Shown piece by piece: positions 1 to 64,000 of a stretch of 64,000 nucleotides of DNA. The stretch is from Clostridia bacterium (GTDB lineage: Bacteria > Bacillota > Clostridia > RUG12999). Numbering within the stretch: the first letter of the stretch is position 1; each line of letters begins with the position of its first letter. The translations under genes were made by a program, and so were the position numbers. The notes under the pieces were generated by a model. That model worked only from the letters and a program-made list of their open reading frames with translations. It did not search any database and was not told where the DNA came from. The stretch lies in assembly GCA_045648785.1 (NCBI GenBank), contig JAZROP010000018.1:4311-68310 (forward strand). The letters are read 5' to 3'.

Positions 1-769
1 TACCCCCACAGATTTTCATATGAGTTAGTCTATTACCCTGCTCATCCTGAGTAATTTTATATACTTTTGCACCAAACTCATCTCTTTTTTCTGCCGGCAA
101 CGTAAATTCATCAAACAGCTTTAAAAACTCGTCAACTCCCTCCTGTTTTAACGCTGAGCCAAAAAAACAGGGGAATATTTTTCTTCTTTTTATCAGTCTT
201 AATATTCTATCCTTGCCAACTTCTCCACTTTCAAGAAATTCTTGCATCGCTTTTTCATCCGACAGAGCAACGCTTTCGTAAAAGCTTTCGCTGCCGAAAG
301 ATGCAAAATCAATACAGTTATCATCAAGCTTTGCTTTGAGATTATGCAAAAGAGCGTTCGCACTGTAGCTTGAAATATCCATTTTGTTTACAAATATAAA
401 CACCGGAATATTTTTGTTTTTGAGAATATACCACAGCGTTTCGGTGTGGCTCTGCACTCCCTCGCTTCCACTTACAACCAAAACCGCATAATCAAGCACC
501 GAGAGAGTTCTCTCGGTTTCTGCCGAGAAATCCACATGACCAGGAGTGTCCAGCAGGGTAATCTCGCTTGAGGCAGTCTTTAAAACTGCTTGTTTTGCGA
601 AAATGGTAATTCCCCGTTCCCGTTCTATTATGTTTGTATCAAGAAAAGTATCCCCGTGGTCAACTCTGCCTCTTTTTCTTATCTCACCCGCTGAGTATAA
701 AAGCCCCTCGGATAAGGTGGTTTTACCTGAGTCAACATGAGCGAGGATTCCCGTCACAAGTTTCTTCAT
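1..769 (-). CDS. Translational GTPase of the TetM/TetW-like ribosome-protection family (5' part only; runs off the window start; absent from the ORF track)
   Basis: Manual translation from ATG at 769 (RBS AAGGTG): MKKLVTGILAHVDSGKTTLSEGLLY...RGRVDHGDTFLDT..ERERGITIF..LLDTPGHVDF..FVNKMD..FFGSALK; G1-G5 motifs intact. Confidence 0.85.
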   Translation of the reverse strand, partial: MKKLVTGILAHVDSGKTTLSEGLLYSAGEIRKRGRVDHGDTFLDTNIIERERGITIFAKQAVLKTASSEITLLDTPGHVDFSAETERTLSVLDYAVLVVSGSEGVQSHTETLWYILKNKNIPVFIFVNKMDISSYSANALLHNLKAKLDDNCIDFASFGSESFYESVALSDEKAMQEFLESGEVGKDRILRLIKRRKIFPCFFGSALKQEGVDEFLKLFDEFTLPAEKRDEFGAKVYKITQDEQGNRLTHMKICGG

Positions 770-840
770 ATTGTCACCTTAGTTTATTCATTAATTTTAT
801 TGTATCATAAAAAATATACTTTGTAAAATATTATTTCTAT

Positions 841-871
841 TGTTGAAAAATTCAACATTATATGTTATACT
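841..871 (+). promoter_or_regulatory. sigmaA-type promoter with an overlapping inverted repeat
   Basis: TTGAAA (843-848), 17 nt, TATACT (866-871) with TG extension; TGTTGAA-AAA-TTCAACA palindrome at 841-857. Confidence 0.55.
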
Positions 872-913
872 AACTATATATAAATAAAAAAGCAAATAAA
901 CGGTCAAAGTTAT

Positions 914-1324
914 ATGGCGTTACATATTTTAGATGGGGCAAACCGTTGCCTTGAATGTAAAAACCCTGCATGTCACAAAGGGTATCCCATAACCGCATTG
1001 ACGATACCATCGGTATAGATGATTTATTCCGTGATGGCTATAAGGCTATCTTGAAGGGGTAAACTTCAATTATAATTTAAAACCCGTTGACATTCTTGAT
1101 AATGGAGTGATTTTTCGCAAAGTTACCGAGAACACAGACGGAAGTCTGACTGAAGTTGACAGCAGTGACGCTTTTTATCCGTCCGATTCTGTTATTATTG
1201 CTATCAGTCAGGGGCTCTCAATATTATTGTATCCACAACAACGGTAGTTGAGGCTGTTGCCCACAGTAAAATCGTATCTGAAACCATGCACAACTATATT
1301 CAGGGATTCGAAGAAAACAAATAA
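914..1324 (+). pseudogene. Internally deleted relic of a GltD/glutamate synthase small-subunit-like NAD(P)-dependent Fe-S flavoprotein
   Basis: Ordered fragments in shifting frames: MALHILDGANRCLECKNPACHKGYPIT / IDDLFRDGYKAI / EGVNFNYNLKPVDILDNGVIF..DSVIIAISQG / IVSTT-TVVEAVAHSKIVSETMHNYIQGFEENK*; only about 410 nt remain. Confidence 0.8.
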
Positions 1325-1363
1325 AGTATCAGTTTGTTTATTTCATCGAAAGGAGGAATAATT

Positions 1364-2257
1364 ATGTCATTCGCATCAGATGTAAAAAAAGAGCTTATTG
1401 ATTTGCCTACAGAAAAGGATTGCTGTGCAAACTCGTTGCTTTCCGGTATGTTGTGTTTTGGTGGCAAATTTTCCTCCAACGACTATTATACTTTAAACAG
1501 TGAAAGCTACCGGCTTCTTGATTTTTTAAGCATTCTATGTGCAGAAAAATTTCTTATATGCCCCACACTTGTAAAAAGAAGCGGCAGCTATTCGCTTATT
1601 TTACCCGAGGCAACTATGCTGCTGCAGGAGCTTGGCATATTAACCCCTGGACAGGTAAAATTTTCTTTTCCCAAAATGCCTGAGGACTGCTGTAAGCGAG
1701 CTTTTATCAAAGGAGCTTTTTTAAGCAGCGGTACCATTTCCTCCCCAGAAAAACAATATCATCTTGAATTTTCAACCCATCATTTTGGCATATCAGAACC
1801 ACTTCGTGAACTTTTAAAGGAATTTGACATTCCTTCAAAAACGCTCAGGCGAAAATCCCGGTATGTCACATATTTCAAAGACAATGATGTGATATGTGAC
1901 ATTCTTGCTCTCATGGGGGCGGGCAGGGCTGCACTCACATTAAGTGAAACAAACATCACAAAAAGCATTGCAAACCGCGACAACCGGCTGATTAACTCAG
2001 AAAATGCAAACTATGATAAAACCATAACTGCATCGGTTAAACAAATTATTGCCATAAATACAATAGATAATCACTTAGGGCTTGAAAAACTTCCCCCTCA
2101 GCTTAAAGAGCTTGCACAGCTTAGACTTAATAATCGTGATTTGCCGCTAAGCGAGCTTGCAGAAAGACTTGAAATAAGCAAATCGGGTGTTAATCACAGA
2201 ATGAGAAAAATAATAGAAATTGCTGATAGCCTGACAGGAGAAAACGAAAATGAGTAA
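1364..2257 (+). CDS. whiA: WhiA DNA-binding protein (LAGLIDADG-like plus HTH)
   Basis: MSFASDVKKEL start after AAGGAGG; AFIKGAFLSSGTISSPEKQYHLEF; NRLINSENANYDKT; C-terminal ISKSGVNHRMRKI. Confidence 0.93.
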   Translation: MSFASDVKKELIDLPTEKDCCANSLLSGMLCFGGKFSSNDYYTLNSESYRLLDFLSILCAEKFLICPTLVKRSGSYSLILPEATMLLQELGILTPGQVKFSFPKMPEDCCKRAFIKGAFLSSGTISSPEKQYHLEFSTHHFGISEPLRELLKEFDIPSKTLRRKSRYVTYFKDNDVICDILALMGAGRAALTLSETNITKSIANRDNRLINSENANYDKTITASVKQIIAINTIDNHLGLEKLPPQLKELAQLRLNNRDLPLSELAERLEISKSGVNHRMRKIIEIADSLTGENENE

Positions 2258-5200
2258 TTTTGTTCATCTTCATACGCATACAGAATTCAGCCTGCTTGAC
2301 GGGGCATGCCGCATTAAAAAGCTTGTCTCACGCGTTAAAGAGCTGGGCATGAACGCTATTGCCATTACCGACCACGGAAACATGTATGGCGTGATAGATT
2401 TTTATAAAGAGGCGAAAAAACAGGGCATAAAACCTATTTTAGGCTGTGAAGTTTACACAGCACCCCGTAGCCGGTTTGAAATGGAGGGCAGGCAGGATGC
2501 CGAGCCCGGTCATCTTGTGCTTTTAGCTGAAAATGATACCGGTTGGCACAACATAATAAAGATTGTTTCCGCAGGGTTTACCGAAGGGTTTTATTACAAA
2601 CCCCGTGTTGACCTTGAACTTCTGCGCGAGCATAGCGAGGGCATAATTGCGCTTTCCGCCTGTCTTGCCGGCGATATTGCAAGAAGTCTTATGGAGCAAA
2701 ACATTGAAAAAGCTGAAAAATATATTGAAAACTACACAGAAATCTTTGGCAAAGATAACTTTTTCATAGAACTTCAGGACCATGGAATTCCCGAACAAAA
2801 ACAGGTGAACTCCCACCTCATTTCCCTTGCCGAAAAACATGGCCTGGGTCTTGTAGTTACAAACGATATACATTATGTAAATAGGTCGGATGCCAAATTT
2901 CATGACATTCTGCTTTGCATCCAGACAAACCGAAAAGTTACAGATGAAAACCGCATGAAGTTTTATTCGGACGAATTTTATGTAAAATCGCCCGAGGAAA
3001 TGGCAAAGATTTTCCCTGCAATTCAGGAGGCAACAGAAAATACTGTTAAAATTGCAGACAGGTGCAATGTAGAAATAGAATTTGGTAATTTTCATCTGCC
3101 AAAGTTTGAAATTCCTGATGGCTCTGACAGCTTCAGTTATTTGAAAAAACAGTGTGAACAGGGACTTAAAGAGCGTTACCCCGATAGTTGGCAGTCTCTT
3201 TCGGACAGGCTTGATTACGAGCTTACAACCATCAACAACATGGGCTATGTTGACTATTTTCTTATCGTATGGGATTTTATCCGTTTTGCAAAAGAGCGTG
3301 GTATCATGGTGGGCCCGGGCAGAGGCTCTGCCGCAGGAAGCCTTGTTTCTTATGTTCTTAAAATAACAGATGTAGATCCGGTAAAATATTCACTGATTTT
3401 CGAGCGTTTTTTAAATCCAGAACGAATCAGTATGCCCGATATTGATATTGACTTCTGCATCGAACGCCGTCAGGAGGTTATAAACTATGTTATTGAAAAA
3501 TACGGCGAGAAAAGTGTTTCGCAGATTATAACCTTTGGTACCATGGGTGCAAAGCAGGCTATCCGTGACTGTGCGCGTGCTCTTGATATTCCCTATGCTG
3601 ATGCAGACAAAATCGCCAAATTAATTCCCAACGAGCTTAAGATGACTATTGATAAAGCCCTTGAAACAAGTGAGCTTAAAAGCCTCTATGCTGAGGACGA
3701 AATGGTTCGCAAGGTCATAGATGCCGCAAAAGAAGTTGAGGGCATGGTGCGCCACAGCTCCGTTCATGCAGCAGGAGTTGTAATCTGCGCTGGCGATGTT
3801 ACAAATTATATTCCTCTTTCCAAAAACGGCGATGCCGTTACAACTCAGTTTGTAAAGGATACTGTTGAGGAAATGGGCCTCTTAAAAATGGACTTTTTAG
3901 GTCTTCGAAACCTCACCATTATCCGCGACGCCCTGGCTATGATAAAACAGGATACCGGTGAGGAAATAGACCTTGCTCATATAGACTATAATATTCCCGA
4001 AATTTATTACATGCTTTCCGCCGGTAATACTGACGGGGTATTCCAGCTTGAGTCCCGTGGTATGCGAAGCTTTATACGCGAGCTGAAACCGAAAAATCTT
4101 GAGGATATTATAGCGGGAATTTCTCTGTTCCGCCCCGGTCCGATGGACCAGATTCCCACTTACATAAAAAACAAAAACAATCCCGACGGTGTCACCTATA
4201 AGCACCCGCTTTTAAAGCCTATTTTAGAAGTAACCTACGGCTGTATGGTTTATCAGGAGCAGGTTATGGAAATCTGCCGTAACCTTGGCGGATATTCTTT
4301 CGGACGTGCCGACCTTGTCCGTCGTGCAATGAGCAAGAAAAAATTTGATGTGATGGAGCAGGAAGCAAAAAATTTCGTCTATGGAATAACCGACGAAAAT
4401 GGTAATGTTACCCTTTCGGGTGCCATCAGAAACGGCGTTCCCGAAGACGTCGCCATTTCCATATTTGACGAAATGATAGAATTTGCAAATTATGGCTTTA
4501 ACAAATCTCACGCTGCCTGCTACGCCTTTGTAGCGTACTGGACAGCATACCTGAAATATAAATACCCCGTTCATTTTATGGCGGCTCTACTCTCCAGTGT
4601 GCTTTCCGATTCAGCAAAAATTTATCAGTATATCACCGATTGCGAACGCATGGGCATTAAAGTACTGCCACCTGATATAAACTCAAGCTTTGACGGTTTT
4701 TCGCCTGTTGGCGGTAATATTCGTTTTGGTCTTGGCGCAGTTAAAAATGTCGGTCACAATGTGGTTGCACAGGTTGTGGAAGAACGCAAATCTTCACCTT
4801 TTACTGATTTTACCGATTTTGCTGAGCGCATGCAGGGCAAAGACATGAATAAACGAACAGTTGAAAGCCTCATCCGATCAGGTGCTTTTGACACTCTGCC
4901 CCACTCCCGCGCCCAGCTTCTTGAAGCGTATGAACGCATCCTTGACAGGCTGACAAACGAGAAAAAAGGCAACGCTGCAGGGCAGCTTTCACTGTTTGGT
5001 GATGTATTAAATGAGAAACCAAACGATTTTAAAGATATTCCTGAACTTTCTCTGCAGGAAATACTTTCTATGGAAAAGGAAATGCTCGGACTTTATGTAT
5101 CCGGTCATCCTCTTGAGAGCTACGCAGAGATTTTAAACAAAATTCCGCATGTTTCGTGCGGTGACATCGCTCTTGCCCAGGCAGAGGACCCGGAAGCTCC

Positions 5201-5711
5201 CATAAAAGATGGCGACAGAGTCACCTTTATAGGCATACTTGCCGGTCGCAAGGATAAGGTCACAAAAACAGGTTCAACCATGACATTCCTTGATGTTGAA
5301 GACACTTTCGGCTCGGTTGAAACTGTTGTTTTCTCTAATCTTTTTTCAAAGACAAAACATCTGTTTGAAGAAAATGTGCCCCTCGTGGTTCGCGGAAGAA
5401 TTGATATAAACGAGCAGGAATCAAAAATAATTGCAGACGATATAGACCTTCTGGAAAATGTAAATATTTCCGCTCCCACCGCTCCTGAGGAGAGCAAGCT
5501 ATATATAAAATTTGCATTGGGTAAGGATTTTCTTCTGCCTCAGGTGAAGGAGTTTTTAAAAAAATCTCCAGGCAACACGCCCGTGTATATTTTTATTGAA
5601 GAAACAAGGCAGACCTTTGTCGCCGATGCGGAATTTTCGGTTAACCCAACCGAAAATCTTCTCGGTGAGCTTAAAGATTTTCTTGGCAATGATTGTGTTG
5701 TGCTGAAATAA
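2250..5711 (+). CDS. dnaE: DNA polymerase III alpha subunit
   Basis: PHP domain HLHTHTEFSLLDG/AITDHGN; GPGRGSAAGS; PDIDIDF; KMDFLGL; YGFNKSH; OB fold; 1153 aa. Confidence 0.97.
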   Translation: MSNFVHLHTHTEFSLLDGACRIKKLVSRVKELGMNAIAITDHGNMYGVIDFYKEAKKQGIKPILGCEVYTAPRSRFEMEGRQDAEPGHLVLLAENDTGWHNIIKIVSAGFTEGFYYKPRVDLELLREHSEGIIALSACLAGDIARSLMEQNIEKAEKYIENYTEIFGKDNFFIELQDHGIPEQKQVNSHLISLAEKHGLGLVVTNDIHYVNRSDAKFHDILLCIQTNRKVTDENRMKFYSDEFYVKSPEEMAKIFPAIQEATENTVKIADRCNVEIEFGNFHLPKFEIPDGSDSFSYLKKQCEQGLKERYPDSWQSLSDRLDYELTTINNMGYVDYFLIVWDFIRFAKERGIMVGPGRGSAAGSLVSYVLKITDVDPVKYSLIFERFLNPERISMPDIDIDFCIERRQEVINYVIEKYGEKSVSQIITFGTMGAKQAIRDCARALDIPYADADKIAKLIPNELKMTIDKALETSELKSLYAEDEMVRKVIDAAKEVEGMVRHSSVHAAGVVICAGDVTNYIPLSKNGDAVTTQFVKDTVEEMGLLKMDFLGLRNLTIIRDALAMIKQDTGEEIDLAHIDYNIPEIYYMLSAGNTDGVFQLESRGMRSFIRELKPKNLEDIIAGISLFRPGPMDQIPTYIKNKNNPDGVTYKHPLLKPILEVTYGCMVYQEQVMEICRNLGGYSFGRADLVRRAMSKKKFDVMEQEAKNFVYGITDENGNVTLSGAIRNGVPEDVAISIFDEMIEFANYGFNKSHAACYAFVAYWTAYLKYKYPVHFMAALLSSVLSDSAKIYQYITDCERMGIKVLPPDINSSFDGFSPVGGNIRFGLGAVKNVGHNVVAQVVEERKSSPFTDFTDFAERMQGKDMNKRTVESLIRSGAFDTLPHSRAQLLEAYERILDRLTNEKKGNAAGQLSLFGDVLNEKPNDFKDIPELSLQEILSMEKEMLGLYVSGHPLESYAEILNKIPHVSCGDIALAQAEDPEAPIKDGDRVTFIGILAGRKDKVTKTGSTMTFLDVEDTFGSVETVVFSNLFSKTKHLFEENVPLVVRGRIDINEQESKIIADDIDLLENVNISAPTAPEESKLYIKFALGKDFLLPQVKEFLKKSPGNTPVYIFIEETRQTFVADAEFSVNPTENLLGELKDFLGNDCVVLK

Positions 5712-5713
5712 TG

Positions 5714-5755
5714 TAGCAAAGGCAACCATTTGGTTGCCTTTGCTATTGCTTTTTT
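5714..5755. terminator. Intrinsic terminator between convergent genes
   Basis: TAGCAAAGGCAACCA-TT-TGGTTGCCTTTGCTA followed by a T-run. Confidence 0.8.
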
Positions 5756-6524
5756 AAATCGTTTTTTTCTTTCTTACAAAAACATAAATTAGAATTCCTG
5801 ATAGGACAACAAAAATTATAGCAATTGCAATCATTCCCTTATTTTCCCTGTCATTCATCGTGGCGCCTCCGCCGTATTTCAATGTTTCGTCATTTTTGCT
5901 TCGCCGTTTAAGAAACTCTTCAACCAAATTATCTTCATTTGTTTTTATATTGCAAGTTCTCCCAACAACATCATACGTATCAGCTCTGTCTAAATCGACA
6001 AACACTTCTTCTGTCCCATCCGTTACAACAAAACCATTTATAATTGTGGTGTCTGTTACATATTTTGCACTATCAAAATCTATCTCTTTTTTCTCTCTAA
6101 TAAAACTATCGGAAAGTGGTCCTGCAGTAACGCAAAAAACTCTATACCCCTCCTGGCTTTTTATAACTTCAACAACTGCAATTTCTCTGCCCGAAACAAT
6201 TATTGGAAAATAATACTTATTATCTTTTACCAAATACGAAGAAACCTTTTCTTCTCCTTTTTTATATGCTTTTTCCAATTCTACAAAGTCTACTGCGTAT
6301 CCCTCAACACCTTCACCGAACTCTATTGTATTTAGATCATCCTCCGGGGTTATATTAAAATTTTCAGGATCCCCACGAAGCGGAATTAGAATGGTTTCAT
6401 AATTATCTATAGTTCCGCTTGCCAACAACTCCTCTATATCAGCAATTTCATTTGAAACCTCGGCCGTTACAGTCATACCAAACAAAAGGATAGTCACACA
6501 AATTAGTGTAAATAATTTCTTCAT
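5754..6524 (-). CDS. Exported protein with signal peptide and C-terminal membrane anchor; resembles a staphopain-type prodomain
   Basis: MKKLFTLICVTILLFGMTVTA signal peptide; DNKYYFPIIVSGREIAVVEV; C-terminal YGGG..hydrophobic helix..RKKK; RBS GAGGAG. Confidence 0.75.
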   Translation of the reverse strand: MKKLFTLICVTILLFGMTVTAEVSNEIADIEELLASGTIDNYETILIPLRGDPENFNITPEDDLNTIEFGEGVEGYAVDFVELEKAYKKGEEKVSSYLVKDNKYYFPIIVSGREIAVVEVIKSQEGYRVFCVTAGPLSDSFIREKKEIDFDSAKYVTDTTIINGFVVTDGTEEVFVDLDRADTYDVVGRTCNIKTNEDNLVEEFLKRRSKNDETLKYGGGATMNDRENKGMIAIAIIFVVLSGILIYVFVRKKKTI

Positions 6525-6549
6525 TTTCTCATCTCCTCATATCAAGCAA

Positions 6550-7116
6550 TCAAGATTTCTTCTTATTATTGTACCAGGTTGCATTCCAATAAAAAGTGGA
6601 ATTATTACAATAATCACTAAAATTATAATAGGAACGCTGCGTTCCACTCATTTTTGGATCTAAAACATATACCCCTTGATATATATCATTATTCTCTTCA
6701 TATCCATATATAATTTGGGCGTGTCCTCCACCACTATTTGACCATCTAATACCTACCGCTATTGGACTATACCAACCTGACAGCATATTTTTTATTGTAC
6801 TAAATTGAATAGCTGTTGGTGTATAAGTGGTTGAAACCATATACCATCCAAGTACGCTTGTCACTTCAGAGTCCGTTGCTCCTTCATTTACCGCAGACCC
6901 CTTTAATGTAGTAACTATATCGCTTTGACTGGGCAATGGTTCCCACGAATTAAGATAATCAATAACCATTAAAACCACTGCTGCCCAACACCAATTTGTT
7001 TTTTCTTGCCTTCTATCTGTCATATTAAGCTTGTGTGTGGTTGCACCCACGTTAATAGCACTTCCCATAATAATTATTACAATCATTATAAATGATAAAA
7101 ATTTATATTTCTTCAA
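6550..7116 (-). CDS. Secreted papain-fold cysteine peptidase (C39-like/C47/C70-like)
   Basis: Likely TTG start at 7116 after GAGGAG; signal peptide; RQEKTNWCWAA (Gln oxyanion hole, Cys), GGHAQIIYGY (His), VLDP (Asp). Confidence 0.85.
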   Translation of the reverse strand: MKKYKFLSFIMIVIIIMGSAINVGATTHKLNMTDRRQEKTNWCWAAVVLMVIDYLNSWEPLPSQSDIVTTLKGSAVNEGATDSEVTSVLGWYMVSTTYTPTAIQFSTIKNMLSGWYSPIAVGIRWSNSGGGHAQIIYGYEENNDIYQGVYVLDPKMSGTQRSYYNFSDYCNNSTFYWNATWYNNKKKS

Positions 7117-7183
7117 TAGTATCACTCCTCATAATATTTTTTAATAAAACCACTTCGCAAATACTATATTATCATTTCCTTAC

Positions 7184-7239
7184 AAAAAAGAAAAACGTGT
7201 AAATCAATCCTCATACCTTAGAGGGCTGACCTACACGTT
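7184..7239 (-). terminator. Long intrinsic terminator / possible attenuator hairpin
   Basis: On the minus strand AACGUGUAGGUCAGCCCUC-8 nt loop-GAGGAUUGAUUUACACGUU then UUUCUUUUUU; three G-U pairs work only on this strand. Confidence 0.75.
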
Positions 7240-7261
7240 ACATTGCCATTTTCTTCACTTT

Positions 7262-7336
7262 TTACATATCTGCAAAGGAGAACGACCGAAGCTGTAATTT
7301 AAGTGTATCAATCCTCTTTAAAAAACACTTGCCCAT
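7262..7336 (-). CDS. Unannotated 24-aa small ORF / candidate leader peptide MGKCFLKRIDTLKLQLRSFSFADM
   Basis: Purine-rich RBS AAGGGGGAG 6 nt upstream of the ATG; sits between a consensus promoter and a terminator. Confidence 0.55.
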   Translation of the reverse strand: MGKCFLKRIDTLKLQLRSFSFADM

Positions 7337-7366
7337 CGGTATCTCCCCCTTTTTTATTACATCACC

Positions 7367-7395
7367 ATTGTATCATATATATTTTTTAATGTCAA
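7367..7395 (-). promoter_or_regulatory. Near-consensus sigmaA promoter
   Basis: TTGACA, 17 nt, TACAAT with TG extension. Confidence 0.7.
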
Positions 7396-7432
7396 TACCC
7401 ATATAAAGTGTTTTGCAAGTTCGCACACTATT

Positions 7433-8203
7433 TTATATATATTTTTTCATATGACTCAGTGCCGATTTTTCCAACCGGCTCACCTGCGCCTGTGAAATTC
7501 CAATTTCCTGAGCAACCTCCATCTGGGTTCTGCCTTTGAAAAATCTGAGACTTAAAATATGTCTCTCGCGTTCTGAAAGTTTATCTATGGCGTTATGCAG
7601 AGCAATGTTTTCAATCCAGTTTTCGTCGGTGCTTTTGCCGTCCTTGACCTGGTCCATTATATAAACAGCGTCGCCGCCGTCATGATATATCGGCTCATAC
7701 AGGGAAACGGGGTCCTGAATGGCATCAAGTGCAAATGTTACCTCTTCCCTTGTTATATCAAGCTGTTTTGCTATTTCATCAAGTGTAGGTTCCTGTCCGG
7801 TTAAATTTGTCAATCTTTCTTTTGTCTGCAACACTTTATATGCGGTATCTCTTATAGAACGACTAACTCTTATAGGGTTGTTATCCCTTAAATATCTTCT
7901 GATTTCCCCTATAATCATGGGTACGGCATATGTTGAAAACTGGACATTCTGAGAGGTGTCAAAATTATCAATTGCTTTAATAAGTCCCACGCAGCCCACC
8001 TGAAACAAATCGTCAGCATTTTCGCCACCTCGTCCTGAAAATCGTTTCATAACACTTAAAACCAGTCTTAGATTTCCATAGACAAACTCCTCCCTTGCCG
8101 CCTCATCACCTTGCTTTATTCTCTCAAAAAGTTCTTTCTTCTTTTCTCTTGATAAAACCGGCAGCTTTGATGTGTTAACACCACAAATTTCCACCTTATT
8201 CAT
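7433..8203 (-). CDS. sigG: Forespore sigma factor SigG
   Basis: MNKVEICGVNTSKLPVL; DDLFQVGCVGLIKAIDNFD; YAVPMIIGEIRRYLRDNNPIRVSRS; GISQAQVSRLEK. Confidence 0.96.
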   Translation of the reverse strand: MNKVEICGVNTSKLPVLSREKKKELFERIKQGDEAAREEFVYGNLRLVLSVMKRFSGRGGENADDLFQVGCVGLIKAIDNFDTSQNVQFSTYAVPMIIGEIRRYLRDNNPIRVSRSIRDTAYKVLQTKERLTNLTGQEPTLDEIAKQLDITREEVTFALDAIQDPVSLYEPIYHDGGDAVYIMDQVKDGKSTDENWIENIALHNAIDKLSERERHILSLRFFKGRTQMEVAQEIGISQAQVSRLEKSALSHMKKYI

Positions 8204-8290
8204 ATGTGCACCTCCGGAAATAATCATCTTACGATTCTATTATTGCCGGAGCGGGAAATATTTAACCTACCGATTCAAAGTTTATTTTCG

Positions 8291-8333
8291 ACAAAAGAAA
8301 ACCACCTGTACAATACCTACTTGAACAGGTGGT
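8291..8333 (-). terminator. Intrinsic terminator upstream of sigG
   Basis: ACCACCTGT..ACAGGTGGT stem, followed by TTTCTTTT on the minus strand. Confidence 0.55.
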
Positions 8334-8491
8334 CAATAATAGTTTTTAGTCTTTTTATGTGGATAAATTCAGTTTCTGTCTATTAAAACAAGTATGTCAT
8401 ATAAAAAATATACGCTTCATAAGTGATATACCACCACTTGTTAAAAACGGTAACCAAATTAAATGGGCTCCGTAAGTACTCACATCATATT

Positions 8492-9004
8492 TTATTCTTC
8501 CCTTATTGATTTAAATCGTGCATTTAAATGAACCATATGGGCAACTGAAAAGCAAAGACTGTATAGAATGTCCTTTTCCTCCGATGATGTTTCACCGCAT
8601 TTATCCATAGCTCTTTTAAAACCGAAAATATAAAGAATCATATTTTCCAGTTCGTCGCACATATAATTATAGGCAACCGGCACAGAATAAGATTGTTTCT
8701 GCATTTCAAGCATCAAATTCACATCTTCAAGCGATATAATTGTTTTTGCTATTGTAACAAAAAACAAATGGGCTATATGTTCTGCAAAATACTGTTTTTT
8801 TACAGGATTAGGCACTAGCCCCTTTTTAACATAATTACTGAGCATTGACGCTGTAATTTCCATGCACCCGAGCGGTTTTAAATATCCGTTTATATATTTA
8901 GTTGTCTGTTCAAGATACAGTCCCATATCGGGAATTTCATTGTACCGCGGCAAACGGAAACCGCACACAGATTCCACAATATGCTGTTTTACGCTATTTT
9001 TCAT
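8492..9004 (-). CDS. DUF1836 family protein (predicted HTH regulator)
   Basis: LPRYNEIPDMGLYLEQ..ITASMLSNYVKKGLV..PVKKQY signature; divergent from degV. Confidence 0.85.
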   Translation of the reverse strand: MKNSVKQHIVESVCGFRLPRYNEIPDMGLYLEQTTKYINGYLKPLGCMEITASMLSNYVKKGLVPNPVKKQYFAEHIAHLFFVTIAKTIISLEDVNLMLEMQKQSYSVPVAYNYMCDELENMILYIFGFKRAMDKCGETSSEEKDILYSLCFSVAHMVHLNARFKSIREE

Positions 9005-9010
9005 ACCTCT

Positions 9011-9085
9011 ATTATACAAGATTTTATAAATTTGTCAATAAGTTTTTCAAAAACCCTTTACAAGTTTTACAAAATCTGCTATAAT
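9011..9085. promoter_or_regulatory. Back-to-back sigmaA promoters sharing a spacer motif
   Basis: Minus: TTGACA-16-TATAAT (9038-9011); plus: TTTACA-17-TATAAT (9057-9085). Confidence 0.6.
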
Positions 9086-9115
9086 GTTTTTAAAACCACA
9101 TTTAAGGAGTACAAA

Positions 9116-9946
9116 ATGAAAAATAAGATTGTTATAGATTCTGCCGGAGATATCGTGACACTTGATGGAATTTCTCTTTCAAGCGTTCCACTGAAAATAA
9201 TTGCCGGCGATACTGAATTTACAGATAATAGCCACCTTGATGTGGATAATATGATAGATTTTTTAAAGAGGTACAAAGGGACGGTTTCTTCTGCCTGCCC
9301 GGGCGTAGGTGAATTTTCCGAAGCCTTTGAGGATGCAGAGAATATATTTGTGATAACAATAACAAGCGGACTCTCAGGAAGTTATAACTCTGCCTGCATA
9401 GCCTCAGAGGCTTATAAAGAAAAATATCCTGACCGCAATATTTATGTTGTAGACTCACTGTCTGCAGGGCCTGAAATGTTGCTTCTTGCAGAAAAAATTC
9501 GAGACCTTTCCGTTCAAGGCACAGAATTTGATGAAATTGTAAAACTAACCGAGGAATACAAGGCTACAACCCGACTTCTTTTTTCTCTTGAATCGCTCCA
9601 CAATTTTGCGAATAACGGCAGGGTTTCTTCTGCTATTGCAAAGCTTGTTGGCATACTTGGAATAAACCTGATTGGCAAAGCATCCAACGCGGGAACTCTT
9701 CAGCCTATAAGTAAGGTTCGTGGTAATAAAAAATCCATTCCCGAGATTATAAAAAATATTTTATCAATGGGTTACTCTGGCGGTAAAGTAAGAATTGCTC
9801 ACTGCAACAATCCCCTATGCGGCGAGACTCTTAAAACCGAAATATTAAATCTTTTCCCGGATGCAGACATACAGATTTATCCCACTCGCGGACTTTGCAG
9901 TTTTTACGCTGAAGACGGTGGATTCCTTGTTGGCTTTGAGGTATAA
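9116..9946 (+). CDS. DegV family fatty-acid binding protein
   Basis: KIVIDSAGD; SSACP; ITITSGLSGSYNSA; VVDSLSAG; NGRVS; RBS AAGGAG. Confidence 0.92.
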   Translation: MKNKIVIDSAGDIVTLDGISLSSVPLKIIAGDTEFTDNSHLDVDNMIDFLKRYKGTVSSACPGVGEFSEAFEDAENIFVITITSGLSGSYNSACIASEAYKEKYPDRNIYVVDSLSAGPEMLLLAEKIRDLSVQGTEFDEIVKLTEEYKATTRLLFSLESLHNFANNGRVSSAIAKLVGILGINLIGKASNAGTLQPISKVRGNKKSIPEIIKNILSMGYSGGKVRIAHCNNPLCGETLKTEILNLFPDADIQIYPTRGLCSFYAEDGGFLVGFEV

Positions 9947-9980
9947 TCTGTAACCGCACTTTAAATTGCATAATATACTG

Positions 9981-10017
9981 ATACCGGAGAGGTTTTTCCT
10001 CTCCGGTACGCTTTTTT
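9981..10017 (+). terminator. Intrinsic terminator after degV
   Basis: TACCGGAGAGG-TTTTT-CCTCTCCGGTA followed by GCTTTTTT. Confidence 0.7.
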
Positions 10018-10068
10018 GTCCGCATCCAGCGTATCTTTCAGCTTGCGGACAGAAAGGCTTTATAACAA

Positions 10069-10689
10069 ATGTACAGTTCATATTATGTGGTTATTTTTGC
10101 AGGAATAAATACTAATCGTGGCACTTTCGAGCATCCCGGCAAGGAAATCGCAGACCAACTCAAGGTAAGCACGCCCGGTTGCAGTGTTAACACCTTAACC
10201 CTCTACCCTTACGATGACTCAATTTCGGGCACCACCATCTCAGATACACTTCAGGTAATGAAAAATGCTTATGCTCTTTGTGGTAACACCGTAAAAATCA
10301 TGGCAAACGAAATAATGAAAAACTATTCAGGCGAAGAATGTATTTTCTTTGTCGGTTACAGCGGTGGCGGTATTGCAGCTACTGTTGCTGCCGAGCATTT
10401 GAAGAAAAAAATGCATATTTCAAAAATTATACGCGTGGGATCTCCCGTTTTAACCGTCGGCAAACCTCTTTACGGCAAAACGGTCGACCTGTCACTGCCA
10501 GGTGATCCAGTGTGTCAGGTAGAAATCCCCCGATTTTTTAAAAATTTCAGACCTTATCAGTGTTTTATCAAGGAGCTTGATGTTGATAAACATATTCACT
10601 CCTGCTATTTCAAAAAAAATGCAGACTCTTCCGGCAACACAAATTTAGCCAGAACAGTCCGCACAATCTTACGGTTTATTAAAAATTGA
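10069..10689 (+). CDS. Compact alpha/beta-hydrolase-fold protein (lipase/esterase-like)
   Basis: FVGYSGGG nucleophile elbow; VGSP; GDP acid; HIHSCYF His. Confidence 0.7.
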   Translation: MYSSYYVVIFAGINTNRGTFEHPGKEIADQLKVSTPGCSVNTLTLYPYDDSISGTTISDTLQVMKNAYALCGNTVKIMANEIMKNYSGEECIFFVGYSGGGIAATVAAEHLKKKMHISKIIRVGSPVLTVGKPLYGKTVDLSLPGDPVCQVEIPRFFKNFRPYQCFIKELDVDKHIHSCYFKKNADSSGNTNLARTVRTILRFIKN

Positions 10690-11251
10690 TAATTCCCAAA
10701 TGTTCAAATAATATTTTAAGTCCTATCAACACAAGAATAACTCCGCCAGCAAGTTCAGCCTTGCTTTTATATTTTGCGCCAAATTTATTTCCTATTACCA
10801 CACCGATTGCTGAAAGTATAAATGTTGTAAGACCAATTAATGTAATAGAACCCCATATATTAACATTAACAAGAGCAAATGTTATTCCTACCGCAAGTGC
10901 GTCAATGCTTGTTGCAACTGCCATAATAAAAATTTCTTTTATATCAAGACTGTCACAACAACCGCAGCCTTCTTCTCCACCACTTAATGCTTCATAAATC
11001 ATTTTACCGCCTATAAACCCAAGCAGAACAAATGCAATCCAATGGTCAAAGTTTTCAATATATATCCTAAAGCTGCTGCCAAGCACCCATCCGATAAGCG
11101 GCATCAACGCCTGAAAACCACCAAAAAACAAGGCAATTATAAGGGCGTGTATATAGTTGATTTTCCTCATATTAAGCCCTTTACATACTGCAACTGCAAA
11201 TGCATCGGCAGAAAGGCCTATGCCTATAAGTAAAACTTCAATAAAACTCAT
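10679..11251 (-). CDS. mntP: Manganese efflux pump MntP
   Basis: GLSADAFAVA; FQALMPLIGW; DHWIAF; ATSIDALAVG; start MSFIE after GGAGG. Confidence 0.92.
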   Translation of the reverse strand: MSFIEVLLIGIGLSADAFAVAVCKGLNMRKINYIHALIIALFFGGFQALMPLIGWVLGSSFRIYIENFDHWIAFVLLGFIGGKMIYEALSGGEEGCGCCDSLDIKEIFIMAVATSIDALAVGITFALVNVNIWGSITLIGLTTFILSAIGVVIGNKFGAKYKSKAELAGGVILVLIGLKILFEHLGIINF

Positions 11252-11410
11252 TTTTATTTCCTCCAAATTAACAACTTCTGTTATTTTATCATAAACCCGA
11301 TATATTTGCAATGTTTTTTATTTTATTTTTTTTGATATATTTAGCAAGCCGCCCTCGAACAAAAAAGTTGGAGAACGGCTTGCCATATGTTTCAGGAAAA
11401 CATAAAGTTT

Positions 11411-13444
11411 TTAGTTATTTTCACTCATTACTTTCTGGACAACCTGCGGAGGAGCCTGTTCATATCTTTCAAAGTCGAGGGTATATTCTCCTCTGCCCTG
11501 TGTCATGGAGCGAAGCTCAATAGCATATTTATTCATTTCACTCATAGGCACTTCGGCAATAATCTTGCCCGGTTCAATACCAAGCACTCTGCCGCGGCGT
11601 TTGTTGATGTCACCCATGATGTCACCAGTATATTCATCGGGAATTAAAACCTCAAGGTGACCTATAGGTTCAAGAAGGATGGGACCTGCGTTAACAAGTT
11701 CTTTAAATGCAAGGTGAGCCGCCATCTTAAACGCCATTTCAGACGAGTCAACATCGTGGTAAGAACCATCGTAAAGTGTAGCTTTAACGCCAACAACTCT
11801 GTATCCTGCCTGAATACCTACCGGCATCATTTCAAGCAAACCTTTTTCTACTGCAGGATGATAGTTCTTGGGAACGCTGCCCCCGAAAATCTTTTCTTCA
11901 AAAATCAGCTCTTCACTGTCACATGGTTCAAACTCCATTTTTACATGACCATACTGACCGTGACCGCCTGATTGTTTCTTATGTTTACCTTCAGCCTGAA
12001 TTTTCTTTGTAATCGTTTCTCTGTATGTAACCTTTGGCTGAACAATGTTAACTTCTGTACCCATAGCTTTAAGTCTTGCTACAACAACATCAAGATGCTG
12101 ATCGCCAAGACCCGAAACCAAAAGCTGTCTGATTTCGCTGTTGCTTTCAAATTTCAGAGTGGTGTCTTCTTCAATAAGCTTTGCAAGACCTGCCGCAATT
12201 TTATCCTCATCGCCTTTCGCCTTAGGTTCAAACGCCATTGTATAAAGTGGTGCGGGGAAAGTTATCGGCTCAAGAGTATAAGCCTTGCCCTGAGCGGCAA
12301 AAGTGTCACCTGTTTTTGTAACGCCGAGCTTTGCAACCGCAAAAATATCACCGGCATGAACTGTATCAAGCTCAATTTTTTCTTTACCGCGCATTGTCAT
12401 AAGGCTACCCAGTTTTTCAGTAGCACCTTTGGTGGAGTTGTTAACTGTTGCATTTTTGGACAGAGTGCCCGAATAAAGTCTTACAAAGGAAACTTTGCCT
12501 ACAAACGAGTCATTAACTGTTTTGAAAACTCTTGCACAAAGCGGATTTCCATCGCCACAGGCAATTTCAACTATTTCGCCGCCTTCTTCTACTTCTTTTG
12601 CCGGCATATCAAGAGGTGACGGTGCATATCTTGTGATTATGTTAAGAAGTGAATCCACACCTTTATTTGCTGTGGCACTACCAAACATAACCGGGAACAG
12701 ATTTCTCTCAACAATAGCTTTTCTTGTACCATTAATAAAATCTTCTACTGTGAATGGTTCTTCCGAGAAGAATTTATCCATAAGCTCTTCATCTGTTTCT
12801 GCAATAGCTTCGCAAAGCTCAGCTTTTGCATTCTGCAGCTGTGCATAATATTCATCCGGAACATCAGTTTTTCTTACTTTTCCATCCTCAAATATATATG
12901 CCGCGCTGTCAATTATATCAATAACTCCCTCAAACACACCGCCATTTACAATTGGAATTTGAAGTGGAAGTGCTTTGGGTGTAATAGCCGACTGAATATC
13001 TGCCAGAACCTTTTCATGATCGCAGTTTTCATGACCCATCTTGTTGATAAAGAACATAATGGGCATTTTAGCTTTTTCAGCCTGTTTAAAAGCAATTTCG
13101 CCGCCTACTTTTGCTCCTGATTTACCGCTGGCAACAATAATGCCGATATCACATGCGCTGATCGCACCGTACATATCACCGACAAAGTCAAAATATCCCG
13201 GAGTGTCAACTATATTTATTTTATGATTTGCGTATTCAATCGCCGCTAGTGACGACCTGATAGAAACTACCCTCTTTATTTCTTCGCTATCATAGTCACA
13301 TACTGTGTTTCCATCTTCTGTTTTGCCTATGCGGGAAATAGCACCTGTATTAAAAAGCATCGCTTCAGCAAGAGATGTTTTACCTGCTTTACTGTGCGCA
13401 AGCAACGCTACATTTCGGATTTTTTCACTGGTATAGATGTTCAT
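11411..13444 (-). CDS. Elongation factor G paralogue (EF-G2/FusA2-like)
   Basis: AHSKAGKTS; DYDSEEIKR; DTPGY; KKQSGGHGQYG; DGSYHDVDSSEMAF; standalone, outside the str operon. Confidence 0.92.
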   Translation of the reverse strand: MNIYTSEKIRNVALLAHSKAGKTSLAEAMLFNTGAISRIGKTEDGNTVCDYDSEEIKRVVSIRSSLAAIEYANHKINIVDTPGYFDFVGDMYGAISACDIGIIVASGKSGAKVGGEIAFKQAEKAKMPIMFFINKMGHENCDHEKVLADIQSAITPKALPLQIPIVNGGVFEGVIDIIDSAAYIFEDGKVRKTDVPDEYYAQLQNAKAELCEAIAETDEELMDKFFSEEPFTVEDFINGTRKAIVERNLFPVMFGSATANKGVDSLLNIITRYAPSPLDMPAKEVEEGGEIVEIACGDGNPLCARVFKTVNDSFVGKVSFVRLYSGTLSKNATVNNSTKGATEKLGSLMTMRGKEKIELDTVHAGDIFAVAKLGVTKTGDTFAAQGKAYTLEPITFPAPLYTMAFEPKAKGDEDKIAAGLAKLIEEDTTLKFESNSEIRQLLVSGLGDQHLDVVVARLKAMGTEVNIVQPKVTYRETITKKIQAEGKHKKQSGGHGQYGHVKMEFEPCDSEELIFEEKIFGGSVPKNYHPAVEKGLLEMMPVGIQAGYRVVGVKATLYDGSYHDVDSSEMAFKMAAHLAFKELVNAGPILLEPIGHLEVLIPDEYTGDIMGDINKRRGRVLGIEPGKIIAEVPMSEMNKYAIELRSMTQGRGEYTLDFERYEQAPPQVVQKVMSENN

Positions 13445-13609
13445 GCAATCAGCTCCTTTTATGGTTTATATAATAATTATATCATATTAATTTTCTCTTG
13501 TATTTAGCATTAATAAACAATCATTTAAAAAGTTTTATGTGCAATTTAGCAAAAACCCCTCAAAATGGACGAAATTTTGAGAGGTTTTTTGTACATTATT
13601 TACAAAAAG

Positions 13610-14371
13610 TTATTCTTCATAAACTCCTGATTTAAAAGAGCTTCTGCGTTTGCCTTTCAGCTTTTTCAGGAATTTTTTGTCTTCTTGGGTAAGAGGCGCT
13701 TTGCGAAGCATATCAGGTCTTTTAAGCCATGTCCTGAACAGAGATTGCTCCCTTTTCCACGCTACAATGTTTTTATGATGGCCCGAAAGTAAAACATCCG
13801 GAACCCGTCGCCCGTTTATCTCCTCAGGACGGGTATAGTGAGGGTATTCCAAAAGGCCATTATAGTGCGAATCTTCTTCGTATGCCGAACTGTCCGGCAG
13901 GACGCCGGGTATCATTCTAGCTATCGAATCAATAAGCGCCATGGCGGGAATTTCTCCTCCGGTGAGTACATAGTCACCAATTGAAATTTCCATATCCACA
14001 ATTTCCTCTATGGCTCTTTCATCCACACCCTCATAGTGCCCGCAAAGCACCACAATCCGAGGTTTATTCGCAAGCTCTCGGACCAATCCTTGGTCAAGCA
14101 CCTTACCCTGAGGTGACATATACACCGTAAAAACCTTTTCACCGCCTGTTACCGATTTCCATGCATCACATATCGGCTGAACTCCCATTACAAGTCCCGT
14201 TCCGCCGCCATATGCATAGTCATCAACATTTTTATGTTTGCTCTTTGAAAAGTCGCGTATGTTTACATAATTAAGTTCAACATGTCCGTTCTTCTGTGCT
14301 CTTGCAATCATGCTTTCACCAAGAACACCTTCAAACATCTGCGGAAAAAGTGTCAGTACATCGAATCGCAT
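13610..14371 (-). CDS. trmD: tRNA (guanine37-N1)-methyltransferase
   Basis: VLTLFP; VDDYAYGGG; CGHYEGVDER; SIGDYVLTGGE; YPHYTRP. Confidence 0.96.
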   Translation of the reverse strand: MRFDVLTLFPQMFEGVLGESMIARAQKNGHVELNYVNIRDFSKSKHKNVDDYAYGGGTGLVMGVQPICDAWKSVTGGEKVFTVYMSPQGKVLDQGLVRELANKPRIVVLCGHYEGVDERAIEEIVDMEISIGDYVLTGGEIPAMALIDSIARMIPGVLPDSSAYEEDSHYNGLLEYPHYTRPEEINGRRVPDVLLSGHHKNIVAWKREQSLFRTWLKRPDMLRKAPLTQEDKKFLKKLKGKRRSSFKSGVYEE

Positions 14372-14424
14372 ACTTTTCTTTCCTTTCAGTATTAAAACGC
14401 CCCGCTTAAAGCGAGGCGTAAAAA

Positions 14425-17199
14425 TTAGTTTTCAATAACTGCTGCACATCTGTCACAAAGCGTGGGATGATTTGTATTTTTACCAACTGTTTCGCTGAAC
14501 ATCCAGCAGCGCTCACATTTTTCACCCTCAGCTGCGGTTACTTTATAAGAAGCTTTGTAGCTTTCACCCTTATATTCTCCGCCCTCGCCCTCGGTTACTT
14601 TTACATATGAAACAATAAGAATTGTTTTGAGCAGTTCTTCGTTTGCTTTCAGGAATTCATAAGCTTTTCCTTCCGCAAAAACTTCAACTGCTGCGCCAAG
14701 AGAATGACCGATAACCTTCGCATTTCTTGCTTCTTCAAGGGCTTTCTGTGCATCTCCACGCATTGCGATAATATCTTCATATTTGTTCCAAAGAGCTTCG
14801 TCTTCATACTCGCTGTTATAAACAGGCATATCATTGAGCGATACGCTGTCGATATCATCAGATGCTCTGTGCGGCATGCTTTTCCACATTTCTTCAGCAG
14901 AGAAAGCAATGATAGGTGAAAGAAGTCTTACAAGTGCATCAAGAATCATGAAAATTGCAGTCTGTGCACTTCTTCTTTCTTTACTGTCCGCCTTTTCTGT
15001 GTAAAGTCTGTCTTTTACAACATCGAGGTAGAAGTTACTCATATCAACAACGCAGAAATTATGAATTGCATGGTAAACCACATGGAACTCAAAGTTATCA
15101 TACGCTTCATTTACCGTCTTAACAAGTCTTGTAAGCTTCATAAGCGCCCACTTGTCAAGCTCTGTCATATCAGCATACAAAACCGCGTTTGTATCGGGAT
15201 TAAAGTCACTGATGTTACCAATAATGTATCTTGCGGTATTTCTGATTTTTCTGTAACCCTCGGACAACTGTGAAATAATGTCTTTTGAAATTTTGATGTC
15301 CGATTTATAGTCGGAAGATGCAATCCACATACGCAGGATATCAGCACCGTTTGTGCCTATAATTTCAAGCGGATCCATACCATTGCCCAAAGACTTGGAC
15401 ATTTTTCTCCGTTCCTCGTCAATTACCATACCGTGAGTCAGTACATTTCTATAAGGTGCAACACCATAGTTTGCAACACTGACAAGCAGTGATGACTGGA
15501 ACCATCCTCTGTACTGGTCGTTACCTTCAAGATAAAGGTCCGCAGGGAAAGTAAGATCTTCTCTTGCTTTCATAACAGCACCGTTTGACGAACCAGAGTC
15601 AAACCAAACATCCATAGTGTCAGTTTCTTTTGTAAACTGAGTGCCGCCACACTCGCACTTAAATCCTTCGGGCAGAATTTCCGACGCATCAAGTGCAAAC
15701 CACTGGTCTGAACCTTTTGTCCTGAAAAGAGTTGCAACCGCTTTGATTGTTTCGTCGTTTATAATTGGTTTGCCACAATCCTTACAGTAGAAGATGGGAA
15801 TAGGAACACCCCATGCTCTCTGTCTGGAAATACACCAGTCGTTACGGTCCTTAACCATGTTTGTAATTCTGTCTTCGCCCCATGCAGGAATCCATTTAAC
15901 TGTTTTAATAGCCTCAAGAGTTTCTGCTCTGAAACCGTCAACAGAAGCAAACCACTGTTCTGTAGCACGATAAATAATCGGCTTTTTACATCTCCAGCAA
16001 TGTGGATAGGAGTGAGTGATTTCTTCACAAGCCAAGAGATTTCCTGTTTCGCGAAGTTTTTCAATAATTTTCTTGTTGGAATCTGCGTAGAACAGACCTG
16101 CAAACTCACCCGCTTCTTCTGTGAGATATCCTTTGGAATCAACAGGAACAAGAATTTCAATTTCCGGATAGTTGTTGAAGCACACCATATAGTCTTCCAT
16201 ACCATGACCGGGAGCTGTATGAACGCAACCTGTACCTGCATCAAGTGTTACATGGTCGCCAAGGATTATAAGAGAATCCCTGTCAAGGAAAGGATGACGG
16301 CATTTCATATATTCAAGTTCTGCACCCGAAACTGTTTTAATTACAGAATAACCTGTAATGCCGGCAGTTGCCATAACGCTGTCAACAAGTTCACTTGCAA
16401 TTACATAAGCCTCATCACCATTTTTAACAATGCTGTACTCAAAATTTGCATTCAAACAGATTGCCATATTTGCTGGCAGAGTCCATGTTGTTGTTGTCCA
16501 GATAACAAAATAGATTTTTTCGGAGATATCCCCGAACATACCTTTGTCATCACACAGAGCAAATTTTACAAAAATTGTATCAGTTGTATCATCCTGATAT
16601 TCAATTTCCGCTTCGGCAAGGGCTGTTTCACAGTCCTCGCACCAATAAACCGGTTTAAGTCCTTTATAAATGTAGCCTTTTTTAGCCATTTCTCCAAACA
16701 TTTCAATCTGGGTTGCTTCATATTCGCTGTCCAGAGTAATGTATGGATTATCCCAGTCGCCAAGCACTCCAAGGCGTTTGAACTGAGTTCTCTGATTGTC
16801 AACATGACCAAGTGCAAACTCACGGCAAACCTCACGGAACTTAACAATTCCTGCCTGAGCCGGGTTGATTCCAAGTTTTTTAATAGCCTGTTTCTCAATG
16901 GGCAGACCATGTGTGTCCCAACCCGGAACATAATGAGCCTTATAGCCGCTCATATTTTTCTGACGAACTATAATATCCTTCAGAATTTTGTTGAGAGTGT
17001 GCCCAAGGTGAATATTTCCGTTGGCATACGGAGGACCGTCATGCAATATGTATGTCGGTTTACCCTCATTTTTCTCTATTATTTTTTTGTAAAGCTCTTC
17101 ATTTTCCCACTTTTCGAGCTGCATGGGCTCTTTAGTAGGCAGATTTGCCCTCATGGAAAATTCCGTATTGGGCAGATTGAGTGTTTTACCGTAATCCAT
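14425..17199 (-). CDS. ileS: Isoleucyl-tRNA synthetase (type 1)
   Basis: HDGPPYANG..HLGH; WCISRQR; KMSKS; C-terminal Zn finger CERCW..CDRC. Confidence 0.97.
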   Translation of the reverse strand: MDYGKTLNLPNTEFSMRANLPTKEPMQLEKWENEELYKKIIEKNEGKPTYILHDGPPYANGNIHLGHTLNKILKDIIVRQKNMSGYKAHYVPGWDTHGLPIEKQAIKKLGINPAQAGIVKFREVCREFALGHVDNQRTQFKRLGVLGDWDNPYITLDSEYEATQIEMFGEMAKKGYIYKGLKPVYWCEDCETALAEAEIEYQDDTTDTIFVKFALCDDKGMFGDISEKIYFVIWTTTTWTLPANMAICLNANFEYSIVKNGDEAYVIASELVDSVMATAGITGYSVIKTVSGAELEYMKCRHPFLDRDSLIILGDHVTLDAGTGCVHTAPGHGMEDYMVCFNNYPEIEILVPVDSKGYLTEEAGEFAGLFYADSNKKIIEKLRETGNLLACEEITHSYPHCWRCKKPIIYRATEQWFASVDGFRAETLEAIKTVKWIPAWGEDRITNMVKDRNDWCISRQRAWGVPIPIFYCKDCGKPIINDETIKAVATLFRTKGSDQWFALDASEILPEGFKCECGGTQFTKETDTMDVWFDSGSSNGAVMKAREDLTFPADLYLEGNDQYRGWFQSSLLVSVANYGVAPYRNVLTHGMVIDEERRKMSKSLGNGMDPLEIIGTNGADILRMWIASSDYKSDIKISKDIISQLSEGYRKIRNTARYIIGNISDFNPDTNAVLYADMTELDKWALMKLTRLVKTVNEAYDNFEFHVVYHAIHNFCVVDMSNFYLDVVKDRLYTEKADSKERRSAQTAIFMILDALVRLLSPIIAFSAEEMWKSMPHRASDDIDSVSLNDMPVYNSEYEDEALWNKYEDIIAMRGDAQKALEEARNAKVIGHSLGAAVEVFAEGKAYEFLKANEELLKTILIVSYVKVTEGEGGEYKGESYKASYKVTAAEGEKCERCWMFSETVGKNTNHPTLCDRCAAVIEN

Positions 17200-17201
17200 T
17201 G

Positions 17202-17663
17202 TTAATCCTTCCTTTCAGTGTCATCCGGCAGATTTTTCACAGTTTCAAGAATTCCTTCCAGTAGCGATGCTATCTGCTTTTTATAGCTTGACATCTGTAA
17301 TTTCACATTATTATATTCATTTTCAATAGAGCTCAGCTTCTGCCTTGCTTCAATTTCAATTTTGCCGGCCTTAAGCTCGGCCTCTTCAACGATAACACCT
17401 GCTTTTTCACGCGCGCTGTTTTTCAGTTCGTCACTTGCCGACTGAGCCACGACGAGTGTACTCTGCAGAACATCCTCCATTGATTTATATTTTGATACCG
17501 CCGAGGACAGCATATTAACCTTGTCCTTGAGCGATACATTTTCCATATACAGTGTTTTATAATCCTGGAAGAGCATAGCCATAAAACCATCAACATCTTC
17601 CCTGCTGTATCCGCCGAGAGTTTTCTTAAATTCTTTTGTTTCAAGGTCTATTGGTGATAACAT
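17202..17663 (-). CDS. divIVA: DivIVA domain protein
   Basis: MLSPIDLETKEFKKTLGGYSREDVD plus coiled coil; ylm-cluster position. Confidence 0.9.
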   Translation of the reverse strand: MLSPIDLETKEFKKTLGGYSREDVDGFMAMLFQDYKTLYMENVSLKDKVNMLSSAVSKYKSMEDVLQSTLVVAQSASDELKNSAREKAGVIVEEAELKAGKIEIEARQKLSSIENEYNNVKLQMSSYKKQIASLLEGILETVKNLPDDTERKD

Positions 17664-17678
17664 ATTCTTCCTCTCTTC

Positions 17679-18407
17679 CTAAATATATTTTTTTATTCTG
17701 ACCAGAGTGCGCCCTTTTCTGGTTATGCTTTGCATACCTTCATATACAAACTTTCCCTTACCTCTTACGGAAAATCTCTCTCCGTTTTTCAGCACATAGG
17801 TTGTTTTTGTCATTTCGCTCCCGTTCACCATAACATTTCCCGCCAGAACAAATTCTGCCGCCTTGCTGCGGCTTGTATTTGCCGCTAGTGCAATTACACA
17901 GTCCAGTCTTTCGGACGCCACCGTTCCGGCAATATCCTCATACTTCCGCTCAGGCAGAGGTTCATTATTTTCCGCTTTACGCACAGTTACAGAAGCCCCG
18001 GCTACATGAGTCAGATTATTTAAAATAAACTCTTCTATACTTTCCTGACAAAAAAGATATGCACAACTGCCATCAATAATTATATCCCCCATCACCTGCC
18101 GCTTTATTCCAAGCGACATTAGGCTGCCGAGATAATCACGATGATTATAAACCTTACCATCGGTGGGCGTTATGACAAGAAGGGAAATTGGCCACTCGAC
18201 ATCTTCAGGCGCCATGTAGTCAGGCAAAAATGCCGCAACCACCCTTTCAGCATCGGAATAACCTCCTGAAAATGCAACATTTCTGATACGCCGTGCATGG
18301 GGTAAAATGTCCGGACTTAAAAAAGGTGAAAATGTGCAGTAATTCCCACCATCTCTCCTGCGTGACAAATCATCCAGGCGTGTTATAAGTACATCTCTTT
18401 CTTCCAC
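17679..18407 (-). CDS. ylmH: YlmH S4-domain RNA-binding protein
   Basis: GGYSDAER; HRDYLGSLMSLGI; SERLDC; SVRGKGK. Confidence 0.9.
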   Translation of the reverse strand: MEERDVLITRLDDLSRRRDGGNYCTFSPFLSPDILPHARRIRNVAFSGGYSDAERVVAAFLPDYMAPEDVEWPISLLVITPTDGKVYNHRDYLGSLMSLGIKRQVMGDIIIDGSCAYLFCQESIEEFILNNLTHVAGASVTVRKAENNEPLPERKYEDIAGTVASERLDCVIALAANTSRSKAAEFVLAGNVMVNGSEMTKTTYVLKNGERFSVRGKGKFVYEGMQSITRKGRTLVRIKKYI

Positions 18408-18414
18408 TTTAACC

Positions 18415-18711
18415 TCACCCTAGCACCGCAACCAGAATTATAATCACAATATTCTGCAGAAAACTCAGTAGTAAAAGTGCTATAATTGGCGAAATATCGA
18501 TGGGCATATTGCCAACCGGAGTTTTCGAAAGGAGTTTCCTGACAGGTTTCAAAAGGGGTTCTGTAAGTGTCGAAATCATTTGCATAACTTTTGACAGAGT
18601 TGGGTTTTGCCAGAAAAGGGGAAACCAACTTATAAGTGCATTTGCAATTATAAGAAACTCCGCTATTTTAAACAGTGAGCTTACAGCTCTTATTACAGCA
18701 TATACCAGCAT
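18415..18711 (-). CDS. YggT/YlmG membrane protein
   Basis: ALISWFP; LTEPLLKPVR; IDISPII. Confidence 0.9.
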   Translation of the reverse strand: MLVYAVIRAVSSLFKIAEFLIIANALISWFPLFWQNPTLSKVMQMISTLTEPLLKPVRKLLSKTPVGNMPIDISPIIALLLLSFLQNIVIIILVAVLG

Positions 18712-18724
18712 ATTCCGTTAATCC

Positions 18725-19141
18725 TTAAGACCACAGAAGTCCTTTGTTTTTCAGTTCATCTCTGAAGTCGCCCATAATTGTAACATTATAGGGAGCAATA
18801 AGATAAATGTTTGTGGCAACCTTCTGAACACTGCCACCAAGCGCATAAATTGCACCGTTTAAGAAATCAAAAATCTTCTGGGCAGAGTCCTTGTCCATAA
18901 GCTCAAGGTTTATTACCACAGGTTTTCTTTCTTTTAAATGGTCAGCAATTTCCTTTGCTTCGTCAAAGTTTTCAGGCTGAATAACAACAACTCTGAACTG
19001 TGTTGTTGCATTAATGTTTACAACCTTGCCTCTTTTTGCAGCCGGAGTCGGTTCGCTTTCGTAAACCGCTTCCTCAACTTCTTCGTATTCTTCCTCCGTA
19101 GGAATTCCCATAGCGTTTAAAAGTTTAGAAAATTTACCCAT
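18725..19141 (-). CDS. sepF: Cell division protein SepF
   Basis: PENFDEAKEIADHLK..VVINLE..DFLNGAIYALGG. Confidence 0.93.
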   Translation of the reverse strand: MGKFSKLLNAMGIPTEEEYEEVEEAVYESEPTPAAKRGKVVNINATTQFRVVVIQPENFDEAKEIADHLKERKPVVINLELMDKDSAQKIFDFLNGAIYALGGSVQKVATNIYLIAPYNVTIMGDFRDELKNKGLLWS

Positions 19142-19161
19142 TATATCCTACCTCCAAAAAA

Positions 19162-19848
19162 TTATCTTTCTCCAAAAATTGCACGGCCGACACGAACCAT
19201 ATTGCTGCCTTCCTCTATTGCAATTTCAAAATCATTACTCATTCCCATGGACAAAATATCCATCTTTATATTATCATATATTTTCTTCCGTTTGTCAACA
19301 AAAATTTTATTGCATTCTCTGAAAATTTCACGACTGACCGACATTTTTCCACTTTCTATCGGCGGTATGGTCATAAGCCCCTTCACGAAAATTCCTTTCA
19401 TTGAGGAAACTTCTTCTAAAAATTCGTCAAGCTCCTGCGGTGCAAGCCCTGATTTGGACTCCTCTCCCGAAATGTTAAGCTGGATGAGGATATCCATCAC
19501 TTTTCCGTAACTGAGTGCCTTATTGGAAATCTCTTTTGCAAGTTTTAAGGAGTCTACCGAATGTATCATTTCCACTTTGTCTGCAATATATTTAACTTTA
19601 TTTGACTGAAGATGTCCGATAAGATGAATTTTTGCTTTCTTATTTATATCATCAATCTTGGACATCAGCTCCTGAACACGATTTTCTCCTATGTCAGTTA
19701 TTCCTGCAGCAATTCCCTCATTTATTATATCTGCGCCGTGTGTTTTTGTAACCCCGATAAGCGTTATTTCCTCAGGATTTCTCCCTACACGGGCACACGC
19801 ATTTTCTATTTTTTCTTTTACCCGTTTAACATTTTCGGCAATGCTCAT
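19162..19848 (-). CDS. yggS: PLP homeostasis protein YggS/YlmE
   Basis: GVTKT; GENRVQE; HLIGHLQSNK; LSMGMSNDF; VRVGRAIFG. Confidence 0.95.
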   Translation of the reverse strand: MSIAENVKRVKEKIENACARVGRNPEEITLIGVTKTHGADIINEGIAAGITDIGENRVQELMSKIDDINKKAKIHLIGHLQSNKVKYIADKVEMIHSVDSLKLAKEISNKALSYGKVMDILIQLNISGEESKSGLAPQELDEFLEEVSSMKGIFVKGLMTIPPIESGKMSVSREIFRECNKIFVDKRKKIYDNIKMDILSMGMSNDFEIAIEEGSNMVRVGRAIFGER

Positions 19849-21023
19849 TTACCATCCACCTTAACCTTGTCATAAAATTCCAGATTTCCGCCCTCTTTAA
19901 TTATGGCGAAATCCGCATCCTTAAACAGGACTTCAACCTCTGTTTCTTTTCCCCCGCCGCCTTTTTGTACAGTTACATAATCTTTCCCGTCAACAGTGTA
20001 AACCGCTTTGGCAGGAATCCGAAGTCCTTCATAGCTTTCAATTAGAATATTTATTTTAACTTTGCGCGCCGTAAGGATGTTGTATATCTCATTTGTTCCC
20101 GATATGAACATTACAACCTTGCCGTCTTCCGGCTCCGATTTTTTATATACCGTGCAACCAAGAGTTTTATCCCCCTCTTCCGGGAATGACACCCTGACTC
20201 TCTTTCCTACCGGCACTTTTTCCGCTACTTGCTCTGAGCATAAAGCTGCCAGTAGCCATTGGGTATTGTCAGTAATTTTGCATACCGGATATGGATATAT
20301 TTCCTCATCTGCCTTATACTCATCTCTACCCAGATATTCCTCTACCGCAGACGGTGTAAGCGTTTGAGCACTTTCAAAAGAAAGTGTTTTTTCAAGTCCA
20401 TCCGCAGATGCAACAAATACACCGCTTCTCGGAGCACTTAATGTCTGTCTAGCAGCCCCAAGCCGCCCTTCAAGCTCGATTTTCTGTCTGTTTAAATTAC
20501 CTAAAATGCTTTCCTTGCTGCCCTTTTCATTTTTCACTATATTATTTTTTCTCTCTATCAGCAAATCTATTTCATTTCTGATTTCATTTATGGCTTTCTG
20601 GTCACCCACGGCCGCAAGTGCCGAAATTTGTTTTGTATAAGAGAATATTTTGTTATCTATCGAAAAGATATCATTTGTCAGCGCTTTGTCGGTGGATTCA
20701 GCCATTGAGGCTTCACGGATTTTCTGGTTTATTACATTAAGCTGTTTAACAACTTCAACATCCGGCTCCCCCTTGCAAAACCAACCTACTGCTTCACCTG
20801 CCCAGACCTTGTTTTCGCTTTCCACAACATTCTGAAAATACCCCTGACCGTCAACCGTGATAGGTGTTTCCGTCCTGAGAACAAGTGCATAATCATCTAT
20901 TTCCACTTTATATTCGCCAAACGCTGCCGTAGCCTCGCTCTGCGGGTTCATAATTCTCCCGTAAACAGACCAGAGCACTATAAGCGCCACAAATATGAGA
21001 ATAAGAGGAATTGATTTTTTCAT
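19845..21023 (-). CDS. Membrane-anchored HlyD/membrane-fusion-like coiled-coil protein
   Basis: N-terminal TM; long coiled coil; APRSGVF..DGLE hairpin; GLRIP barrel end. Confidence 0.7.
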   Translation of the reverse strand: MKKSIPLILIFVALIVLWSVYGRIMNPQSEATAAFGEYKVEIDDYALVLRTETPITVDGQGYFQNVVESENKVWAGEAVGWFCKGEPDVEVVKQLNVINQKIREASMAESTDKALTNDIFSIDNKIFSYTKQISALAAVGDQKAINEIRNEIDLLIERKNNIVKNEKGSKESILGNLNRQKIELEGRLGAARQTLSAPRSGVFVASADGLEKTLSFESAQTLTPSAVEEYLGRDEYKADEEIYPYPVCKITDNTQWLLAALCSEQVAEKVPVGKRVRVSFPEEGDKTLGCTVYKKSEPEDGKVVMFISGTNEIYNILTARKVKINILIESYEGLRIPAKAVYTVDGKDYVTVQKGGGGKETEVEVLFKDADFAIIKEGGNLEFYDKVKVDGK

Positions 21024-21934
21024 CTTAGACTACTCCTTACCTCATCTGAGAGAACATCATAATCGATTTTCTCCGCATCAAGCCATATCATATCGTTTCT
21101 TTTAAACCAGGTAATCTGCCGCTTGGCATAGCGGCGAGTCGCCTGTTTTATTTCTTCTGCCATTTCCTCAAGTGTTACTTTGCCGTCAAGATAATCCAAA
21201 ACTTCCTTGTATCCAATCCCTTGCATGGAGGTATTATCTCTCCTGCAGCCCATTTCTACAAGTTTTTTAACCTCATCGACAAGTCCCTGCTCAATCATTA
21301 TGTCAACCCGCCTGTTAATTCTGTCATAAAGTACCGCGCGGTCATAATTTATGCCGTACTGAACCGCCTTGTAAATTGGTGGTTTTATACTGTCTTTCAG
21401 GCTTTCTGTCATGGTTTTTCCGGTACTTTCATATATTTCAATTGCGCGCATAACCCTTTTCACATTGTTAGGGTGTATTCTCTCTGCACTTTCCGGGTCA
21501 ACCGCCCGAAGTCTGTTATGCAACGCCTCGTTACCATTTTTTTCTGCAAACTCCGTTAATTTTTCACGAATTATAATGGTATCCTGCTCGTCTGTCAATT
21601 CTATGTTGTTTACCAGAGAATTTATATAAAGTCCTGTTCCGCCCACTACAACAGCAAGCTTACCTCTTTCATGGATTTCTGCAATCACCTTTCTTGCAAG
21701 CGCAAGATAGTCGCCCAGCGAAAAATTTTCGGTAGGCTCTGCCACATCCATAAGATGATGAGGCACTCCTTCTTTTTCTTCTTTTGAAGGTTTGGCACTG
21801 CCAATATCCATATATTTATAAATCTGCATTGAATCGGCAGAAACAATTTCCCCGTCAAGCCGTTTTGCAAGCTCTACTGAAAGAGCCGTTTTACCCGACG
21901 CAGTGGGTCCGCCTATCACCAAAAGAGGTATCAT
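21020..21934 (-). CDS. miaA: tRNA dimethylallyltransferase
   Basis: GPTASGKT; SADSMQIY; VGGTGLY; TRRYAKRQITWF. Confidence 0.96.
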   Translation of the reverse strand: MIPLLVIGGPTASGKTALSVELAKRLDGEIVSADSMQIYKYMDIGSAKPSKEEKEGVPHHLMDVAEPTENFSLGDYLALARKVIAEIHERGKLAVVVGGTGLYINSLVNNIELTDEQDTIIIREKLTEFAEKNGNEALHNRLRAVDPESAERIHPNNVKRVMRAIEIYESTGKTMTESLKDSIKPPIYKAVQYGINYDRAVLYDRINRRVDIMIEQGLVDEVKKLVEMGCRRDNTSMQGIGYKEVLDYLDGKVTLEEMAEEIKQATRRYAKRQITWFKRNDMIWLDAEKIDYDVLSDEVRSSLR

Positions 21935-21956
21935 AACCTTTTTCCTCCACAGGAAT

Positions 21957-23750
21957 TTATTTTATCCGCACAAACTGTTTTTCCACAAAATTTTTAGTCA
22001 GTGCAATTATCGCCGGTCTGCCGTGCGGACAATTAACCGTTTTTTCTGTTTCAAAAAGTCGTCTCACAAGGTTTTCCATTTCAGCAAGGGAAAGTTTTTT
22101 CCCCGCCTTAATAGAGCCTCTGCAACTAATAGTTTCAAGCATTTTCAGCTTGCTTTCAGGAGTGATTTCGGTTTTATGGTTGCTGATAAGCGCCAAAATT
22201 TCCGAGAGTGCACCATCAATTTTATCAGTATCAAGCGCCTCCGGAACACCTCTTACAATTATGCTTCCCGCACCGAAATCCTCACATTCAAAACCTACTT
22301 GAGCAAGAAGCTCGATATTTTCTGAAGCTACTGCCTTTTCAACCGCTGAAAGATTGACTGTTTTGGGAACAAGTAGCTGCTGAGCGGAAATTTCCCCCTC
22401 GTCGTACTCTTTTTTTAGTTTGCCGTAGGTTATATGTTCGTGCGCTGCGTGCTGGTCTATCATCAGCATTTCCTCACCACGCTGAACAATAATGTATGTA
22501 TCAAAAATCTGCCCTATTATCTTATAGTCCTTGGCTGTTTCACTTTCAATCACTGTCTGCTGAGGAGACATGTTCTCCTGCATTATCACAGGCTTTTGAG
22601 CTTTTTTATAAACAGGCACAAACTCCTTTGGTTGCAATGGTGTTTTTACCGGCTCATACTGAATATTATCCTGTTTTAAAGAAGCCGCTTCCTGTTTCGG
22701 TAGAGGTTTGAAAACAGGCGCCTCGATTTCTTCTACTGCTGGCTGAATATCTATTTTTGGCATTTCGGGCACCGCAAAAGAATTCTTAACCGCATGGTAA
22801 ACCGCCCTGTAAATTCTGCCCTCATCGGAGAATTTCACTTCAAGCTTTGCCGGATGAACATTTATATCCACCTCGGTTGCCGGAATGTCAATTTTTAAAA
22901 TCGCCATAGGGTGCATTCCGTTGGGAATCATTCCTTTACACGCTTCTTCTACGGCATTTGCTATCATTCTGCTCACAACAGGTCGGTTGTTAACGAAAAA
23001 CATCTGCATGTTTCGGGTTTTTTTCGCCCCTGTTATGTCGCTGACATAACCGCCAACCCTTATCCCATCATTTTCAAGAGAAATTTCGGTCAACCTCTGA
23101 AGAGTATCTTTACCGTAAAGTGTGAAAATTGTATTTTTTAAAAGTCCGTCCCCGGGGGTGAAAAGCTTTTCTTTCCCATCACTAATAAATCTGAAAGACA
23201 CTTCCGGATGTGCAATCGCTGTTTTACGGACTGCTTCCTCGCAGTATCCCGCCTCGGTTGCTTCACGCTTTAAAAATTTAAGCCTTGCCGGTGTATTATA
23301 AAACAAATTGGACACCTTTATGGATGTGCCTACAAATCCTGGTGTTTCCACGGGATTTTTTATCTCGCCGTAATCGGCATTTGCGGTCATGCCAGTTTCA
23401 AATTCAGATGTTCTTGTGTAAAGCTCCACTTCCGCCACCGCCGCTATACTCGCAAGCGCCTCACCACGGAAACCGAGCGTGTAGATTGCATCAAGGTCTT
23501 CCGGCTTTGAAATTTTACTTGTTGCATGACGCATAAACGCCGCCGATGCGTCTTCGGGGTGAATTCCGCAGCCGTTATCTGTAACCTTAATCATTTTAAG
23601 TCCACCGCCCGAAATTTCAACCGTTACAACACCTGCGCCTGCGTCAACCGAGTTTTCTATCATTTCCTTAACCGCCGATGCAGGTCGTTCAACAACCTCA
23701 CCGGCCGCTATCATATTTGATAAATTTTTATCAAGAAGTTTAATAAACAT
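21957..23750 (-). CDS. mutL: DNA mismatch repair protein MutL
   Basis: IAAGEVVERP; GFRGEAL; DQHAAHE; SCR; CPHGRP. Confidence 0.96.
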   Translation of the reverse strand: MFIKLLDKNLSNMIAAGEVVERPASAVKEMIENSVDAGAGVVTVEISGGGLKMIKVTDNGCGIHPEDASAAFMRHATSKISKPEDLDAIYTLGFRGEALASIAAVAEVELYTRTSEFETGMTANADYGEIKNPVETPGFVGTSIKVSNLFYNTPARLKFLKREATEAGYCEEAVRKTAIAHPEVSFRFISDGKEKLFTPGDGLLKNTIFTLYGKDTLQRLTEISLENDGIRVGGYVSDITGAKKTRNMQMFFVNNRPVVSRMIANAVEEACKGMIPNGMHPMAILKIDIPATEVDINVHPAKLEVKFSDEGRIYRAVYHAVKNSFAVPEMPKIDIQPAVEEIEAPVFKPLPKQEAASLKQDNIQYEPVKTPLQPKEFVPVYKKAQKPVIMQENMSPQQTVIESETAKDYKIIGQIFDTYIIVQRGEEMLMIDQHAAHEHITYGKLKKEYDEGEISAQQLLVPKTVNLSAVEKAVASENIELLAQVGFECEDFGAGSIIVRGVPEALDTDKIDGALSEILALISNHKTEITPESKLKMLETISCRGSIKAGKKLSLAEMENLVRRLFETEKTVNCPHGRPAIIALTKNFVEKQFVRIK

Positions 23751-23762
23751 TTAAATTTCCCC

Positions 23763-26321
23763 TTACAGGAGTTTTTTAAGTTTGTATAAAATATTCATAC
23801 TTTCAATAGGAGTGAGCGTGTCGATGTCAATTTTCTTGAGTTCCTCCACAAGTACCAATGCCTCGCTCTGCTCAGCCTGAGCGGGCGATTTTTTTACGCT
23901 TTTTTCAATTTCGCCGCCTTCAAGTTTTTTGAGAATTTCTCTCGCACGACAAATTACATTGTCAGGAATTCCTGTAAGACGCGCAACCTCAACACCATAG
24001 CTGTTGTCCGCTCCGCCTTTTATAATCTTTCTGAGGAAGATTATGTTTCCGTCCCGTTCCTTTATGGCAACGCTGTAGTTTTTTACACCGTCTATTTTAT
24101 CTTCAAGCTCGGTAAGCTCGTGATAATGAGTTGCAAAGGTGGTTTTTGCGCCGCACACCGATTTATCCGCTGTATATTCGGCAACCGCCCATGCAATGGC
24201 AAGTCCATCGTAAGTGCTTGTCCCCCTGCCTATTTCGTCATAAACAATAAGACTGTCGGGAGTCGCGTTTTTCAGGATATTTGCCACCTCATTCATTTCC
24301 ACCATAAATGTACTCTGTCCTGATGCTAAATCGTCCGATGCACCGATACGAGTGAAAATCCCATCAACTATACCAATGTCCGCACTTTGGGCAGGAACAA
24401 AACTGCCAATCTGTGCCATAAGTGTTATAACGGCAATCTGCCTCATATAAGTGGATTTACCAGCCATATTGGGTCCGGTAATTATATTAAACCTGTTTTC
24501 GTCCTTATCCATCAGAGTATCATTTGGCACAAACATATCTTCCGTCAGCCGCTCAACAACGGGGTGCCTGCCCTGCTTTATCTCAATTTTTCCGTCGGTA
24601 TTAATCTGCGGTTTCACATAGTTATATTTAACCGCCGTCTCTGCAAAAGAGGCTATACAGTCAAGCACCGCAAGTTTTCTCGCAGTTTTCTGAATTCTCG
24701 CCTGCTCATTTGCAACTTTTTCACGAATATCCTCAAAAATGGCATATTCCAGCGCATCAATTTTATCCTTTGCACCAAGCACCATATCCTCAATTTCTTT
24801 GAGCCTTTGAGTAATAAATCTTTCAGCATTGACTGTAGTTTGTTTCCGGATATAATCTTCCGGAACCTTGTCAAGATTGGACCTTGAAACCTCTATATAA
24901 TAACCAAAAACCTTGTTATATTTAACCTTGAGGTTCTTTATGCCTGTTCTCTCGCGTTCCTCTGTCTCAACATCAGCAAGCCATGATGAGCCTTCTGTCA
25001 GTGCACGCCTGAGCTCGTCCAGTTTTTCGCTGTAGGTATCTTTAATAATACCCCCCTCGCGAAGAGAAACGGGAGCATCGTCCTTTATGCTCAGTTCAAT
25101 TAAATTTTTTACATCCTCGAGAGTGTCAAAATCATGCGTTATTTCTGTCAGCATTTCGCTTGTGCAACATTCCAGATCGAAAATTATTGCCGGAAGTGCT
25201 TTAAGTGATTCTTTTAAAGCCAGAAGGTCTTTTGCGATAGCACTCCTGCATACAATTCTGCCCAGAAGTCTTTCAATATCAAGTACATATTCAAGCTTTT
25301 CTCTGATACCCTCACGAAGCATCACATTTTCATACAGCTCAGCTACTCCGGACAGTCTTTTTTCAATAATCCCCCGGTTTATAAGAGGCTGGTCAATCCA
25401 TCTTCGGAGAAGCCTTGCACCCATTGCCGTTTTAGTTTTATCAAGCACCCATATAAGGCTGCCCTTGCGCGACTTTGTCCTGAGAGTTTCCGCAAGCTCC
25501 AGATTACGGCGCGTGGATGAATCCATATACACATACTGATTCATCTCATAATATGTAACGGCGTTAATATGGCTTACCTTTACTTTCTGTGTCTGCAAAA
25601 TATATCTAAGCGCACCGCCAATTGCTTTTTTTGTAAGCTGGTCCTCTTTTATTTCAGCCTTGCCGGCAAAATGCGTGTCAACATCTTCGTCGCTCATTTC
25701 AAAATATTCATAGGTGTCATATGTGATATAGCAGCCTACATTTTCAAGCAGATTTACAATATTATCATCCCCAGCCGCCTCCGGGGACAAAAGCGCCTCG
25801 GACGGCATAAGCCGTGCAACCTCACCATTTAAGCTGTGGTAAATTTCTTCTTTTATCTCGGTTGCAAAAAATTCGCCCGTAGAAAAGTCAAGAAATGCGG
25901 CTCCAAGCTCGCCGCCCTGTTTATAAACAGAAATAAGGAAGTTGTTGCGACTGCTATCAACGGCAGACTCGCTCATAACTGTAGATGGGGTCACAACGCG
26001 TATAACCCCTCTCTTTACAATTCCTTTAGCCGCTAACGGGTCCTCAATCTGTTCACAGATTGCAACCTTGTACCCTTTTGATACAAGCTTTACAATATAT
26101 CCCTCGCTGCTGTGAAAAGGTATGCCGCACATGGGCGCCCTTTCCTCCATGCCGCAATCTCTGCCTGTAAGAGTCAGCCCAAGTTCACAGGACGCCTTTT
26201 TCGCATCCTCAAAAAACATTTCATAAAAGTCGCCCAGCCTGTAAAACAAAATGCAGTCCTGATACTGCTCTTTTATCTCAAAATACTGAAGCATCATTGG
26301 TGTATATGGCAAAGAAAACAC
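23763..26321 (-). CDS. mutS: DNA mismatch repair protein MutS
   Basis: TPMMLQY; GDFYEMF; TGPNMAGKST; STFMVEM; DEIGRGT; ATHYHEL. Confidence 0.97.
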   Translation of the reverse strand: MFSLPYTPMMLQYFEIKEQYQDCILFYRLGDFYEMFFEDAKKASCELGLTLTGRDCGMEERAPMCGIPFHSSEGYIVKLVSKGYKVAICEQIEDPLAAKGIVKRGVIRVVTPSTVMSESAVDSSRNNFLISVYKQGGELGAAFLDFSTGEFFATEIKEEIYHSLNGEVARLMPSEALLSPEAAGDDNIVNLLENVGCYITYDTYEYFEMSDEDVDTHFAGKAEIKEDQLTKKAIGGALRYILQTQKVKVSHINAVTYYEMNQYVYMDSSTRRNLELAETLRTKSRKGSLIWVLDKTKTAMGARLLRRWIDQPLINRGIIEKRLSGVAELYENVMLREGIREKLEYVLDIERLLGRIVCRSAIAKDLLALKESLKALPAIIFDLECCTSEMLTEITHDFDTLEDVKNLIELSIKDDAPVSLREGGIIKDTYSEKLDELRRALTEGSSWLADVETEERERTGIKNLKVKYNKVFGYYIEVSRSNLDKVPEDYIRKQTTVNAERFITQRLKEIEDMVLGAKDKIDALEYAIFEDIREKVANEQARIQKTARKLAVLDCIASFAETAVKYNYVKPQINTDGKIEIKQGRHPVVERLTEDMFVPNDTLMDKDENRFNIITGPNMAGKSTYMRQIAVITLMAQIGSFVPAQSADIGIVDGIFTRIGASDDLASGQSTFMVEMNEVANILKNATPDSLIVYDEIGRGTSTYDGLAIAWAVAEYTADKSVCGAKTTFATHYHELTELEDKIDGVKNYSVAIKERDGNIIFLRKIIKGGADNSYGVEVARLTGIPDNVICRAREILKKLEGGEIEKSVKKSPAQAEQSEALVLVEELKKIDIDTLTPIESMNILYKLKKLL

Positions 26322-26340
26322 TCCCTGTCCTTATAATTGA

Positions 26341-26736
26341 TTAGTGGCATCCTCCACAGGCAGTGCAGTTTCCTGAACATCCGCCCTGCTGTTCTTCTTC
26401 GCCCGTTACATAAAAATGAATTATGCTGTTAACCTCAGATAGAAGCTTTTCCGCATCCTGCTTTGCTTCAAGAAATTCTTTTATTACGGGGTTAAGGCAA
26501 AGCGCGCCATACTCCGCTGTCATCTTCTGACGGATTTTTATCATTTCGGATGGTTTTATATCATCTTTTGTAAGTTCTTTTGCAAGCTCTTCGCTCTTTT
26601 TGCCATATTCCTCGGTGAGGCGAAGCGCTTCGTCATCAGCGTGATATGCTTCATCCGCTGCTCTGTATCTTAAAAATTCGTCACTGCCCGACATCGCTTC
26701 TCCAAGCTGTTTTGCAAGTTCGATTACTTTATTCAT
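26341..26736 (-). CDS. YlbF/RicA-like (Com_YlbF) protein with Cys-rich tail
   Basis: Helical YlbF-like body (ELAKQLGEAM..EF..Y; NPVIKEFL); ends GGCSGNCTACGGCH; lies between miaB and mutS. Confidence 0.8.
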   Translation of the reverse strand: MNKVIELAKQLGEAMSGSDEFLRYRAADEAYHADDEALRLTEEYGKKSEELAKELTKDDIKPSEMIKIRQKMTAEYGALCLNPVIKEFLEAKQDAEKLLSEVNSIIHFYVTGEEEQQGGCSGNCTACGGCH

Positions 26737-26738
26737 TG

Positions 26739-28106
26739 TTATCTCTCCTCAATTTCTCCGGTCAGATAAAAAGATTTGACCTCATTTATTTTTACATTTA
26801 CATATTTGCCGATAAGTTCTTCATTTCCGGGGAAATGAACTATTTTACCGCCGTCTGTTCTGCCGCTTAAAAGGTTTTCGTCCGTTTTGCTCTTATCGTC
26901 AACCAGAATTTCAATCCTTTTACCAAGATACTTTTTATTATTCTCAAGCTGAATTTCTTTCTGCACCTCAAGCAGTCTTGAAAGATTTTCACTTTTTTCC
27001 TCGTCCGGGATAATATCATCCATTTTTGCAGCAGGAGTGCCGCTGCGTTTTGAATATATAAAACTGAAAATTCCATCATACCGAACTTTTTTTATTATAT
27101 CCAGTGTGTCCTCAAATTCCTCTTTTGTCTCATTAGGAAATCCCACTATAATATCCGTGGTAAGTGTGATGTCCGGCATTGCTTTACGAAGTTTCTCCAC
27201 AAGCTTAAGATAATCTTCCCTTGTGTATTTCCGGTTCATATCCTTAAGCACACGGTTGCTCCCCGCCTGAACGGGCAAATGAAGCTGACGGCAAACCTTG
27301 TCACATTCCGACATAGCTAAAATCAGCTCGTCCGACAAATCTTTCGGATGGGATGTCATAAACCTTATCCGTTTTATTCCGTCAATTTCATTTATTTTTC
27401 TGAGAAGTCCGGCAAAGTTTATTCCATCTTCAAGGTCTTTGCCGTAGGAGTTTACATTCTGCCCTAAAAGAGTAATTTCAGTAACTCCTTTTAATGCAAG
27501 CTCTTTTACCTCGCAAACAATATTTTCCCACCTGCGCGACCGTTCTCTGCCTCTTGTGTAGGGCACAATGCAGTAGCTGCAGAAATTGTTGCAACCATAA
27601 ATTATGCTTACATTTGCAGATGCGCTCTCTTTCCTCTTTTTGGGAAGTCCTTCCACAAGTTCACTTTTTTCTTCTATTTCAAACACGCGTTTGCCTGTTT
27701 CAAGCCTTTTAAGAAGCTTTTGGGGAAATTTTTCGATTCCATGAGTGCCGAAAACTATATCAACATAAGGGTATGATTTTTTCAGCTTATCAGCCGGGCC
27801 GGGCCTCTGAGTCATACAACCGCAAATTACAATTATCAGGTCGTGATTTTTCTCTTTAAGTTTTTTAAACGCCCCCACATTGCCGTAAATTCTGTCCTCT
27901 GCTCCCTCACGAACCGCACAGGTATTTATTACAATAATATCCGCCTCTGATGGCTCATCGGTGAACTCAAATCCCATAACTTCAAGCATGCCCCTAATGG
28001 TTTCCATATCAGCCTCATTCTGTGCACACCCATAAAATTTTGTGTAAGCCTTTTTTGTGCCGTCCGATAAGATGCGGCAACGCAGTTTTTCGTATATATT
28101 ATCCAT
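26739..28106 (-). CDS. miaB: tRNA-2-methylthio-N6-isopentenyladenosine synthase (radical SAM)
   Basis: NTCAVRE; CNNFCSYCIVPYTRGRERSR; FMTSHP; TRAM domain. Confidence 0.93.
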   Translation of the reverse strand: MDNIYEKLRCRILSDGTKKAYTKFYGCAQNEADMETIRGMLEVMGFEFTDEPSEADIIVINTCAVREGAEDRIYGNVGAFKKLKEKNHDLIIVICGCMTQRPGPADKLKKSYPYVDIVFGTHGIEKFPQKLLKRLETGKRVFEIEEKSELVEGLPKKRKESASANVSIIYGCNNFCSYCIVPYTRGRERSRRWENIVCEVKELALKGVTEITLLGQNVNSYGKDLEDGINFAGLLRKINEIDGIKRIRFMTSHPKDLSDELILAMSECDKVCRQLHLPVQAGSNRVLKDMNRKYTREDYLKLVEKLRKAMPDITLTTDIIVGFPNETKEEFEDTLDIIKKVRYDGIFSFIYSKRSGTPAAKMDDIIPDEEKSENLSRLLEVQKEIQLENNKKYLGKRIEILVDDKSKTDENLLSGRTDGGKIVHFPGNEELIGKYVNVKINEVKSFYLTGEIEER

Positions 28107-28275
28107 ATTTTAAGCCGTCATCTCCTTTCGATTACAGCTATGACTAATTATACCACAAATCTGGTTTGTTTTCAAGTGTAAATATATTAAAATATATTAA
28201 TACTTGAAATTTTTTCCGTCTGTGGTATAATATATAAATATACAGAAAAAATACTTTTTCAGGAGAGATAAATCC

Positions 28276-30480
28276 ATGAAAATTATTATGACGCTAATGA
28301 GCCTTGATATAGGCGGCGCGGAAACCCATGTTGTGGAGCTTTCCCGTCAGCTTGCATCTCAAGGTCATGAAATAATAATAGTTGCGGCACCGGGAGCTTA
28401 CTCAGAGATAGTTTCATCTTACGGAATAAAACTTATCGATGCTCCGCTTGCCAGCCGCGATTTTAAGTCAATGAGCGTGGCTTACAAAATACTTCGCAAG
28501 GTTATCCGCGAGGAAAAGCCTGACATTGTTCATGCTCACGCGAGAATTCCGGCGTTTTTGTGCCATCTTGTGCGCAAAACAGTTAAGTTTAAGTTTGTAA
28601 CTTCGGCTCACGGAACATATTCCACTTCTTTCCCTCTCAAGCTTTTCACTCGTTGGGGAAGCAAAACTCTTGCCGTAAGCGAAGATATCAAGCGATATCT
28701 CAAGGATAATTACGGATTGAAAAGTAAAAATATTATTGTCAGCGTTAACGGAGTGGATACAGACAGGTTTTCGCCTGACACCGCCTATGAAAGCGTTTTG
28801 CCGGAGCTTGGGTTTGACAAAAGTGCAAAACGCATAGTTTATATGAGCAGACTTAACGACGATGTCTGCAAGCCTCTTTTCCGCTTGCTTGAATTTTTCG
28901 AGGAAATTGAAACAAAACATTCCGGTCTTGAGCTTATGGTAATCGGAAACGGAAACTGTTTTGACAAAATTGCCGCAAGGGCAAAGGAAATCAACATCCG
29001 CCTTTCCCGCAATGCTGTAGTGCTGACCGGCGCGCTGACCGATGTCCCAAAATATATAGCCGCCGCCGACATTGGTATCGGTGTTGGCAGAGCAATTCTT
29101 GAGTGTATGTCCATGGGCAAACCGGTAATTGTAGCCGGCGAGGAAGGATATATCGGTATTTTCGATCATAACACCCTTGACATTGCAGTAGAAACAAACT
29201 TTACTTGCCGTCACCGCATGGATATTCATGACGATAGATTCAAGCAGGATTTACTTACTCTGCTTGATATGTCAAACGAACAGAGGCTGACTCTTGGTGC
29301 TTACGGCCGTAGCATTATTAAAGAAAAATATTCGCTCAGCAGTATGCTAAAGGACAATCTTGCCCTGTACGAAATGGTTTCCGGTCCCAAAAAATATGAC
29401 TGCACCATTCTCGGTTATTACGGATTTAAAAACAGTGGCGACGATGCTCTGCTTTATGCTATGATAAACTCACTTCGCGAAATTTATCCGGACATTAAAA
29501 TCAATGTTTTATCCTTTAATCCAAGGGAAACCTCAAAAATTTACGGCGTTGATTCTCTGTCGAGATACAACATATTCAAAACTCACCAGGCAATAAAAAA
29601 TTCTGAGCTTTTTATTTTGGGTGGCGGTAGCCTTATCCAGGACGCAACCAGTACCAAATCCCTGCTTTATTATCTCTGGATGGTGCGCCGTGCAATCCGA
29701 ATGAAAACGCCAGTAATGCTTTACGCTAACGGCATCGGCCCTGTTACAAAACCTAAAAACAGAAAGCTCACAAAAAAAATTTTAAATCGTGTTAATCTGA
29801 TTACCCTGCGTGACGCAAATTCTCTCGCAGAACTTAAAAGTCTGGGCGTTAACAAGCCCGAATCGGTTGTAACCGCCGACCCGGTTTTTGCAGCCCAGGT
29901 AAGAAATCCTGAAAATGCGGCAAATCTGCTTAAAGAAGCGGGGCTTGGCGAAAATGAAAAGATCGCTCTTTTCTCCGTCCGTAAATGGCGTGATTTTCCG
30001 GGGGATTTTGATGATACCTTTGCAAAAATGGCAGACTATATTGCTGAAAAACATGGACTTACGCCCGTATTTCTGCCCCTTCATTATCCGTTTGATGCCT
30101 CGGTGAGCAGAAATATTATTACAAAAATGAAAAACCGTGCACTTTTCATTTCTGGCAGAACAGACATTGCCACAACCTTAAGCATTGTGGAAAAAAGCAG
30201 TCTGACGGTTTCTGTTCGTCTGCATATGCTGATTTACGCCACCCTTTCCGGTGTGCCCGGGATAGGTATTGCCTATGACCCCAAGGTTGTAGGTTTTCAG
30301 AGCTGCGTTAATCAGCCTTCCATTAATCCGTCTGATTTTACAGATGGTGCATACGAGAAAATTATTGACGAGACCCTTTTCGACATAGAGGAAACGAGCA
30401 AAAATATTCTCGAAAGTGCAGCTAAACTTAAAAAGGCTGCCGACAAAACTGCCCTTTTAGCTGAGCAGATGATGAGGTAG
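28276..30480 (+). CDS. csaB: Fusion of a GT4 glycosyltransferase and polysaccharide pyruvyl transferase CsaB
   Basis: N half: GGAETHV, PDIVHAHARIP, ECMSMGKPVI; C half: GYYGFKNSGDDALL, GGGSLIQDATSTKSL.YY, RLHMLI, YDPKV. Confidence 0.88.
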   Translation: MKIIMTLMSLDIGGAETHVVELSRQLASQGHEIIIVAAPGAYSEIVSSYGIKLIDAPLASRDFKSMSVAYKILRKVIREEKPDIVHAHARIPAFLCHLVRKTVKFKFVTSAHGTYSTSFPLKLFTRWGSKTLAVSEDIKRYLKDNYGLKSKNIIVSVNGVDTDRFSPDTAYESVLPELGFDKSAKRIVYMSRLNDDVCKPLFRLLEFFEEIETKHSGLELMVIGNGNCFDKIAARAKEINIRLSRNAVVLTGALTDVPKYIAAADIGIGVGRAILECMSMGKPVIVAGEEGYIGIFDHNTLDIAVETNFTCRHRMDIHDDRFKQDLLTLLDMSNEQRLTLGAYGRSIIKEKYSLSSMLKDNLALYEMVSGPKKYDCTILGYYGFKNSGDDALLYAMINSLREIYPDIKINVLSFNPRETSKIYGVDSLSRYNIFKTHQAIKNSELFILGGGSLIQDATSTKSLLYYLWMVRRAIRMKTPVMLYANGIGPVTKPKNRKLTKKILNRVNLITLRDANSLAELKSLGVNKPESVVTADPVFAAQVRNPENAANLLKEAGLGENEKIALFSVRKWRDFPGDFDDTFAKMADYIAEKHGLTPVFLPLHYPFDASVSRNIITKMKNRALFISGRTDIATTLSIVEKSSLTVSVRLHMLIYATLSGVPGIGIAYDPKVVGFQSCVNQPSINPSDFTDGAYEKIIDETLFDIEETSKNILESAAKLKKAADKTALLAEQMMR

Positions 30481-30484
30481 CGCA

Positions 30485-30892
30485 ATGAAATATATAGGTA
30501 TCGATTACGGCAAAGCAAGAATTGGTGTTGCAAAAAGTGATGCACTTGGGTTTTTAGCAAGTCCCGTCGGCACAATTCATGAAAAAAATTTCAGAATTCA
30601 GCTTGACAAAGTTTGCGAAATAATAGAATTGGAAAAACCGGACAAAATAATATTCGGTCTTCCTAAAAATATGGACGGAACAGAGGGCGAATCCGCTGAG
30701 CTTATAAGGGAATTTTCCGGTAAGCTCACTGAGCGTACAGGTGTTCCTCACGAGCTTGTGGATGAACGGCTGTCAACCGTTTCTGCCCACAGAATTTTAA
30801 ATGATGTGAATATGTCCGGCAGTAAAAAGCGCAGAGATGTTGTAGATACTGTTTCTGCCGTTATAATTCTGCAGTCATATTTAGATAAATAA
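30485..30892 (+). CDS. ruvX: YqgF/RuvX RNase H-fold nuclease
   Basis: GIDYGKARIGVA; GLPKNMDG; DERLST; DTVSAVIILQSYL. Confidence 0.95.
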   Translation: MKYIGIDYGKARIGVAKSDALGFLASPVGTIHEKNFRIQLDKVCEIIELEKPDKIIFGLPKNMDGTEGESAELIREFSGKLTERTGVPHELVDERLSTVSAHRILNDVNMSGSKKRRDVVDTVSAVIILQSYLDK

Positions 30893-30913
30893 AAACGAAG
30901 GGAGATATACAAA

Positions 30914-31219
30914 ATGAGTGAAGAAAACAAAGATTTTATCGCCGAGGAAGAAATGGAAACCGGCATAATTTTAACAGACGAGGATGGAAATGAGGTTGAA
31001 TTTGACCTTCTTGACAATGTTGAATATGAAGGCAATTCTTATCTTATTATGCTTCCCGCGGATGACAACGACGACGGAAATGTTGTCATCATGCTTCTGG
31101 AAGAAGGGGAAACTGAAGAGGATGATACTCTGCTCACAGTTACAGATGAAAAAATTCTTGACGAGGTTTATGCAATTTTCAAAGAAAACAACAAAGATTT
31201 CTTTGATTTTGAAGACTGA
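30914..31219 (+). CDS. DUF1292 family acidic protein
   Basis: ILTDEDGNEVEF..VEYEGNSY; usual position after ruvX. Confidence 0.88.
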   Translation: MSEENKDFIAEEEMETGIILTDEDGNEVEFDLLDNVEYEGNSYLIMLPADDNDDGNVVIMLLEEGETEEDDTLLTVTDEKILDEVYAIFKENNKDFFDFED

Positions 31220-31282
31220 TTTGGTGTAAATTTCTATTGTATTTTTGCCTGAAAAATGATATACTTATTTCAGGAAATGAAA

Positions 31283-31472
31283 GTTCGCCCTGCTATGTGC
31301 GTTATGAATGGATTTACTTAAACCAACACTCTTAATACGGGAAGCTATTCTCCGGTTGCGGCGTAAATGCCCCCGCGCTTTTTGGCGTGCCAGGGGACTT
31401 ATAATGTAGCCGGGATTTATCCCACCTGCTTATGCAGGTTTGAGTACACCATGATGACGGCAATGCGGGGTA
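31283..31472 (+). ncRNA. ssrS: 6S RNA
   Basis: About 190-nt intergenic rod with end pairing (CCCTGC..GCGTTATG vs CATGATGACGG..GCGGGG), central CGGTTGC/GTAGCCG arms and ACCTGC..GCAGGT; upstream TTGTAT-17-TATACT promoter. Confidence 0.8.
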
Positions 31473-31497
31473 TATTTTCTAAAAAACAGGAAATACT

Positions 31498-31534
31498 TTA
31501 ATGCAGGACACAAAATGTCCTGCATTAATTTTTC
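31498..31534 (+). terminator. Perfect hairpin after the 6S RNA
   Basis: TTAATGCAGGACA-CAAAA-TGTCCTGCATTAA followed by TTTTT. Confidence 0.65.
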
Positions 31535-31549
31535 ATGCGGAGGTACATT

Positions 31550-31768
31550 ATGATTGATACTATTGCACTGATTCTTGTAATCGTTGGTGCTCTCAACTGG
31601 GGATCTATCGGCATTTTCGGCGTAGATGCGATCGCATGGCTGTTTGGCGGTCAGCTTTCGGTAATCAGCCGTATTATCTACACTCTTGTAGCGCTGGCAG
31701 GTATCTGGTCAATTTCCCTTCTTTTCAGAGACGAAAAGGAAACCAGCTATTCCCCGGACAGAAAGTGA
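31550..31768 (+). CDS. DUF378 (YuzA-like) small membrane protein
   Basis: IALILVIVGALNWG.IG..SRIIYTLV; start after GGAGG. Confidence 0.9.
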   Translation: MIDTIALILVIVGALNWGSIGIFGVDAIAWLFGGQLSVISRIIYTLVALAGIWSISLLFRDEKETSYSPDRK

Positions 31769-31812
31769 AAAAATGCTGTGACAAACAAAACTTTTTGTCA
31801 CAGCATTTTTAT
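31769..31812. terminator. Bidirectional terminator
   Basis: AAAAATGCTGTGACAAA..TTTGTCACAGCATTTTT between convergent genes. Confidence 0.75.
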
Positions 31813-31813
31813 T

Positions 31814-33079
31814 TTAATTAAGTGCTTGTTTAATATCTTCTATAATATCATCCGCACTTTCAATACCTACGGAAAGTCTGATTAAATCAGGGTTTACTCC
31901 CGCCTCTTCCAGCTGCTTTTCACTAAGCTGACGGTGAGTGTGGCTTGCAGGATGAAGCAGACATGTTTTTGCGTCCGCAACATGCGTAACAATAGAAACA
32001 AGATTGAGCTTATCCATAAATTTAATGGACTCTTCTCTGCCACCTTTTACTGCAAACGCAAGAACACCACAAGTACCTCCCGGCATATATTTTTTTGCCA
32101 GTTCATGATAAGCATCACCCTCAAGGTCACCATAATGAACCCATGCTATCTTATCATGAGATTTTAAGAATTTTGCAACTGCAAGTGCGTTTTCGCAATG
32201 TCTGTCCATTCTCACATGAAGAGTTTCAAGTCCGAGGTTGAGATAAAAAGCGTTCTGAGGGGACTGAATTGCGCCAAAATCTCTCATGAGTTGAGCTGTC
32301 GCCTTGGTTATATATGCACCTTTGCCAAATCTTTCCGCATATGTAATTCCGTGATAAGACTCATCCGGTGTTGTAAGTCCGGGGAATTTATCTGCATGTG
32401 CCATCCAGTCAAAATTGCCACTGTCTACAATGCATCCGCCAACGCCTACACCCTGACCATCCATATATTTGGTGGTGGAGTGAGTTACAATGTCAGCGCC
32501 CCATTCAAAAGGTCTGCACTTTATTGGAGTTGCAAATGTATTATCAATAATAAGCGGTACGCCGTGAGAGTGTGCAAGGCGTGCAAATTTTTCAATATCC
32601 AGCACTGTTACCGTGGGGTTTGTTACAGTTTCGCCAAACAGAGCCTTTGTATTGGGTTTGAAGTATTTTGCAAGCTCTTCTTCAGGAAGGTCCTGGTCAA
32701 CAAATGTACATTCAATACCCAATTTTTTCATAGTTACACCGAACAGATTATATGTTCCGCCGTAAATTGCTGAGGAAGCTATAAAATGGTCACCTGCTTC
32801 ACAAATGTTGAAAATTGCAAAAAAGTTAGCTGCCTGGCCGGAGGATGTAAGCATAGCTGCAACGCCACCCTCAAGAGCCGCAATCTTTGCTGCTACCGCA
32901 TCATTTGTAGGGTTTTGCAGCCTTGTATAAAAATATCCTTCCGCTTCAAGGTCAAAAAGCTTGCCCATCTGCTCACTTGTATCATATTTGAAAGTAGTGC
33001 TCTGATAAACCGGAACCTGTCTGGGTTCACCCTGAGAAGGTTTGTAGCCTTCGTGTAAACATTTTGTTTCTATTTTCAT
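31814..33079 (-). CDS. metY: O-acetylhomoserine sulfhydrylase (MetY-like, PLP-dependent)
   Basis: PVYQSTTF; YTRLQNPT; IDNTFATP; HSTTKY; HPASHTHRQL; IRLSVGIE. Confidence 0.9.
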   Translation of the reverse strand: MKIETKCLHEGYKPSQGEPRQVPVYQSTTFKYDTSEQMGKLFDLEAEGYFYTRLQNPTNDAVAAKIAALEGGVAAMLTSSGQAANFFAIFNICEAGDHFIASSAIYGGTYNLFGVTMKKLGIECTFVDQDLPEEELAKYFKPNTKALFGETVTNPTVTVLDIEKFARLAHSHGVPLIIDNTFATPIKCRPFEWGADIVTHSTTKYMDGQGVGVGGCIVDSGNFDWMAHADKFPGLTTPDESYHGITYAERFGKGAYITKATAQLMRDFGAIQSPQNAFYLNLGLETLHVRMDRHCENALAVAKFLKSHDKIAWVHYGDLEGDAYHELAKKYMPGGTCGVLAFAVKGGREESIKFMDKLNLVSIVTHVADAKTCLLHPASHTHRQLSEKQLEEAGVNPDLIRLSVGIESADDIIEDIKQALN

Positions 33080-33172
33080 TTAATTTACCTCCATGGACTG
33101 AATTTAATCATAGCTTAATTCTACCACAGGGCATATAAAAAGTCAACAAAAAAAACGGAGCGCCGCTCCGTT

Positions 33173-33589
33173 TTATTTCACCGCATATTTTCCTTTCACC
33201 ATCACCAAAACATCTGTCTCTGCAGTAATTCCTCTGCCGTCCCCAACCGGTACTATAAGAAGATGGTTTGCAGGCATATCGCTGCCGCTTGGATGGTCAC
33301 CACCTAAGGTAACATCAGAAATTCCACCCTTTTCGGTAGAAAATATTGTTGCTTTACCCTGACGGAGAATCATTTCGCATCCTGCATCTCCGACAAGTTG
33401 CTGTCCTTCCTTAAGAGATACAACGCTAAAGGACATTTCCGTTTTAACAGTATTCAAAAAAACATTGTCAAGATATGATTTTGAAATCAGCGGATCTTCC
33501 TGACTACCGGTGTTTGCAAGCACCGCTGCAGTACAGATTACCACAATAACAAGTCCTGTAATAAGTCCTGTAAAAAAATGTTTTTTCAT
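33173..33589 (-). CDS. Conserved exported hypothetical protein
   Basis: Signal peptide; GSQEDPLISKSYLD; EMILRQG; NHLLIVP..DGRG. Confidence 0.75.
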   Translation of the reverse strand: MKKHFFTGLITGLVIVVICTAAVLANTGSQEDPLISKSYLDNVFLNTVKTEMSFSVVSLKEGQQLVGDAGCEMILRQGKATIFSTEKGGISDVTLGGDHPSGSDMPANHLLIVPVGDGRGITAETDVLVMVKGKYAVK

Positions 33590-33654
33590 TTGTCATATCC
33601 TCCTTAGCCTAAAGATGTCGAATTTATACTGTTTTAGATAATTATACAAAATTA

Positions 33655-34005
33655 CTAAATTTCCGTCAACCCAAAGCTGACGCTGATAGCCTCATTTACA
33701 ACATTCATGAGATTATCATCCAGCCTGCCTATTTTATCCTTAAGGCGGCGTTTATCAATTGTTCTTATCTGCTCCAGCAGAATAACCGAATCCTTTGTTA
33801 GTCCATACTCCTCCGCACTTATCTCAATATGAGTGGGAAGCTTTGCCTTGTTAATCTGCGAGGTAATCGCAGCCGCAATAATTGTTGGGCTGTACTTATT
33901 TCCCACATCATTCTGAACAATTAAAACGGGACGCACTCCACCCTGTTCAGAGCCCACTACCGGACTTAAGTCCGCAAAAAATATGTCGCCTCTTTTTACA
34001 ACCAA
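33655..34005 (-). CDS. ndoA: MazF/PemK-family endoribonuclease toxin NdoA
   Basis: TTG start gives 116 aa; [25 protein letters not shown]; [10 protein letters not shown]; [10 protein letters not shown]. Confidence 0.95.
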
Positions 34006-34006
34006 A

Positions 34007-34282
34007 TCAGTCACACTCCGCCAGTTTTTCCTCATAGCATTCTGCCTGCTGGCAGTCTGCAGGGAAACATATTTCGGCGAGTTTGAGATTTATATCAGCC
34101 ATTTCGCGGTAACCATTTTTCATCTGTTCATGAAGGCGTGCCTTTTTCTGCTCTCTAATATAGAACATAACTGCACGCTGAATAAGGCGGCTGCGACTTA
34201 AATTCTCGCATGAAACCAGGTCGTCAACCTCTTGCAGCAGCGTTTCAGGTACGCTGATTAAAATTTTCTTCACTTCTGACAA
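34007..34282 (-). CDS. ndoAI: CopG/RHH antitoxin NdoAI
   Basis: [22 protein letters not shown]; [13 protein letters not shown]. Confidence 0.9.
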
Positions 34283-34373
34283 CCCTTCCGCCCCCTTTCT
34301 CAAATTTAAACATCGGCTTAGTTACATTATACAACGATTTTATGTAAAATGCAAATGTAATTTAATCCAATTA

Positions 34374-35504
34374 TCATTTGAGATATATACGCGGAACTCT
34401 TTTGCCTATCATACACAAAAGCTCATAGCTTATTGTGCCGCACAGCTTTGCGAGAAAATCAAAGCTCGTCGGGCAGCCTGGCTGACCGCCAGCAATTATA
34501 ACCTCATCCTCGACCTTTATATTATTGACATTTGTAACATCTATAATACATTGATCCATACAAATTCGTCCAACAACTTTTGCATTCTGCCCATTAACTA
34601 TAACGCTTGCTTTATTGCTGAGCAGACGAGTGTACCCGTCGGCATATCCGGCGGCTATCGTTGCGGCTTTCATTTTTTTGTCAGGAGCATAAGTTCCACC
34701 ATAGCTTATTTTTTCGCCCGGCTCTATATCAAACACACGGGAAACCGTGCTCTTTACCGTCATTACTGATTTAAGCTTAAGCACCGAAATATCCACCTCA
34801 TCCGACGGCGGCATACCATAGAGTATAATTCCTGGTCGGACCATATTAAAATAATATTCGGGGAAATTCACTATCCCCGCGCTGTTACACGCGTGCTTAA
34901 TCGGTATTTTTATCCCCTGACTTTCAAGTTTGGAAACAAGCCAAATAAATCGTTTCGCCTGCATATCAGTATATTCGCGATTTTCCTCATCGGCACAGGA
35001 AAAATGAGTGAAAATCCCTTCAATTTCAATGCCCGGCAGCTTGCTGATTTTCTCAATTTCCGCTACCGATTCCTCCTTACAGGCAAAACCTATTCTGTTC
35101 ATTCCGCTATCAATTTTTATATGAATTTTCACGGTTTCGCCGCTCCTTGCAGCCTCATCCGAAAAATCCTTGGCTGACTCATAGCTGAATACCGCAGGTG
35201 TGATTTTGGCGTCCACTACTCTTTTTACATCCTCCCGGGCAGTGTAGCCAAGCAGAAGAATAGGGAAATCTATACCATCACTGCGCAGTTTTTCCGCTTC
35301 ATCAACAAAGGCAACCCCCAGCATATCTGCGCCGTTTGCAACAAGCGTCTTTGCGCACTCTGTACCACCGTGTCCGTAAGCATCTGCCTTTACAACAGCA
35401 AGTACTTTTGTTTTTTCACCAACAAAATCCTTTATATTTTCAATATTATTCTTCAGGACGGCAAGATTTACCTCTGCCCATGTTCTTCTGGTGTAATTTT
35501 TCAT
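34374..35504 (-). CDS. alr: Alanine racemase
   Basis: AVVKADAYGHG; KIDSGMNRIG; GYADGY; GRICMDQ. Confidence 0.96.
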   Translation of the reverse strand: MKNYTRRTWAEVNLAVLKNNIENIKDFVGEKTKVLAVVKADAYGHGGTECAKTLVANGADMLGVAFVDEAEKLRSDGIDFPILLLGYTAREDVKRVVDAKITPAVFSYESAKDFSDEAARSGETVKIHIKIDSGMNRIGFACKEESVAEIEKISKLPGIEIEGIFTHFSCADEENREYTDMQAKRFIWLVSKLESQGIKIPIKHACNSAGIVNFPEYYFNMVRPGIILYGMPPSDEVDISVLKLKSVMTVKSTVSRVFDIEPGEKISYGGTYAPDKKMKAATIAAGYADGYTRLLSNKASVIVNGQNAKVVGRICMDQCIIDVTNVNNIKVEDEVIIAGGQPGCPTSFDFLAKLCGTISYELLCMIGKRVPRIYLK

Positions 35505-35513
35505 TGTATTTCC

Positions 35514-36110
35514 TCAAAAATTAAAAATTTCATCTGCAATATCTTTGTTTATTTCAAAAGAAAGGTATTCTATTGCGGTATAGGTTTTACCGTCCCTTCC
35601 TTTAATTTCAAGTGTAACCGGCATCATATCTGCCGCTCGAATTTTCAGTTCTGCCACCGCCTTGTAGGGATTTGCAAGCCCCGTTTCCACCGTAAGAGTC
35701 AGAAATTCTTCTTCTCCTCCCGATTCCATTGCAGCAGTAGTTATTTCACCTTGATAATAAGCGGCAACAACATTTTGCAAAAACATATAATCCACATCAG
35801 TTTTAGGGAGTTGTTCCGCCCGGACAATCTGCCCAGTTAAAGCATTTTTCACACACATGCTGCCATCTGACACAACGGTTACCAGCTCTTGCGATTCTGT
35901 TCTCATTTTATCGGGAGATTTGAAATACTGAACCGCTGTATATTCATTACTATTGCTGTTTGAATAGGATGTAATCTTTACCTCTGCCATAAAAGATGTC
36001 ATATTTGAAAATGTGTCATAACACCGTTTGTTGACATCCGCTGACGGCAATTTCCCGCAACCGCAGAACATACACGCACATAAAATTATGGTGACAATTA
36101 CTTTTTTCAT
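35514..36110 (-). CDS. LolA-like lipoprotein (YdcC/GerS-like)
   Basis: Lipobox-like FCGC; QYFKSPDKMRTE; ends IADEIFNF; position upstream of alr. Confidence 0.7.
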   Translation of the reverse strand: MKKVIVTIILCACMFCGCGKLPSADVNKRCYDTFSNMTSFMAEVKITSYSNSNSNEYTAVQYFKSPDKMRTESQELVTVVSDGSMCVKNALTGQIVRAEQLPKTDVDYMFLQNVVAAYYQGEITTAAMESGGEEEFLTLTVETGLANPYKAVAELKIRAADMMPVTLEIKGRDGKTYTAIEYLSFEINKDIADEIFNF

Positions 36111-36161
36111 ACAAAAAATCCTCCAAATTCAGGTTAACCTTATAATCCGGAGGCTGTTTTG

Positions 36162-37652
36162 TCAGCAGTCCTGATTTTTTATCCTATGAAATGCAACTGG
36201 CAAGCTGTTAATGATATCTGTAGGAAGCATGCTCTCACGACCCAGCTTTTCTGCGGCAATATCCCCGGCAAGCCCATGAATATATGCAGCACAAACCGCC
36301 GCATTTCCCGCTGAAATTCCTCTTGCAAGAAGTGCACCGGCAATTCCCGTAAGAACATCTCCGCTGCCTCCCGTCGCCATCCCGCTGTTACCGGTATGAT
36401 TAATGTACGCCCTTCCGTCGGGCAGAGCAATAACCGTTCCGGCACCTTTAAGCACAAGCGTTATTCCATACTTTTCGGCAAATTTTCTCGCTATACCCAG
36501 GCGGTCAAGCAAAATTTCTTCCACACTAAGCCCTGTCAGTCTCGAAAATTCTCCCATGTGTGGGGTGAGAACAACCTCGCCTTTTTTCTTAGTTAATATA
36601 TTTATATTCGCTGCGATGGCGTTTATTCCATCAGCATCGATTACTGCTGGAATTTCATTTTTAAACAAAAATTCAATTATTTTACATGCATCACATTCCC
36701 GTCCAAGTCCGGGTCCAATAGCAACCGCATTGGCTGTTAAAAGTTTGTTCTTATGTTCAAGTATCAGGTCAGCGTTAATATGATTGCTACACTCAAGCGA
36801 CAGAGTCATCGCTTCGGTGAGTTTTTTCTCGTATATCTCATTTAAGTTTTCAGGTGTAAACAGAGTTACAAGTCCGCAACCACTTTTGAGCGACGCCTCG
36901 CAGCATAAAGTTGCCGCGCCTGTGAACCCTCTGCTTCCGGCAACAACGCACAAACGCCCCATATCTCCTTTATGCGCATCTGTTTTAGCCTCCGGAAGTG
37001 AATTGTTTACAAAATTCCCATCAGTTTCAAAAGTATCACATTCGCCATCAAAAGGAATTCCTATATCAACAGTCACAATTTCTCCGCAGTATTCTCTGCC
37101 CGGATAAACCGAGTGCCCATACTTTTTCAAGCCCAAAGCAACCGTCAAATCCGCTTTTACTGCATTTTTACAGACTGCACCCGTATCCGTGCTGATACCG
37201 CTTGGGATATCTGCAGCCACAATAAATGCACCTGCATGGTTTAGTTTTTCCGTAATGTCTGATTCTACATCTCTGGTAAGTCCCGTCCCAAAGAGTGCAT
37301 CAACTATAACATCATATCCCGTAAAATCCATCAGCTGAATTATGTTTACACCAAGCTTTTTTATAATTTCAAAATTTTTCAGTGAATCAGTCTTAGACGG
37401 CATTCCCAAAGGCAGACAAACATCAGTTTTATAGCCGCTCATGCTGAGTATTCTTGCTACTGCAAGCCCGTCTCCGCCGTTGTTACCTTTGCCGCATACC
37501 GCAAGAATTTTTGAATTTTTATCAAACCTTGCGGTAATTTCATCAGCTATTCGCAAAGCAGCCTTTTCCATAACTGCAAAGCTGTCAATTCCAAGGTCAA
37601 AAACACGTCTTTCAAGCAGGCGCATCTTTTCCGCTGAAACCAATTTATCCAT
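36162..37652 (-). CDS. nnr: Bifunctional NAD(P)HX epimerase/dehydratase
   Basis: GKGNNGGDG; DALFGTG; DIPSG; HKGDMG; GPGLG; DADG; TPHMGEF; GGSGDVLTG. Confidence 0.94.
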   Translation of the reverse strand: MDKLVSAEKMRLLERRVFDLGIDSFAVMEKAALRIADEITARFDKNSKILAVCGKGNNGGDGLAVARILSMSGYKTDVCLPLGMPSKTDSLKNFEIIKKLGVNIIQLMDFTGYDVIVDALFGTGLTRDVESDITEKLNHAGAFIVAADIPSGISTDTGAVCKNAVKADLTVALGLKKYGHSVYPGREYCGEIVTVDIGIPFDGECDTFETDGNFVNNSLPEAKTDAHKGDMGRLCVVAGSRGFTGAATLCCEASLKSGCGLVTLFTPENLNEIYEKKLTEAMTLSLECSNHINADLILEHKNKLLTANAVAIGPGLGRECDACKIIEFLFKNEIPAVIDADGINAIAANINILTKKKGEVVLTPHMGEFSRLTGLSVEEILLDRLGIARKFAEKYGITLVLKGAGTVIALPDGRAYINHTGNSGMATGGSGDVLTGIAGALLARGISAGNAAVCAAYIHGLAGDIAAEKLGRESMLPTDIINSLPVAFHRIKNQDC

Positions 37653-38167
37653 TATTCCTCACCTATTATAATATTTTCAGGTTTAAAGGTTTTCAGAATA
37701 TCCAGCATTTTTCTCGAGGGGTTAACAAGAATTTTTGTTTTTTCCCCTTTAACTGTTGCCGAAATAAAATAAACATCAAATCTATCATCATGAGCAGACG
37801 CATCAATGGTTTTTATAAAAGTTTCATTTTTATCAAGCAGGTTGATTGGCGCCATTTTTTCAATATCTTTCACATTAAAGCTAATAAGGCGCTTTCTCTT
37901 TTTCTTTGACATTATAAGGTCAATATCAATATCTCCGTTCGTAACTGTGTATTCATATTCCTGATTCTGGTTTGTAATTCCGACTGAAATTGCCCACCAC
38001 ATAACAACAACCGCTGCAAAGCCTACGCCTGAAATTATGCTACCCCACACAAATGCGAGATAAAAAAGTGTCCCCGCAAACCCAAGAGTCAGTAGCGGAA
38101 ATATTATTGCATATTCCCTTAATTGTTTTTTTCTTTTTAGCAGACATTCCGTAAACATGTCCATCAT
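37652..38167 (-). CDS. Conserved two-TM protein (DUF6106-like)
   Basis: F.E.L.KRKK, two TM segments, EYEYTVTNGDIDID.I..KKKRKR. Confidence 0.75.
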   Translation of the reverse strand: MMDMFTECLLKRKKQLREYAIIFPLLTLGFAGTLFYLAFVWGSIISGVGFAAVVVMWWAISVGITNQNQEYEYTVTNGDIDIDLIMSKKKRKRLISFNVKDIEKMAPINLLDKNETFIKTIDASAHDDRFDVYFISATVKGEKTKILVNPSRKMLDILKTFKPENIIIGEE

Positions 38168-38229
38168 TTTAAATCATCTCCTACTAAAACTTAAAAGGGC
38201 AACCTGCAAGCTGCCCTTTACCCGGTAAT

Positions 38230-39618
38230 TTATAAATTGTTGAATAAACCGAAGGCTGACAGGAAAATAAGTACCAGAAGAACGGGAGCCACAAATTTAA
38301 CCATAACCTTGTAGAGACTCTCTCTGCCAAATTTTTCACCATTTTTTTTAATTTCGTCAACAACCACTTTAGGTTTAACAACCCAGCCAATGAGAACACA
38401 TGTTACAAAAGCAACAATTGGCATTAATATATTATTTGTAACATAGTCCAAAATATCAAGTATCTGGGCCATTGCACCGTTAGGCAATTTATATTCAAAG
38501 TACCAGATGTTATATCCCAGACAAGTTACAAGTGCAAGAATTGCTGAAATAATCAAAACAACTGTACAGGATTTTTTTCTTTCCCAGCCAAGTTTATCCA
38601 TAACAACCGATGTTATAGCCTCAAGCAAAGAGATTGAGGATGTGATTGCCGCAAAAACAACCAGAATAAAGAATGCTGCGCCTACAAAATGTCCTGCAAA
38701 GCCCATAGATGCAAATACTTTTGGGAGCGATACAAACATCAGGCTGGGCCCGGACGCTTCAAGGCCTGCATATCCCTGGAACACATAAACAACAGGAATC
38801 ATAATCATTCCTGCGAGCAGTGCTACCGCGGTATCAAAAATTTCTATCTGGTTAACTGATTTTACAAGGTCTGTATCATCTCTCGTGTAAGAACCATATG
38901 TAATCATTATTCCCATTGCAAGGCTCATTGAATAGAACATCTGGCTCATTGCATCAAGTAAAACTCTGAAGAATTTACCTATAGTCATACCGCCAAAATT
39001 GGGAACAAAATAAATCTTAAGTCCATCAATTGCTGTACCGAATTCTCCTTTAATTGTAAAGGAAAAGATTGCAATACCTATAATAATTATTAGCAGCGCA
39101 GGCATCAGAATTTTGGAAATTTTTTCAATACCTTTATCAACCCCGGCATAAACAATAAGTGCCGTTGCGCCCATAAAAAGTGCACACCAGAAAATGGGCG
39201 CCCACTGGGAGGTAATGAAGCCCGTGAAATATCCATCTGCAACAGTAGCCATACCATTACCAATAAGGTAATCAGCCGTATATTTTGTTACCCAGCCACC
39301 AATTACACAATAGTAGGGAAATATAAGAAAAGGAACTACAGAAGAAATTATGCCCAGAAAACTGAACTTTTTATTAATCTCTCCGTATGCTTTAATAGGG
39401 CTGAGCTTTGTTTTACGACCAATGGCAATTTCAGTTGTCATAAGAGCAAAGCCAAATGTAAGTGCTAAAATAATATACACCAGCAGGAAGATACCTCCAC
39501 CATTTCTTGCTGCAAGATAAGGGAATCTCCATAGATTACCCAAACCTACCGCCGAACCTGCTGCGGCAAGTACAAAACCAATTCCACCGGTAAAACTACC
39601 GCGTTTTTTATTTTCCAT
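38230..39618 (-). CDS. Sodium-dependent transporter, NSS/SNF family
   Basis: GFVLAAAGSAVGLGNLWRFPY; GIEK; QMFYSMSL.MG.MITYGSY; GPSL.F. Confidence 0.93.
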   Translation of the reverse strand: MENKKRGSFTGGIGFVLAAAGSAVGLGNLWRFPYLAARNGGGIFLLVYIILALTFGFALMTTEIAIGRKTKLSPIKAYGEINKKFSFLGIISSVVPFLIFPYYCVIGGWVTKYTADYLIGNGMATVADGYFTGFITSQWAPIFWCALFMGATALIVYAGVDKGIEKISKILMPALLIIIIGIAIFSFTIKGEFGTAIDGLKIYFVPNFGGMTIGKFFRVLLDAMSQMFYSMSLAMGIMITYGSYTRDDTDLVKSVNQIEIFDTAVALLAGMIMIPVVYVFQGYAGLEASGPSLMFVSLPKVFASMGFAGHFVGAAFFILVVFAAITSSISLLEAITSVVMDKLGWERKKSCTVVLIISAILALVTCLGYNIWYFEYKLPNGAMAQILDILDYVTNNILMPIVAFVTCVLIGWVVKPKVVVDEIKKNGEKFGRESLYKVMVKFVAPVLLVLIFLSAFGLFNNL

Positions 39619-39788
39619 AAACCCACCTTTTCTTTTTGTTTTTACCTCAATTTCGCAAAAGCGTAATTGCAAGCTTTATTTGTTAATTATACCATACAAA
39701 CTGTCTGTTTGTCAATTTTTTTGTAGCTTTTTACCAACAAAAAAAGAAAACCTGACTGTGGCAGGTTTTCTTTTTTTACTATGTATTT

Positions 39789-41204
39789 TTACATTGCGGG
39801 GTTTTGAAAATTTATATCCAGTCCATCACCTAATGTTACTGGAATTTTTTCACTTTTTCTTATCACATTCGCGGCACGCATTTTAACATTTGAGTCGTCA
39901 ATTGCACCGAACACAGCCGTTAAATTTTCACCAGCTGTAACATTCTGAACTATGAGATTTTCTGCCTTTGCGCCCTTGAAATACATTCCGCAAATGTGTC
40001 GTTCATGGTCCACAGGGAAGGTTTGACCGTTCCAGTTACCTTCTTTTCTGTTGTCGTCCGTTTCTTTCGCAACGACTCCAGAAGGATACATAATGTCTTT
40101 AACTGTGACATCTTTATATTCGCCTTCGCCGAAATACACTGCCGCGCCGCCATTACCATACATCTTTACATTCTCGATAACGCTGTCGCTGAGTGTGCAC
40201 GCCGCACGGACTCCCATTCTTCCTCTGGAAGAAACATTTTTAACAGTAATGTTATAGGTATCACCAAGCTTTGCTTTCATGCTTTCCTCTTTGCAATAAG
40301 TATTTTCGCCTATGCGGACAGTAGCACCCGTTCTAACCCACTTTTTTCTTTCGTCGTGGTGTTTCCACAGCTTTTCTTTTGCAGGTTCTCTTTCAATATC
40401 CTCTATAATACCATCAAGCAGGATATTGTAAACCTTTTTGCCGTAATGATTAAGAAGTCTTACCAACGAATAGTTAGTTCTTGCAATAACATTTCTTATA
40501 ATTACACTGTTAATAGAAGTATCAAATTCCGGGTCCATACTGTCGTCGTAAATACTTCTCAGGCAAGTGAGCGCAACAACATCATCGCCCGTTACACCTG
40601 TGATATTTTCAATAATAAAATCGCTGCAGCCTGTGCGCAGGTCAATGCCATCCTGGTTGCGGAAAGTACAAGGTGCGTAGAAATCTATATTTGAAACTCT
40701 GCCGTGGGTGCAGTAATGGAATACAAACGCCCAGTAGCGCTGATTTTTCACTCTTACATTATCTATGCTTATTCTTTCGCAATTGATAAAATTAAACATA
40801 CTGTTCTGTGTAATATGGGGCAGACCGTTTTTGTTATGATTTTCTTCTGTCAGTTTGCTTACGCAGTTGCCACCGTCAAGCAAAACACCACCCACACCAT
40901 AGATGTGAATATCTTTCTGTGTTCCGGCTTTTGTATATGCCTCCGGTGTTCCGAAATTGGAGTTTGTGAATAGGTTGGTATAAACTCCATCAGCCTGAAC
41001 AATATGACAACCCTCAAGACATACGGATGAACCAGAGTGAAGCCGGATTGCTTTTGTAATTGTCCAAAGCGATTCTCCCGTTCTTTCGTTAAATGCAGGA
41101 ACAACCGCAATTCCGCGAATTCTTGTTGCTTCATCAACGGCCGCCTGAATCATTGCACTGTCATTTTCAAGATGTTTATATTTGTTTGCTGATACATAAC
41201 TCAT
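39789..41204 (-). CDS. Right-handed beta-helix glycoside hydrolase (GH28-like), no signal peptide
   Basis: DSAMIQAAVD; NQDGIDL; TGDDVVAL; repeated I.NV/I.NI beta-helix units. Confidence 0.75.
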   Translation of the reverse strand: MSYVSANKYKHLENDSAMIQAAVDEATRIRGIAVVPAFNERTGESLWTITKAIRLHSGSSVCLEGCHIVQADGVYTNLFTNSNFGTPEAYTKAGTQKDIHIYGVGGVLLDGGNCVSKLTEENHNKNGLPHITQNSMFNFINCERISIDNVRVKNQRYWAFVFHYCTHGRVSNIDFYAPCTFRNQDGIDLRTGCSDFIIENITGVTGDDVVALTCLRSIYDDSMDPEFDTSINSVIIRNVIARTNYSLVRLLNHYGKKVYNILLDGIIEDIEREPAKEKLWKHHDERKKWVRTGATVRIGENTYCKEESMKAKLGDTYNITVKNVSSRGRMGVRAACTLSDSVIENVKMYGNGGAAVYFGEGEYKDVTVKDIMYPSGVVAKETDDNRKEGNWNGQTFPVDHERHICGMYFKGAKAENLIVQNVTAGENLTAVFGAIDDSNVKMRAANVIRKSEKIPVTLGDGLDINFQNPAM

Positions 41205-41279
41205 AACCTTTCCCTCCAAAAAAAACATCGCTAAACAGAACTGCAAAAATGCAATTCTATTTAGCGATAAAACACTTAA

Positions 41280-41561
41280 TTAAGCATTAGGATAAACGCT
41301 TACCTGTTTTTTGTCTCTGCCGAGACGCTCAAATTTAACTTTGCCCGTTACCAGAGCGAACAATGTGTCGTCACTACCCTTGCCAACATTTGTGCCGGGG
41401 TGAATTTTTGTTCCTCTCTGTCTAACAAGAATGTTACCTGCCAGTACTGTCTGACCGTCAGCTCTTTTTACACCAAGTCTTTTGGATTCGCTGTCACGAC
41501 CGTTCTTTGTACTACCAACACCCTTTTTGTGAGCAAAAAACTGTAAATTTAAATTTAACAT
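41280..41561 (-). CDS. rpmA: 50S ribosomal protein L27 with Prp-cleaved N-terminal extension
   Basis: [24 protein letters not shown]. Confidence 0.97.
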
Positions 41562-41896
41562 TTTTTTACCTCCGTTTTTAAAGTTAAGAAATCTTCGTAC
41601 TGTTTGCTTACCGATTGCACAATCTTAAAAAAGCCGTCCATCATAGGTTTTATGATTTCCTTTTCTTTTTCAGACAAATCTTTAGGCAATCTACAGGCTA
41701 TTTCGGCATCACCGAGAACCTTAAATGAAGCTTTTTCTTCACCGATTACCTGTGCAATCTGAAGTTCAAGCATCTGGATGCTTGCGGAAACCGCCGCACA
41801 GACAATATCACTACCCTCTTCGGAATAACCGGAGTGTCCGTAAACCGAAAATCCTGTGATATTACCATCATCCAATGCAAATTTTACGGTTGTCAT
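41555..41896 (-). CDS. prp: Ribosomal-processing cysteine protease Prp (YsxB)
   Basis: [15 protein letters not shown]; between rplU and rpmA. Confidence 0.93.
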
Positions 41897-41899
41897 AGC

Positions 41900-42259
41900 T
41901 TAGTTTTCTTCTGCTACTGCTTCAGCTTCAGCCTTGGGAGCTCTGGGCTTAGCAGTTTTGATAGCCTTGATTTCAATTTTGTCAAGGGGCTGTCTGTGTC
42001 CCTGGCGTTTGTGATAACCTTTTTTAGGTTTGTATTTGAAAATTCTTACTTTGTTGCCTTTAACGCTTTCAAGTACAGTAGCTTCAACAGAAACACCTTT
42101 TACTGTAGGAGCACCGATTTTTGTGTTTTCACCGTCAACAACTGCAAGAACATCAAATTTAACCTTTTTTCCAGCTTCAACACCAAGTTTTTCAACGAGA
42201 ATTACATCGCCTTTTTCAACTTTGTACTGTTTACCGCCGGTTTCGATTACTGCGTACAT
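41900..42259 (-). CDS. rplU: 50S ribosomal protein L21
   Basis: MYAVIETGGKQY; KRQGHRQ. Confidence 0.97.
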   Translation of the reverse strand: MYAVIETGGKQYKVEKGDVILVEKLGVEAGKKVKFDVLAVVDGENTKIGAPTVKGVSVEATVLESVKGNKVRIFKYKPKKGYHKRQGHRQPLDKIEIKAIKTAKPRAPKAEAEAVAEEN

Positions 42260-42277
42260 ATCTTTTTCCTCCATCCT

Positions 42278-42345
42278 TCCTTACTCGCCGGACTGCCGGG
42301 TACCGAAAATCGGATTTATAACCCGTCCCGTGCGGCTAATACAGT
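42278..42345 (-). promoter_or_regulatory. L21 leader RNA
   Basis: GCCGCAC..GGGUU..GUACCC..GGCGAGU structured 5' UTR between a TTGACA/TACAAT promoter and the rplU RBS. Confidence 0.7.
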
Positions 42346-42386
42346 ATTGTATCATAAAAATCATTCTGTGTCAATAGTAAAACGCT

Positions 42387-42976
42387 TTATTTTATGTATT
42401 TTTCAGAAATTTTCCCCACAAGCATTATAAGCGCAAGTGGTGGAAGCGCTAGACCAAGGAACAACGATAGTGCTCCCTACTCATTTTTAACTAGTTTTGG
42501 GTAAACTGTTTTTGCAATAAATACATTGCACGCTCCAACAACAACTAAAATAGTGTTAAGGAGAGTCAATGCCGTACCTGCATAATAAAGCGCTCTTGCT
42601 CTGTGTTTTGGCGAAAGCTGAGTGGAGAATATTTTAAACATCCCCGGCCATACCGCTGCCTGAATTATTTCGTTGAAAACCCATGCGCCCATCATAACAT
42701 AATAGTTCTAATTGATGAAAATCACAGCATTTGCAATCGCCGCTCCGGCAAAGCCAATGAAAATCAGTTTATAGGGCGAATACTTATCTGCCAGAATGCC
42801 GCTGTAATGGCTCCCGTCTGAGATTTTGTAAATAGTCCTTCGGCTACAATGGAGGCTATTGCCGCATTGTAACACATTTTTGTCATATAAATTACCGCAT
42901 ATAATACCCATGCAAAAATGAAAAGAAAAATGCTTTTCTTCTCATTTTCAAGGTATTTTACTTTAATTGCCTTCAA
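42387..42976 (-). pseudogene. Frameshifted, internally deleted MFS transporter relic
   Basis: Fragments YAVIYMTKMCYNAAIASIV..G.FTKSQTG / ADKYSPYKLIFIG / QAAVWPGMFK / LLNTILVVVG..KNE*GALSLFLGLALP; about 590 nt, directly after the mannosidase stop. Confidence 0.75.
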
Positions 42977-42980
42977 AAAT

Positions 42981-45900
42981 TTATGCCCTTTTTATGCGGA
43001 AGGTTTTTATTTCATAAGGCTTCATCGTAACTTCAAAAGTATTTCCGTCAGCTTTAATCTGTGCAAATTCTTCAGCTTCAACAAAATCCGATTCACTAAC
43101 TGATTTTATGTCAAAACCCGTTTCAATTTTTACATTTGTCCTTCTGCCACAGGCTTCGTATGCTCTCACAATGATATCCTCACCATCCTGAGCTTCTTTA
43201 ACTGCAGAAATTATAACATTTTCTACGCTTGAGGAAATAAAGCTGTAGTTTGCCGGCAGATTTCCTTTTCCCTCAGATTTTGCCGCTATAAGCGGACAGT
43301 TAAGTGCAAACGCCTCTTTTACAACGCCGCCCTCCTGCCAGCTTCCACTGTGTGCCATAAGGGAATATGTGAACTCGTGCTTACCTATATCAGCATTTTC
43401 ATTGGGATATGTGCCACATTTTAAAAGTGTAAGCCCCATTACACCGTCGTGAATGTCACAGCCATACTTACAGTCATTAAGCAGTGCAACCCCGTAGCCA
43501 TTTTCTGAATAATCCATCCATTTATGAGCACAAACCTCAAATTTTGCTGCTTCCCAGGAGGTATTCATGTGGGTGGGGCGTTCCACCGCACCATACTGAA
43601 TTTCAAATGTTGCTTTTCCGGCATCAATATCGACAGGAAAAAGACTGCGGAGTATGATATGATGTTCATTCCAGTCAATATCATTTTTTATGTCAATTCT
43701 GGGGGTATTGCCGTAAACAGTAATGGACTGGCAAATGGTGGAATTCATAAACTTCTTTGTGATTTTCAATGAATTTCCGCATATTTCGGTTGAAACTACA
43801 TCGCCAACCTCCCATTTCTGCTCAGGATAATATGCGCACATCTCCCAGTTATCAAATTTAAACGGGTGATCGTCGTAAGCATAGATAACATTGCCACGCT
43901 CGCCCGGCTTTAACATCTCTCTGGAATTTTTCTTGTCAAAAATTCTCGAAAATGCACCTTTTTCATCAATTTCAAGAATATAATAGTCATTTTCTATGCG
44001 ATTTTCACTTATGCTGATGTCCTCTGCCAACAGATTATCTTTTACCACCTTGTAGCCGTAGGCCGGAATATTTTCCGCAAAAATGCGTTTTCCGTCAAAT
44101 TCAACCTCCTCACTTCTTTCAAAGCTTGTGGGGTTGTAAACAAGCACACCTTTTTCACAAACATTTTCAGCAATGTTAGAAATTGCGTCCCTGGAAAGAT
44201 TTGTGTTTTCGGAAATTACCTGAGCATAATCTCTGTCCGAATCTTCATAAACCTCTTTAATTGATGAGCCAGGGATTATATCATGGAACTGATTTAACAG
44301 CACCTTTTCCCACGAATTATAAAGACTTTCTTTAGGGTATTTTCCGCCTGTCAGTTCTTTATTTATCAGCGACACGGTTTCTGTGTGTGCAAGCAGATGT
44401 TCACACATTCTGTTGAATTTTTTATTTTTCGCCATGCTTGTATATGTACCGCGGTGCATTTCAAGATAAAGTTCGCCAACCCATTTAGGTAGTTTTTTCC
44501 CTTTTACATTTTCTTTTATTCTGGCAATGCAGTCTGCCGCCTTTGTCAGCCTTGATGTGGGGCTTCCAGGAATGGATTTGGCTGTTCTGCGTTGGAATTC
44601 AAGCATTTCTTCGTTGGCACCACCGCCACCATCACCATAGCCGTAACTTGTTAAAATCTCATTATTTATATCTTTCTGATGATATTTTCTCCAGGAATAT
44701 TCAAGGGTAAGTGGCTGAATGGATGCACTATAGGTTGAAAACCTTTCTACCTTTTCAAGACTTACATTGGGGTGTGCACCGATTATGAACTGAGTAAAAA
44801 TCTCAGTGCCGTCAATTCCCTGCCAATTAAATGTGTCATATGGAATTGTATTATATTCATTCCAGCTGATTTTGGATGTGACAAATGTGTCAATACCCGA
44901 TTTTTTAAGAATCTGAGGAAGTGCCGCGCTATAACCAAAAACATCAGGCAGCCACAAAATTTTCGATTCCTTGCCAAATTCTTCTTTTATAAATCTTTTG
45001 CCATGAAGAATCTGTCGGATGAGACTCTCGCCGCTTGAAAGATTACAATCCGCCTCAAGCCACATTGCGCCCTCAACTTCCCATCTGCCCTCTTTTACCT
45101 TTTCCTTAATTTTTTCATAAAGTTCGGGTTCTTCTTCTTTTACAAACTTATAAAGCTGAGGCTGACTTGATGTGAAAATATATTCGGGATATCTGTCCAT
45201 CAAATCTATTACAGACGCAAAGCTGCGGACAGCTTTCTGCCGTGTCTGCTCTAAATTCCACAGCCACGCCACATCTATATGAGTGCTTCCAACACAACCA
45301 ACTATTGGACCGCCTTCGCGATAACCGCAATATTTACCGTAAAATTCTTTTTCCATATACTCGTTTGCCGCTTGGCAGGAATTAAGATAGTCCTCCGAGC
45401 CGGGCAAACGCAAATCTATCATGTTAAGGGTTGCTGTGAGATAGTTTTCTATTTTTATTCTGTAGTCGTTATCCTCAGGATGCATTTTTGCCGCAACAAG
45501 CGCAGCCCTCAGGTTAAAGTAGAGGCTTTGCAGATTATGATTGTGCATGCAGAGCACAGGCTTTATCTCGGTTTTATTCTGTTGCATACCAGAATATGCG
45601 CGCATTTCAATCACATATTTATCCCCTGCTTTTGCCTTCTGCGAAAGATAAATAAGTCTGTGGTTTGAATCTATTCCACATTTTATATGCCCGTTCACAT
45701 AAGCAGCCATCTGAGTCTCACTTCTCGCCCAGCTGTCCCTTGCGGTTTCTTTGAATTCAACAACAGCAGTTTTGCCGTCAAGTTCTTCAGGGATTGTTAC
45801 CTCAAATTTAAACCATCCCCATATATCATAACCGCCCCACGCCGAGCCATCGTATTTCTCCCAATTCTCTGTTTTTTCCTTGCCGTGAGATACAAAAATT

Positions 45901-45986
45901 TCTTCAACCGCTTTCTGTTTGGAATTGATTGTATCTGCGATAGCATTGATGTATTCCTGAGTTCTTTCAATAATAAAATTCTGCAT
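42981..45986 (-). CDS. Alpha-mannosidase, GH38 family (cytoplasmic)
   Basis: HIDVAWLW; WLPDVFGY; YGYGDGGGG; GELYLEMHRGTYTS; LNQFHDIIPGS; LLNDCKYG. Confidence 0.93.
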   Translation of the reverse strand: MQNFIIERTQEYINAIADTINSKQKAVEEIFVSHGKEKTENWEKYDGSAWGGYDIWGWFKFEVTIPEELDGKTAVVEFKETARDSWARSETQMAAYVNGHIKCGIDSNHRLIYLSQKAKAGDKYVIEMRAYSGMQQNKTEIKPVLCMHNHNLQSLYFNLRAALVAAKMHPEDNDYRIKIENYLTATLNMIDLRLPGSEDYLNSCQAANEYMEKEFYGKYCGYREGGPIVGCVGSTHIDVAWLWNLEQTRQKAVRSFASVIDLMDRYPEYIFTSSQPQLYKFVKEEEPELYEKIKEKVKEGRWEVEGAMWLEADCNLSSGESLIRQILHGKRFIKEEFGKESKILWLPDVFGYSAALPQILKKSGIDTFVTSKISWNEYNTIPYDTFNWQGIDGTEIFTQFIIGAHPNVSLEKVERFSTYSASIQPLTLEYSWRKYHQKDINNEILTSYGYGDGGGGANEEMLEFQRRTAKSIPGSPTSRLTKAADCIARIKENVKGKKLPKWVGELYLEMHRGTYTSMAKNKKFNRMCEHLLAHTETVSLINKELTGGKYPKESLYNSWEKVLLNQFHDIIPGSSIKEVYEDSDRDYAQVISENTNLSRDAISNIAENVCEKGVLVYNPTSFERSEEVEFDGKRIFAENIPAYGYKVVKDNLLAEDISISENRIENDYYILEIDEKGAFSRIFDKKNSREMLKPGERGNVIYAYDDHPFKFDNWEMCAYYPEQKWEVGDVVSTEICGNSLKITKKFMNSTICQSITVYGNTPRIDIKNDIDWNEHHIILRSLFPVDIDAGKATFEIQYGAVERPTHMNTSWEAAKFEVCAHKWMDYSENGYGVALLNDCKYGCDIHDGVMGLTLLKCGTYPNENADIGKHEFTYSLMAHSGSWQEGGVVKEAFALNCPLIAAKSEGKGNLPANYSFISSSVENVIISAVKEAQDGEDIIVRAYEACGRRTNVKIETGFDIKSVSESDFVEAEEFAQIKADGNTFEVTMKPYEIKTFRIKRA

Positions 45987-46006
45987 AAATTTACTCTCCT
46001 ATAAAA

Positions 46007-46056
46007 ATGTGGTATAACCCTAATTAGGATTATACCACATATAAAAAGCATGTCAA
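46007..46056 (-). promoter_or_regulatory. Mannosidase promoter with a 34-bp palindromic operator candidate
   Basis: TTGACA-16-TATAAT (TG-extended) on the minus strand; ATGTGGTATAA-C-CCTAATTAGG-A-TTATACCACAT at 46007-46040. Confidence 0.65.
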
Positions 46057-46089
46057 TACAAAATTTGTTAGAAAAGCAAAATTATTCAA

Positions 46090-46540
46090 AAATTTTAATA
46101 AGGTCATTACCCTTTCTGAACTTAGGCAAAATTATATTAAGTTCATACTCAAGCTGACGGAGTTTCCAACGGAGTGCGTCCTCGTCGGCAGTGTATTCCA
46201 TACTTGGTTCCCAACCAAATCGCGAATCCTGCTGTGCTATTGGAATTGTTTCCTTAACATTTATTTTCCCTCAAGCCGGAATGGATATGCAGGTCCGATT
46301 CTGTATCCGCCATACTGGTCCTCGTTTGTAGGACAGTAGTGGGTGATTGCTTTGTCAAAACAGTCGGTTGCCTTTTTAACTTCTGCCGTTTTCAACATCC
46401 ATTCCTTTGGATGCCTGAGCAAACCAGTCATCTGCTTCGATTGTATTTGTCTGGGGACCGCCAACGGCATAGCTAGAGCATCCGTACCATACTGTAGGCA
46501 GACTTTATGCAATCGGCTATCTCAAAGGCTTACTTGAAAT
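46090..46540 (-). pseudogene. Fragmented relic of a larger uncharacterised (possibly carbohydrate-active) gene
   Basis: Protein-like fragments in different frames: FDKAITHYCPTNEDQYGGYRIGPAYPF and NVKETIPIAQQDSRFGWEPSMEYTADEDALRWKLRQLEYEL; no start or RBS. Confidence 0.6.
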
Positions 46541-46549
46541 GTTAGGATA

Positions 46550-46584
46550 AAAAATACGCAACCTTTAGCGGTTGCGTATTTTTT
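46550..46584 (-). terminator. Terminator after fhs
   Basis: AAAAATACGCAACC-TTTAGC-GGTTGCGTATTTTT. Confidence 0.8.
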
Positions 46585-46599
46585 ATATTAGCTTGTTTC

Positions 46600-48270
46600 T
46601 TAAAAAAGCCCTGTTATTTTACCATTACTGTCTATGTCAATACTATTTGCCGCCGGAGTTTTGGGAAGCCCGGGCATTGTCATTATTGTTCCTGTGAGAA
46701 CAACCACAAACCCTGCACCTGCAGAAACTCTTGCTTCTGTTACGGTAACCTCAAAACCTTCCGGTCTGCCGAGTGCTGTAGCATCATCGGACAGCGAATA
46801 CTGGTTTTTCGCCATGCAAACCGGCAGATTACCATATCCCAGCGCTTCAATTCTCGCAATTTGCTGAGATGCAGCCGCAGTATAGTTTACACCTTTTCCG
46901 CCATAAACCTTTGTTACAACTGCATTGATTTTATCCTTAATGGGCAGTTCAAGCTCGTAGAAAGGTTTATAGGGAACAGTTTCTTTATCTGTAACCTCAA
47001 CAATTTTCTTTGCAAGCTCCGTTGCGCCATCGCCACCTTTTGCAAAACCTTCACATTTAACACAGCTTACGCCGTAGCTTGCACAGAATTCTTCAACCGC
47101 TTTAGCTTCATCATCTGTATCTGTAGCAAAGGAATTTAATGTAACAATAGGCTCTATACCGCAGGATTTAATGTTTTCGATATGTTTACCAAGGTTAGGC
47201 AGACCTTTCTTAAGTGCTTCAACATTCTCCTGTGAAAGGTCCTCTTTTTTGACTCCACCATTATATTTAAGTGCACGAATTGTAGCAACAATTACTATTG
47301 CCGCAGGATTAAGTCCCGCTTTACGGCATTTGATGTCCAGGAATTTTTCTCCGCCTAAGTCGGCACCGAAGCCTGCTTCTGTTATGCAGTAATCTGCAAG
47401 TTTGAGTGCAAGTTTTGTTGCCGTCACGCTGTTACATCCGTGTGCAATATTTGCAAAAGGACCACCGTGCATAAGGCATGGTGTGTTTTCAAGAGTCTGT
47501 ACAAGGTTTGGTTTTATGGCATCCTTTAAAAGCACAGCCATTGAGCCTACTGCTTTAAGGTCCGCCGCTGTAACCGGTTTGTTGTCGTATGTATATGCGA
47601 CAATTATTTTACCAAGTCTTTCTTTTAAATCTTCAATACCCTCAGCGAGGCATACAATAGCCATTATTTCTGATGCAACCGTAATCTGAAATCCGTCCTG
47701 GCGGGTAACGCCGTCAACCTCTCTGCCCATCCCGCAGACAATGTTGCGAAGCGCTCTTTCGTTCATGTCCATAACGCGTTTCCAGACAATTCTCTTTGGG
47801 TCGATACCCAGCTCGTTGCCCTGATAAATGTGGTTATCCAGAAGTGCAGATAAAAGATTATTTGCTGCTGTCATAGCATGAATGTCGCCCGTAAAATGAA
47901 GATTTATGTCCTCCATGGGCACAACCTGAGCATAACCGCCACCTGCAGCTCCACCCTTTACACCAAATACAGGACCGAGCGAAGGTTCTCTGAGCGCAAT
48001 AATAGCATTTTTACCTATTTTCGCAAAAGCCTGGCCTATTCCAACTGTCGTAGTGGTTTTTCCTTCACCGGCCGGTGTGGGATTTATCGCTGTTACAAGT
48101 ATCAGTTTACCATCCTTATTTGCTTTTGATTTTTCAATAGCATCCCAGCTGATTTTCGCTTTGTATTTTCCGTAAAGCTCCAAATTGTCAGCCGTAATTC
48201 CAATTTTTTCAGCAACCTCTGTTATGGGTAGCATGCTACAGCTTTCAGCAATTTCAATATCTGTTTTCAT
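46600..48270 (-). CDS. fhs: Formate-tetrahydrofolate ligase
   Basis: [14 protein letters not shown]; KGGAAGGGY; [11 protein letters not shown]; [10 protein letters not shown]; MTMPGLP. Confidence 0.97.
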
Positions 48271-48309
48271 AAAAAGTCAACTCTCCTTCAGGTTACATAA
48301 ATTTTATGG

Positions 48310-48414
48310 TTTTGCACATTTTCCACAAGGTTATCCACAGCAAACAAGCGTTTTTGTGTGTATTTTCGCGAGTTATCCACAGGGTTAGTGCATAAATCTA
48401 CTGTTTTTTCAACA
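48310..48414. promoter_or_regulatory. DnaA-box cluster
   Basis: TTTTGCACA 48310, TTTTCCACA 48319, TTATCCACA 48331, TTATCCACA 48373; one-mismatch boxes at 48387 (reverse) and 48406. Confidence 0.75.
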
Positions 48415-48424
48415 TGTTATGCGT

Positions 48425-49447
48425 TTACATAATGATTTTATCACCAAGCTCAAGCGAGGGGTATGCATTGAGTCTGCCCGTTGCGAGGTTTTTATTTTTA
48501 TATTCATAATACCCTGCACAACATATCATTGCAGCATTGTCAGTACAAAGCACCGGTGGCGGATATAAAACTGAAATACCATCCTTGCTTGCAAGCATTT
48601 GAAGCTTGTCTCTTAAATATCCGTTGGATGCCACGCCCCCTGCCAGGCATATTTTTTTCACATTTTTCAGTTTGGCGGCATAAATGGTATTTTCCGCCAG
48701 AACATCAGTCACCGCCTCCTGAAAAGAAGCCGCAACATCATTTATATTAACTTTTTCATTTTTTTGCTCAGCGTGGTGTATATAGTTCATAACTGCCGTT
48801 TTTACACCGCTGAAGCTGAAATCCATCTTATTTTCAAACCGAACTCTGGGAAAAGATATTGCATCTTTATTTCCCTCTTTTGCCGCTTTTTCAACAAGCG
48901 GTCCACCAGGGTAACCAAGCCCGATTACTCTTGCAATCTTGTCAAACGCCTCTCCCGCTGCATCATCGCGCGTTCTGCCCATTATCTCGAACTTTCCGTA
49001 ATCGGTGACATGCACAATATGGCTGTGTCCGCCCGATGCCACAAGACATACAAAGGGCGGCTCAAGCTCCGAGTTTGCTATGTAGTTGGCGCAGATGTGC
49101 CCTTCAATATGGTGAACGGGTACAAGCGGTACTCCAAGCGAAAGTGCAAGTGCTTTTGCGTAAGACACCCCAACCAGAAGCGCACCGACAAGTCCCGGAC
49201 CTGCCGTAACCGCAACTGCATCAATATCTTTCATGGTAAGCCCGCTGTCATCCAGCGCTTTTCCCACCACCGCCGAAATGTTTTTCAAGTGGTGCCGGGA
49301 TGCAATTTCAGGTACAACTCCGCCATATTCTTTATGAATATCTATCTGCGTAGATATAATATTTGAGAGGATTTTCCTGCCACCACGGCTGACTGCTGCT
49401 GCAGTTTCGTCGCACGAGCTTTCAATCCCTAATATAATCGGTTCCAT
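48425..49447 (-). CDS. tsaD: t6A synthesis protein TsaD
   Basis: GIESSCDET; [12 protein letters not shown]; HHIEGH; SGGHS; [10 protein letters not shown]; TDNAAMI. Confidence 0.96.
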
Positions 49448-49451
49448 ATTA

Positions 49452-50819
49452 TCACTTTCCTACACAAAAATCCTTGAAAATTCTGTCAACTATCTCTTCA
49501 GACACGCTCATTCCGGTAATTTCGCCCAGCGCCTCTGCCGCACCACTTAAATTCACCGCCATAAAATCTGCCGGAACTCCCATACGATAGTCGTTATATG
49601 CAGTTTCTATAAGTTTATATGCTTTTTTTGCCGCCGCAATGTGACGCACATTAGAAATCACAGCGCTTTCGCCACCTGCAATTTCCTGAAAATCAAACAT
49701 GTCTGAAATTGTTTTCTTTAGAGTTTCTATTCCTTCACCCGTTTTTGCAGAAATATATACCTTTTTAAAATCCTTTAAAAGTTCTTCATATTCATTTTCC
49801 GCCGACTGGTCTTTAATATCTGTTTTATTGAAAATAACAACTGTTTTTTTATCCTTTACGAGGTCAAGCACCTGCCTGTCCTCATCATTTATTTTCCTGC
49901 TCAGGTCGATAACAAAAAGTATCAGGTCAGCAGCATTTACCGCTTTCCCCGCAATCCCTACTCCGATTTTCTCCACCTCGTTATCCGTCTGACGAATTCC
50001 GGCGGTGTCAATAAGTTTTATAAGCGCGTGACCAAGCGTGATATATTCTTCAATACTGTCTCTCGTTGTGCCGGGAATATTTGTAACAATAGCTCTTTCT
50101 CTCCCCACAAGCATATTAAGAAGCGAAGACTTTCCTGTATTTGGTGTTCCTGCAATAACAGTTTTTATACCATCGCGGGCAAGCTCTCCGGATTTAGAAC
50201 TTTCAATAAGCTTTTTCAGCCTGTCCAGGCAAAGAGTGATTTTTTGTTCTATCACCTCATCCGAAATACCCGACACCCCCTCCTCAGGGAAATCCGCTTC
50301 CGCACTGAGCATAGCTGTCAGATAAACCACCTCATCACGAATTCGGTTGATTTCTGCAGAAAGTCTGCCCTCAAGCTGGTTTACGCCAACAGAAAGAGCT
50401 ATTTCACTCTCCGAATTTATTATATCAAGCACCGCTTCTGCCTGAGATAAATCCATTCTGCCGTTCAAAAAAGCTCTTTTCGTAAACTCTCCGGCAGTTG
50501 CATATCTTGCGCCCCTTTCCGTCAAAAGAAGAAGAATTTCTTTGACGGGAGTCATGCTACCGTGACAGCTTATCTCAACAACATTTTCGCCCGTATATGA
50601 ATGGGGTGCAAGCATAACCGTCACCACGGCATGGTCAATAATGCCGCCGTCAGGTCTTTTTAGTTTCACAAAATGCGCAGTATGGGATTTTGCTGCAAGA
50701 ATTTCCTGTCCGCAAACGGATGCAGAAATTTTCACCGCGTCCTCTCCGCTTACACGGATTACCGCTATGCCGCCCCTGCCGGGGACTGTCGCAAGTGCCG
50801 CTATTGTATCTTTTATCAT
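49452..50819 (-). CDS. mnmE: tRNA modification GTPase MnmE
   Basis: [14 protein letters not shown]; [11 protein letters not shown]; GTPNTGKSS; GTTRD; DTAG; FCVGK. Confidence 0.96.
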
Positions 50820-50831
50820 TTTATTATCCTT

Positions 50832-51452
50832 TTACTCCACAGTAATATACTGTTTCATTTTTTCAAAAGTCTTTTCGCCAATGCCTGGAACATTCATAAT
50901 TTCTTCTATTGTCATAAAACCGCCGTATGAATTTCGGTAATTCACAATTTTCTCCGCCGTGGACTGACCGACTCCAGGAAGTCTCATAAGCTCAGATGCC
51001 GCTGCGGCATTAATATTTATCGTCCCTGCAGTTATTTTCTCCGGAGCAGTCACACTTTGTTGTGCCTCAGCACTTCCCGCTTTATACATATTCTGACTTG
51101 TTGCAGCAATCATTGGAGCAACCGTCTTTTCGCTGCCAACGGCAGGAATATCAATGGTTGTGCCGTCCGTTAAAATAGCTGCAAGATTAAGCTTTTCAAC
51201 ATCGGCATTTTCCGTCACACCGCCCGCAAGCTCCATAAGCTCACACAAACGGACATCTGCTCCGATTTTATAAAGTCCGGGAGATGCAATCTCTCCCCTT
51301 ATGTAAACCTTTATATCCGGCATAATAACCATTGCTTTAGTATCGCGTTCTGCATTGCAGCAGCTCATTGTAAATATAACAACAACCGCTGCAACCAGTG
51401 CACCTACTCCCGGCAAAAACAGACTTTTAAGAAAAGATTTCTTTTCATCCAT
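50832..51452 (-). CDS. comEA: ComEA-like DNA receptor (SLBB plus HhH)
   Basis: N-terminal TM; VYIRGEIASPGLY; LNLAA; ININAA..LPGVG..VPGIGEK. Confidence 0.88.
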   Translation of the reverse strand: MDEKKSFLKSLFLPGVGALVAAVVVIFTMSCCNAERDTKAMVIMPDIKVYIRGEIASPGLYKIGADVRLCELMELAGGVTENADVEKLNLAAILTDGTTIDIPAVGSEKTVAPMIAATSQNMYKAGSAEAQQSVTAPEKITAGTININAAAASELMRLPGVGQSTAEKIVNYRNSYGGFMTIEEIMNVPGIGEKTFEKMKQYITVE

Positions 51453-53863
51453 TATTTTACAACAATATTAACAAGTTTACCGGGAACACAAATAACTTTT
51501 ACAATTGTTTTTCCGCCTGCAATTTCTTCCAGCTTACCCGAAGCTTTTACTGCTTCTTCCATTGCCGCTCTGTCAAGACCTGACGGAATATTCATTTTTT
51601 CTGCAATTTTACCATTAACCTGCAGAACAATTTCAATCTCTTCATCAACAGTTTTTGCCTCGTCATATTCGGGCCATGGTCTGTATGCAAGTTCACCTTC
51701 AAAACCTGCCATAGCCCACATTTCTTCTGTTATATGAGGTGCAACAGGGTTTAAAAGTTGCAGGAATGTTTTAAGTTCCCCTTTTGTGATTTTACCAAGC
51801 TTATTGAAATCGTTAACGAGCGCCATAAGTGTCGCAATGGCTGTATTAAACTTCATTCTTTCAATATCCTCGCCAACTTTTTTAACCGCTTTATGCATAG
51901 CAGATTCCATTTCAGGTGAATAATTCATATCATCTTTCAGCATAAACTGTAGTGCCCAAACTCTCTCAAGGAATCTGTAGCAGCCTTTTACTCCCTGCAT
52001 TGACCACGGTGTTGCCTGGTCAAACGCACCGATAAACATTTCATATGTTCTGAATGTATCTGCACCATATTCATCAACAATCTCGTCCGGATTTATAACA
52101 TTTCCTCTTGATTTGGACATTTTTTCTCCGTTTTCACCGAGAATCATACCGTGCGATGTTCTCTTTGCATAAGGCTCACTTGTGGAAACCACGCCGATAT
52201 CATAGAGGAATTTATGCCAGAATCTGGAGTATAAGAGGTGAAGAGTTGTATGTTCCATACCACCATTATACCAGTCAACCGGCATCCAGTAGTCTATATT
52301 TTCTTTGGAAGCAAAAGCCTCACTGTTATGTGCATCTGTATATCTGAGGAAATACCAGGATGAACCTGCCCACTGAGGCATTGTGTCAGTTTCTCTTGTA
52401 GCAGGACCGCCGCAGTGAGGACAAGTTGTTTTTACCCAGTCTTCCATTTTAGCAAGCGGAGATTCGCCATTTTCGCCCGGTTCAAAATTTTCTGTGTCGG
52501 GCAATGTGAGAGGCAGATTTTCTTCTCCGATTGATACCCAACCACACTTATCACACCAAACAAGCGGAATGGGTTCGCCCCAGTATCTCTGACGGGAGAA
52601 CACCCAATCACGCAGTTTAAAATTGATTTTTCTATTACCAAGACCTTTTTCCTCAAGCCAGTCTATCATTGCAGGTATAGCTTCTTTAACATTTTTACCT
52701 GTGAGGAATCCTGAGTTAACCATTGTTCCGTTTGCAACATCGGTGAAAGCTTCTTCCTGAACATTTTCGCCACCACCAACAACCTCAATGATTGGCAGAC
52801 CAAATTTTTTTGCAAATTCGTGGTCACGGGTGTCATGTGCGGGAACCGCCATGATAGCACCTGTACCGTAAGTAGTAAGTACATAATCGGAAATCCATAC
52901 CGGTATTTTCGTGCCGTTTACAGGATTGACGGCTTTTATTCCTTTAAGTTCAACACCTGTTTTATCTTTTGCAAGTTCAGTTCTTTCAAATTCTGTTTTC
53001 TTTGCCGCTTCGTTTACATAATTTAAGACTTCGTTATAATTTTCTATTGAATCTTTTAATTTTTCTAGCAGCATATGTTCAGGCGAAAGAACCACATATG
53101 TTGCACCAAAGAGTGTATCGGGGCGTGTGGTATAAACGAGGATTGTATCTTCTTTTCCGTCTATGCCGAAAGTTACTTCTGCACCTTCTGAGCGTCCAAT
53201 CCAGTTTTTCTGCTGAGTTTTAATTTTTTCTAGGAAATCGGTATCATCAACATCACTTGAAAGTCTGTCGGCATATTCTGTGATTTTCAGCATCCACTGG
53301 GATTTTTTCTTCTGAACAACCTCGCTGCCGCAGCGTTCACAAACGCCGCCCACAACTTCTTCGTTTGCAAGGCCAACCTTACAACCTGTACACCAGTTGA
53401 TAGGCATTTCCTGCTTATATGCAAGACCTTTTTCAAAAAGTTTTAAGAAAATCCACTGAGTCCATTTATAATATTCCGGGTCTGTGGTATTGATTTCGCG
53501 GGTCCAGTCAAAGGAGAATCCAAGGCTCTGGAGTTGGCGTTTAAAGTTTGCTACATTGTTTTCTGTAACCTTTGCCGGATGAATTTTATTTTTTATAGCA
53601 AAGTTTTCTGTAGGCAGACCAAACGCATCCCATCCCATAGGATAAAGTACATTGTAGCCGTCCATTCTGCGTTTTCTTGCTAATATATCCATAGCTGTGT
53701 AGCTTCTTGGATGACCAACATGAAGTCCCTGTCCTGACGGATATGGGAATTCTACCAGTGCAAAAAACTTCTCCTTGGTTTTGTCATTCGATGCAGCAAA
53801 GGTATTCTCCGCATACCATTTGTCCTGCCATTTTTTCTCAATTCTTTTATAATCGTAACTCAT
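51452..53863 (-). CDS. leuS: Leucyl-tRNA synthetase
   Basis: FPYPSG.GLHVGH; [12 protein letters not shown]; SRQRYWG; KMSKSRGN. Confidence 0.97.
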
Positions 53864-53868
53864 AATCC

Positions 53869-54240
53869 TTATTCCTCCAAAAATGATAAATCTATTTCAG
53901 GGGCATCTGCCCAAAGTCGTTCAAGCCCGTAAAAATCAAGACCTTCTTTATTAAATATATGGATAACCACATTGCCGTAATCCATGAGTAACCAGTTTGC
54001 GGCATTGTACCCCTCATTTCTACATTTTATATCATACGCCTCTGCAATCTTAAGCTCTGTTTCATCACAAAGTGCTTTAATATGTGGAGTAGATGTGCCA
54101 CAACATATTACAAAATAATCACATATGCTGGTAAGCTCTTTTATTTCAAGCACTTTAAGCTCCGAAGCTTTTTTTGCATTTAAAATTTCAGCCGCTTTAA
54201 GTGCAAGTTCTTTTGATGTTATTTGTGTCAATTTTTTCAC
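53869..54240 (-). CDS. rsfS: Ribosome silencing factor
   Basis: KKA; DYFVIC; [13 protein letters not shown]; FYGLERLW. Confidence 0.93.
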
Positions 54241-54244
54241 CTCT

Positions 54245-55951
54245 TTATCTGCTCATTGCGCCTGACCCCGAATTCTCGCCCGAAGGCCGGGGAACACCCT
54301 CATCCCGCCTTGCTGCAGTTGAACTACTGCTGTCTCTCGGCGGCGACGGCTTATCGTTCTCTTCACTCCTTGCTGCCGAAGAAGATTGAGGCGGCCTGTT
54401 CTCATTACTGTTTGTTTCCGGTTGCTGTGGCTCAGCCTGCACCGGCTGAACGACAATTTTTTTCATTTTTGCCATTGTTGCCTGGGTAGCATAGAAATAA
54501 TTTTGCGCAATTTCTCTTGCTCCGTCATAGTCCACCACAAAATATGAGCCGCCCGGCAAATTTGCTGCCTCGCCCGGAGTATTCACAAACTCAACTGCAT
54601 CATTTTCTGCTGTTAAAACAGCCGTGCAGTAATTATATATTTCATCAAATGTCAAATCTGTTTTTAAGTTTTCCTGAGCAATTTTTATAAGATCATCAAT
54701 ATTGGAGAGACTTTCCAAACTTATCATTTGTTTTACAGTTGCCATGATAAATTCACGCTGAGCTTCCATACGCTGCAGGTCACCTCTCGGATAACCCGAG
54801 CCGTCGTTATTCTGCCTGAATCTGACAAACTGCTCTGCCTTTTTCCCGTTAAGCACCTGATTGCCTTTTAAAATATAAATATGGAAATCCTGGTAAGGGT
54901 CGTCATATATCATATTAATGGGAACATTCATCTCAACGCCGCCAATTGCATCTATCATCAGCCTGAAGGCATCAAGGTTAACCTCAACATACTTATGGAT
55001 TTGTATGCCATACGCCATCTGAACCTCCCTTTTAAGCTGGTCAAGCCCAGAATAATATGCAGAATTGAGCTTTTTATCTCTACGCCCGTTGTTATGAACA
55101 TATGTGTCTCTCGGAAGCTGCATAATATATGCCTTGTCCTGATTAATATCATAGGTTGCTACCATCATGGTATCTGTACGATAACCATCCTTATCAACGC
55201 CTACAAGCAATACATTGGTATAAGCAAGGGGTTCTCCTGCATTTATTACCGGGGACATAATCTGTGTCATACCACGCGCAACCCCATGTTCCATCAGCAC
55301 AGGCATAATCCCCACAGTAAGGGTTATAATGCAGGCAATTATCATAAAAATGCTGCTCATCAATACCGGTGGCCAAAGTCTGCCACCTGTTGTTTTTTGA
55401 CGAACAATTTCCTGCTTCTGCTTATTTTCTTTTGGAGTTACCTCAATCATTGGTACTACCGTGGTAGCGTCCAAATCATCTTTATCTTCAGTTGTTGTAG
55501 CAGGAATTACAACAGTCGCTTCTGTATCTACAGGTTTTCCTTCCTTTAATACCCTTGGAACAACCATTGTTGCCTGAACATCAGCAACTTTTTCCTCTTT
55601 CTCTTCAGACACAGTTTGAACAACAATTGTGTCATCCGGCTTTATTTCAGGTTGAGGCTCTATCTCCGCCACCTGCTCACTCTCTTTTTTATATTCTTCC
55701 TGTTGCGAAGTTGTTTGAGGAATTATTTCTTCCTCCGACTTGTCTGAAATTATCAGCATTTCCGGCATGCTGTCCGCTTCCCGAAGGCTTTTTGCTATTG
55801 AATCAAGAATACTTTCGGACGGACCGCCGGAATTTAAATGCCACGGGTCATAAATTCCTCCCGCAGGCTCCTTTTTAGCACTCCCAACTGCCGGAACTTC
55901 CATGGTTCTCTGCCAGTCCTCAGAGTTATAAATTTCTTTGTCTTCTTTCAT
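54245..55951 (-). CDS. LCP (LytR-CpsA-Psr) family protein with a long disordered N-terminal cytoplasmic region
   Basis: NVLLVGVD..RTDTMM; LPRDTYV; KLNSAY; IDAIGGV; FVRFR; GDLQRMEAQ. Confidence 0.9.
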   Translation of the reverse strand: MKEDKEIYNSEDWQRTMEVPAVGSAKKEPAGGIYDPWHLNSGGPSESILDSIAKSLREADSMPEMLIISDKSEEEIIPQTTSQQEEYKKESEQVAEIEPQPEIKPDDTIVVQTVSEEKEEKVADVQATMVVPRVLKEGKPVDTEATVVIPATTTEDKDDLDATTVVPMIEVTPKENKQKQEIVRQKTTGGRLWPPVLMSSIFMIIACIITLTVGIMPVLMEHGVARGMTQIMSPVINAGEPLAYTNVLLVGVDKDGYRTDTMMVATYDINQDKAYIMQLPRDTYVHNNGRRDKKLNSAYYSGLDQLKREVQMAYGIQIHKYVEVNLDAFRLMIDAIGGVEMNVPINMIYDDPYQDFHIYILKGNQVLNGKKAEQFVRFRQNNDGSGYPRGDLQRMEAQREFIMATVKQMISLESLSNIDDLIKIAQENLKTDLTFDEIYNYCTAVLTAENDAVEFVNTPGEAANLPGGSYFVVDYDGAREIAQNYFYATQATMAKMKKIVVQPVQAEPQQPETNSNENRPPQSSSAARSEENDKPSPPRDSSSSTAARRDEGVPRPSGENSGSGAMSR

Positions 55952-55952
55952 T

Positions 55953-56564
55953 TTATCTCCGTTCTGCCGCAGATGTAGCGGCTTTGGTCCGCAGAATTTC
56001 ATTTCTGAGTTCTACCGAACCCGGGTGAATAATAAGATTTCTGTCAATAATTGATTTTAGCGATTTGTTGACCGCAATCAAAATTGCCCCGTCCAAATCC
56101 CTTTTTGCAATTTCTCTGGTGTCCTTTGCCCAGTCAAACTCACTGTCACGGTTCACCTCTATACAATCGGTAAGAAAAATTATCTTTTCAAGCAGAGACA
56201 TTTTTTCTTTGCCTATTGTATGATAAAAAACCGCACTTGCAATTTCATCGTCCAAGCCAAGTGTCTCACTGACATATACAGCTCCGGCAGGTCCGTGCCA
56301 GAGTGCCTTGTTATTAAAAACGATTTCATCCGGCTCTTTGCTTTGGTATGCCTTTTTCATCAGGCGCAGCTGCTCATCTTTAGGAAGCTGTTTTGCAGCA
56401 TCATGCACAAGTCCTGCTACCGCAGCTTTTTCGGTATCAACGCCATAAATACCGGCAAGAAGAGCCGAAAGCTCCATAACCCCAAGGCTGTGTCTGAATC
56501 GTTCCTCATTCATCAGCCCGGATATATGATTTTTAAGACTTTCCATGTCAAACATCAGTTTCAC
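55953..56564 (-). CDS. yqeK: Ap4A hydrolase YqeK (HD domain)
   Basis: RFRHSLGV; GLVHDAAK; WHGPAGA; YHTIG; IFLTD.IE. Confidence 0.9.
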   Translation of the reverse strand: MKLMFDMESLKNHISGLMNEERFRHSLGVMELSALLAGIYGVDTEKAAVAGLVHDAAKQLPKDEQLRLMKKAYQSKEPDEIVFNNKALWHGPAGAVYVSETLGLDDEIASAVFYHTIGKEKMSLLEKIIFLTDCIEVNRDSEFDWAKDTREIAKRDLDGAILIAVNKSLKSIIDRNLIIHPGSVELRNEILRTKAATSAAERR

Positions 56565-57142
56565 CTGTATAGATTTTTTTCTTTTATATATTCAGCCGTT
56601 TCAGGCTCCAACATATCTGTCGGCATTTGTCCCGACAATATCATATTCCTTACTTCGGTTGAGGAAACATCAAAATAATCGCAGTTTAAAAATATTATTT
56701 GTGCGCCAAATTTTTCTCGCATAAAATGGGCTTTTTCATCTGCTATTCCGCTGCGTCTTGCTACAACCACTTTGCATTTTTCAAAAATTCTCTCGGGCTG
56801 ATACCATTTGTCCATATAATCAAGGCTGTCGCCCCCGACTATAAGATAAAACTCATCCTCAGGATATTCCGAGGTAAAATACTCAAGTAAATCAGCAGTG
56901 TAACAATTACCCTTTTTTTCAGCCTCGTAGCAGGAAAGTTCAAAGCCAAACCTTTCACACAAGGCGTGGCACATATTAACCCTGTCGGAAGGGTTTGCCG
57001 ATATATTTGGTTTATGAGGCGCTTGCCCGGTAGGAACCATTATAACTCTATCAAGATTAAGTTCCTTTTTAGCAGCAAGCATTATTTTAATATGTCCTTT
57101 ATGCGGAGGGTCAAAGCTTCCGCCAAAAATCCCCGTCCTCAT
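56561..57142 (-). CDS. nadD: Nicotinate-nucleotide adenylyltransferase
   Basis: GIFGGSFDPPHKGH; APHK; GGDS; W; SSTEVR. Confidence 0.93.
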   Translation of the reverse strand: MRTGIFGGSFDPPHKGHIKIMLAAKKELNLDRVIMVPTGQAPHKPNISANPSDRVNMCHALCERFGFELSCYEAEKKGNCYTADLLEYFTSEYPEDEFYLIVGGDSLDYMDKWYQPERIFEKCKVVVARRSGIADEKAHFMREKFGAQIIFLNCDYFDVSSTEVRNMILSGQMPTDMLEPETAEYIKEKNLYR

Positions 57143-58413
57143 CAGTAAACAAAATCAAATTCGATGTCATACATTCTGACAGTATCATTTTCCTGAATAC
57201 CTTTTTCTTCAAGAGCCGCAATTATCCCCTTGCGTTTGAGCGCTGTCTGGAAATGCTGAACCGATTCGTTATCATCAAAGTTTGTGGAGTCTATGAGATA
57301 TTCAATATATCCGCCCTCCACAACATATACACCATTTTCCACAGTAACTGTAAAGTCATCCGTTTTATTATCCACCTCAGGAACAACTTCTATCACATCA
57401 TAAAGCGGTTCTTTGGGAATATTTTCAAGCTCGCGGTAAACATATTTCATAAGGTCTGCAACGCCGCTGCCGGTAGCTGCAGAAATTTCAAACACCGGAT
57501 AACCGCGCTTTTTCATTTCAGCTATAAACTCATCCTTAATCTCGCCATTCATTCCAAGGTCAGTTTTGTTAGCAACAACAATCTGCTTTCTCTCTGCAAG
57601 CTTTTCGCTGTGTTTTTTCAGCTCTGTATTTATAGTGTCAAAATCCTCTATGGGGTTTCTGCCCTCAATTGAGCAGGCGTCCACCACATGAATAAGAAGT
57701 CTTGTTCTTTCAACATGGCGGAGAAACGCATGCCCGAGGCCTACACCCTCGCTCGCCCCCTCGATAAGTCCAGGGATATCCGCTATTACAAAGCTTGCGC
57801 CCTCACCAATTTTAACAACGCCAAGGTTTGGAACAAGCGTAGTAAAATGATAATCTGCAATTTTGGGCTGAGCATCGCTAACTTTGGATAAAAGTGTTGA
57901 TTTACCCACATTAGGAAATCCTAAAAGACCTACATCCGCAAGAAGCTTAAGCTCTAAAACAACCTCAAGTTCCTGCCCTTTAAGCCCGGGTTTTGCAAAT
58001 TTGGGAACCTGACGAGTAGGAGTTGCAAAATGAACATTGCCAAAACCGCCACTACCACCTTTTGCAGCAACAAATTCTTCTCCGTCATAGGTTAGGTCAG
58101 CAATAACGCCTCCCGTTGCTGCATTTTTTATAACAGTGCCGCACGGTACCTTAATTACAATATCTTCTCCGTTTTTTCCACGACATTTTGCAGGTCTGCC
58201 ATCCTCACCGTTTTGTGCTTTATATTTTCTTTTATATCTGAAATCCATAAGTGTTGCAAGCTGAGCGTCTGCACGGAAAACCACATTGCCGCCCTTTCCG
58301 CCGTCACCGCCGTCAGGACCGCCCGCCGCCACATATTTTTCCCTGTGAAAAGATACATGACCGTTGCCGCCTTTGCCTGCTTCAATGTAAATTTTTGCTG
58401 AATCTACAAACAT
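57142..58413 (-). CDS. obgE: GTPase ObgE with OCT domain
   Basis: Gly-rich Obg fold; LKLLADVGLLGFPNVGKST; YHFTT; DIPG; NKTD. Confidence 0.97.
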   Translation of the reverse strand: MFVDSAKIYIEAGKGGNGHVSFHREKYVAAGGPDGGDGGKGGNVVFRADAQLATLMDFRYKRKYKAQNGEDGRPAKCRGKNGEDIVIKVPCGTVIKNAATGGVIADLTYDGEEFVAAKGGSGGFGNVHFATPTRQVPKFAKPGLKGQELEVVLELKLLADVGLLGFPNVGKSTLLSKVSDAQPKIADYHFTTLVPNLGVVKIGEGASFVIADIPGLIEGASEGVGLGHAFLRHVERTRLLIHVVDACSIEGRNPIEDFDTINTELKKHSEKLAERKQIVVANKTDLGMNGEIKDEFIAEMKKRGYPVFEISAATGSGVADLMKYVYRELENIPKEPLYDVIEVVPEVDNKTDDFTVTVENGVYVVEGGYIEYLIDSTNFDDNESVQHFQTALKRKGIIAALEEKGIQENDTVRMYDIEFDFVY

Positions 58414-58668
58414 ATGTGTCCATAGCCTTTCTTTTATATTGGTAAAAATGCATATTTTATCCCATTTTCCTTATAATTTTATCATTTTTAAGCAAATAAT
58501 AATATATGCAATTTACACATAAATTATGGTCTGTTTTTGTATGGTTTTATTAATATTTTCTTTTCACTAAACTTCCTGCCTTCAAACGAAATAATCTATA
58601 TTACCTCAAAAAACAAAGAAAATCAAAGAAAAATAAATCTATTTTCAAAATTAAACCTATTTTAAACT

Positions 58669-58723
58669 TTGAAAATTTACCAATTTATGGCTATAATTTA
58701 GACAAAGGTCAAAGTTAGTCAAA
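58669..58723 (+). promoter_or_regulatory. sigmaA promoter plus CtsR box
   Basis: TTGAAA-17-TATAAT (58669-58697); GGTCAAA-GTT-AGTCAAA direct heptad repeat at 58707-58723. Confidence 0.8.
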
Positions 58724-58741
58724 GTCGAAAAAGGGAGAAAG

Positions 58742-59191
58742 ATGATGAATATTTCCGATATTATAGAAGCTTTTATAAATGACCGTCTCAAAGACGAGGA
58801 TGGTCGCACCGAGATTAGGCGTAACGAACTTGCCGAACATCTCGGGTGCGTTCCGTCGCAGATTAATTATGTTATATCCACCCGGTTCACCACTGAGCGC
58901 GGATATACTGTCGAAAGTCGACGGGGAGGCGGCGGATATATATCCATAAAAAAAGTTGTTTATCCGACAGATAATACCATTATGCATGTGGTTAATTCCA
59001 TTGGAAAAAGCATTGATTTTGACTCGGCAAAGGCAATAATCCGCAATCTGTGGGAATATGATGTTATAACCCGCCGAGAAGCGGAAATAATGATGTCTGT
59101 ACTTACCGATCGCGTTATTCCTCTCCCTCGTGATCAGCGCGGACTTCTCCGCGCAAGACTTTTTAAAAATATGCTTATGCAGCTGAATTAG
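58742..59191 (+). CDS. ctsR: Class III heat-shock repressor
   Basis: NISDIIEAFI; CVPSQINYV..RF; VESRRGGGGY. Confidence 0.95.
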   Translation: MMNISDIIEAFINDRLKDEDGRTEIRRNELAEHLGCVPSQINYVISTRFTTERGYTVESRRGGGGYISIKKVVYPTDNTIMHVVNSIGKSIDFDSAKAIIRNLWEYDVITRREAEIMMSVLTDRVIPLPRDQRGLLRARLFKNMLMQLN

Positions 59192-59203
59192 GAGTGTGAT
59201 ATT

Positions 59204-59695
59204 ATGATTTGTCCAAGATGTTTAAAACGCGAGGCAAGTGTTCATATTTCGCGTAATATAAATGGAAAAAAAGAAGAATTTACAGTTTGCGAAAAATGTG
59301 CCAGAGAAATGGGTTTTTTCGGAAACAATGATTTACTTTTTAACATCAGTGATTTTATGAGTGGTCTAATGGGTAAAGGCATAAGCCCCGCCCTGTCCGA
59401 AGAAAAAATTTGTCCTTCTTGTGGCATGAGCATTGGCGAGCTTGCCAAAACCTCAAAACTTGGTTGCAGCAAATGTTATGAGTTTTTCGATAGCTATCTT
59501 GAACCCGTAATGAAGCGTATCCACGGAAACACGCGTCATGTGGGAAAATTGCCCCAAAACGCGGACGAAAACTTTAAAAAAGAGCGTCAGCTTTCTTCTT
59601 TGAAGGAAGAACTTAAATCTGCCGTCGCCCGTGAAGACTATGAACAGGCGGCTCTGCTTCGGGATAAAATAAAGGAAATGGAGAGTGAAAAATAA
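59204..59695 (+). CDS. mcsA: McsA (CXXC motifs plus UVR domain)
   Basis: Four CXXC motifs; IHG..HVGK; EDYEQAALLRD. Confidence 0.93.
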   Translation: MICPRCLKREASVHISRNINGKKEEFTVCEKCAREMGFFGNNDLLFNISDFMSGLMGKGISPALSEEKICPSCGMSIGELAKTSKLGCSKCYEFFDSYLEPVMKRIHGNTRHVGKLPQNADENFKKERQLSSLKEELKSAVAREDYEQAALLRDKIKEMESEK

Positions 59696-60696
59696 TGTGG
59701 TATGAATCCTGCGGAAAAGATACCGATGTTGTTATAAGCACCCGTATCCGTCTGGCTCGAAATCTCTCTGATAAACCTTTCCCCGGCAAAATGTCTGCCG
59801 AGGAAGCAAATGAAATTATAGCAAAAACAAAAAAAGCTCTGCAAGGCGAAAAACTTGATTTTATCAATGTCTCCTCCGCTCAACCGCTTTATAATACTAT
59901 TCTTCTCGAAGACCACCTTGTAAGCAGCGAGCTTATATCTTCTAAAAATCCCTGCGGTGTATTTGTTGGTGAAAATTTAAGTATTATGGTGAATGAGGAG
60001 GACCATCTCCGTATTCAATATATTATGGGCGGCTATGACCTCGAAAAAGCTTATGAGGAAATATCCGCAGCAGATTTAGCTCTTGAAAAGGAGCTTTCCT
60101 ACGCTTTCAGCGAAAAATACGGGTATCTTACAAAATGTCCTACCAATGCTGGCACAGGCATGAGAGCTTCTGTGATGTTACATCTGCCTGCGCTGACCAT
60201 TTCCGAAAATATTAACACCATTATAAACGCCGTAAGCAAGCTTGGGGTTACCGTCCGCGGAATGTATGGCGAAAACAGTAGCGCAAACGCTTATATATAT
60301 CAGGTGTCAAACCAGCTCACTCTGGGTATTTCCGAGGAAGAAACCTTAAAAAAGCTCCGTGATGTGGTAGATATGATTATCGAAAAGGAACGCCATATTT
60401 GCAAAACCCTGTATGACAATAATCCCATCGCTTTCAGCGACAAGGTTTTCCGTGCCTTTGGCACACTATCAAATGCTTATACAATGAGTACACAAGAGTT
60501 CATGAGCCTTATTCCTTATGTTAAAATGGGTGTGTGTGCAGGACTTTTTGAAAACTTAAATGCTGCGGGACTCAACAAGCTCATAATAACCATGCAACCG
60601 GCTCATGTTACAAAACTTATTGATGATGACAATATTCGTCGGCGTGACGAAACCCGCGCCGCTCTGCTTCGAGATTTTTTCAAAGAAAAGAGGTAA
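59695..60696 (+). CDS. mcsB: Protein arginine kinase
   Basis: STRIRLARN; NEEDHLRIQ; GYLTKCPTNAGTGMRAS; QVSNQ.TLG. Confidence 0.94.
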   Translation: MWYESCGKDTDVVISTRIRLARNLSDKPFPGKMSAEEANEIIAKTKKALQGEKLDFINVSSAQPLYNTILLEDHLVSSELISSKNPCGVFVGENLSIMVNEEDHLRIQYIMGGYDLEKAYEEISAADLALEKELSYAFSEKYGYLTKCPTNAGTGMRASVMLHLPALTISENINTIINAVSKLGVTVRGMYGENSSANAYIYQVSNQLTLGISEEETLKKLRDVVDMIIEKERHICKTLYDNNPIAFSDKVFRAFGTLSNAYTMSTQEFMSLIPYVKMGVCAGLFENLNAAGLNKLIITMQPAHVTKLIDDDNIRRRDETRAALLRDFFKEKR

Positions 60697-60702
60697 AATA
60701 TT

Positions 60703-63141
60703 ATGGAAATAAACGGTTTTAAACTTACTGAACGCGCCGCTATCGCCATTCGTTATGCTCAGGAAGGTGCAATAGAATTAGGTGGCGGTGTTGTGGGCAC
60801 AGAACACCTGCTTTTAGGTCTTGTCCGCGCCGGCGACGGCATTGCAGCCAAGGCACTTGAATCTCGCGGTGTCACATATGAGGAAATCCATGATGCGCTT
60901 GCAAAATATTACAATTCCGCACCCGAAACCGGCGGAAATGTGCAGTTTACTCCCCGAACAAAAAATGTGCTTGAGCTAAGCGTAATTCAGGCTCGCAAGC
61001 TTGGTAATAACTATATTGGTACCGAGCATATTCTGCTTGCAATTCTTGCAGAGGGCGAAGGGCTTGCCATCAGATTACTTGCTGAATTCGGGATTGATCC
61101 GGCAGATTTATATGCCTACATTATAAAGTCACTTGCCGACGAAAATCCTTTTTCCTCCAAAGGGACTGCAACCGCTTCAGGAAAATCAACTCCCGAGCTT
61201 AATAAATTCGGACGCGACCTGACAGAGCTTGCTAAAGCAGGAAAAATCGACCCGGTAATTGGCAGAAGCGAGGAAATTGACCGTGTTGTACAGATTTTGA
61301 GTCGCCGCACAAAAAACAACCCCTGTCTTATAGGCGAACCCGGTGTTGGTAAAACGGCGGTCGCTGAAGGACTTGCTCAGCATATTATAAACGGTAATGT
61401 GCCCGAAATTCTAAAAAACAAGCGCCTATTCGCACTTGACCTTTCTTCAATGCTTGCCGGAGCAAAATACCGAGGCGAGTTCGAAGAACGCCTTAAAAAG
61501 GCTATGGAAGAGGTTGTAAAAGCAGGTGATGTAATAATTTTTATTGATGAAATCCACACCATAATCGGAGCCGGTGCAGCCGAAGGTGCGATTGATGCCG
61601 CCAACATTTTAAAACCGGCACTTGCCCGTGGCGAATTGCAGGTAATTGGTGCAACAACTTTGGACGAATACCGTAAACACATCGAAAAGGATGCGGCTTT
61701 AGAACGCCGTTTTCAGCCTGTAACCGTGGGCGAGCCCTCCGAAGAAGAGGCTGTTTTAATTCTCAAAGGAATTCGTGATAAGTACGAGGCACATCATAAG
61801 GTAACAATTACCGACGATGCAATAGAAACCGCAGTTTCCCTTTCAGTCCGCTACATCCCCGATCGTTTTCTGCCCGATAAGGCAATCGATTTAATTGATG
61901 AGGCAGCATCTGCTATGCGTATGAAAGTGCTGACCGCACCACCCTCTCTTAAAGAGCTTGAGAACAAAATTGCGGCTACTGCCAAAGAAAAAGAGGCTGC
62001 AATTTCCATTCAGGATTACGAACGAGCTGCAAAACTACGCGATGAAGAAAATAAGCTGAAAAAACAGCTTGAGGAAGAAAAGAAAAGCTGGTCAGATGAA
62101 AACGGGGCTAAAAAATTGTCGATTGGCGCTGAGGAAATTGCTGAAAAAATTTCAAGTTGGACAAATATTCCCGTTCAGAAGTTAACCCAGGGGGACAGCG
62201 AACGGCTAAAAAACCTAGAATCAGTTCTGCACGAAAGAGTGGTCGGTCAGGAAGAGGCTGTAAGCGCAGTTGCAAGGGCAATCCGCCGTGGTAGGGTGGG
62301 GCTCAAGGACCCCAAACGCCCCATCGGAAGTTTTATATTCCTAGGTCCAACCGGTGTTGGTAAAACTGAGCTTTCAAAAGCACTTGCCGAGGCGATGTTT
62401 GGCGACGAATCGGCTATGATTCGGGTTGACATGTCTGAATATATGGAGAAACACTCGGTATCCCGACTTGTAGGCTCTCCTCCGGGATATGTCGGATATG
62501 ACGAGGGCGGTCAGCTTACCGAAAAGGTAAGAAGAAAACCTTACTCTGTAATTTTATTTGACGAAATCGAAAAAGCTCACCCCGATGTATTTAATATCAT
62601 GCTACAGATTATGGATGATGGAATTTTAACAGATTCTCAGGGCAGGCGTGTAGATTTCAGAAATACTGTTATTATAATGACCTCAAACATTGGCGCAAGG
62701 CTAATTACCGACACAGCCAAAACCTTTGGATTTGGCGCATCGGATGATGCAGAGGCTAATAATTATGAGAGAATTAAAGAAAATGTTTTAAGCGAGCTTA
62801 AAAAAGCGTTCAGGCCAGAATTTATTAATCGTGTTGACGAAATTATAGTTTTTCATCAATTAAATAAAGAGCATATTGAAAACATTGCTGATATTATGCT
62901 GAAAGGCATGGTTAAACGACTCAGCGCAAGCGGAATTTATGCTGAATATACGCCCGAACTTGTAAAATATGTAGCTGAAGCGGGGTTTGACACCGTTTAC
63001 GGAGCAAGACCACTTAAAAGAGCAATTCAATCTAAGGTGGAAGATAAACTTGCCGAAGAAATGCTTGACAGTGCCGTTTCCGAAGGTGACAAAATTCTAA
63101 TTGATTATAAAGATGAAAAACTAACGGTTAATAAAATGTAA
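60703..63141 (+). CDS. clpC: ATP-dependent Clp protease ATPase ClpC
   Basis: Double Clp-N; GEPGVGKT; UVR middle domain; GPTGVGKT; TFGF ClpP-binding loop. Confidence 0.96.
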
Positions 63142-63175
63142 ATTAAAAAAAGACGGAAATTTATTCCGTCCTTTT

Positions 63176-63427
63176 TTATATAAAAAGTTTTAGTATAAAT
63201 AGCATAATAAATCCGGGCAGTCCAAGAAATCCGCATATAAGGCAGGTTACACCATTTACGCCAATATTAATATTAAATGGGGCACCAAGAAAATTTACCA
63301 GAATCAGTGCAAGCATACCAAAAATACTGTTATAAAACAGTTTCCACACCTTTCCAAAATTTGAAAAAATAAGCCAGATACAAAGAAGAACCCCTATCAG
63401 CATTATTATAAATTCAAAAACATTCAT
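63176..63427 (-). CDS. BofA-family pro-sigmaK processing inhibitor
   Basis: Small hydrophobic protein; NS..G..AL..VN; IGVN..T..I.GFLGLPG. Confidence 0.8.
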   Translation of the reverse strand: MNVFEFIIMLIGVLLCIWLIFSNFGKVWKLFYNSIFGMLALILVNFLGAPFNINIGVNGVTCLICGFLGLPGFIMLFILKLFI

Positions 63428-63521
63428 ATCTCATCCCCCATAATATATTTTATTTTAGGAAAATGCGATATAGAACAAAAATGCTAGAACAGATACACAC
63501 ATCTCACACTAAAATATAAAG

Positions 63522-63551
63522 AAAAAAGAGACGCGTTAAACGCGTCTCTTA
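63522..63551 (-). terminator. Terminator of the S-layer-like gene
   Basis: AAGAGACGCG-TTAAA-CGCGTCTCTT with a flanking A-tract. Confidence 0.75.
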
Positions 63552-63569
63552 ATTTATTAGGCTCAACAA

Positions 63570-64000
63570 TTATCTGTCGTTAGCGATTACTACGAATTCA
63601 GAAATTCTTGTACCAGCAGAAATCTTAGCGAATACCATGTCACCGTCAAATACTTCTGTAGGTGTTTCAACTACAGCGTCAAATACGATGTCAGAAGCTT
63701 CAGCTACCATAACTTTACCAGCAGCAGTTGTGAATGCGTCGTAAGATGTACCAAATGCTGTGGATGCGAAAGAGTAAACAGGAGCAGCGGAATCATCACT
63801 CTTAAGTGTGAGTTTGCCGTTCTTGAGTTCTTTAGCATAACCGAATACGAATTTGTATTCTGTACCGCTTACAGATTCTGTAGAAAGAACTGTTGTAGAT
63901 GTGGAGTTACCGTCGATTGTAGAAAGTGCACCGTAAGAACCAGAAGTTGTTACATCACTTGCATCAACGAGAACGATTACATCGTGAGCTTCACCCTTAG
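63570..64000 (-). CDS. 3' end of a highly expressed Ser/Thr/Val/Ala-rich surface protein, probably S-layer (partial; absent from the ORF track)
   Basis: Open frame ..YKFVFGYAKELKNGKLTL..FDGDMVFAKISAGTRISEFVVIANDR*; strongly optimal codons (GGT, GCT, TTC, ATC, AAC, TAC). Confidence 0.6.
   Translation of the reverse strand, partial: KGEAHDVIVLVDASDVTTSGSYGALSTIDGNSTSTTVLSTESVSGTEYKFVFGYAKELKNGKLTLKSDDSAAPVYSFASTAFGTSYDAFTTAAGKVMVAEASDIVFDAVVETPTEVFDGDMVFAKISAGTRISEFVVIANDR

What the first reader, a model, noticed from the sequence alone, without database searches (positions are those of the whole stretch)
5754..7116. Possible split staphopain-like zymogen: secreted propeptide-less Cys protease plus a membrane-tethered prodomain-like partner
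Seen: an AT-rich two-gene islet between dnaE and sigG. Gene 1 has a signal peptide followed within about 12 residues by the catalytic core (Q..WC, GH, DP), leaving no room for a propeptide. Gene 2 has a signal peptide, a beta-rich domain and a C-terminal YGGG-TM-RKKK anchor. Knowledge, recalled from memory and not aligned: staphopains (C47) are one-chain zymogens whose prodomain has a segment like DNSYYYPVIKDGKIV; gene 2 has DNKYYFPIIVSGREI, preceded by a similar G..Y strand. Inference: the inhibitory or chaperone prodomain is encoded in trans and pinned to the producer's surface, forming a protease/inhibitor or effector/immunity module, or a surface display system for the protease.
Basis: partly seen in the sequence, partly recalled or inferred. 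Interest (0 to 1): 0.8.

Follow-up and report, generated by a model that had tools for sequence, protein, structure and literature searches.

The report
Split staphopain-like zymogen, tethered prodomain
A gut Clostridia genome carries a small inserted operon in which a secreted cysteine protease has lost its usual built-in safety/folding domain, and that domain is instead made as a separate, membrane-anchored protein from the next gene.

Summary
Window 7116..6550 (-) encodes a 188-aa secreted clan-CA cysteine peptidase (Pfam C70/C39_2) with only 12 residues between the signal-peptide cut and the oxyanion Gln. Window 6524..5754 (-) encodes a 256-aa protein with a signal peptide, an ectodomain and a GGG-TM-RKKK anchor. 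They form a 1.7-kb AT-rich insert between dnaE and sigG that is missing from a same-genus genome.

The gene-2 family profile aligns to the proregion of single-chain Clostridia zymogens (hhalign 96-97.6%). Those zymogens match prostaphopain B (E 5.3e-19; proregions alone 7.2e-5). The gene-2 model's best PDB match is the prostaphopain B proregion (Z 6.9, middling).

A complex prediction scores 0.90 against 0.00 for controls, and the interface covers Cys43 and His132. A reverse-order natural fusion exists. Every prodomain-less relative examined has an exported, membrane-anchored downstream gene.

Against obligate pairing, gene-2 homologues stand alone in 4 of 10 genomes, with at least 3 independent changes. 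Direct Pfam and PDB sequence searches with gene 2 find nothing. Binding, inhibition and chaperoning are unmeasured.

Verdict: a split staphopain-type zymogen with a tethered trans-prodomain, a new variant of a known kind.

The parts
6550..7116 (-). Gene 1: a 188-aa Sec-secreted, prodomain-less clan-CA cysteine peptidase. Signal peptide about aa 1-25; Q37, C43, H132, D153.
   Evidence: ORF and start. Pfam Peptidase_C70 45.3 bits (cut-off 19) and C39_2 25.8 bits (cut-off 24). The AF2 model's Foldseek hits include staphopains (1y4h_A 1.7e-4; 8oig_A TMq 0.62) and other minimal papain-like folds.
5754..6524 (-). Gene 2: a 256-aa type-I membrane protein made of signal peptide, staphopain-proregion-like ectodomain, GGG, TM and a basic tail.
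   Evidence: ORF. No Pfam family. Family of 16 close and 46 wider proteins. hhalign to zymogen proregions 93.7-97.6%. Best PDB fold match is 1x9y residues 48-188.
5880..6449 (-). Gene-2 ectodomain (aa 26-215), the proregion-like part. The predicted protease-contacting residues lie within it.
   Evidence: With signal peptide and TM trimmed off, hhalign to proregions gives prob 96.0, E 3.9e-9; against the protease domain as a control, prob 0.1. Interface residues 41-56, 130-138, 158-163, 178-181 and 207-215.
5757..5873 (-). Juxtamembrane GGG (aa 218-220), TM helix (aa 230-250) and RKKKTI tail: a C-terminal membrane anchor, not an LPXTG signal.
   Evidence: Sequence. A GG(G) motif and TM plus basic tail are conserved across the family. 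TIGR01167 scores 14.1 bits, below its 15.9 cut-off, and there is no LPXTG.
7367..7395 (-). Sigma-70-like promoter (TTGACA, 17 nt, TG-extended TACAAT) at the head of the islet.
   Evidence: 11 of 12 consensus match. Consensus only; not shown to be functional.
7168..7352 (-). Conserved leader between the promoter and gene 1: a first hairpin, then a long terminator-like hairpin (about 7239..7195) followed by a U run.
   Evidence: Aligned in 5 loci from different genomes. Consensus fold has 32 pairs, only 1 with a compensatory change. No Rfam match at E<=1.
5714..5745 (.). Bidirectional intrinsic terminator shared by dnaE (+) and gene 2 (-).
   Evidence: 14-15 pair stem with T runs on both strands.
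5712..7432 (.). The whole inserted islet between the dnaE stop and the sigG stop.
   Evidence: In same-genus G018 the dnaE-sigG gap is about 120 nt. In G019 it holds a different insert of about 780 nt. Gene 2 was found in 0 of 24 other genomes of the family. GC is low.

Best explanation
The two genes are a staphopain-type zymogen split into two exported polypeptides. Gene 1 is the catalytic domain alone. Gene 2 is a homologue of the staphopain proregion that has gained its own signal peptide and a C-terminal membrane anchor. After Sec export, the tethered proregion-like ectodomain binds the protease across its Cys43-His132 cleft. This holds the protease latent at the producer's membrane surface (self-protection, timing) and probably also templates its folding, as covalent proregions and external chaperones do. 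Active enzyme is then freed by dissociation or by cleavage of the partner. Shown in silico: homology of both halves, the operon structure, conserved linkage, a natural fusion, and a predicted active-site-covering interface. Inferred: actual binding, inhibition, the folding role and the release step.
For: Homology of gene 2 to the proregion:
- A3 (38 gene-2 relatives) against A4 (10 fused zymogens): hhalign prob 97.6, E 4.4e-12, onto the N-terminal proregion.
- With signal peptide and TM removed: prob 96.0, E 3.9e-9. Negative control against the protease domain: prob 0.1.
- Against two proregions alone (A7): prob 93.7, E 2e-7.

The fused zymogens are staphopain-like:
- L023 and L024 score above the Pfam C47 cut-off, and L024 hits Staphopain_pro at 0.037.
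- 2 of 9 homologues carry PF14731.
- The A4 profile hits prostaphopain B 1x9y at 5.3e-19 over proregion plus protease. A7 alone hits 1x9y at 7.2e-5, the top PDB hit, next best 0.014.

Gene 1 is homologous to their protease domain:
- The A2 profile finds L023 at 1.9e-12 and L024 at 2.9e-8.
- hhalign A2 against the A4 protease domain: prob 98.6, E 7.4e-16. Against the proregion: prob 0.5.

Fold: the gene-2 model's rank-1 match is 1x9y residues 48-188, with Z 6.9, rmsd 4.2 and 129 residues aligned. This held both among Foldseek's list and in an independent scan of 48,161 chains. Foldseek gave E 1.3e-2.

Binding: complex prediction scored 0.90, best of 3 controls 0.00. That mark was reached by 58 of 80 solved complexes and 2 of 110 mismatched pairs. 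The runs agree in at least 78% of contacts and partner pLDDT is at least 82. The interface includes C43, W44 and residues 127-133 with H132.

Linkage: the protease-then-partner order is seen in 6 of 10 genomes that hold a gene-2 family member, including a pair whose protease is only 31% identical. All 4 close gene-1 homologues in a 400-genome class sample are paired. The 4 more distant prodomain-less ones each have an exported membrane-anchored gene directly downstream.

Fusion: P0057 joins a C39_2/C70 domain (aa 27-165) to a gene-2-like domain (aa 205-369). On the protease tree it nests inside the split clade, which one 99/97 branch separates from the fused zymogens.
Against: - No direct sequence hit links gene 2 to the proregion. 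Pfam at E<=10 gave none. PF14731 found nothing in the whole genome at E<=10. The A1 and A3 profiles against PDB did not find 1x9y at E<=10. The link is therefore transitive.
- Z 6.9 is middling and is tied within 1 unit with generic cystatin/NTF2-like folds.
- The complex pass may owe something to the solved prostaphopain B structure, a like complex within one chain. My own alignments were used, so the calibration holds only roughly.
- Predicted interface residues are no more conserved than the rest: gene 2 p=0.49, gene 1 p=0.97.
- Gene-2 homologues are intact but lack any A2 or C70 protease in 4 of 10 genomes. One of those genomes is 98% complete. At least 3 changes are needed on the tree. 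So the partner has some role without a cognate protease.
- The distant partners resemble the family only weakly, at hhalign 65%, 29%, 19% and 6%.
- Nothing has been measured, and no RNA data exist.
Confidence: 0.6

Rival explanations
1. Pure protective inhibitor, immunity-like. The protease folds on its own and is a freely released enzyme or weapon. Gene 2 is only a surface-tethered inhibitor that shields the producer's membrane-proximal proteins. Orphan copies in other genomes protect against neighbours' proteases.
For: - Gene-2 homologues persist as intact exported, anchored ORFs without the protease in 4 of 10 genomes, interspersed with paired copies (at least 3 changes). This is the pattern known for orphan immunity genes (recalled).
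- No prodomain-less protease was seen without a downstream anchored partner.
- The predicted interface is variable rather than conserved, as expected for specificity-determining pairs.
- The islet is mobile and patchy: 7 of 400 class genomes, 0 of 24 other family genomes.
- The best Foldseek hit of gene 1 is a papain-like toxin/immunity pair, 9l5u_B at 1.3e-4.
- Published precedents exist for adjacent inhibitor genes (Spi, staphostatins, Bfi) with a proposed self-protection role (PMC2873492, passages read).
Against: - Homology is to a proregion, whose known roles include folding as well as inhibition.
- Gene 1 has no proregion of its own, unlike SpeB and the staphopains, which keep theirs alongside the extra inhibitor.
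- The 9l5u-type toxins act in the target cytoplasm after T6SS or CDI delivery (abstract of PMC12136450). They are not Sec-secreted enzymes.
- Loss of the protease with a leftover partner could also be neutral decay caught early.
Confidence: 0.27
2. Surface display. Gene 2 is a membrane anchor that holds an active protease on the cell surface without blocking it.
For: The C-terminal TM anchor and the high-confidence predicted complex. The operon gives roughly 1:1 co-expression (inference).
Against: The predicted interface includes catalytic C43, W44 and the 127-133 loop with H132. The domain is homologous to an inhibitory proregion.
Confidence: 0.08
3. There is no functional link. The two exported proteins merely sit side by side on a mobile islet, and the proregion resemblance is a generic cystatin/NTF2-like fold.
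For: Z 6.9 is tied with generic folds. Direct HMM searches are negative. Gene 2 occurs alone in some genomes.
Against: The profile-profile results come with clean negative controls. Gene order is conserved down to 31% protease identity. A natural fusion exists. The complex scored 0.90 against 0.00 for the best control.
Confidence: 0.05

Closest known systems
Prostaphopain B / staphopain zymogens (MEROPS C47; PDB 1x9y)
   Same: A papain-like catalytic domain with the same fold class. The proregion is homologous by a transitive profile chain and is the rank-1 structural match. The shared motif pair G.G..Y and YY(F/Y)P.I..G..(I/V) is visible in tool alignments.
   Different: Here the proregion is a separate gene placed after the protease, not before it. 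It has its own signal peptide, about 50 extra residues and a membrane anchor. Gene 1 scores C70/C39_2 rather than C47 in Pfam. From memory, not read here: the 1x9y paper reports that the proregion occludes primed sites only.
Single-chain proregion-protease zymogens of other Clostridia (L023 391 aa, L024 372 aa, P0070-P0077)
   Same: These are the closest fused relatives of both halves.
   Different: They are covalent, proregion first, and unanchored. One 99/97 branch on the protease tree separates them from all split forms.
Staphopain-staphostatin operons (scpAB, sspBC) and Bacteroides Bfp-Bfi
   Same: A protease gene followed by a co-transcribed specific inhibitor gene, with a proposed self-protection role (PMC2873492, passages read).
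   Different: Staphostatins are lipocalin-like and cytoplasmic, and their proteases keep their own proregion. Gene 2 is proregion-like, exported and anchored.
SpeB-Spi of Streptococcus pyogenes (C10)
   Same: The inhibitor encoded next to the protease is a 'propeptide analogue' (PMC2873492, passage read; the primary paper, Kagawa 2005, was seen only as a reference).
   Different: SpeB retains its covalent propeptide. The peptidase family is different. From memory, Spi has no signal peptide or membrane anchor.
Aeromonas sobria serine protease ASP and its external chaperone ORF2
   Same: A secreted protease without its own propeptide depends on a protein encoded just downstream for folding and maturation (PMC13492141, passages read; Kobayashi 2015 title seen in reference lists; that paper is not held).
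   Different: ASP is a serine (kexin-like S8) protease in a Gram-negative periplasm. As far as I recall, ORF2 has not been reported to be homologous to a propeptide and is not membrane-anchored.
AvrRpt2 (Peptidase_C70)
   Same: Best Pfam family for gene 1. It has a Cys-His-Asp arrangement. C47 and C70 are placed in one subcluster by a published classification (PMC10318531, passage read).
   Different: AvrRpt2 is a type III effector of plant pathogens. Its structural match here is weak (6hqz_A, 1.1e-2). Gene 1 is Sec-secreted by a gut Clostridia bacterium.

Membership tests
Peptidase_C70 (PF12385), for gene 1 | Pfam HMM score above the gathering cut-off | tested here: met
   45.3 bits against a cut-off of 19, E 1.1e-11, profile positions 5-136 of 141.
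Peptidase_C70 (PF12385), for gene 1 | Catalytic Cys, His and Asp in order and conserved | tested here: met
   H132 is invariant; C43, Q37 and D153 are conserved in at least 90% of 11 homologues.
Peptidase_C47 (staphopain, PF05543), for gene 1 | Pfam HMM match | tested here: not met
   C47 is not listed at E<=10 for gene 1. Its fused relatives L023 and L024 do pass, at 28.7 and 22.9 bits against a cut-off of 22.6.
Peptidase_C47 (staphopain, PF05543), for gene 1 | Staphopain-like fold | tested here: met
   1y4h_A at 1.7e-4, 8oig_A with TMq 0.62, 1cv8 at 2.5e-3. Similar scores go to C39, phytochelatin synthase and CDI-toxin folds, so the match is not specific (model pLDDT 70.5).
Peptidase_C47 (staphopain, PF05543), for gene 1 | Covalent N-terminal proregion (one-chain zymogen) | tested here: not met
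   Only 12 residues lie between the predicted signal-peptide cut (A25) and Q37.
Staphopain_pro (PF14731), for gene 2 | Pfam HMM match | tested here: not met
   No hit at E<=10 by hmmscan or by a whole-genome search.
Staphopain_pro (PF14731), for gene 2 | Homology to bona fide proregions by profile-profile comparison | tested here: met
   A3 against A4: 97.6%, E 4.4e-12. Trimmed: 96.0%, E 3.9e-9. A3 against A7: 93.7%, E 2e-7. Controls: 0.1-0.5%. A7 finds 1x9y at 7.2e-5. PF14731 is present on 2 of 9 A4-type homologues.
Staphopain_pro (PF14731), for gene 2 | Proregion fold as in 1x9y | tested here: inconclusive
   Rank 1 of 48,161 chains, but Z is only 6.9 (rmsd 4.2, 129 aligned) and is tied within 1 unit with cystatin-like folds.
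Staphostatin (lipocalin-like inhibitor of C47) | Small cytoplasmic 8-stranded beta-barrel | tested here: inconclusive
   Gene 2 has a signal peptide and a TM helix and is 256 aa. No staphostatin chain appears among the 50 rows shown. Absence from a list does not exclude the fold.
LPXTG sortase substrate | LPXTG motif before the TM and basic tail | tested here: not met
   TIGR01167 scores 14.1 bits, below 15.9, and matches only the TM and tail. No LPXTG-like motif is present; the family consensus there is GGG.
Protease-inhibitor / zymogen-like complex | Physical binding that blocks the active site | not testable with these tools
   Prediction only: score 0.90, best control 0.00, interface includes C43 and H132.

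The most novel reading that the evidence does not exclude
Tethered trans-prodomains may be a recurrent, convergently evolved device. In this reading, fission of a zymogen, followed by export and membrane anchoring of the prodomain, turns it into a surface immunity and maturation factor for a secreted protease. Orphan copies (4 of 10 genomes here) would then act as community-level resistance genes against neighbours' proteases in the gut. A second element: the conserved juxtamembrane GG(G) may be the latch or cleavage site that this protease, whose fold resembles double-glycine peptidases, uses to shed the complex. If that note is right, the theme spans unrelated protease clans.
Probability: 0.2. 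Interest if true: 0.8.

Novelty: new variant of a known kind. Interest (0 to 1): 0.62.

Why it matters
Protease prodomains are textbook covalent, N-terminal modules. This locus would be a natural case in which the staphopain-type prodomain is a separate, exported, membrane-anchored protein, and fused, split and re-fused relatives are available for comparison.

- It allows a direct test of how far inhibition and folding assistance need covalent linkage in clan-CA enzymes.
- It supplies matched protease/blocker pairs of graded divergence.
- It suggests how small-genome gut Clostridia control, or resist, secreted cysteine proteases.

Four literature searches found no description of such a split for C47/C70 peptidases.

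Tried and rejected
- Direct family scans of gene 2 (Pfam, NCBIfam) and PDB sequence searches with gene 2, A1 and A3 gave only chance-level rows.
- A PF14731 search of the whole genome at E<=10 found nothing.
- I dropped the sortase/LPXTG reading of the C-terminus.
- I tested whether the predicted interface is more conserved than the rest. It is not.
- I looked for expression data. No RNA holder was listed for the islet, and read laying was not used.
- Rfam on 5400-8600 gave only MicX at E 0.069 on the dnaE/gene-2 terminator, which I take as chance.
- The 24-aa ORF with a strong SD in the leader (7335..7261) is not conserved: L005 has ATA at the start position and L011 lacks the ORF. I read the leader as RNA.
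- The ESM Atlas gave a Staphopain_pro cluster only at rank 8 with score 0.80, below the level that counts.
- No staphostatin chain was listed in any fold search. That absence proves nothing.
- The L022 208-aa N-anchored neighbour could not be tied to the family (hhalign 6%).
- The primary papers on prostaphopain B, SpeB-Spi and ASP-ORF2 are not held. What I say of them is from reference lists, citing passages or memory, as marked.
Full report
**What is there**

The minus strand carries two co-oriented genes 25 nt apart, each behind a GAGGAG ribosome-binding site.

Gene 1 is 7116..6550 with a TTG start, and its homologues also begin MKKYK. It encodes 188 aa: a typical Sec signal peptide (cut predicted after A25), then Q37, C43, H132 and D153-P154. 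Pfam places it in Peptidase_C70 (1.1e-11, 45.3 bits against a cut-off of 19) and Peptidase_C39_2 (1.8e-5). C47 is not listed at E<=10.

Gene 2 is 6524..5754 and encodes 256 aa: a signal peptide, an ectodomain, GGG (218-220), a TM helix (230-250) and an RKKKTI tail. It has no Pfam family. The only NCBIfam signal is a sub-threshold match of the TM and tail to the LPXTG-anchor model, and there is no LPXTG motif.

The flanking genes are dnaE and sigG. GC falls to 0.31-0.37 across the pair, against 0.40-0.46 in dnaE.

**It is an insert**

In the same-genus genome G018 (sigG 97% identical), dnaE and sigG are about 120 nt apart with only a terminator between them. In G019 the same gap holds a different insert of about 780 nt. 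Gene 2 was found in 0 of 24 other genomes of the family. It was found in 7 of 400 genomes sampled across the class, scattered over several families. The islet is therefore mobile and patchy.

It brings its own sigma-70-like promoter and a leader of about 185 nt. The leader has a terminator-like hairpin, is conserved in five loci, and matches no Rfam family.

**Is gene 2 a staphopain proregion?**

Direct searches say nothing:
- Pfam scan.
- PF14731 against the whole genome at E<=10.
- PDB sequence searches with the single protein, the 16-member profile A1 and the 38-member profile A3.

The link appears through intermediates. Searching class genomes with the gene-1 profile (A2) found two single-chain proteins, L023 (391 aa) and L024 (372 aa). 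Each has a C-terminal protease domain that matches A2 (1.9e-12 and 2.9e-8) and about 200 N-terminal residues ahead of it. Both pass the Pfam C47 cut-off as well as C70 and C39_2. L024 hits Staphopain_pro weakly at 0.037. Of their 9 database homologues, 2 carry PF14731.

- A profile of 10 such proteins (A4) matches prostaphopain B (1x9y) at 5.3e-19 over proregion and protease together.
- A profile of two proregions alone (A7, no signal peptide, no protease) still finds 1x9y as the best PDB hit at 7.2e-5. The next best is 0.014.
- The gene-2 family profile aligns to the proregion part of A4 with hhalign probability 97.6%, E 4.4e-12.
- With signal peptide and TM trimmed off, the probability is 96.0%, E 3.9e-9.
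- Control comparisons give 0.1% (gene-2 ectodomain against the protease domain) and 0.5% (gene 1 against the proregion). Gene 1 against the protease domain gives 98.6%, E 7.4e-16.
- A3 against A7 gives 93.7%, E 2e-7.

1x9y reads ELGEAFKIY ... NSYYYPVIKDGKIVYTLTL, and gene 2's EFGEGVEGY ... NKYYFPIIVSGREIAVVEV falls in the same proregion columns.

Structure agrees, modestly. The AF2 model of gene 2 (pLDDT 78.8) has 1x9y as its top Foldseek hit (E 1.3e-2). It is also the top VIA hit: Z 6.9, rmsd 4.2, 129 residues, chain residues 48-188, all within the proregion. This held in the re-ranking and in an independent scan of 48,161 chains. That Z is middling and is tied within one unit with generic cystatin/NTF2-like folds that cover only 70-90 residues.

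**Gene 1**

The AF2 model (pLDDT 70.5) matches minimal papain-like folds:
- a protease toxin/immunity pair (9l5u_B, 1.3e-4);
- staphopains (1y4h_A 1.7e-4; 8oig_A TMq 0.62; 1cv8);
- C39 double-glycine peptidases;
- phytochelatin synthase;
- AvrRpt2 only weakly (1.1e-2).

A published classification puts C47 and C70 in one subcluster (PMC10318531, passage read).

**Do the two proteins bind?**

Complex prediction was run with mature gene 1 (aa 26-188) and the gene-2 ectodomain (aa 23-215), each with its own alignment. The score was 0.90 and the best of 3 controls was 0.00. That mark was reached by 58 of 80 solved complexes and 2 of 110 mismatched pairs. The runs agree in at least 78% of contacts and partner pLDDT is at least 82.

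The interface includes C43, W44 and residues 127-133 with H132 on the protease. On the partner it includes 41-56, 130-138, 158-163, 178-181 and the C-terminal 207-215.

Caveats:
- My own alignments were used, so the calibration holds only roughly.
- The solved one-chain prostaphopain B contains a like interface, so part of the pass may reflect likeness rather than independent evidence.
- Interface residues are not more conserved than others: p=0.49 for gene 2 and p=0.97 for gene 1.

**Linkage**

Ten genomes with a gene-2 family member were examined. Six have the protease directly upstream: own, L002, L003, L005, L011, and L014, where the protease is only 31% identical and the partner is very divergent.

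Four have gene 2 alone: L001, L004, L006 and L013.
- Their genomes have no A2 match at E<=0.1 (0 of 4).
- Three of them (L001, L004, L006) were also searched with PF12385 and have no match at E<=0.01 (0 of 3).
- One of the four is 98% complete.
- L001 does hold a different, 5'-cut C39_2-like peptidase ORF 2.5 kb upstream on the same strand.

On a tree of 11 gene-2 homologues the solo state needs at least 3 changes, for example solo L004 is sister to paired L005. Two of those rows were labelled paired only because the partner and protease records share a contig length.

From the protease side, 10 of 400 class genomes match A2:
- 4 close homologues, all paired;
- G252, G276 and G172, each with a downstream gene encoding signal peptide, ectodomain, G-rich stretch, TM and basic tail;
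- G336, with an N-anchored 208-aa neighbour;
- G311 and G314, the fused zymogens.

Sequence similarity of these distant partners to the family is weak: hhalign 65%, 29%, 19% and 6%, against 0.1-0.3% for unrelated neighbours.

A library-wide profile search (46 hits at E<=1e-3) also found two notable proteins. P0057 is a natural fusion in the operon order, with a C39_2/C70 domain at aa 27-165 and a gene-2-like domain at aa 205-369. P0028 carries two tandem gene-2 domains.

On a tree of 25 protease domains, one branch (99/97) separates the 10 proregion-first zymogens from the 14 split forms plus P0057. The fragments P0026 and P0069 were left out of that tree. A single fission (or fusion) event is compatible with this. 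The tree is unrooted, so the direction is not shown.

**Mechanism**

Best reading (0.6): a split zymogen. The tethered proregion homologue captures the newly exported protease over its active site. That keeps it latent at the producer's membrane and probably helps it fold. Release would follow by dissociation or by cleavage of the partner.

Main rival (0.27): the partner is only a protective, immunity-like inhibitor. This explains the orphan copies best.

Surface display of an active enzyme (0.08) fits poorly with an interface that covers Cys43 and His132. Chance adjacency (0.05) fits poorly with the conserved order, the fusion and the controls.

**Comparison with what is known**

- Staphopains are one-chain zymogens. 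Their operons add a cytoplasmic lipocalin-like staphostatin.
- SpeB is followed by Spi, a propeptide analogue (PMC2873492, passages read). Both staphopains and SpeB keep their own propeptide.
- Aeromonas ASP lacks a propeptide and needs the downstream external chaperone ORF2 (PMC13492141, passages read). It is a serine protease in a periplasm.
- The present pair combines features not found together in these systems: no covalent proregion, a proregion homologue in trans placed after the protease gene, export, and a membrane tether.
- Four literature searches found no description of this for C47/C70 enzymes. Only the held library was searched, and supplements were closed.

**Verdict**

It is a new variant of a known kind. 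Binding, inhibition and chaperoning all remain to be measured.

Noticed in passing
window 7168-7395 (- strand): A strong sigma-70-like promoter is followed by a leader of about 185 nt with two hairpins, the second terminator-like with a U run. The leader is conserved upstream of the protease gene in 5 loci from different genomes and has no Rfam match. It may be an attenuator or riboswitch-like control of the operon. Only 1 of 32 predicted pairs shows a compensatory change.
   Followed up: partly
window 7261-7335 (- strand): A 24-aa ORF with a strong Shine-Dalgarno lies inside the leader. Its start codon is not conserved (ATA in L005, absent in L011), so it is probably not a gene.
   Followed up: partly
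window 5712-7432; L030 1940-2740; L031 1370-1510: The dnaE-sigG intergenic region is a variable insertion spot. It holds about 120 nt in G018. In G019 it holds a different insert of about 780 nt (a small HTH-like gene plus a small gene) bracketed by two copies of the same terminator hairpin. In this genome it holds the 1.7-kb protease islet.
   Followed up: partly
L001 1-4129: In one 'solo' genome the gene-2 homologue is the last gene of a same-strand cluster. The cluster begins with a 5'-cut C39_2-like cysteine peptidase ORF (1..864), followed by two exported proteins of unknown family (408 aa and 349 aa). The C-terminal part of the 349-aa protein recurs as a 181-aa lipoprotein-like gene upstream of the L013 homologue.
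   Followed up: partly
L021, L025, L026 (genome G172): The distant protease-partner pair occurs in 2-3 identical copies in one genome. Each copy sits beside a multi-pass membrane ORF that looks AgrB-like by eye. This was not checked with any family scan.
   Followed up: no
P0028 (434 aa) and P0057 (382 aa): P0028 has two tandem gene-2-like domains before a single TM anchor. P0057 fuses the protease and a gene-2-like domain in the operon order and has no C-terminal anchor.
   Followed up: partly
L022 827-2292 (genome G336): A C70-like protease with an extra N-terminal region (weak SH3_3 hit, 0.23) is followed by a 208-aa protein with an N-terminal rather than C-terminal membrane anchor. Relatedness to gene 2 is not shown (hhalign 6%).
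   Followed up: partly
window 8492-9019 (- strand): The 175-aa ORF next to sigG has no NCBIfam family at E<=1e-10.
   Followed up: no

Follow-up and report, generated by a model that had tools for sequence, protein, structure and literature searches.

A conserved leader RNA with three alternative folds, probably a ribosome-dependent attenuator, precedes a peptidase cassette in gut Clostridia

What does a short open reading frame (ORF) followed by a strong terminator do directly in front of a peptidase gene? The question is raised by positions 7395-7184, minus strand, of a 64-kb stretch of Clostridia DNA, hereafter called the window. We favour, with fair though far from full confidence, the reading that this segment is a ribosome-dependent transcription attenuator which gates a two-gene peptidase cassette. 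The parts of the leader, its three alternative pairings, the end of the ORF frame and the insertion of the cassette are established in silico and by comparison with related loci.

The leader, encoded throughout on the minus strand, opens with a promoter of the sigma-A type (7395-7367). Its TTGACA (7395-7390) and TACAAT (7372-7367) boxes are separated by a 17-nt spacer with a TG; 11 of 12 consensus positions are matched and the TG is present, which makes it near-consensus. A Shine-Dalgarno sequence (SD), GGGGGAG (7349-7343), lies 6 nt ahead of the ATG at 7336. The leader ORF (7336-7262) comprises 24 codons plus TAA and encodes the peptide MGKCFLKRIDTLKLQLRSFSFADM. It is followed by an intrinsic terminator hairpin (7238-7195; -24.1 kcal/mol) consisting of a 5' arm (S3, 7238-7221), which is also a strand of the antiterminator, a loop (7220-7213) and a 3' arm (S4, 7212-7195). 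The U tract UUUUUCUUUUUU (7195-7184) is read from the sequence. The initial annotation had placed a promoter, a strong ribosome binding site, a 24-codon ORF, a terminator with U tract and then a protease gene on this strand, and all are found there. The 19-bp terminator that it described has 18 pairs with one internal mismatch, followed by the U tract, and its spacing of about 70 nt to the protease gene agrees with a likeliest start 67 nt after the U tract. The hairpin is absent from the output of a simple terminator scan of the window, in our view because the top helix has only 4 bp above the mismatch and falls below the scan rule. Between the hairpin and the peptidase gene there is no convincing promoter; the sole candidate matches 9 of 12 positions and its -10 box abuts the peptidase SD. 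Neither the window leader nor four typical members of the family described below attain the gathering score of any family in Rfam release 15, and the best matches are at chance level (e.g. TMV_UPD-PK3, 15.4 bits against a gathering score of 34).

Upstream, the neighbour is a sigG-type sporulation sigma factor gene (8227-7433, minus strand; Pfam Sigma70 regions r2, r3 and r4) whose product shares 91-97% protein identity with same-genus loci. The first cargo gene (7116-6550, minus strand) encodes a papain-like cysteine peptidase (Peptidase_C70 / C39_2) with a signal-peptide-like N terminus, matched by the Pfam models PF12385 (45.3 bits, cut-off 19) and PF13529 (25.8 bits, cut-off 24). Its likeliest start is the TTG at 7116, 8 nt after a GGAG; the mechanical ORF list begins at the GTG at 7125. 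The second cargo gene (6524-5754, minus strand) encodes a 256-aa protein without a Pfam or NCBIfam match, whose N terminus resembles a signal peptide and whose C terminus resembles a membrane anchor, both as judged by eye. A bidirectional terminator (5746-5713, both strands) ends the cassette and the convergent dnaE gene.

Comparison of the empty and the filled sigG-dnaE site reveals that the cassette is absent from a genome of the same genus (G003), and by this comparison the window cassette is an insertion, probably acquired horizontally. In two same-genus loci (L003 and L005) sigG is followed by a terminator, CCCGAACGA..TCGTTCGGGTTTTG, which is missing in the window. Here the leader hairpin probably also ends the sigG transcripts.

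The first structural peculiarity of the leader is a repeated word. The 10-mer GAGGATTGAT occurs, as had been noticed earlier, at 7316-7307 and at 7212-7203, once in the leader ORF and once in the terminator 3' arm; these are its sole two copies in the 64-kb window. By chance 0.10 copies are expected, and at least two copies appear in none of 100 shuffles. The first copy is held by S1, the 5' strand of the antiterminator (AAAGAGGAUUGAUACAC, 7319-7303, leader codons 6-12), the second by S4, and S1 resembles S4 because both complement S3. The 179-nt leader folds better than its shuffles (z = -3.18), only one in 200 of which folds as well. In the window itself, however, the S1:S3 duplex reaches only -15.7 kcal/mol against the -24.1 kcal/mol of the terminator. 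This weak antiterminator is missing from the ribosome-free nascent fold of the window leader.

A third structure concerns the beginning of the leader. In the folds of the window and of the family, the bases of codons ~12-21 pair with the SD and the AUG and form what we call the 5' domain. In the window, its 3' strand is the late-ORF strand CUUCGGUCGUUCUCCUUU (7291-7274, codons 16-21), which pairs with the SD and AUG region, and the leader SD doubles as its 5' strand. Inside, AAGUGU (7330-7325) pairs with ACACUU (7306-7301) in a local hairpin (7330-7301) that encloses S1 in the minimum-energy fold. This pairing had been proposed as the anti-antiterminator. It does form in the minimum-energy fold, but the main blocking structure is the larger 5' domain, of which the AAGUGU:ACACUU helix is the window version of the inner part. 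The analogue in the family pairs alignment columns 42-50 with columns 73-79.

Is this arrangement peculiar to one contig? When the window is left out and an nhmmer profile is made from 23 relatives, this profile recovers the window leader at E=1.9e-25, the match spanning model positions 12-186 of 188; the same profile detects a second, degenerate copy in the window's own genome (C14, E=0.005). Genome contigs yielded 48 pattern matches, 24 of which are family members by profile, and additional searches supplied further copies. In total, the family comprises 29 distinct sequences from 21 assemblies and metagenome contigs. Alignment A1 holds 24 distinct sequences and alignment A2 all 29 (A1 and five added rows). 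In both, the aligned sequences are close relatives, with a mean column identity of 75-77%, and for most members the SD/ATG and the S1 core AAAGAGG were prescribed by the search pattern. A metagenome scan with a late-ORF pattern found four loci, two of them distinct and all of one subtype, and thus added little diversity. The leader was not found in five same-genus genomes searched (80-98% complete). Viral contigs gave five pattern matches and no family member by profile, and plasmid and phage collections had no blastn match to the typical 541-nt block.

The carriers are uncultured gut Clostridia and the leaders are seen, at the nucleotide level, across several families of this class; two genomes (G411 and G412) carry four copies each. 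At these loci the leader always stands ahead of a co-oriented cargo gene at similar spacing. The cargo comprises peptidases, amidases and many proteins of no known family, mostly with N termini that resemble signal peptides by eye. Orthologues of the window peptidase lie behind family leaders at L085 and L103, and an orthologue of the 256-aa protein follows the peptidase at L085 and G412:C52. The leader-peptidase-partner unit occurs in three genomes, and its copies share ~70% DNA identity over a region that takes in the leader, the peptidase gene and a small part of the partner gene. The window copy has neither the ~300-nt conserved upstream block nor the post-terminator box AAGTGTCATGTGG of the family loci, a possible remnant at 7430-7421 being all that is seen. 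The window leader is a trimmed, divergent member of the family. The literature searched contains no description of such leaders, the term 'extracellular protease' being absent from the part checked for it, and the family is apparently undescribed.

The alignments permit a direct evaluation of the pairings. In A2, the terminator is paired in 92.9% of cells, with compensatory changes at 8 of 19 pairs (24 cells), and the S1:S3 helix, in which the terminator 5' arm pairs with leader codons 5-11, in 94.2% against at most 59.7% when slid; in A1, the whole antiterminator is paired in 88.4% (at most 51.5% when slid) and the 5' domain in 89.1% (at most 53.1%), all of these percentages being inflated by the derivation of the tested structures from one member (L065). 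In A2, 5 of the 16 S1:S3 pairs have changed on both sides, which none of 500 shuffles reaches. For the 5' domain the compensatory support is thin (4 pairs, 5 cells in A1). Members found without the search pattern also keep S1:S3 by double changes: the AGAGG:CCUCU pairing of typical members is replaced by UAAGG:CCUUA in the C14 copy, and L106 and L103 likewise retain the helix. On this comparative evidence three mutually exclusive folds are conserved: the terminator, the antiterminator and the 5' domain which sequesters SD and AUG. The proposal that the leader copy of the 10-mer pairs with the terminator 5' arm as an antiterminator is thereby borne out, since relatives keep the pairing with compensatory changes. 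The same check in homologous loci indicates that the terminator/antiterminator layout built on the repeated word is real.

Could these be features of DNA rather than of RNA? On the sense strand, G:U exceeds A.C in the three folds (109 against 32, 76 against 15 and 149 against 15), in a test which is biased by the origin of the structures from RNA folding of the same strand and in which the derivation from a single member inflates the excess. A DNA-level palindrome or the inverted repeat of an insertion sequence (IS) was set aside on this 3- to 10-fold difference.

The folding energies of the family suggest a balanced competition, with a median S1:S3 duplex of -22.4 kcal/mol and a median terminator hairpin of -22.9 kcal/mol. 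When nascent transcripts are cut ahead of the 3' arm, 23 of 24 members form the antiterminator, the window being the exception; as full-length RNAs, 18 of 24 adopt the 5' domain together with the terminator. In folds of increasing length, the 5' domain is the minimum-energy structure from ~94 to ~154 nt emerged and the antiterminator only in a short span before S4 appears. At equilibrium, the antiterminator of typical members forms in the nascent RNA even without a ribosome, which counts against termination as the default.

The ORF shows a different type of conservation. Its length in A1 is 26 codons in 20 of 24 sequences, 27 codons in two and 24 codons in two, and in 22 of 24 the stop codon lies 20-25 nt ahead of the stem. 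Frameshifted lineages (L013/L060, L062 and L068, as well as L106 by our reading) stay open to about the same end, and at least three of them encode unrelated peptides of the same length. Entropy sums for codon positions 1, 2 and 3 are 5.21, 11.63 and 7.62 (17 in-frame members, 7 rows left out), position 2 being the most variable. The comparison therefore indicates that the ORF is kept as an ORF, in length and stop position, and not as a peptide. All 24 sequences of A1 carry the same SD and ATG, which the search pattern fixed there, and the ATG is present in three of the five rows added in A2. An ORF with a strong SD is found in 27 of 29 sequences. The other two have no long ORF and still keep the RNA folds: the C14 copy offers ATG-TAA only, and L103 carries ATA where the ATG would stand. 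Translation may hence be dispensable, or these copies may be decaying.

No run of codons for one amino acid is present in the family ORFs. Leucine is kept at codons 14, 16 and 18 of the in-frame members, in 8 of 17 also at codon 17, and the frameshifted members have not even these positions. Sensing of Lys or Cys at codons 3-4, as suggested in the initial annotation, is not borne out by the family: these codons read Ser-Asn in typical members, and no constraint at the amino-acid level acts on the peptide. Leucine sensing at codons 14-18 was also considered and is retained as no more than a low-odds idea, for the same bases lie in helices and, in the window, the Leu positions fall outside the permissive range of ribosome positions given below.

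Two simpler accounts of the locus can be weighed at this stage. The small ORF might encode a functional, signalling or regulatory, peptide whose gene is merely ended by the hairpin. Its presence with a strong SD in 27 of 29 sequences and the leucines kept in-frame at 14, 16 and 18 fit this account, which is nevertheless hardly credible: frameshifted lineages (at least three) encode unrelated same-length peptides, codon position 2 is the most variable, and the RNA helices suffice to explain which nucleotides are conserved. Alternatively, the leader could form a small transcription unit by itself, coding for a small RNA or a small protein and closed by an efficient terminator of its own at which sigG transcripts also stop, while the peptidase operon would be transcribed from another start. 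Promoter, ORF and strong terminator do make up a complete unit of ~175 nt, the window antiterminator is weak, and trans-acting attenuator RNAs and leader peptides are on record for Sinorhizobium trpL (PMC6614838 and PMC7298713). A plain terminator, however, has no need of an antiterminator with compensatory changes. Neither do the unconserved amino-acid sequence, with its variable second codon positions, and the constant placement of the leader before co-oriented cargo at similar spacing agree with such a unit, and the only promoter-like site past the hairpin is the 9/12 match, which overlaps the peptidase SD. We judge a separate unit to be quite improbable.

How would a ribosome influence the competition between the folds? 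Masking of its footprint changes the minimum-energy fold according to its position in silico. In the window, S1:S3 forms when the P site is on codons 1-2 or 20-24 and in no other case; in typical members, it is lost with the P site on codons ~3-14. S1 begins exactly at the 3' edge of the footprint of an initiating ribosome. The earlier proposal that a ribosome arrested in the first codons frees the antiterminator is thus compatible with the window masking folds, in which codons 1-2 are permissive, but it is incomplete: a second permissive position exists at the end of the ORF, with the P site on codons 20-24, and covers the case of a ribosome that pauses at the stop codon. It is to this second position that the constancy of ORF length and stop in the family would point.

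From these elements we infer how the attenuator would operate, including that its ORF is translated, the polarity of the switch and its physiological signal. A strong promoter of constitutive type would drive the leader, and the attenuator would gate read-through into the peptidase and its 256-aa partner. The leader RNA would adopt two exclusive global folds, OFF and ON. In the OFF fold, codons ~12-21 would pair with the SD and AUG region and the local hairpin would hold S1 (codons 5-12); with S1 trapped, S3 would pair with S4 and RNA polymerase would stop at the U tract. In the ON fold, S1 would pair with S3 and the terminator could not form.

Without a ribosome, the 5' domain is expected to form ~60 nt before S3 emerges and to trap S1, making termination the default; this default-OFF state would follow from a kinetic argument based on the minimum-energy length series. 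A ribosome translating the leader would melt the 5' domain. If S3 emerged while this ribosome was still at the start, with its P site on codons 1-2, or had come close to the ORF end or stop, S1 would be free and read-through would result. On codons 3 to ~14 it would cover S1 and cause termination. With permissive positions at the start and the end and none in the middle, the output would report ribosome loading and progress on an ORF of 24-26 codons, and the leader peptide itself would be irrelevant to it. As to the signal, our guess is that elongation or termination slows when amino acids are short or translation is under stress.

The switch could also be genuine and be set by a trans factor, i.e. 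an RNA-binding protein, a small RNA or a metabolite. Such a factor would recognise the S1/S4 word or the 5' domain, and the ORF would be secondary or only aid RNA stability. The C14 and L103 copies, which keep all helices without a usable ORF, suit this idea, as does the lack of a run of regulatory codons; the presence of four copies in G411 and again in G412 would agree with a regulon under one common regulator, and family loci contain extra conserved boxes outside the leader. Several features speak for the ribosome instead. SD and ATG are invariant in A1, where they were pattern-fixed, with the ATG retained in 3 of the 5 rows that A2 adds; independent frameshifts have left the end of the ORF in place; S1 starts at the edge of the initiating footprint and the 5' domain uses the SD itself. 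Moreover, no conserved candidate regulator gene lies beside the window copy and no riboswitch or protein-binding leader of Rfam is matched. We therefore consider a trans factor doubtful and retain the ribosome-dependent attenuator as the preferred reading.

The trpL, leuL, hisL and pheL leaders of Proteobacteria are the classical leader-peptide attenuators of amino-acid operons. Among Firmicutes, the his leader upstream of hisS/hisZ in bacilli is of this type (PMC2965389) and the attenuator peptide of the Staphylococcus aureus ilv operon is leucine-rich (PMC5794164). With the amino-acid-operon attenuators, the leader shares a short SD-led ORF, an intrinsic terminator, an antiterminator that uses a common strand, a third pairing that blocks the antiterminator and, here in silico, the choice of fold by the position of the leading ribosome. 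It differs in four respects. The window family has no codon run for a single amino acid, only the Leu codons at 14, 16 and 18. The window cargo is a secreted peptidase cassette and not biosynthesis or charging of a sensed amino acid. The blocking structure of the family sequesters the leader's own SD and AUG. Finally, the antiterminator strand lies early in the ORF, and therefore ribosomes arrested at the start and at the end are both permissive in the model.

The antibiotic-responsive leader-ORF attenuators, among them those of lmo0919, bmrB-bmrCD, tet(M) orf12 and ermK, form a second group. The Firmicutes examples of vmlR (PMC9226507), msrD (10.1101/2021.11.29.470318) and hflXr (PMC6310831) belong here as well. 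Stalling on a short upstream ORF is likewise proposed to free the antiterminator, and the hosts are low-GC Gram-positives. The early-arrest model is of this type and would be allowed by the window masking folds. In contrast to this group, the window cargo includes no ABCF, methylase, efflux pump or HflX-like gene in Pfam and NCBIfam scans, the ORF is longer and ends at a conserved distance of 20-25 nt from the stem, and no drug-specific arrest motif is conserved in the family.

A third relationship is with the 'mobile attenuator' of PMC2965389 (section 13), since a conserved, terminator-bearing sequence precedes genes that differ from genome to genome. At seven loci the conserved block directly follows an IS1595-like transposase gene, an assignment that rests on NCBIfam NF033547 at E=1.8e-17, under the cut-off of that model. 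The leader could accordingly be a relic, the end of an IS or transposon carrying a terminator that came by chance to lie upstream of unrelated genes and performs no regulated switching. Besides these transposase genes and the published concept, nucleotide conservation across several families of Clostridia and the absence of the window cassette from the same-genus G003 agree with such a relic. However, no transposase is found near the leader in the window, where sigG is the upstream gene and no IS adjoins, nor near the G412:C52 copy. Unlike the mobile attenuator, the family element has its own promoter and SD, a translated-looking ORF and a covarying antiterminator, and it moves with its cargo. 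The set of downstream genes is not a random one: these point the same way as the leader and mostly encode signal-peptide-like N termini (by eye), and the leader-peptidase-partner unit recurs in three genomes at ~70% DNA identity. A mere relic is, in our opinion, very unlikely.

Leader-ORF attenuators are textbook knowledge for the amino-acid operons of Proteobacteria, and in Firmicutes they mostly precede antibiotic-resistance genes. Outside Proteobacteria and Actinobacteria few such attenuators were known, as PMC2965389 emphasises. In the present case, the attenuator logic would sit on a horizontally moving secreted-enzyme cassette of uncultured gut Clostridia and has no Rfam model. For a new cis-regulatory RNA family the analysis yields an alignment and a structure; it also offers a switch that can be tested by clearly designed mutations, and a handle on the unannotated cargo genes under leader control.

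A broader reading, which we offer as speculation and consider unlikely on present evidence, is that gut Clostridia possess a portable expression platform, so far undescribed, which has the leader as its regulatory head and couples the release of secreted enzymes to ribosome status. The platform may be the conserved block of ~550 nt, i.e. an AAGTGTC-repeat region, the strong promoter, the translation-sensing attenuator and the post-terminator box. This block may have been recombined onto many secreted hydrolase or effector genes paired with partner genes and may be carried between families, sometimes with the IS1595-like transposase. One such status may be that of a ribosome stalled, when amino acids run short, at the stop codon or within the Leu-rich codons 14-18. 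If this is true, a leader-peptide attenuator would serve nutrient scavenging or antagonism and not biosynthesis or drug resistance. Should the signal be translation or amino-acid status, ribosome sensing would be tied directly to the export of degradative enzymes.

Downstream of a sigG-type sigma gene (8227-7433), the minus strand of the window carries the succession of elements which the initial annotation had proposed, each at its assigned place. A promoter (TTGACA, 17 nt with TG, TACAAT; 7395-7367; 11 of 12 consensus matches) is followed by the SD GGGGGAG (7349-7343), located 6 nt 5′ of the ATG at 7336, and by a leader ORF of 24 codons ending at 7262. The terminator hairpin (7238-7195; 18 pairs, one mismatch, −24.1 kcal/mol) leads into a U tract (7195-7184). 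This hairpin is not listed by a simple terminator scan of the window, probably owing to its internal mismatch. A 16-codon ORF begins at an ATG inside its loop (7213). The peptidase gene (Peptidase_C70/C39_2; 7116-6550) likely starts with TTG, 67 nt past the U tract, and encodes a signal-peptide-like N terminus; its product is predicted to be a secreted papain-like enzyme. On the same strand follows a gene for a 256-aa partner protein of no known family (6524-5754), whose N terminus resembles a signal peptide and whose C terminus resembles an anchor, as judged by eye. The partner may act as an inhibitor, immunity protein, substrate or anchor. The bidirectional terminator 3′ of the partner gene is common to the cassette and the convergent dnaE. 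As had also been reported, the 10-mer GAGGATTGAT is present in the leader ORF (7316-7307) and in the terminator 3′ arm (7212-7203). The 64 kb contain no third copy. By chance, 0.10 copies would be expected, and at least two occurred in 0 of 100 shuffles. Furthermore, the leader fold is more stable than shuffles (z = −3.18).

Sequence comparison identifies the window leader as one member of a conserved family. In a blastn search of 400 genomes of the same class, full-length matches (69-73% identity) were found in three genomes of other families and a partial match in a fourth; none of the five same-genus genomes had a match. A pattern that joined the SD/ATG to the repeat's leader copy had 48 matches in a species-genome collection. 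Inspection by eye and the profile agree that 24 of these are relatives; the remaining 24 come from unrelated phyla and are not matched by the profile. A metagenome scan added four loci, two of them distinct, and a search of five carrier genomes added copies, two of these genomes having four each. The profile built from 23 relatives alone, without the window, matches the window leader with E=1.9e-25, and a degenerate second copy at the edge of contig C14 of the same genome with E=0.005. In Rfam, neither the window leader nor any of four typical members reached or approached a family threshold, and the plasmid and phage collections held no match to the family block.

Typical members comprise a promoter (TTGCAA, 17 nt with TGT, TATAAT), an SD, an ORF (MVSNFSKRFDSVxLQL(W/L)LCSSDxIE(M/I)), a terminator and a conserved post-terminator box. 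A conserved block of ~300 nt precedes the promoter (locus L065:1180-1480, with counterparts aligned from 15 further loci). Its start is sharp and coincides with a direct repeat of AAGTGTC, a word found again in the post-terminator box (..AAGTGTCATGTGG); the block might serve as an operator or in recombination. Both the upstream block and the box are absent from the window copy, which is best described as a trimmed, divergent family member. A possible remnant of the block lies at 7430-7421. The C14 copy (L107, about 215-20, minus strand) has a family-type promoter, a terminator and an antiterminator with compensatory changes; the gene downstream runs past the contig end. In locus L002:1500-1535 (genome G034), the M10-like HExxH metalloprotease ORF behind the leader lacks an in-frame start 3′ of the terminator. 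Its only in-frame start, a TTG, falls inside the terminator loop, and this locus has no post-terminator box; a deletion may have left this arrangement as a scar, or the start may be an unusual one.

The initial annotation had suggested that the leader copy of the repeat pairs with the terminator 5′ arm. This pairing is retained among the relatives. For 24 sequences, RNAalifold predicts two structures: the terminator, and a helix joining the SD/AUG region with late-ORF bases (the 5′ domain). When the RNAs are cut just before the terminator 3′ arm (S4), 23 of 24, the exception being the window, form a long hairpin; in its outer helix, leader codons 5-11 (S1) are paired to the 5′ arm and loop of the terminator (S3). 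At full length, the 5′ domain and terminator form in 18 of 24, and the antiterminator is retained in six. In pair counts on closely related sequences, where the search pattern fixed the SD and part of S1 and the structures tested came from one member, S1:S3 is paired in 94.2% of cells (29 sequences; best slid 59.7%) with both-side changes at 5 of 16 pairs, a level reached by 0 of 500 shuffles; the terminator in 92.9% (29 sequences; best slid 52.8%; 8 of 19 pairs, 24 cells); the whole antiterminator in 88.4% (24 sequences; best slid 51.5%; 9 of 42); and the 5′ domain in 89.1% (24 sequences; best slid 53.1%; 4 of 28 pairs). Members found without the search pattern retain S1:S3 via double changes: the C14 copy pairs UAAGG with CCUUA, typical members AGAGG with CCUCU. 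Median energies of S1:S3 (−22.4 kcal/mol) and terminator (−22.9 kcal/mol) are matched. The family profile also matches its own reverse strand (model positions 45-162) because the antiterminator is a long palindrome; on the sense strand, G:U pairs are far more numerous than A.C pairs. The terminator, antiterminator and 5′ domain are thus conserved, mutually exclusive pairings. The repeated 10-mer is explained by S1 and S4 both being complements of S3.

The leader ORF is conserved as an ORF, not as a peptide. Of 24 members, 20 have an ORF of 26 codons, two of 27 and two of 24; in 22 of the 24, the stop is 20-25 nt 5′ of the stem. Frameshifted lineages (L013/L060, L062, L068) encode unrelated peptides with about the same end point; so, as read by eye, does L106 (contig C38 of genome G412, which has four copies), frameshifted relative to its nearest relative yet open for 27 codons. 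For the 17 in-frame typical members (seven rows were left out: the window, L041, L050 and four frameshifted rows), entropy sums at codon positions 1, 2 and 3 are 5.21, 11.63 and 7.62, the opposite of amino-acid-level purifying selection. The C14 copy is reduced to ATG-TAA, and in L103 (G412, contig C52) ATA replaces the leader ATG; these copies count against a strict need for leader translation. L103 precedes an orthologue of the window C70-like peptidase and its partner. In the stretch of codons 14-18 (window 7297-7283; columns about 76-90 of the 24-sequence alignment), Leu is retained at codons 14, 16 and 18 and occurs at codon 17 in 8 of 17 in-frame members. This stretch might be a weak leucine control region, although its bases are also engaged in helices of both global folds.

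Folding the transcript at successive lengths gives the 5′ domain as the minimum-energy structure from ~94 nt emerged and for ~60 nt; the antiterminator is the minimum in a short span only, before S4 appears. A leader without a ribosome would therefore be expected to be caught on the OFF path. The ribosome was modelled by masking a 28-nt footprint. On the nascent window RNA, S1:S3 then requires the P site to be at codons 1-2 or 20-24, and a ribosome waiting at the stop codon falls in the second range; in typical members S1:S3 is lost when the P site lies at about codons 3-14. Counted from the ATG, the S1 core starts at +16, where an initiating ribosome has its 3′ edge. In the proposed mechanism, leader translation would open the 5′ domain. 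Read-through would follow if a ribosome stood right at the beginning of the ORF or paused at its end; with a ribosome on S1, or with none at all, transcription would terminate. We would guess that slowed elongation or termination is sensed. At equilibrium, typical members are predicted to antiterminate even without a ribosome, so the polarity of the switch would rest on kinetics.

In one same-genus genome (G003), sigG and its own terminator are directly followed by dnaE; in another (G004), the site holds a different two-gene insert of ~780 bp (an XRE-type HTH gene and one ORF) flanked by a duplicated sigG terminator; in the window, compared over 5713-7432, it holds the ~1.65 kb leader-peptidase cassette. 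Leader and cargo are thus an insertion, and the sigG-dnaE spacer is, on these sequences, a hotspot for insertions in the genus. L085 and G412 contig C52 also carry the leader-peptidase-partner unit, in different chromosomal surroundings (three genomes with the window); the DNA of the C52 unit is ~70% identical to the window across leader and peptidase gene, and 84% in a short stretch of the partner gene. The other family leaders precede diverse, co-oriented cargo genes, and most of the encoded proteins have signal-peptide-like N termini (by eye). Amidase_6 is above cut-off in two loci; M10-like, C39_2 and C92 matches are below cut-offs, and 15 of 23 cargo proteins scanned have no Pfam match. 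In seven loci (L011, L013, L051, L057, L060, L065, L086), an IS1595-like transposase ORF of 381 aa ends exactly where the conserved upstream block begins (NCBIfam NF033547, IS1595-family transposase, E=1.8e-17, below the curated cut-off; weak Pfam match).

The searched literature, where accessible, does not describe a leader of this kind ahead of genes for secreted enzymes. The family leader is predicted to work like leader-peptide attenuators. However, unlike their amino-acid subclass, the window system has neither a codon run nor biosynthetic cargo, and unlike the antibiotic-resistance subclass it has no resistance cargo. The transposase-adjoining element of seven loci resembles the mobile attenuators described in PMC2965389; in contrast to these, the family element comes with a promoter, an ORF and a switch of its own and moves with its cargo.
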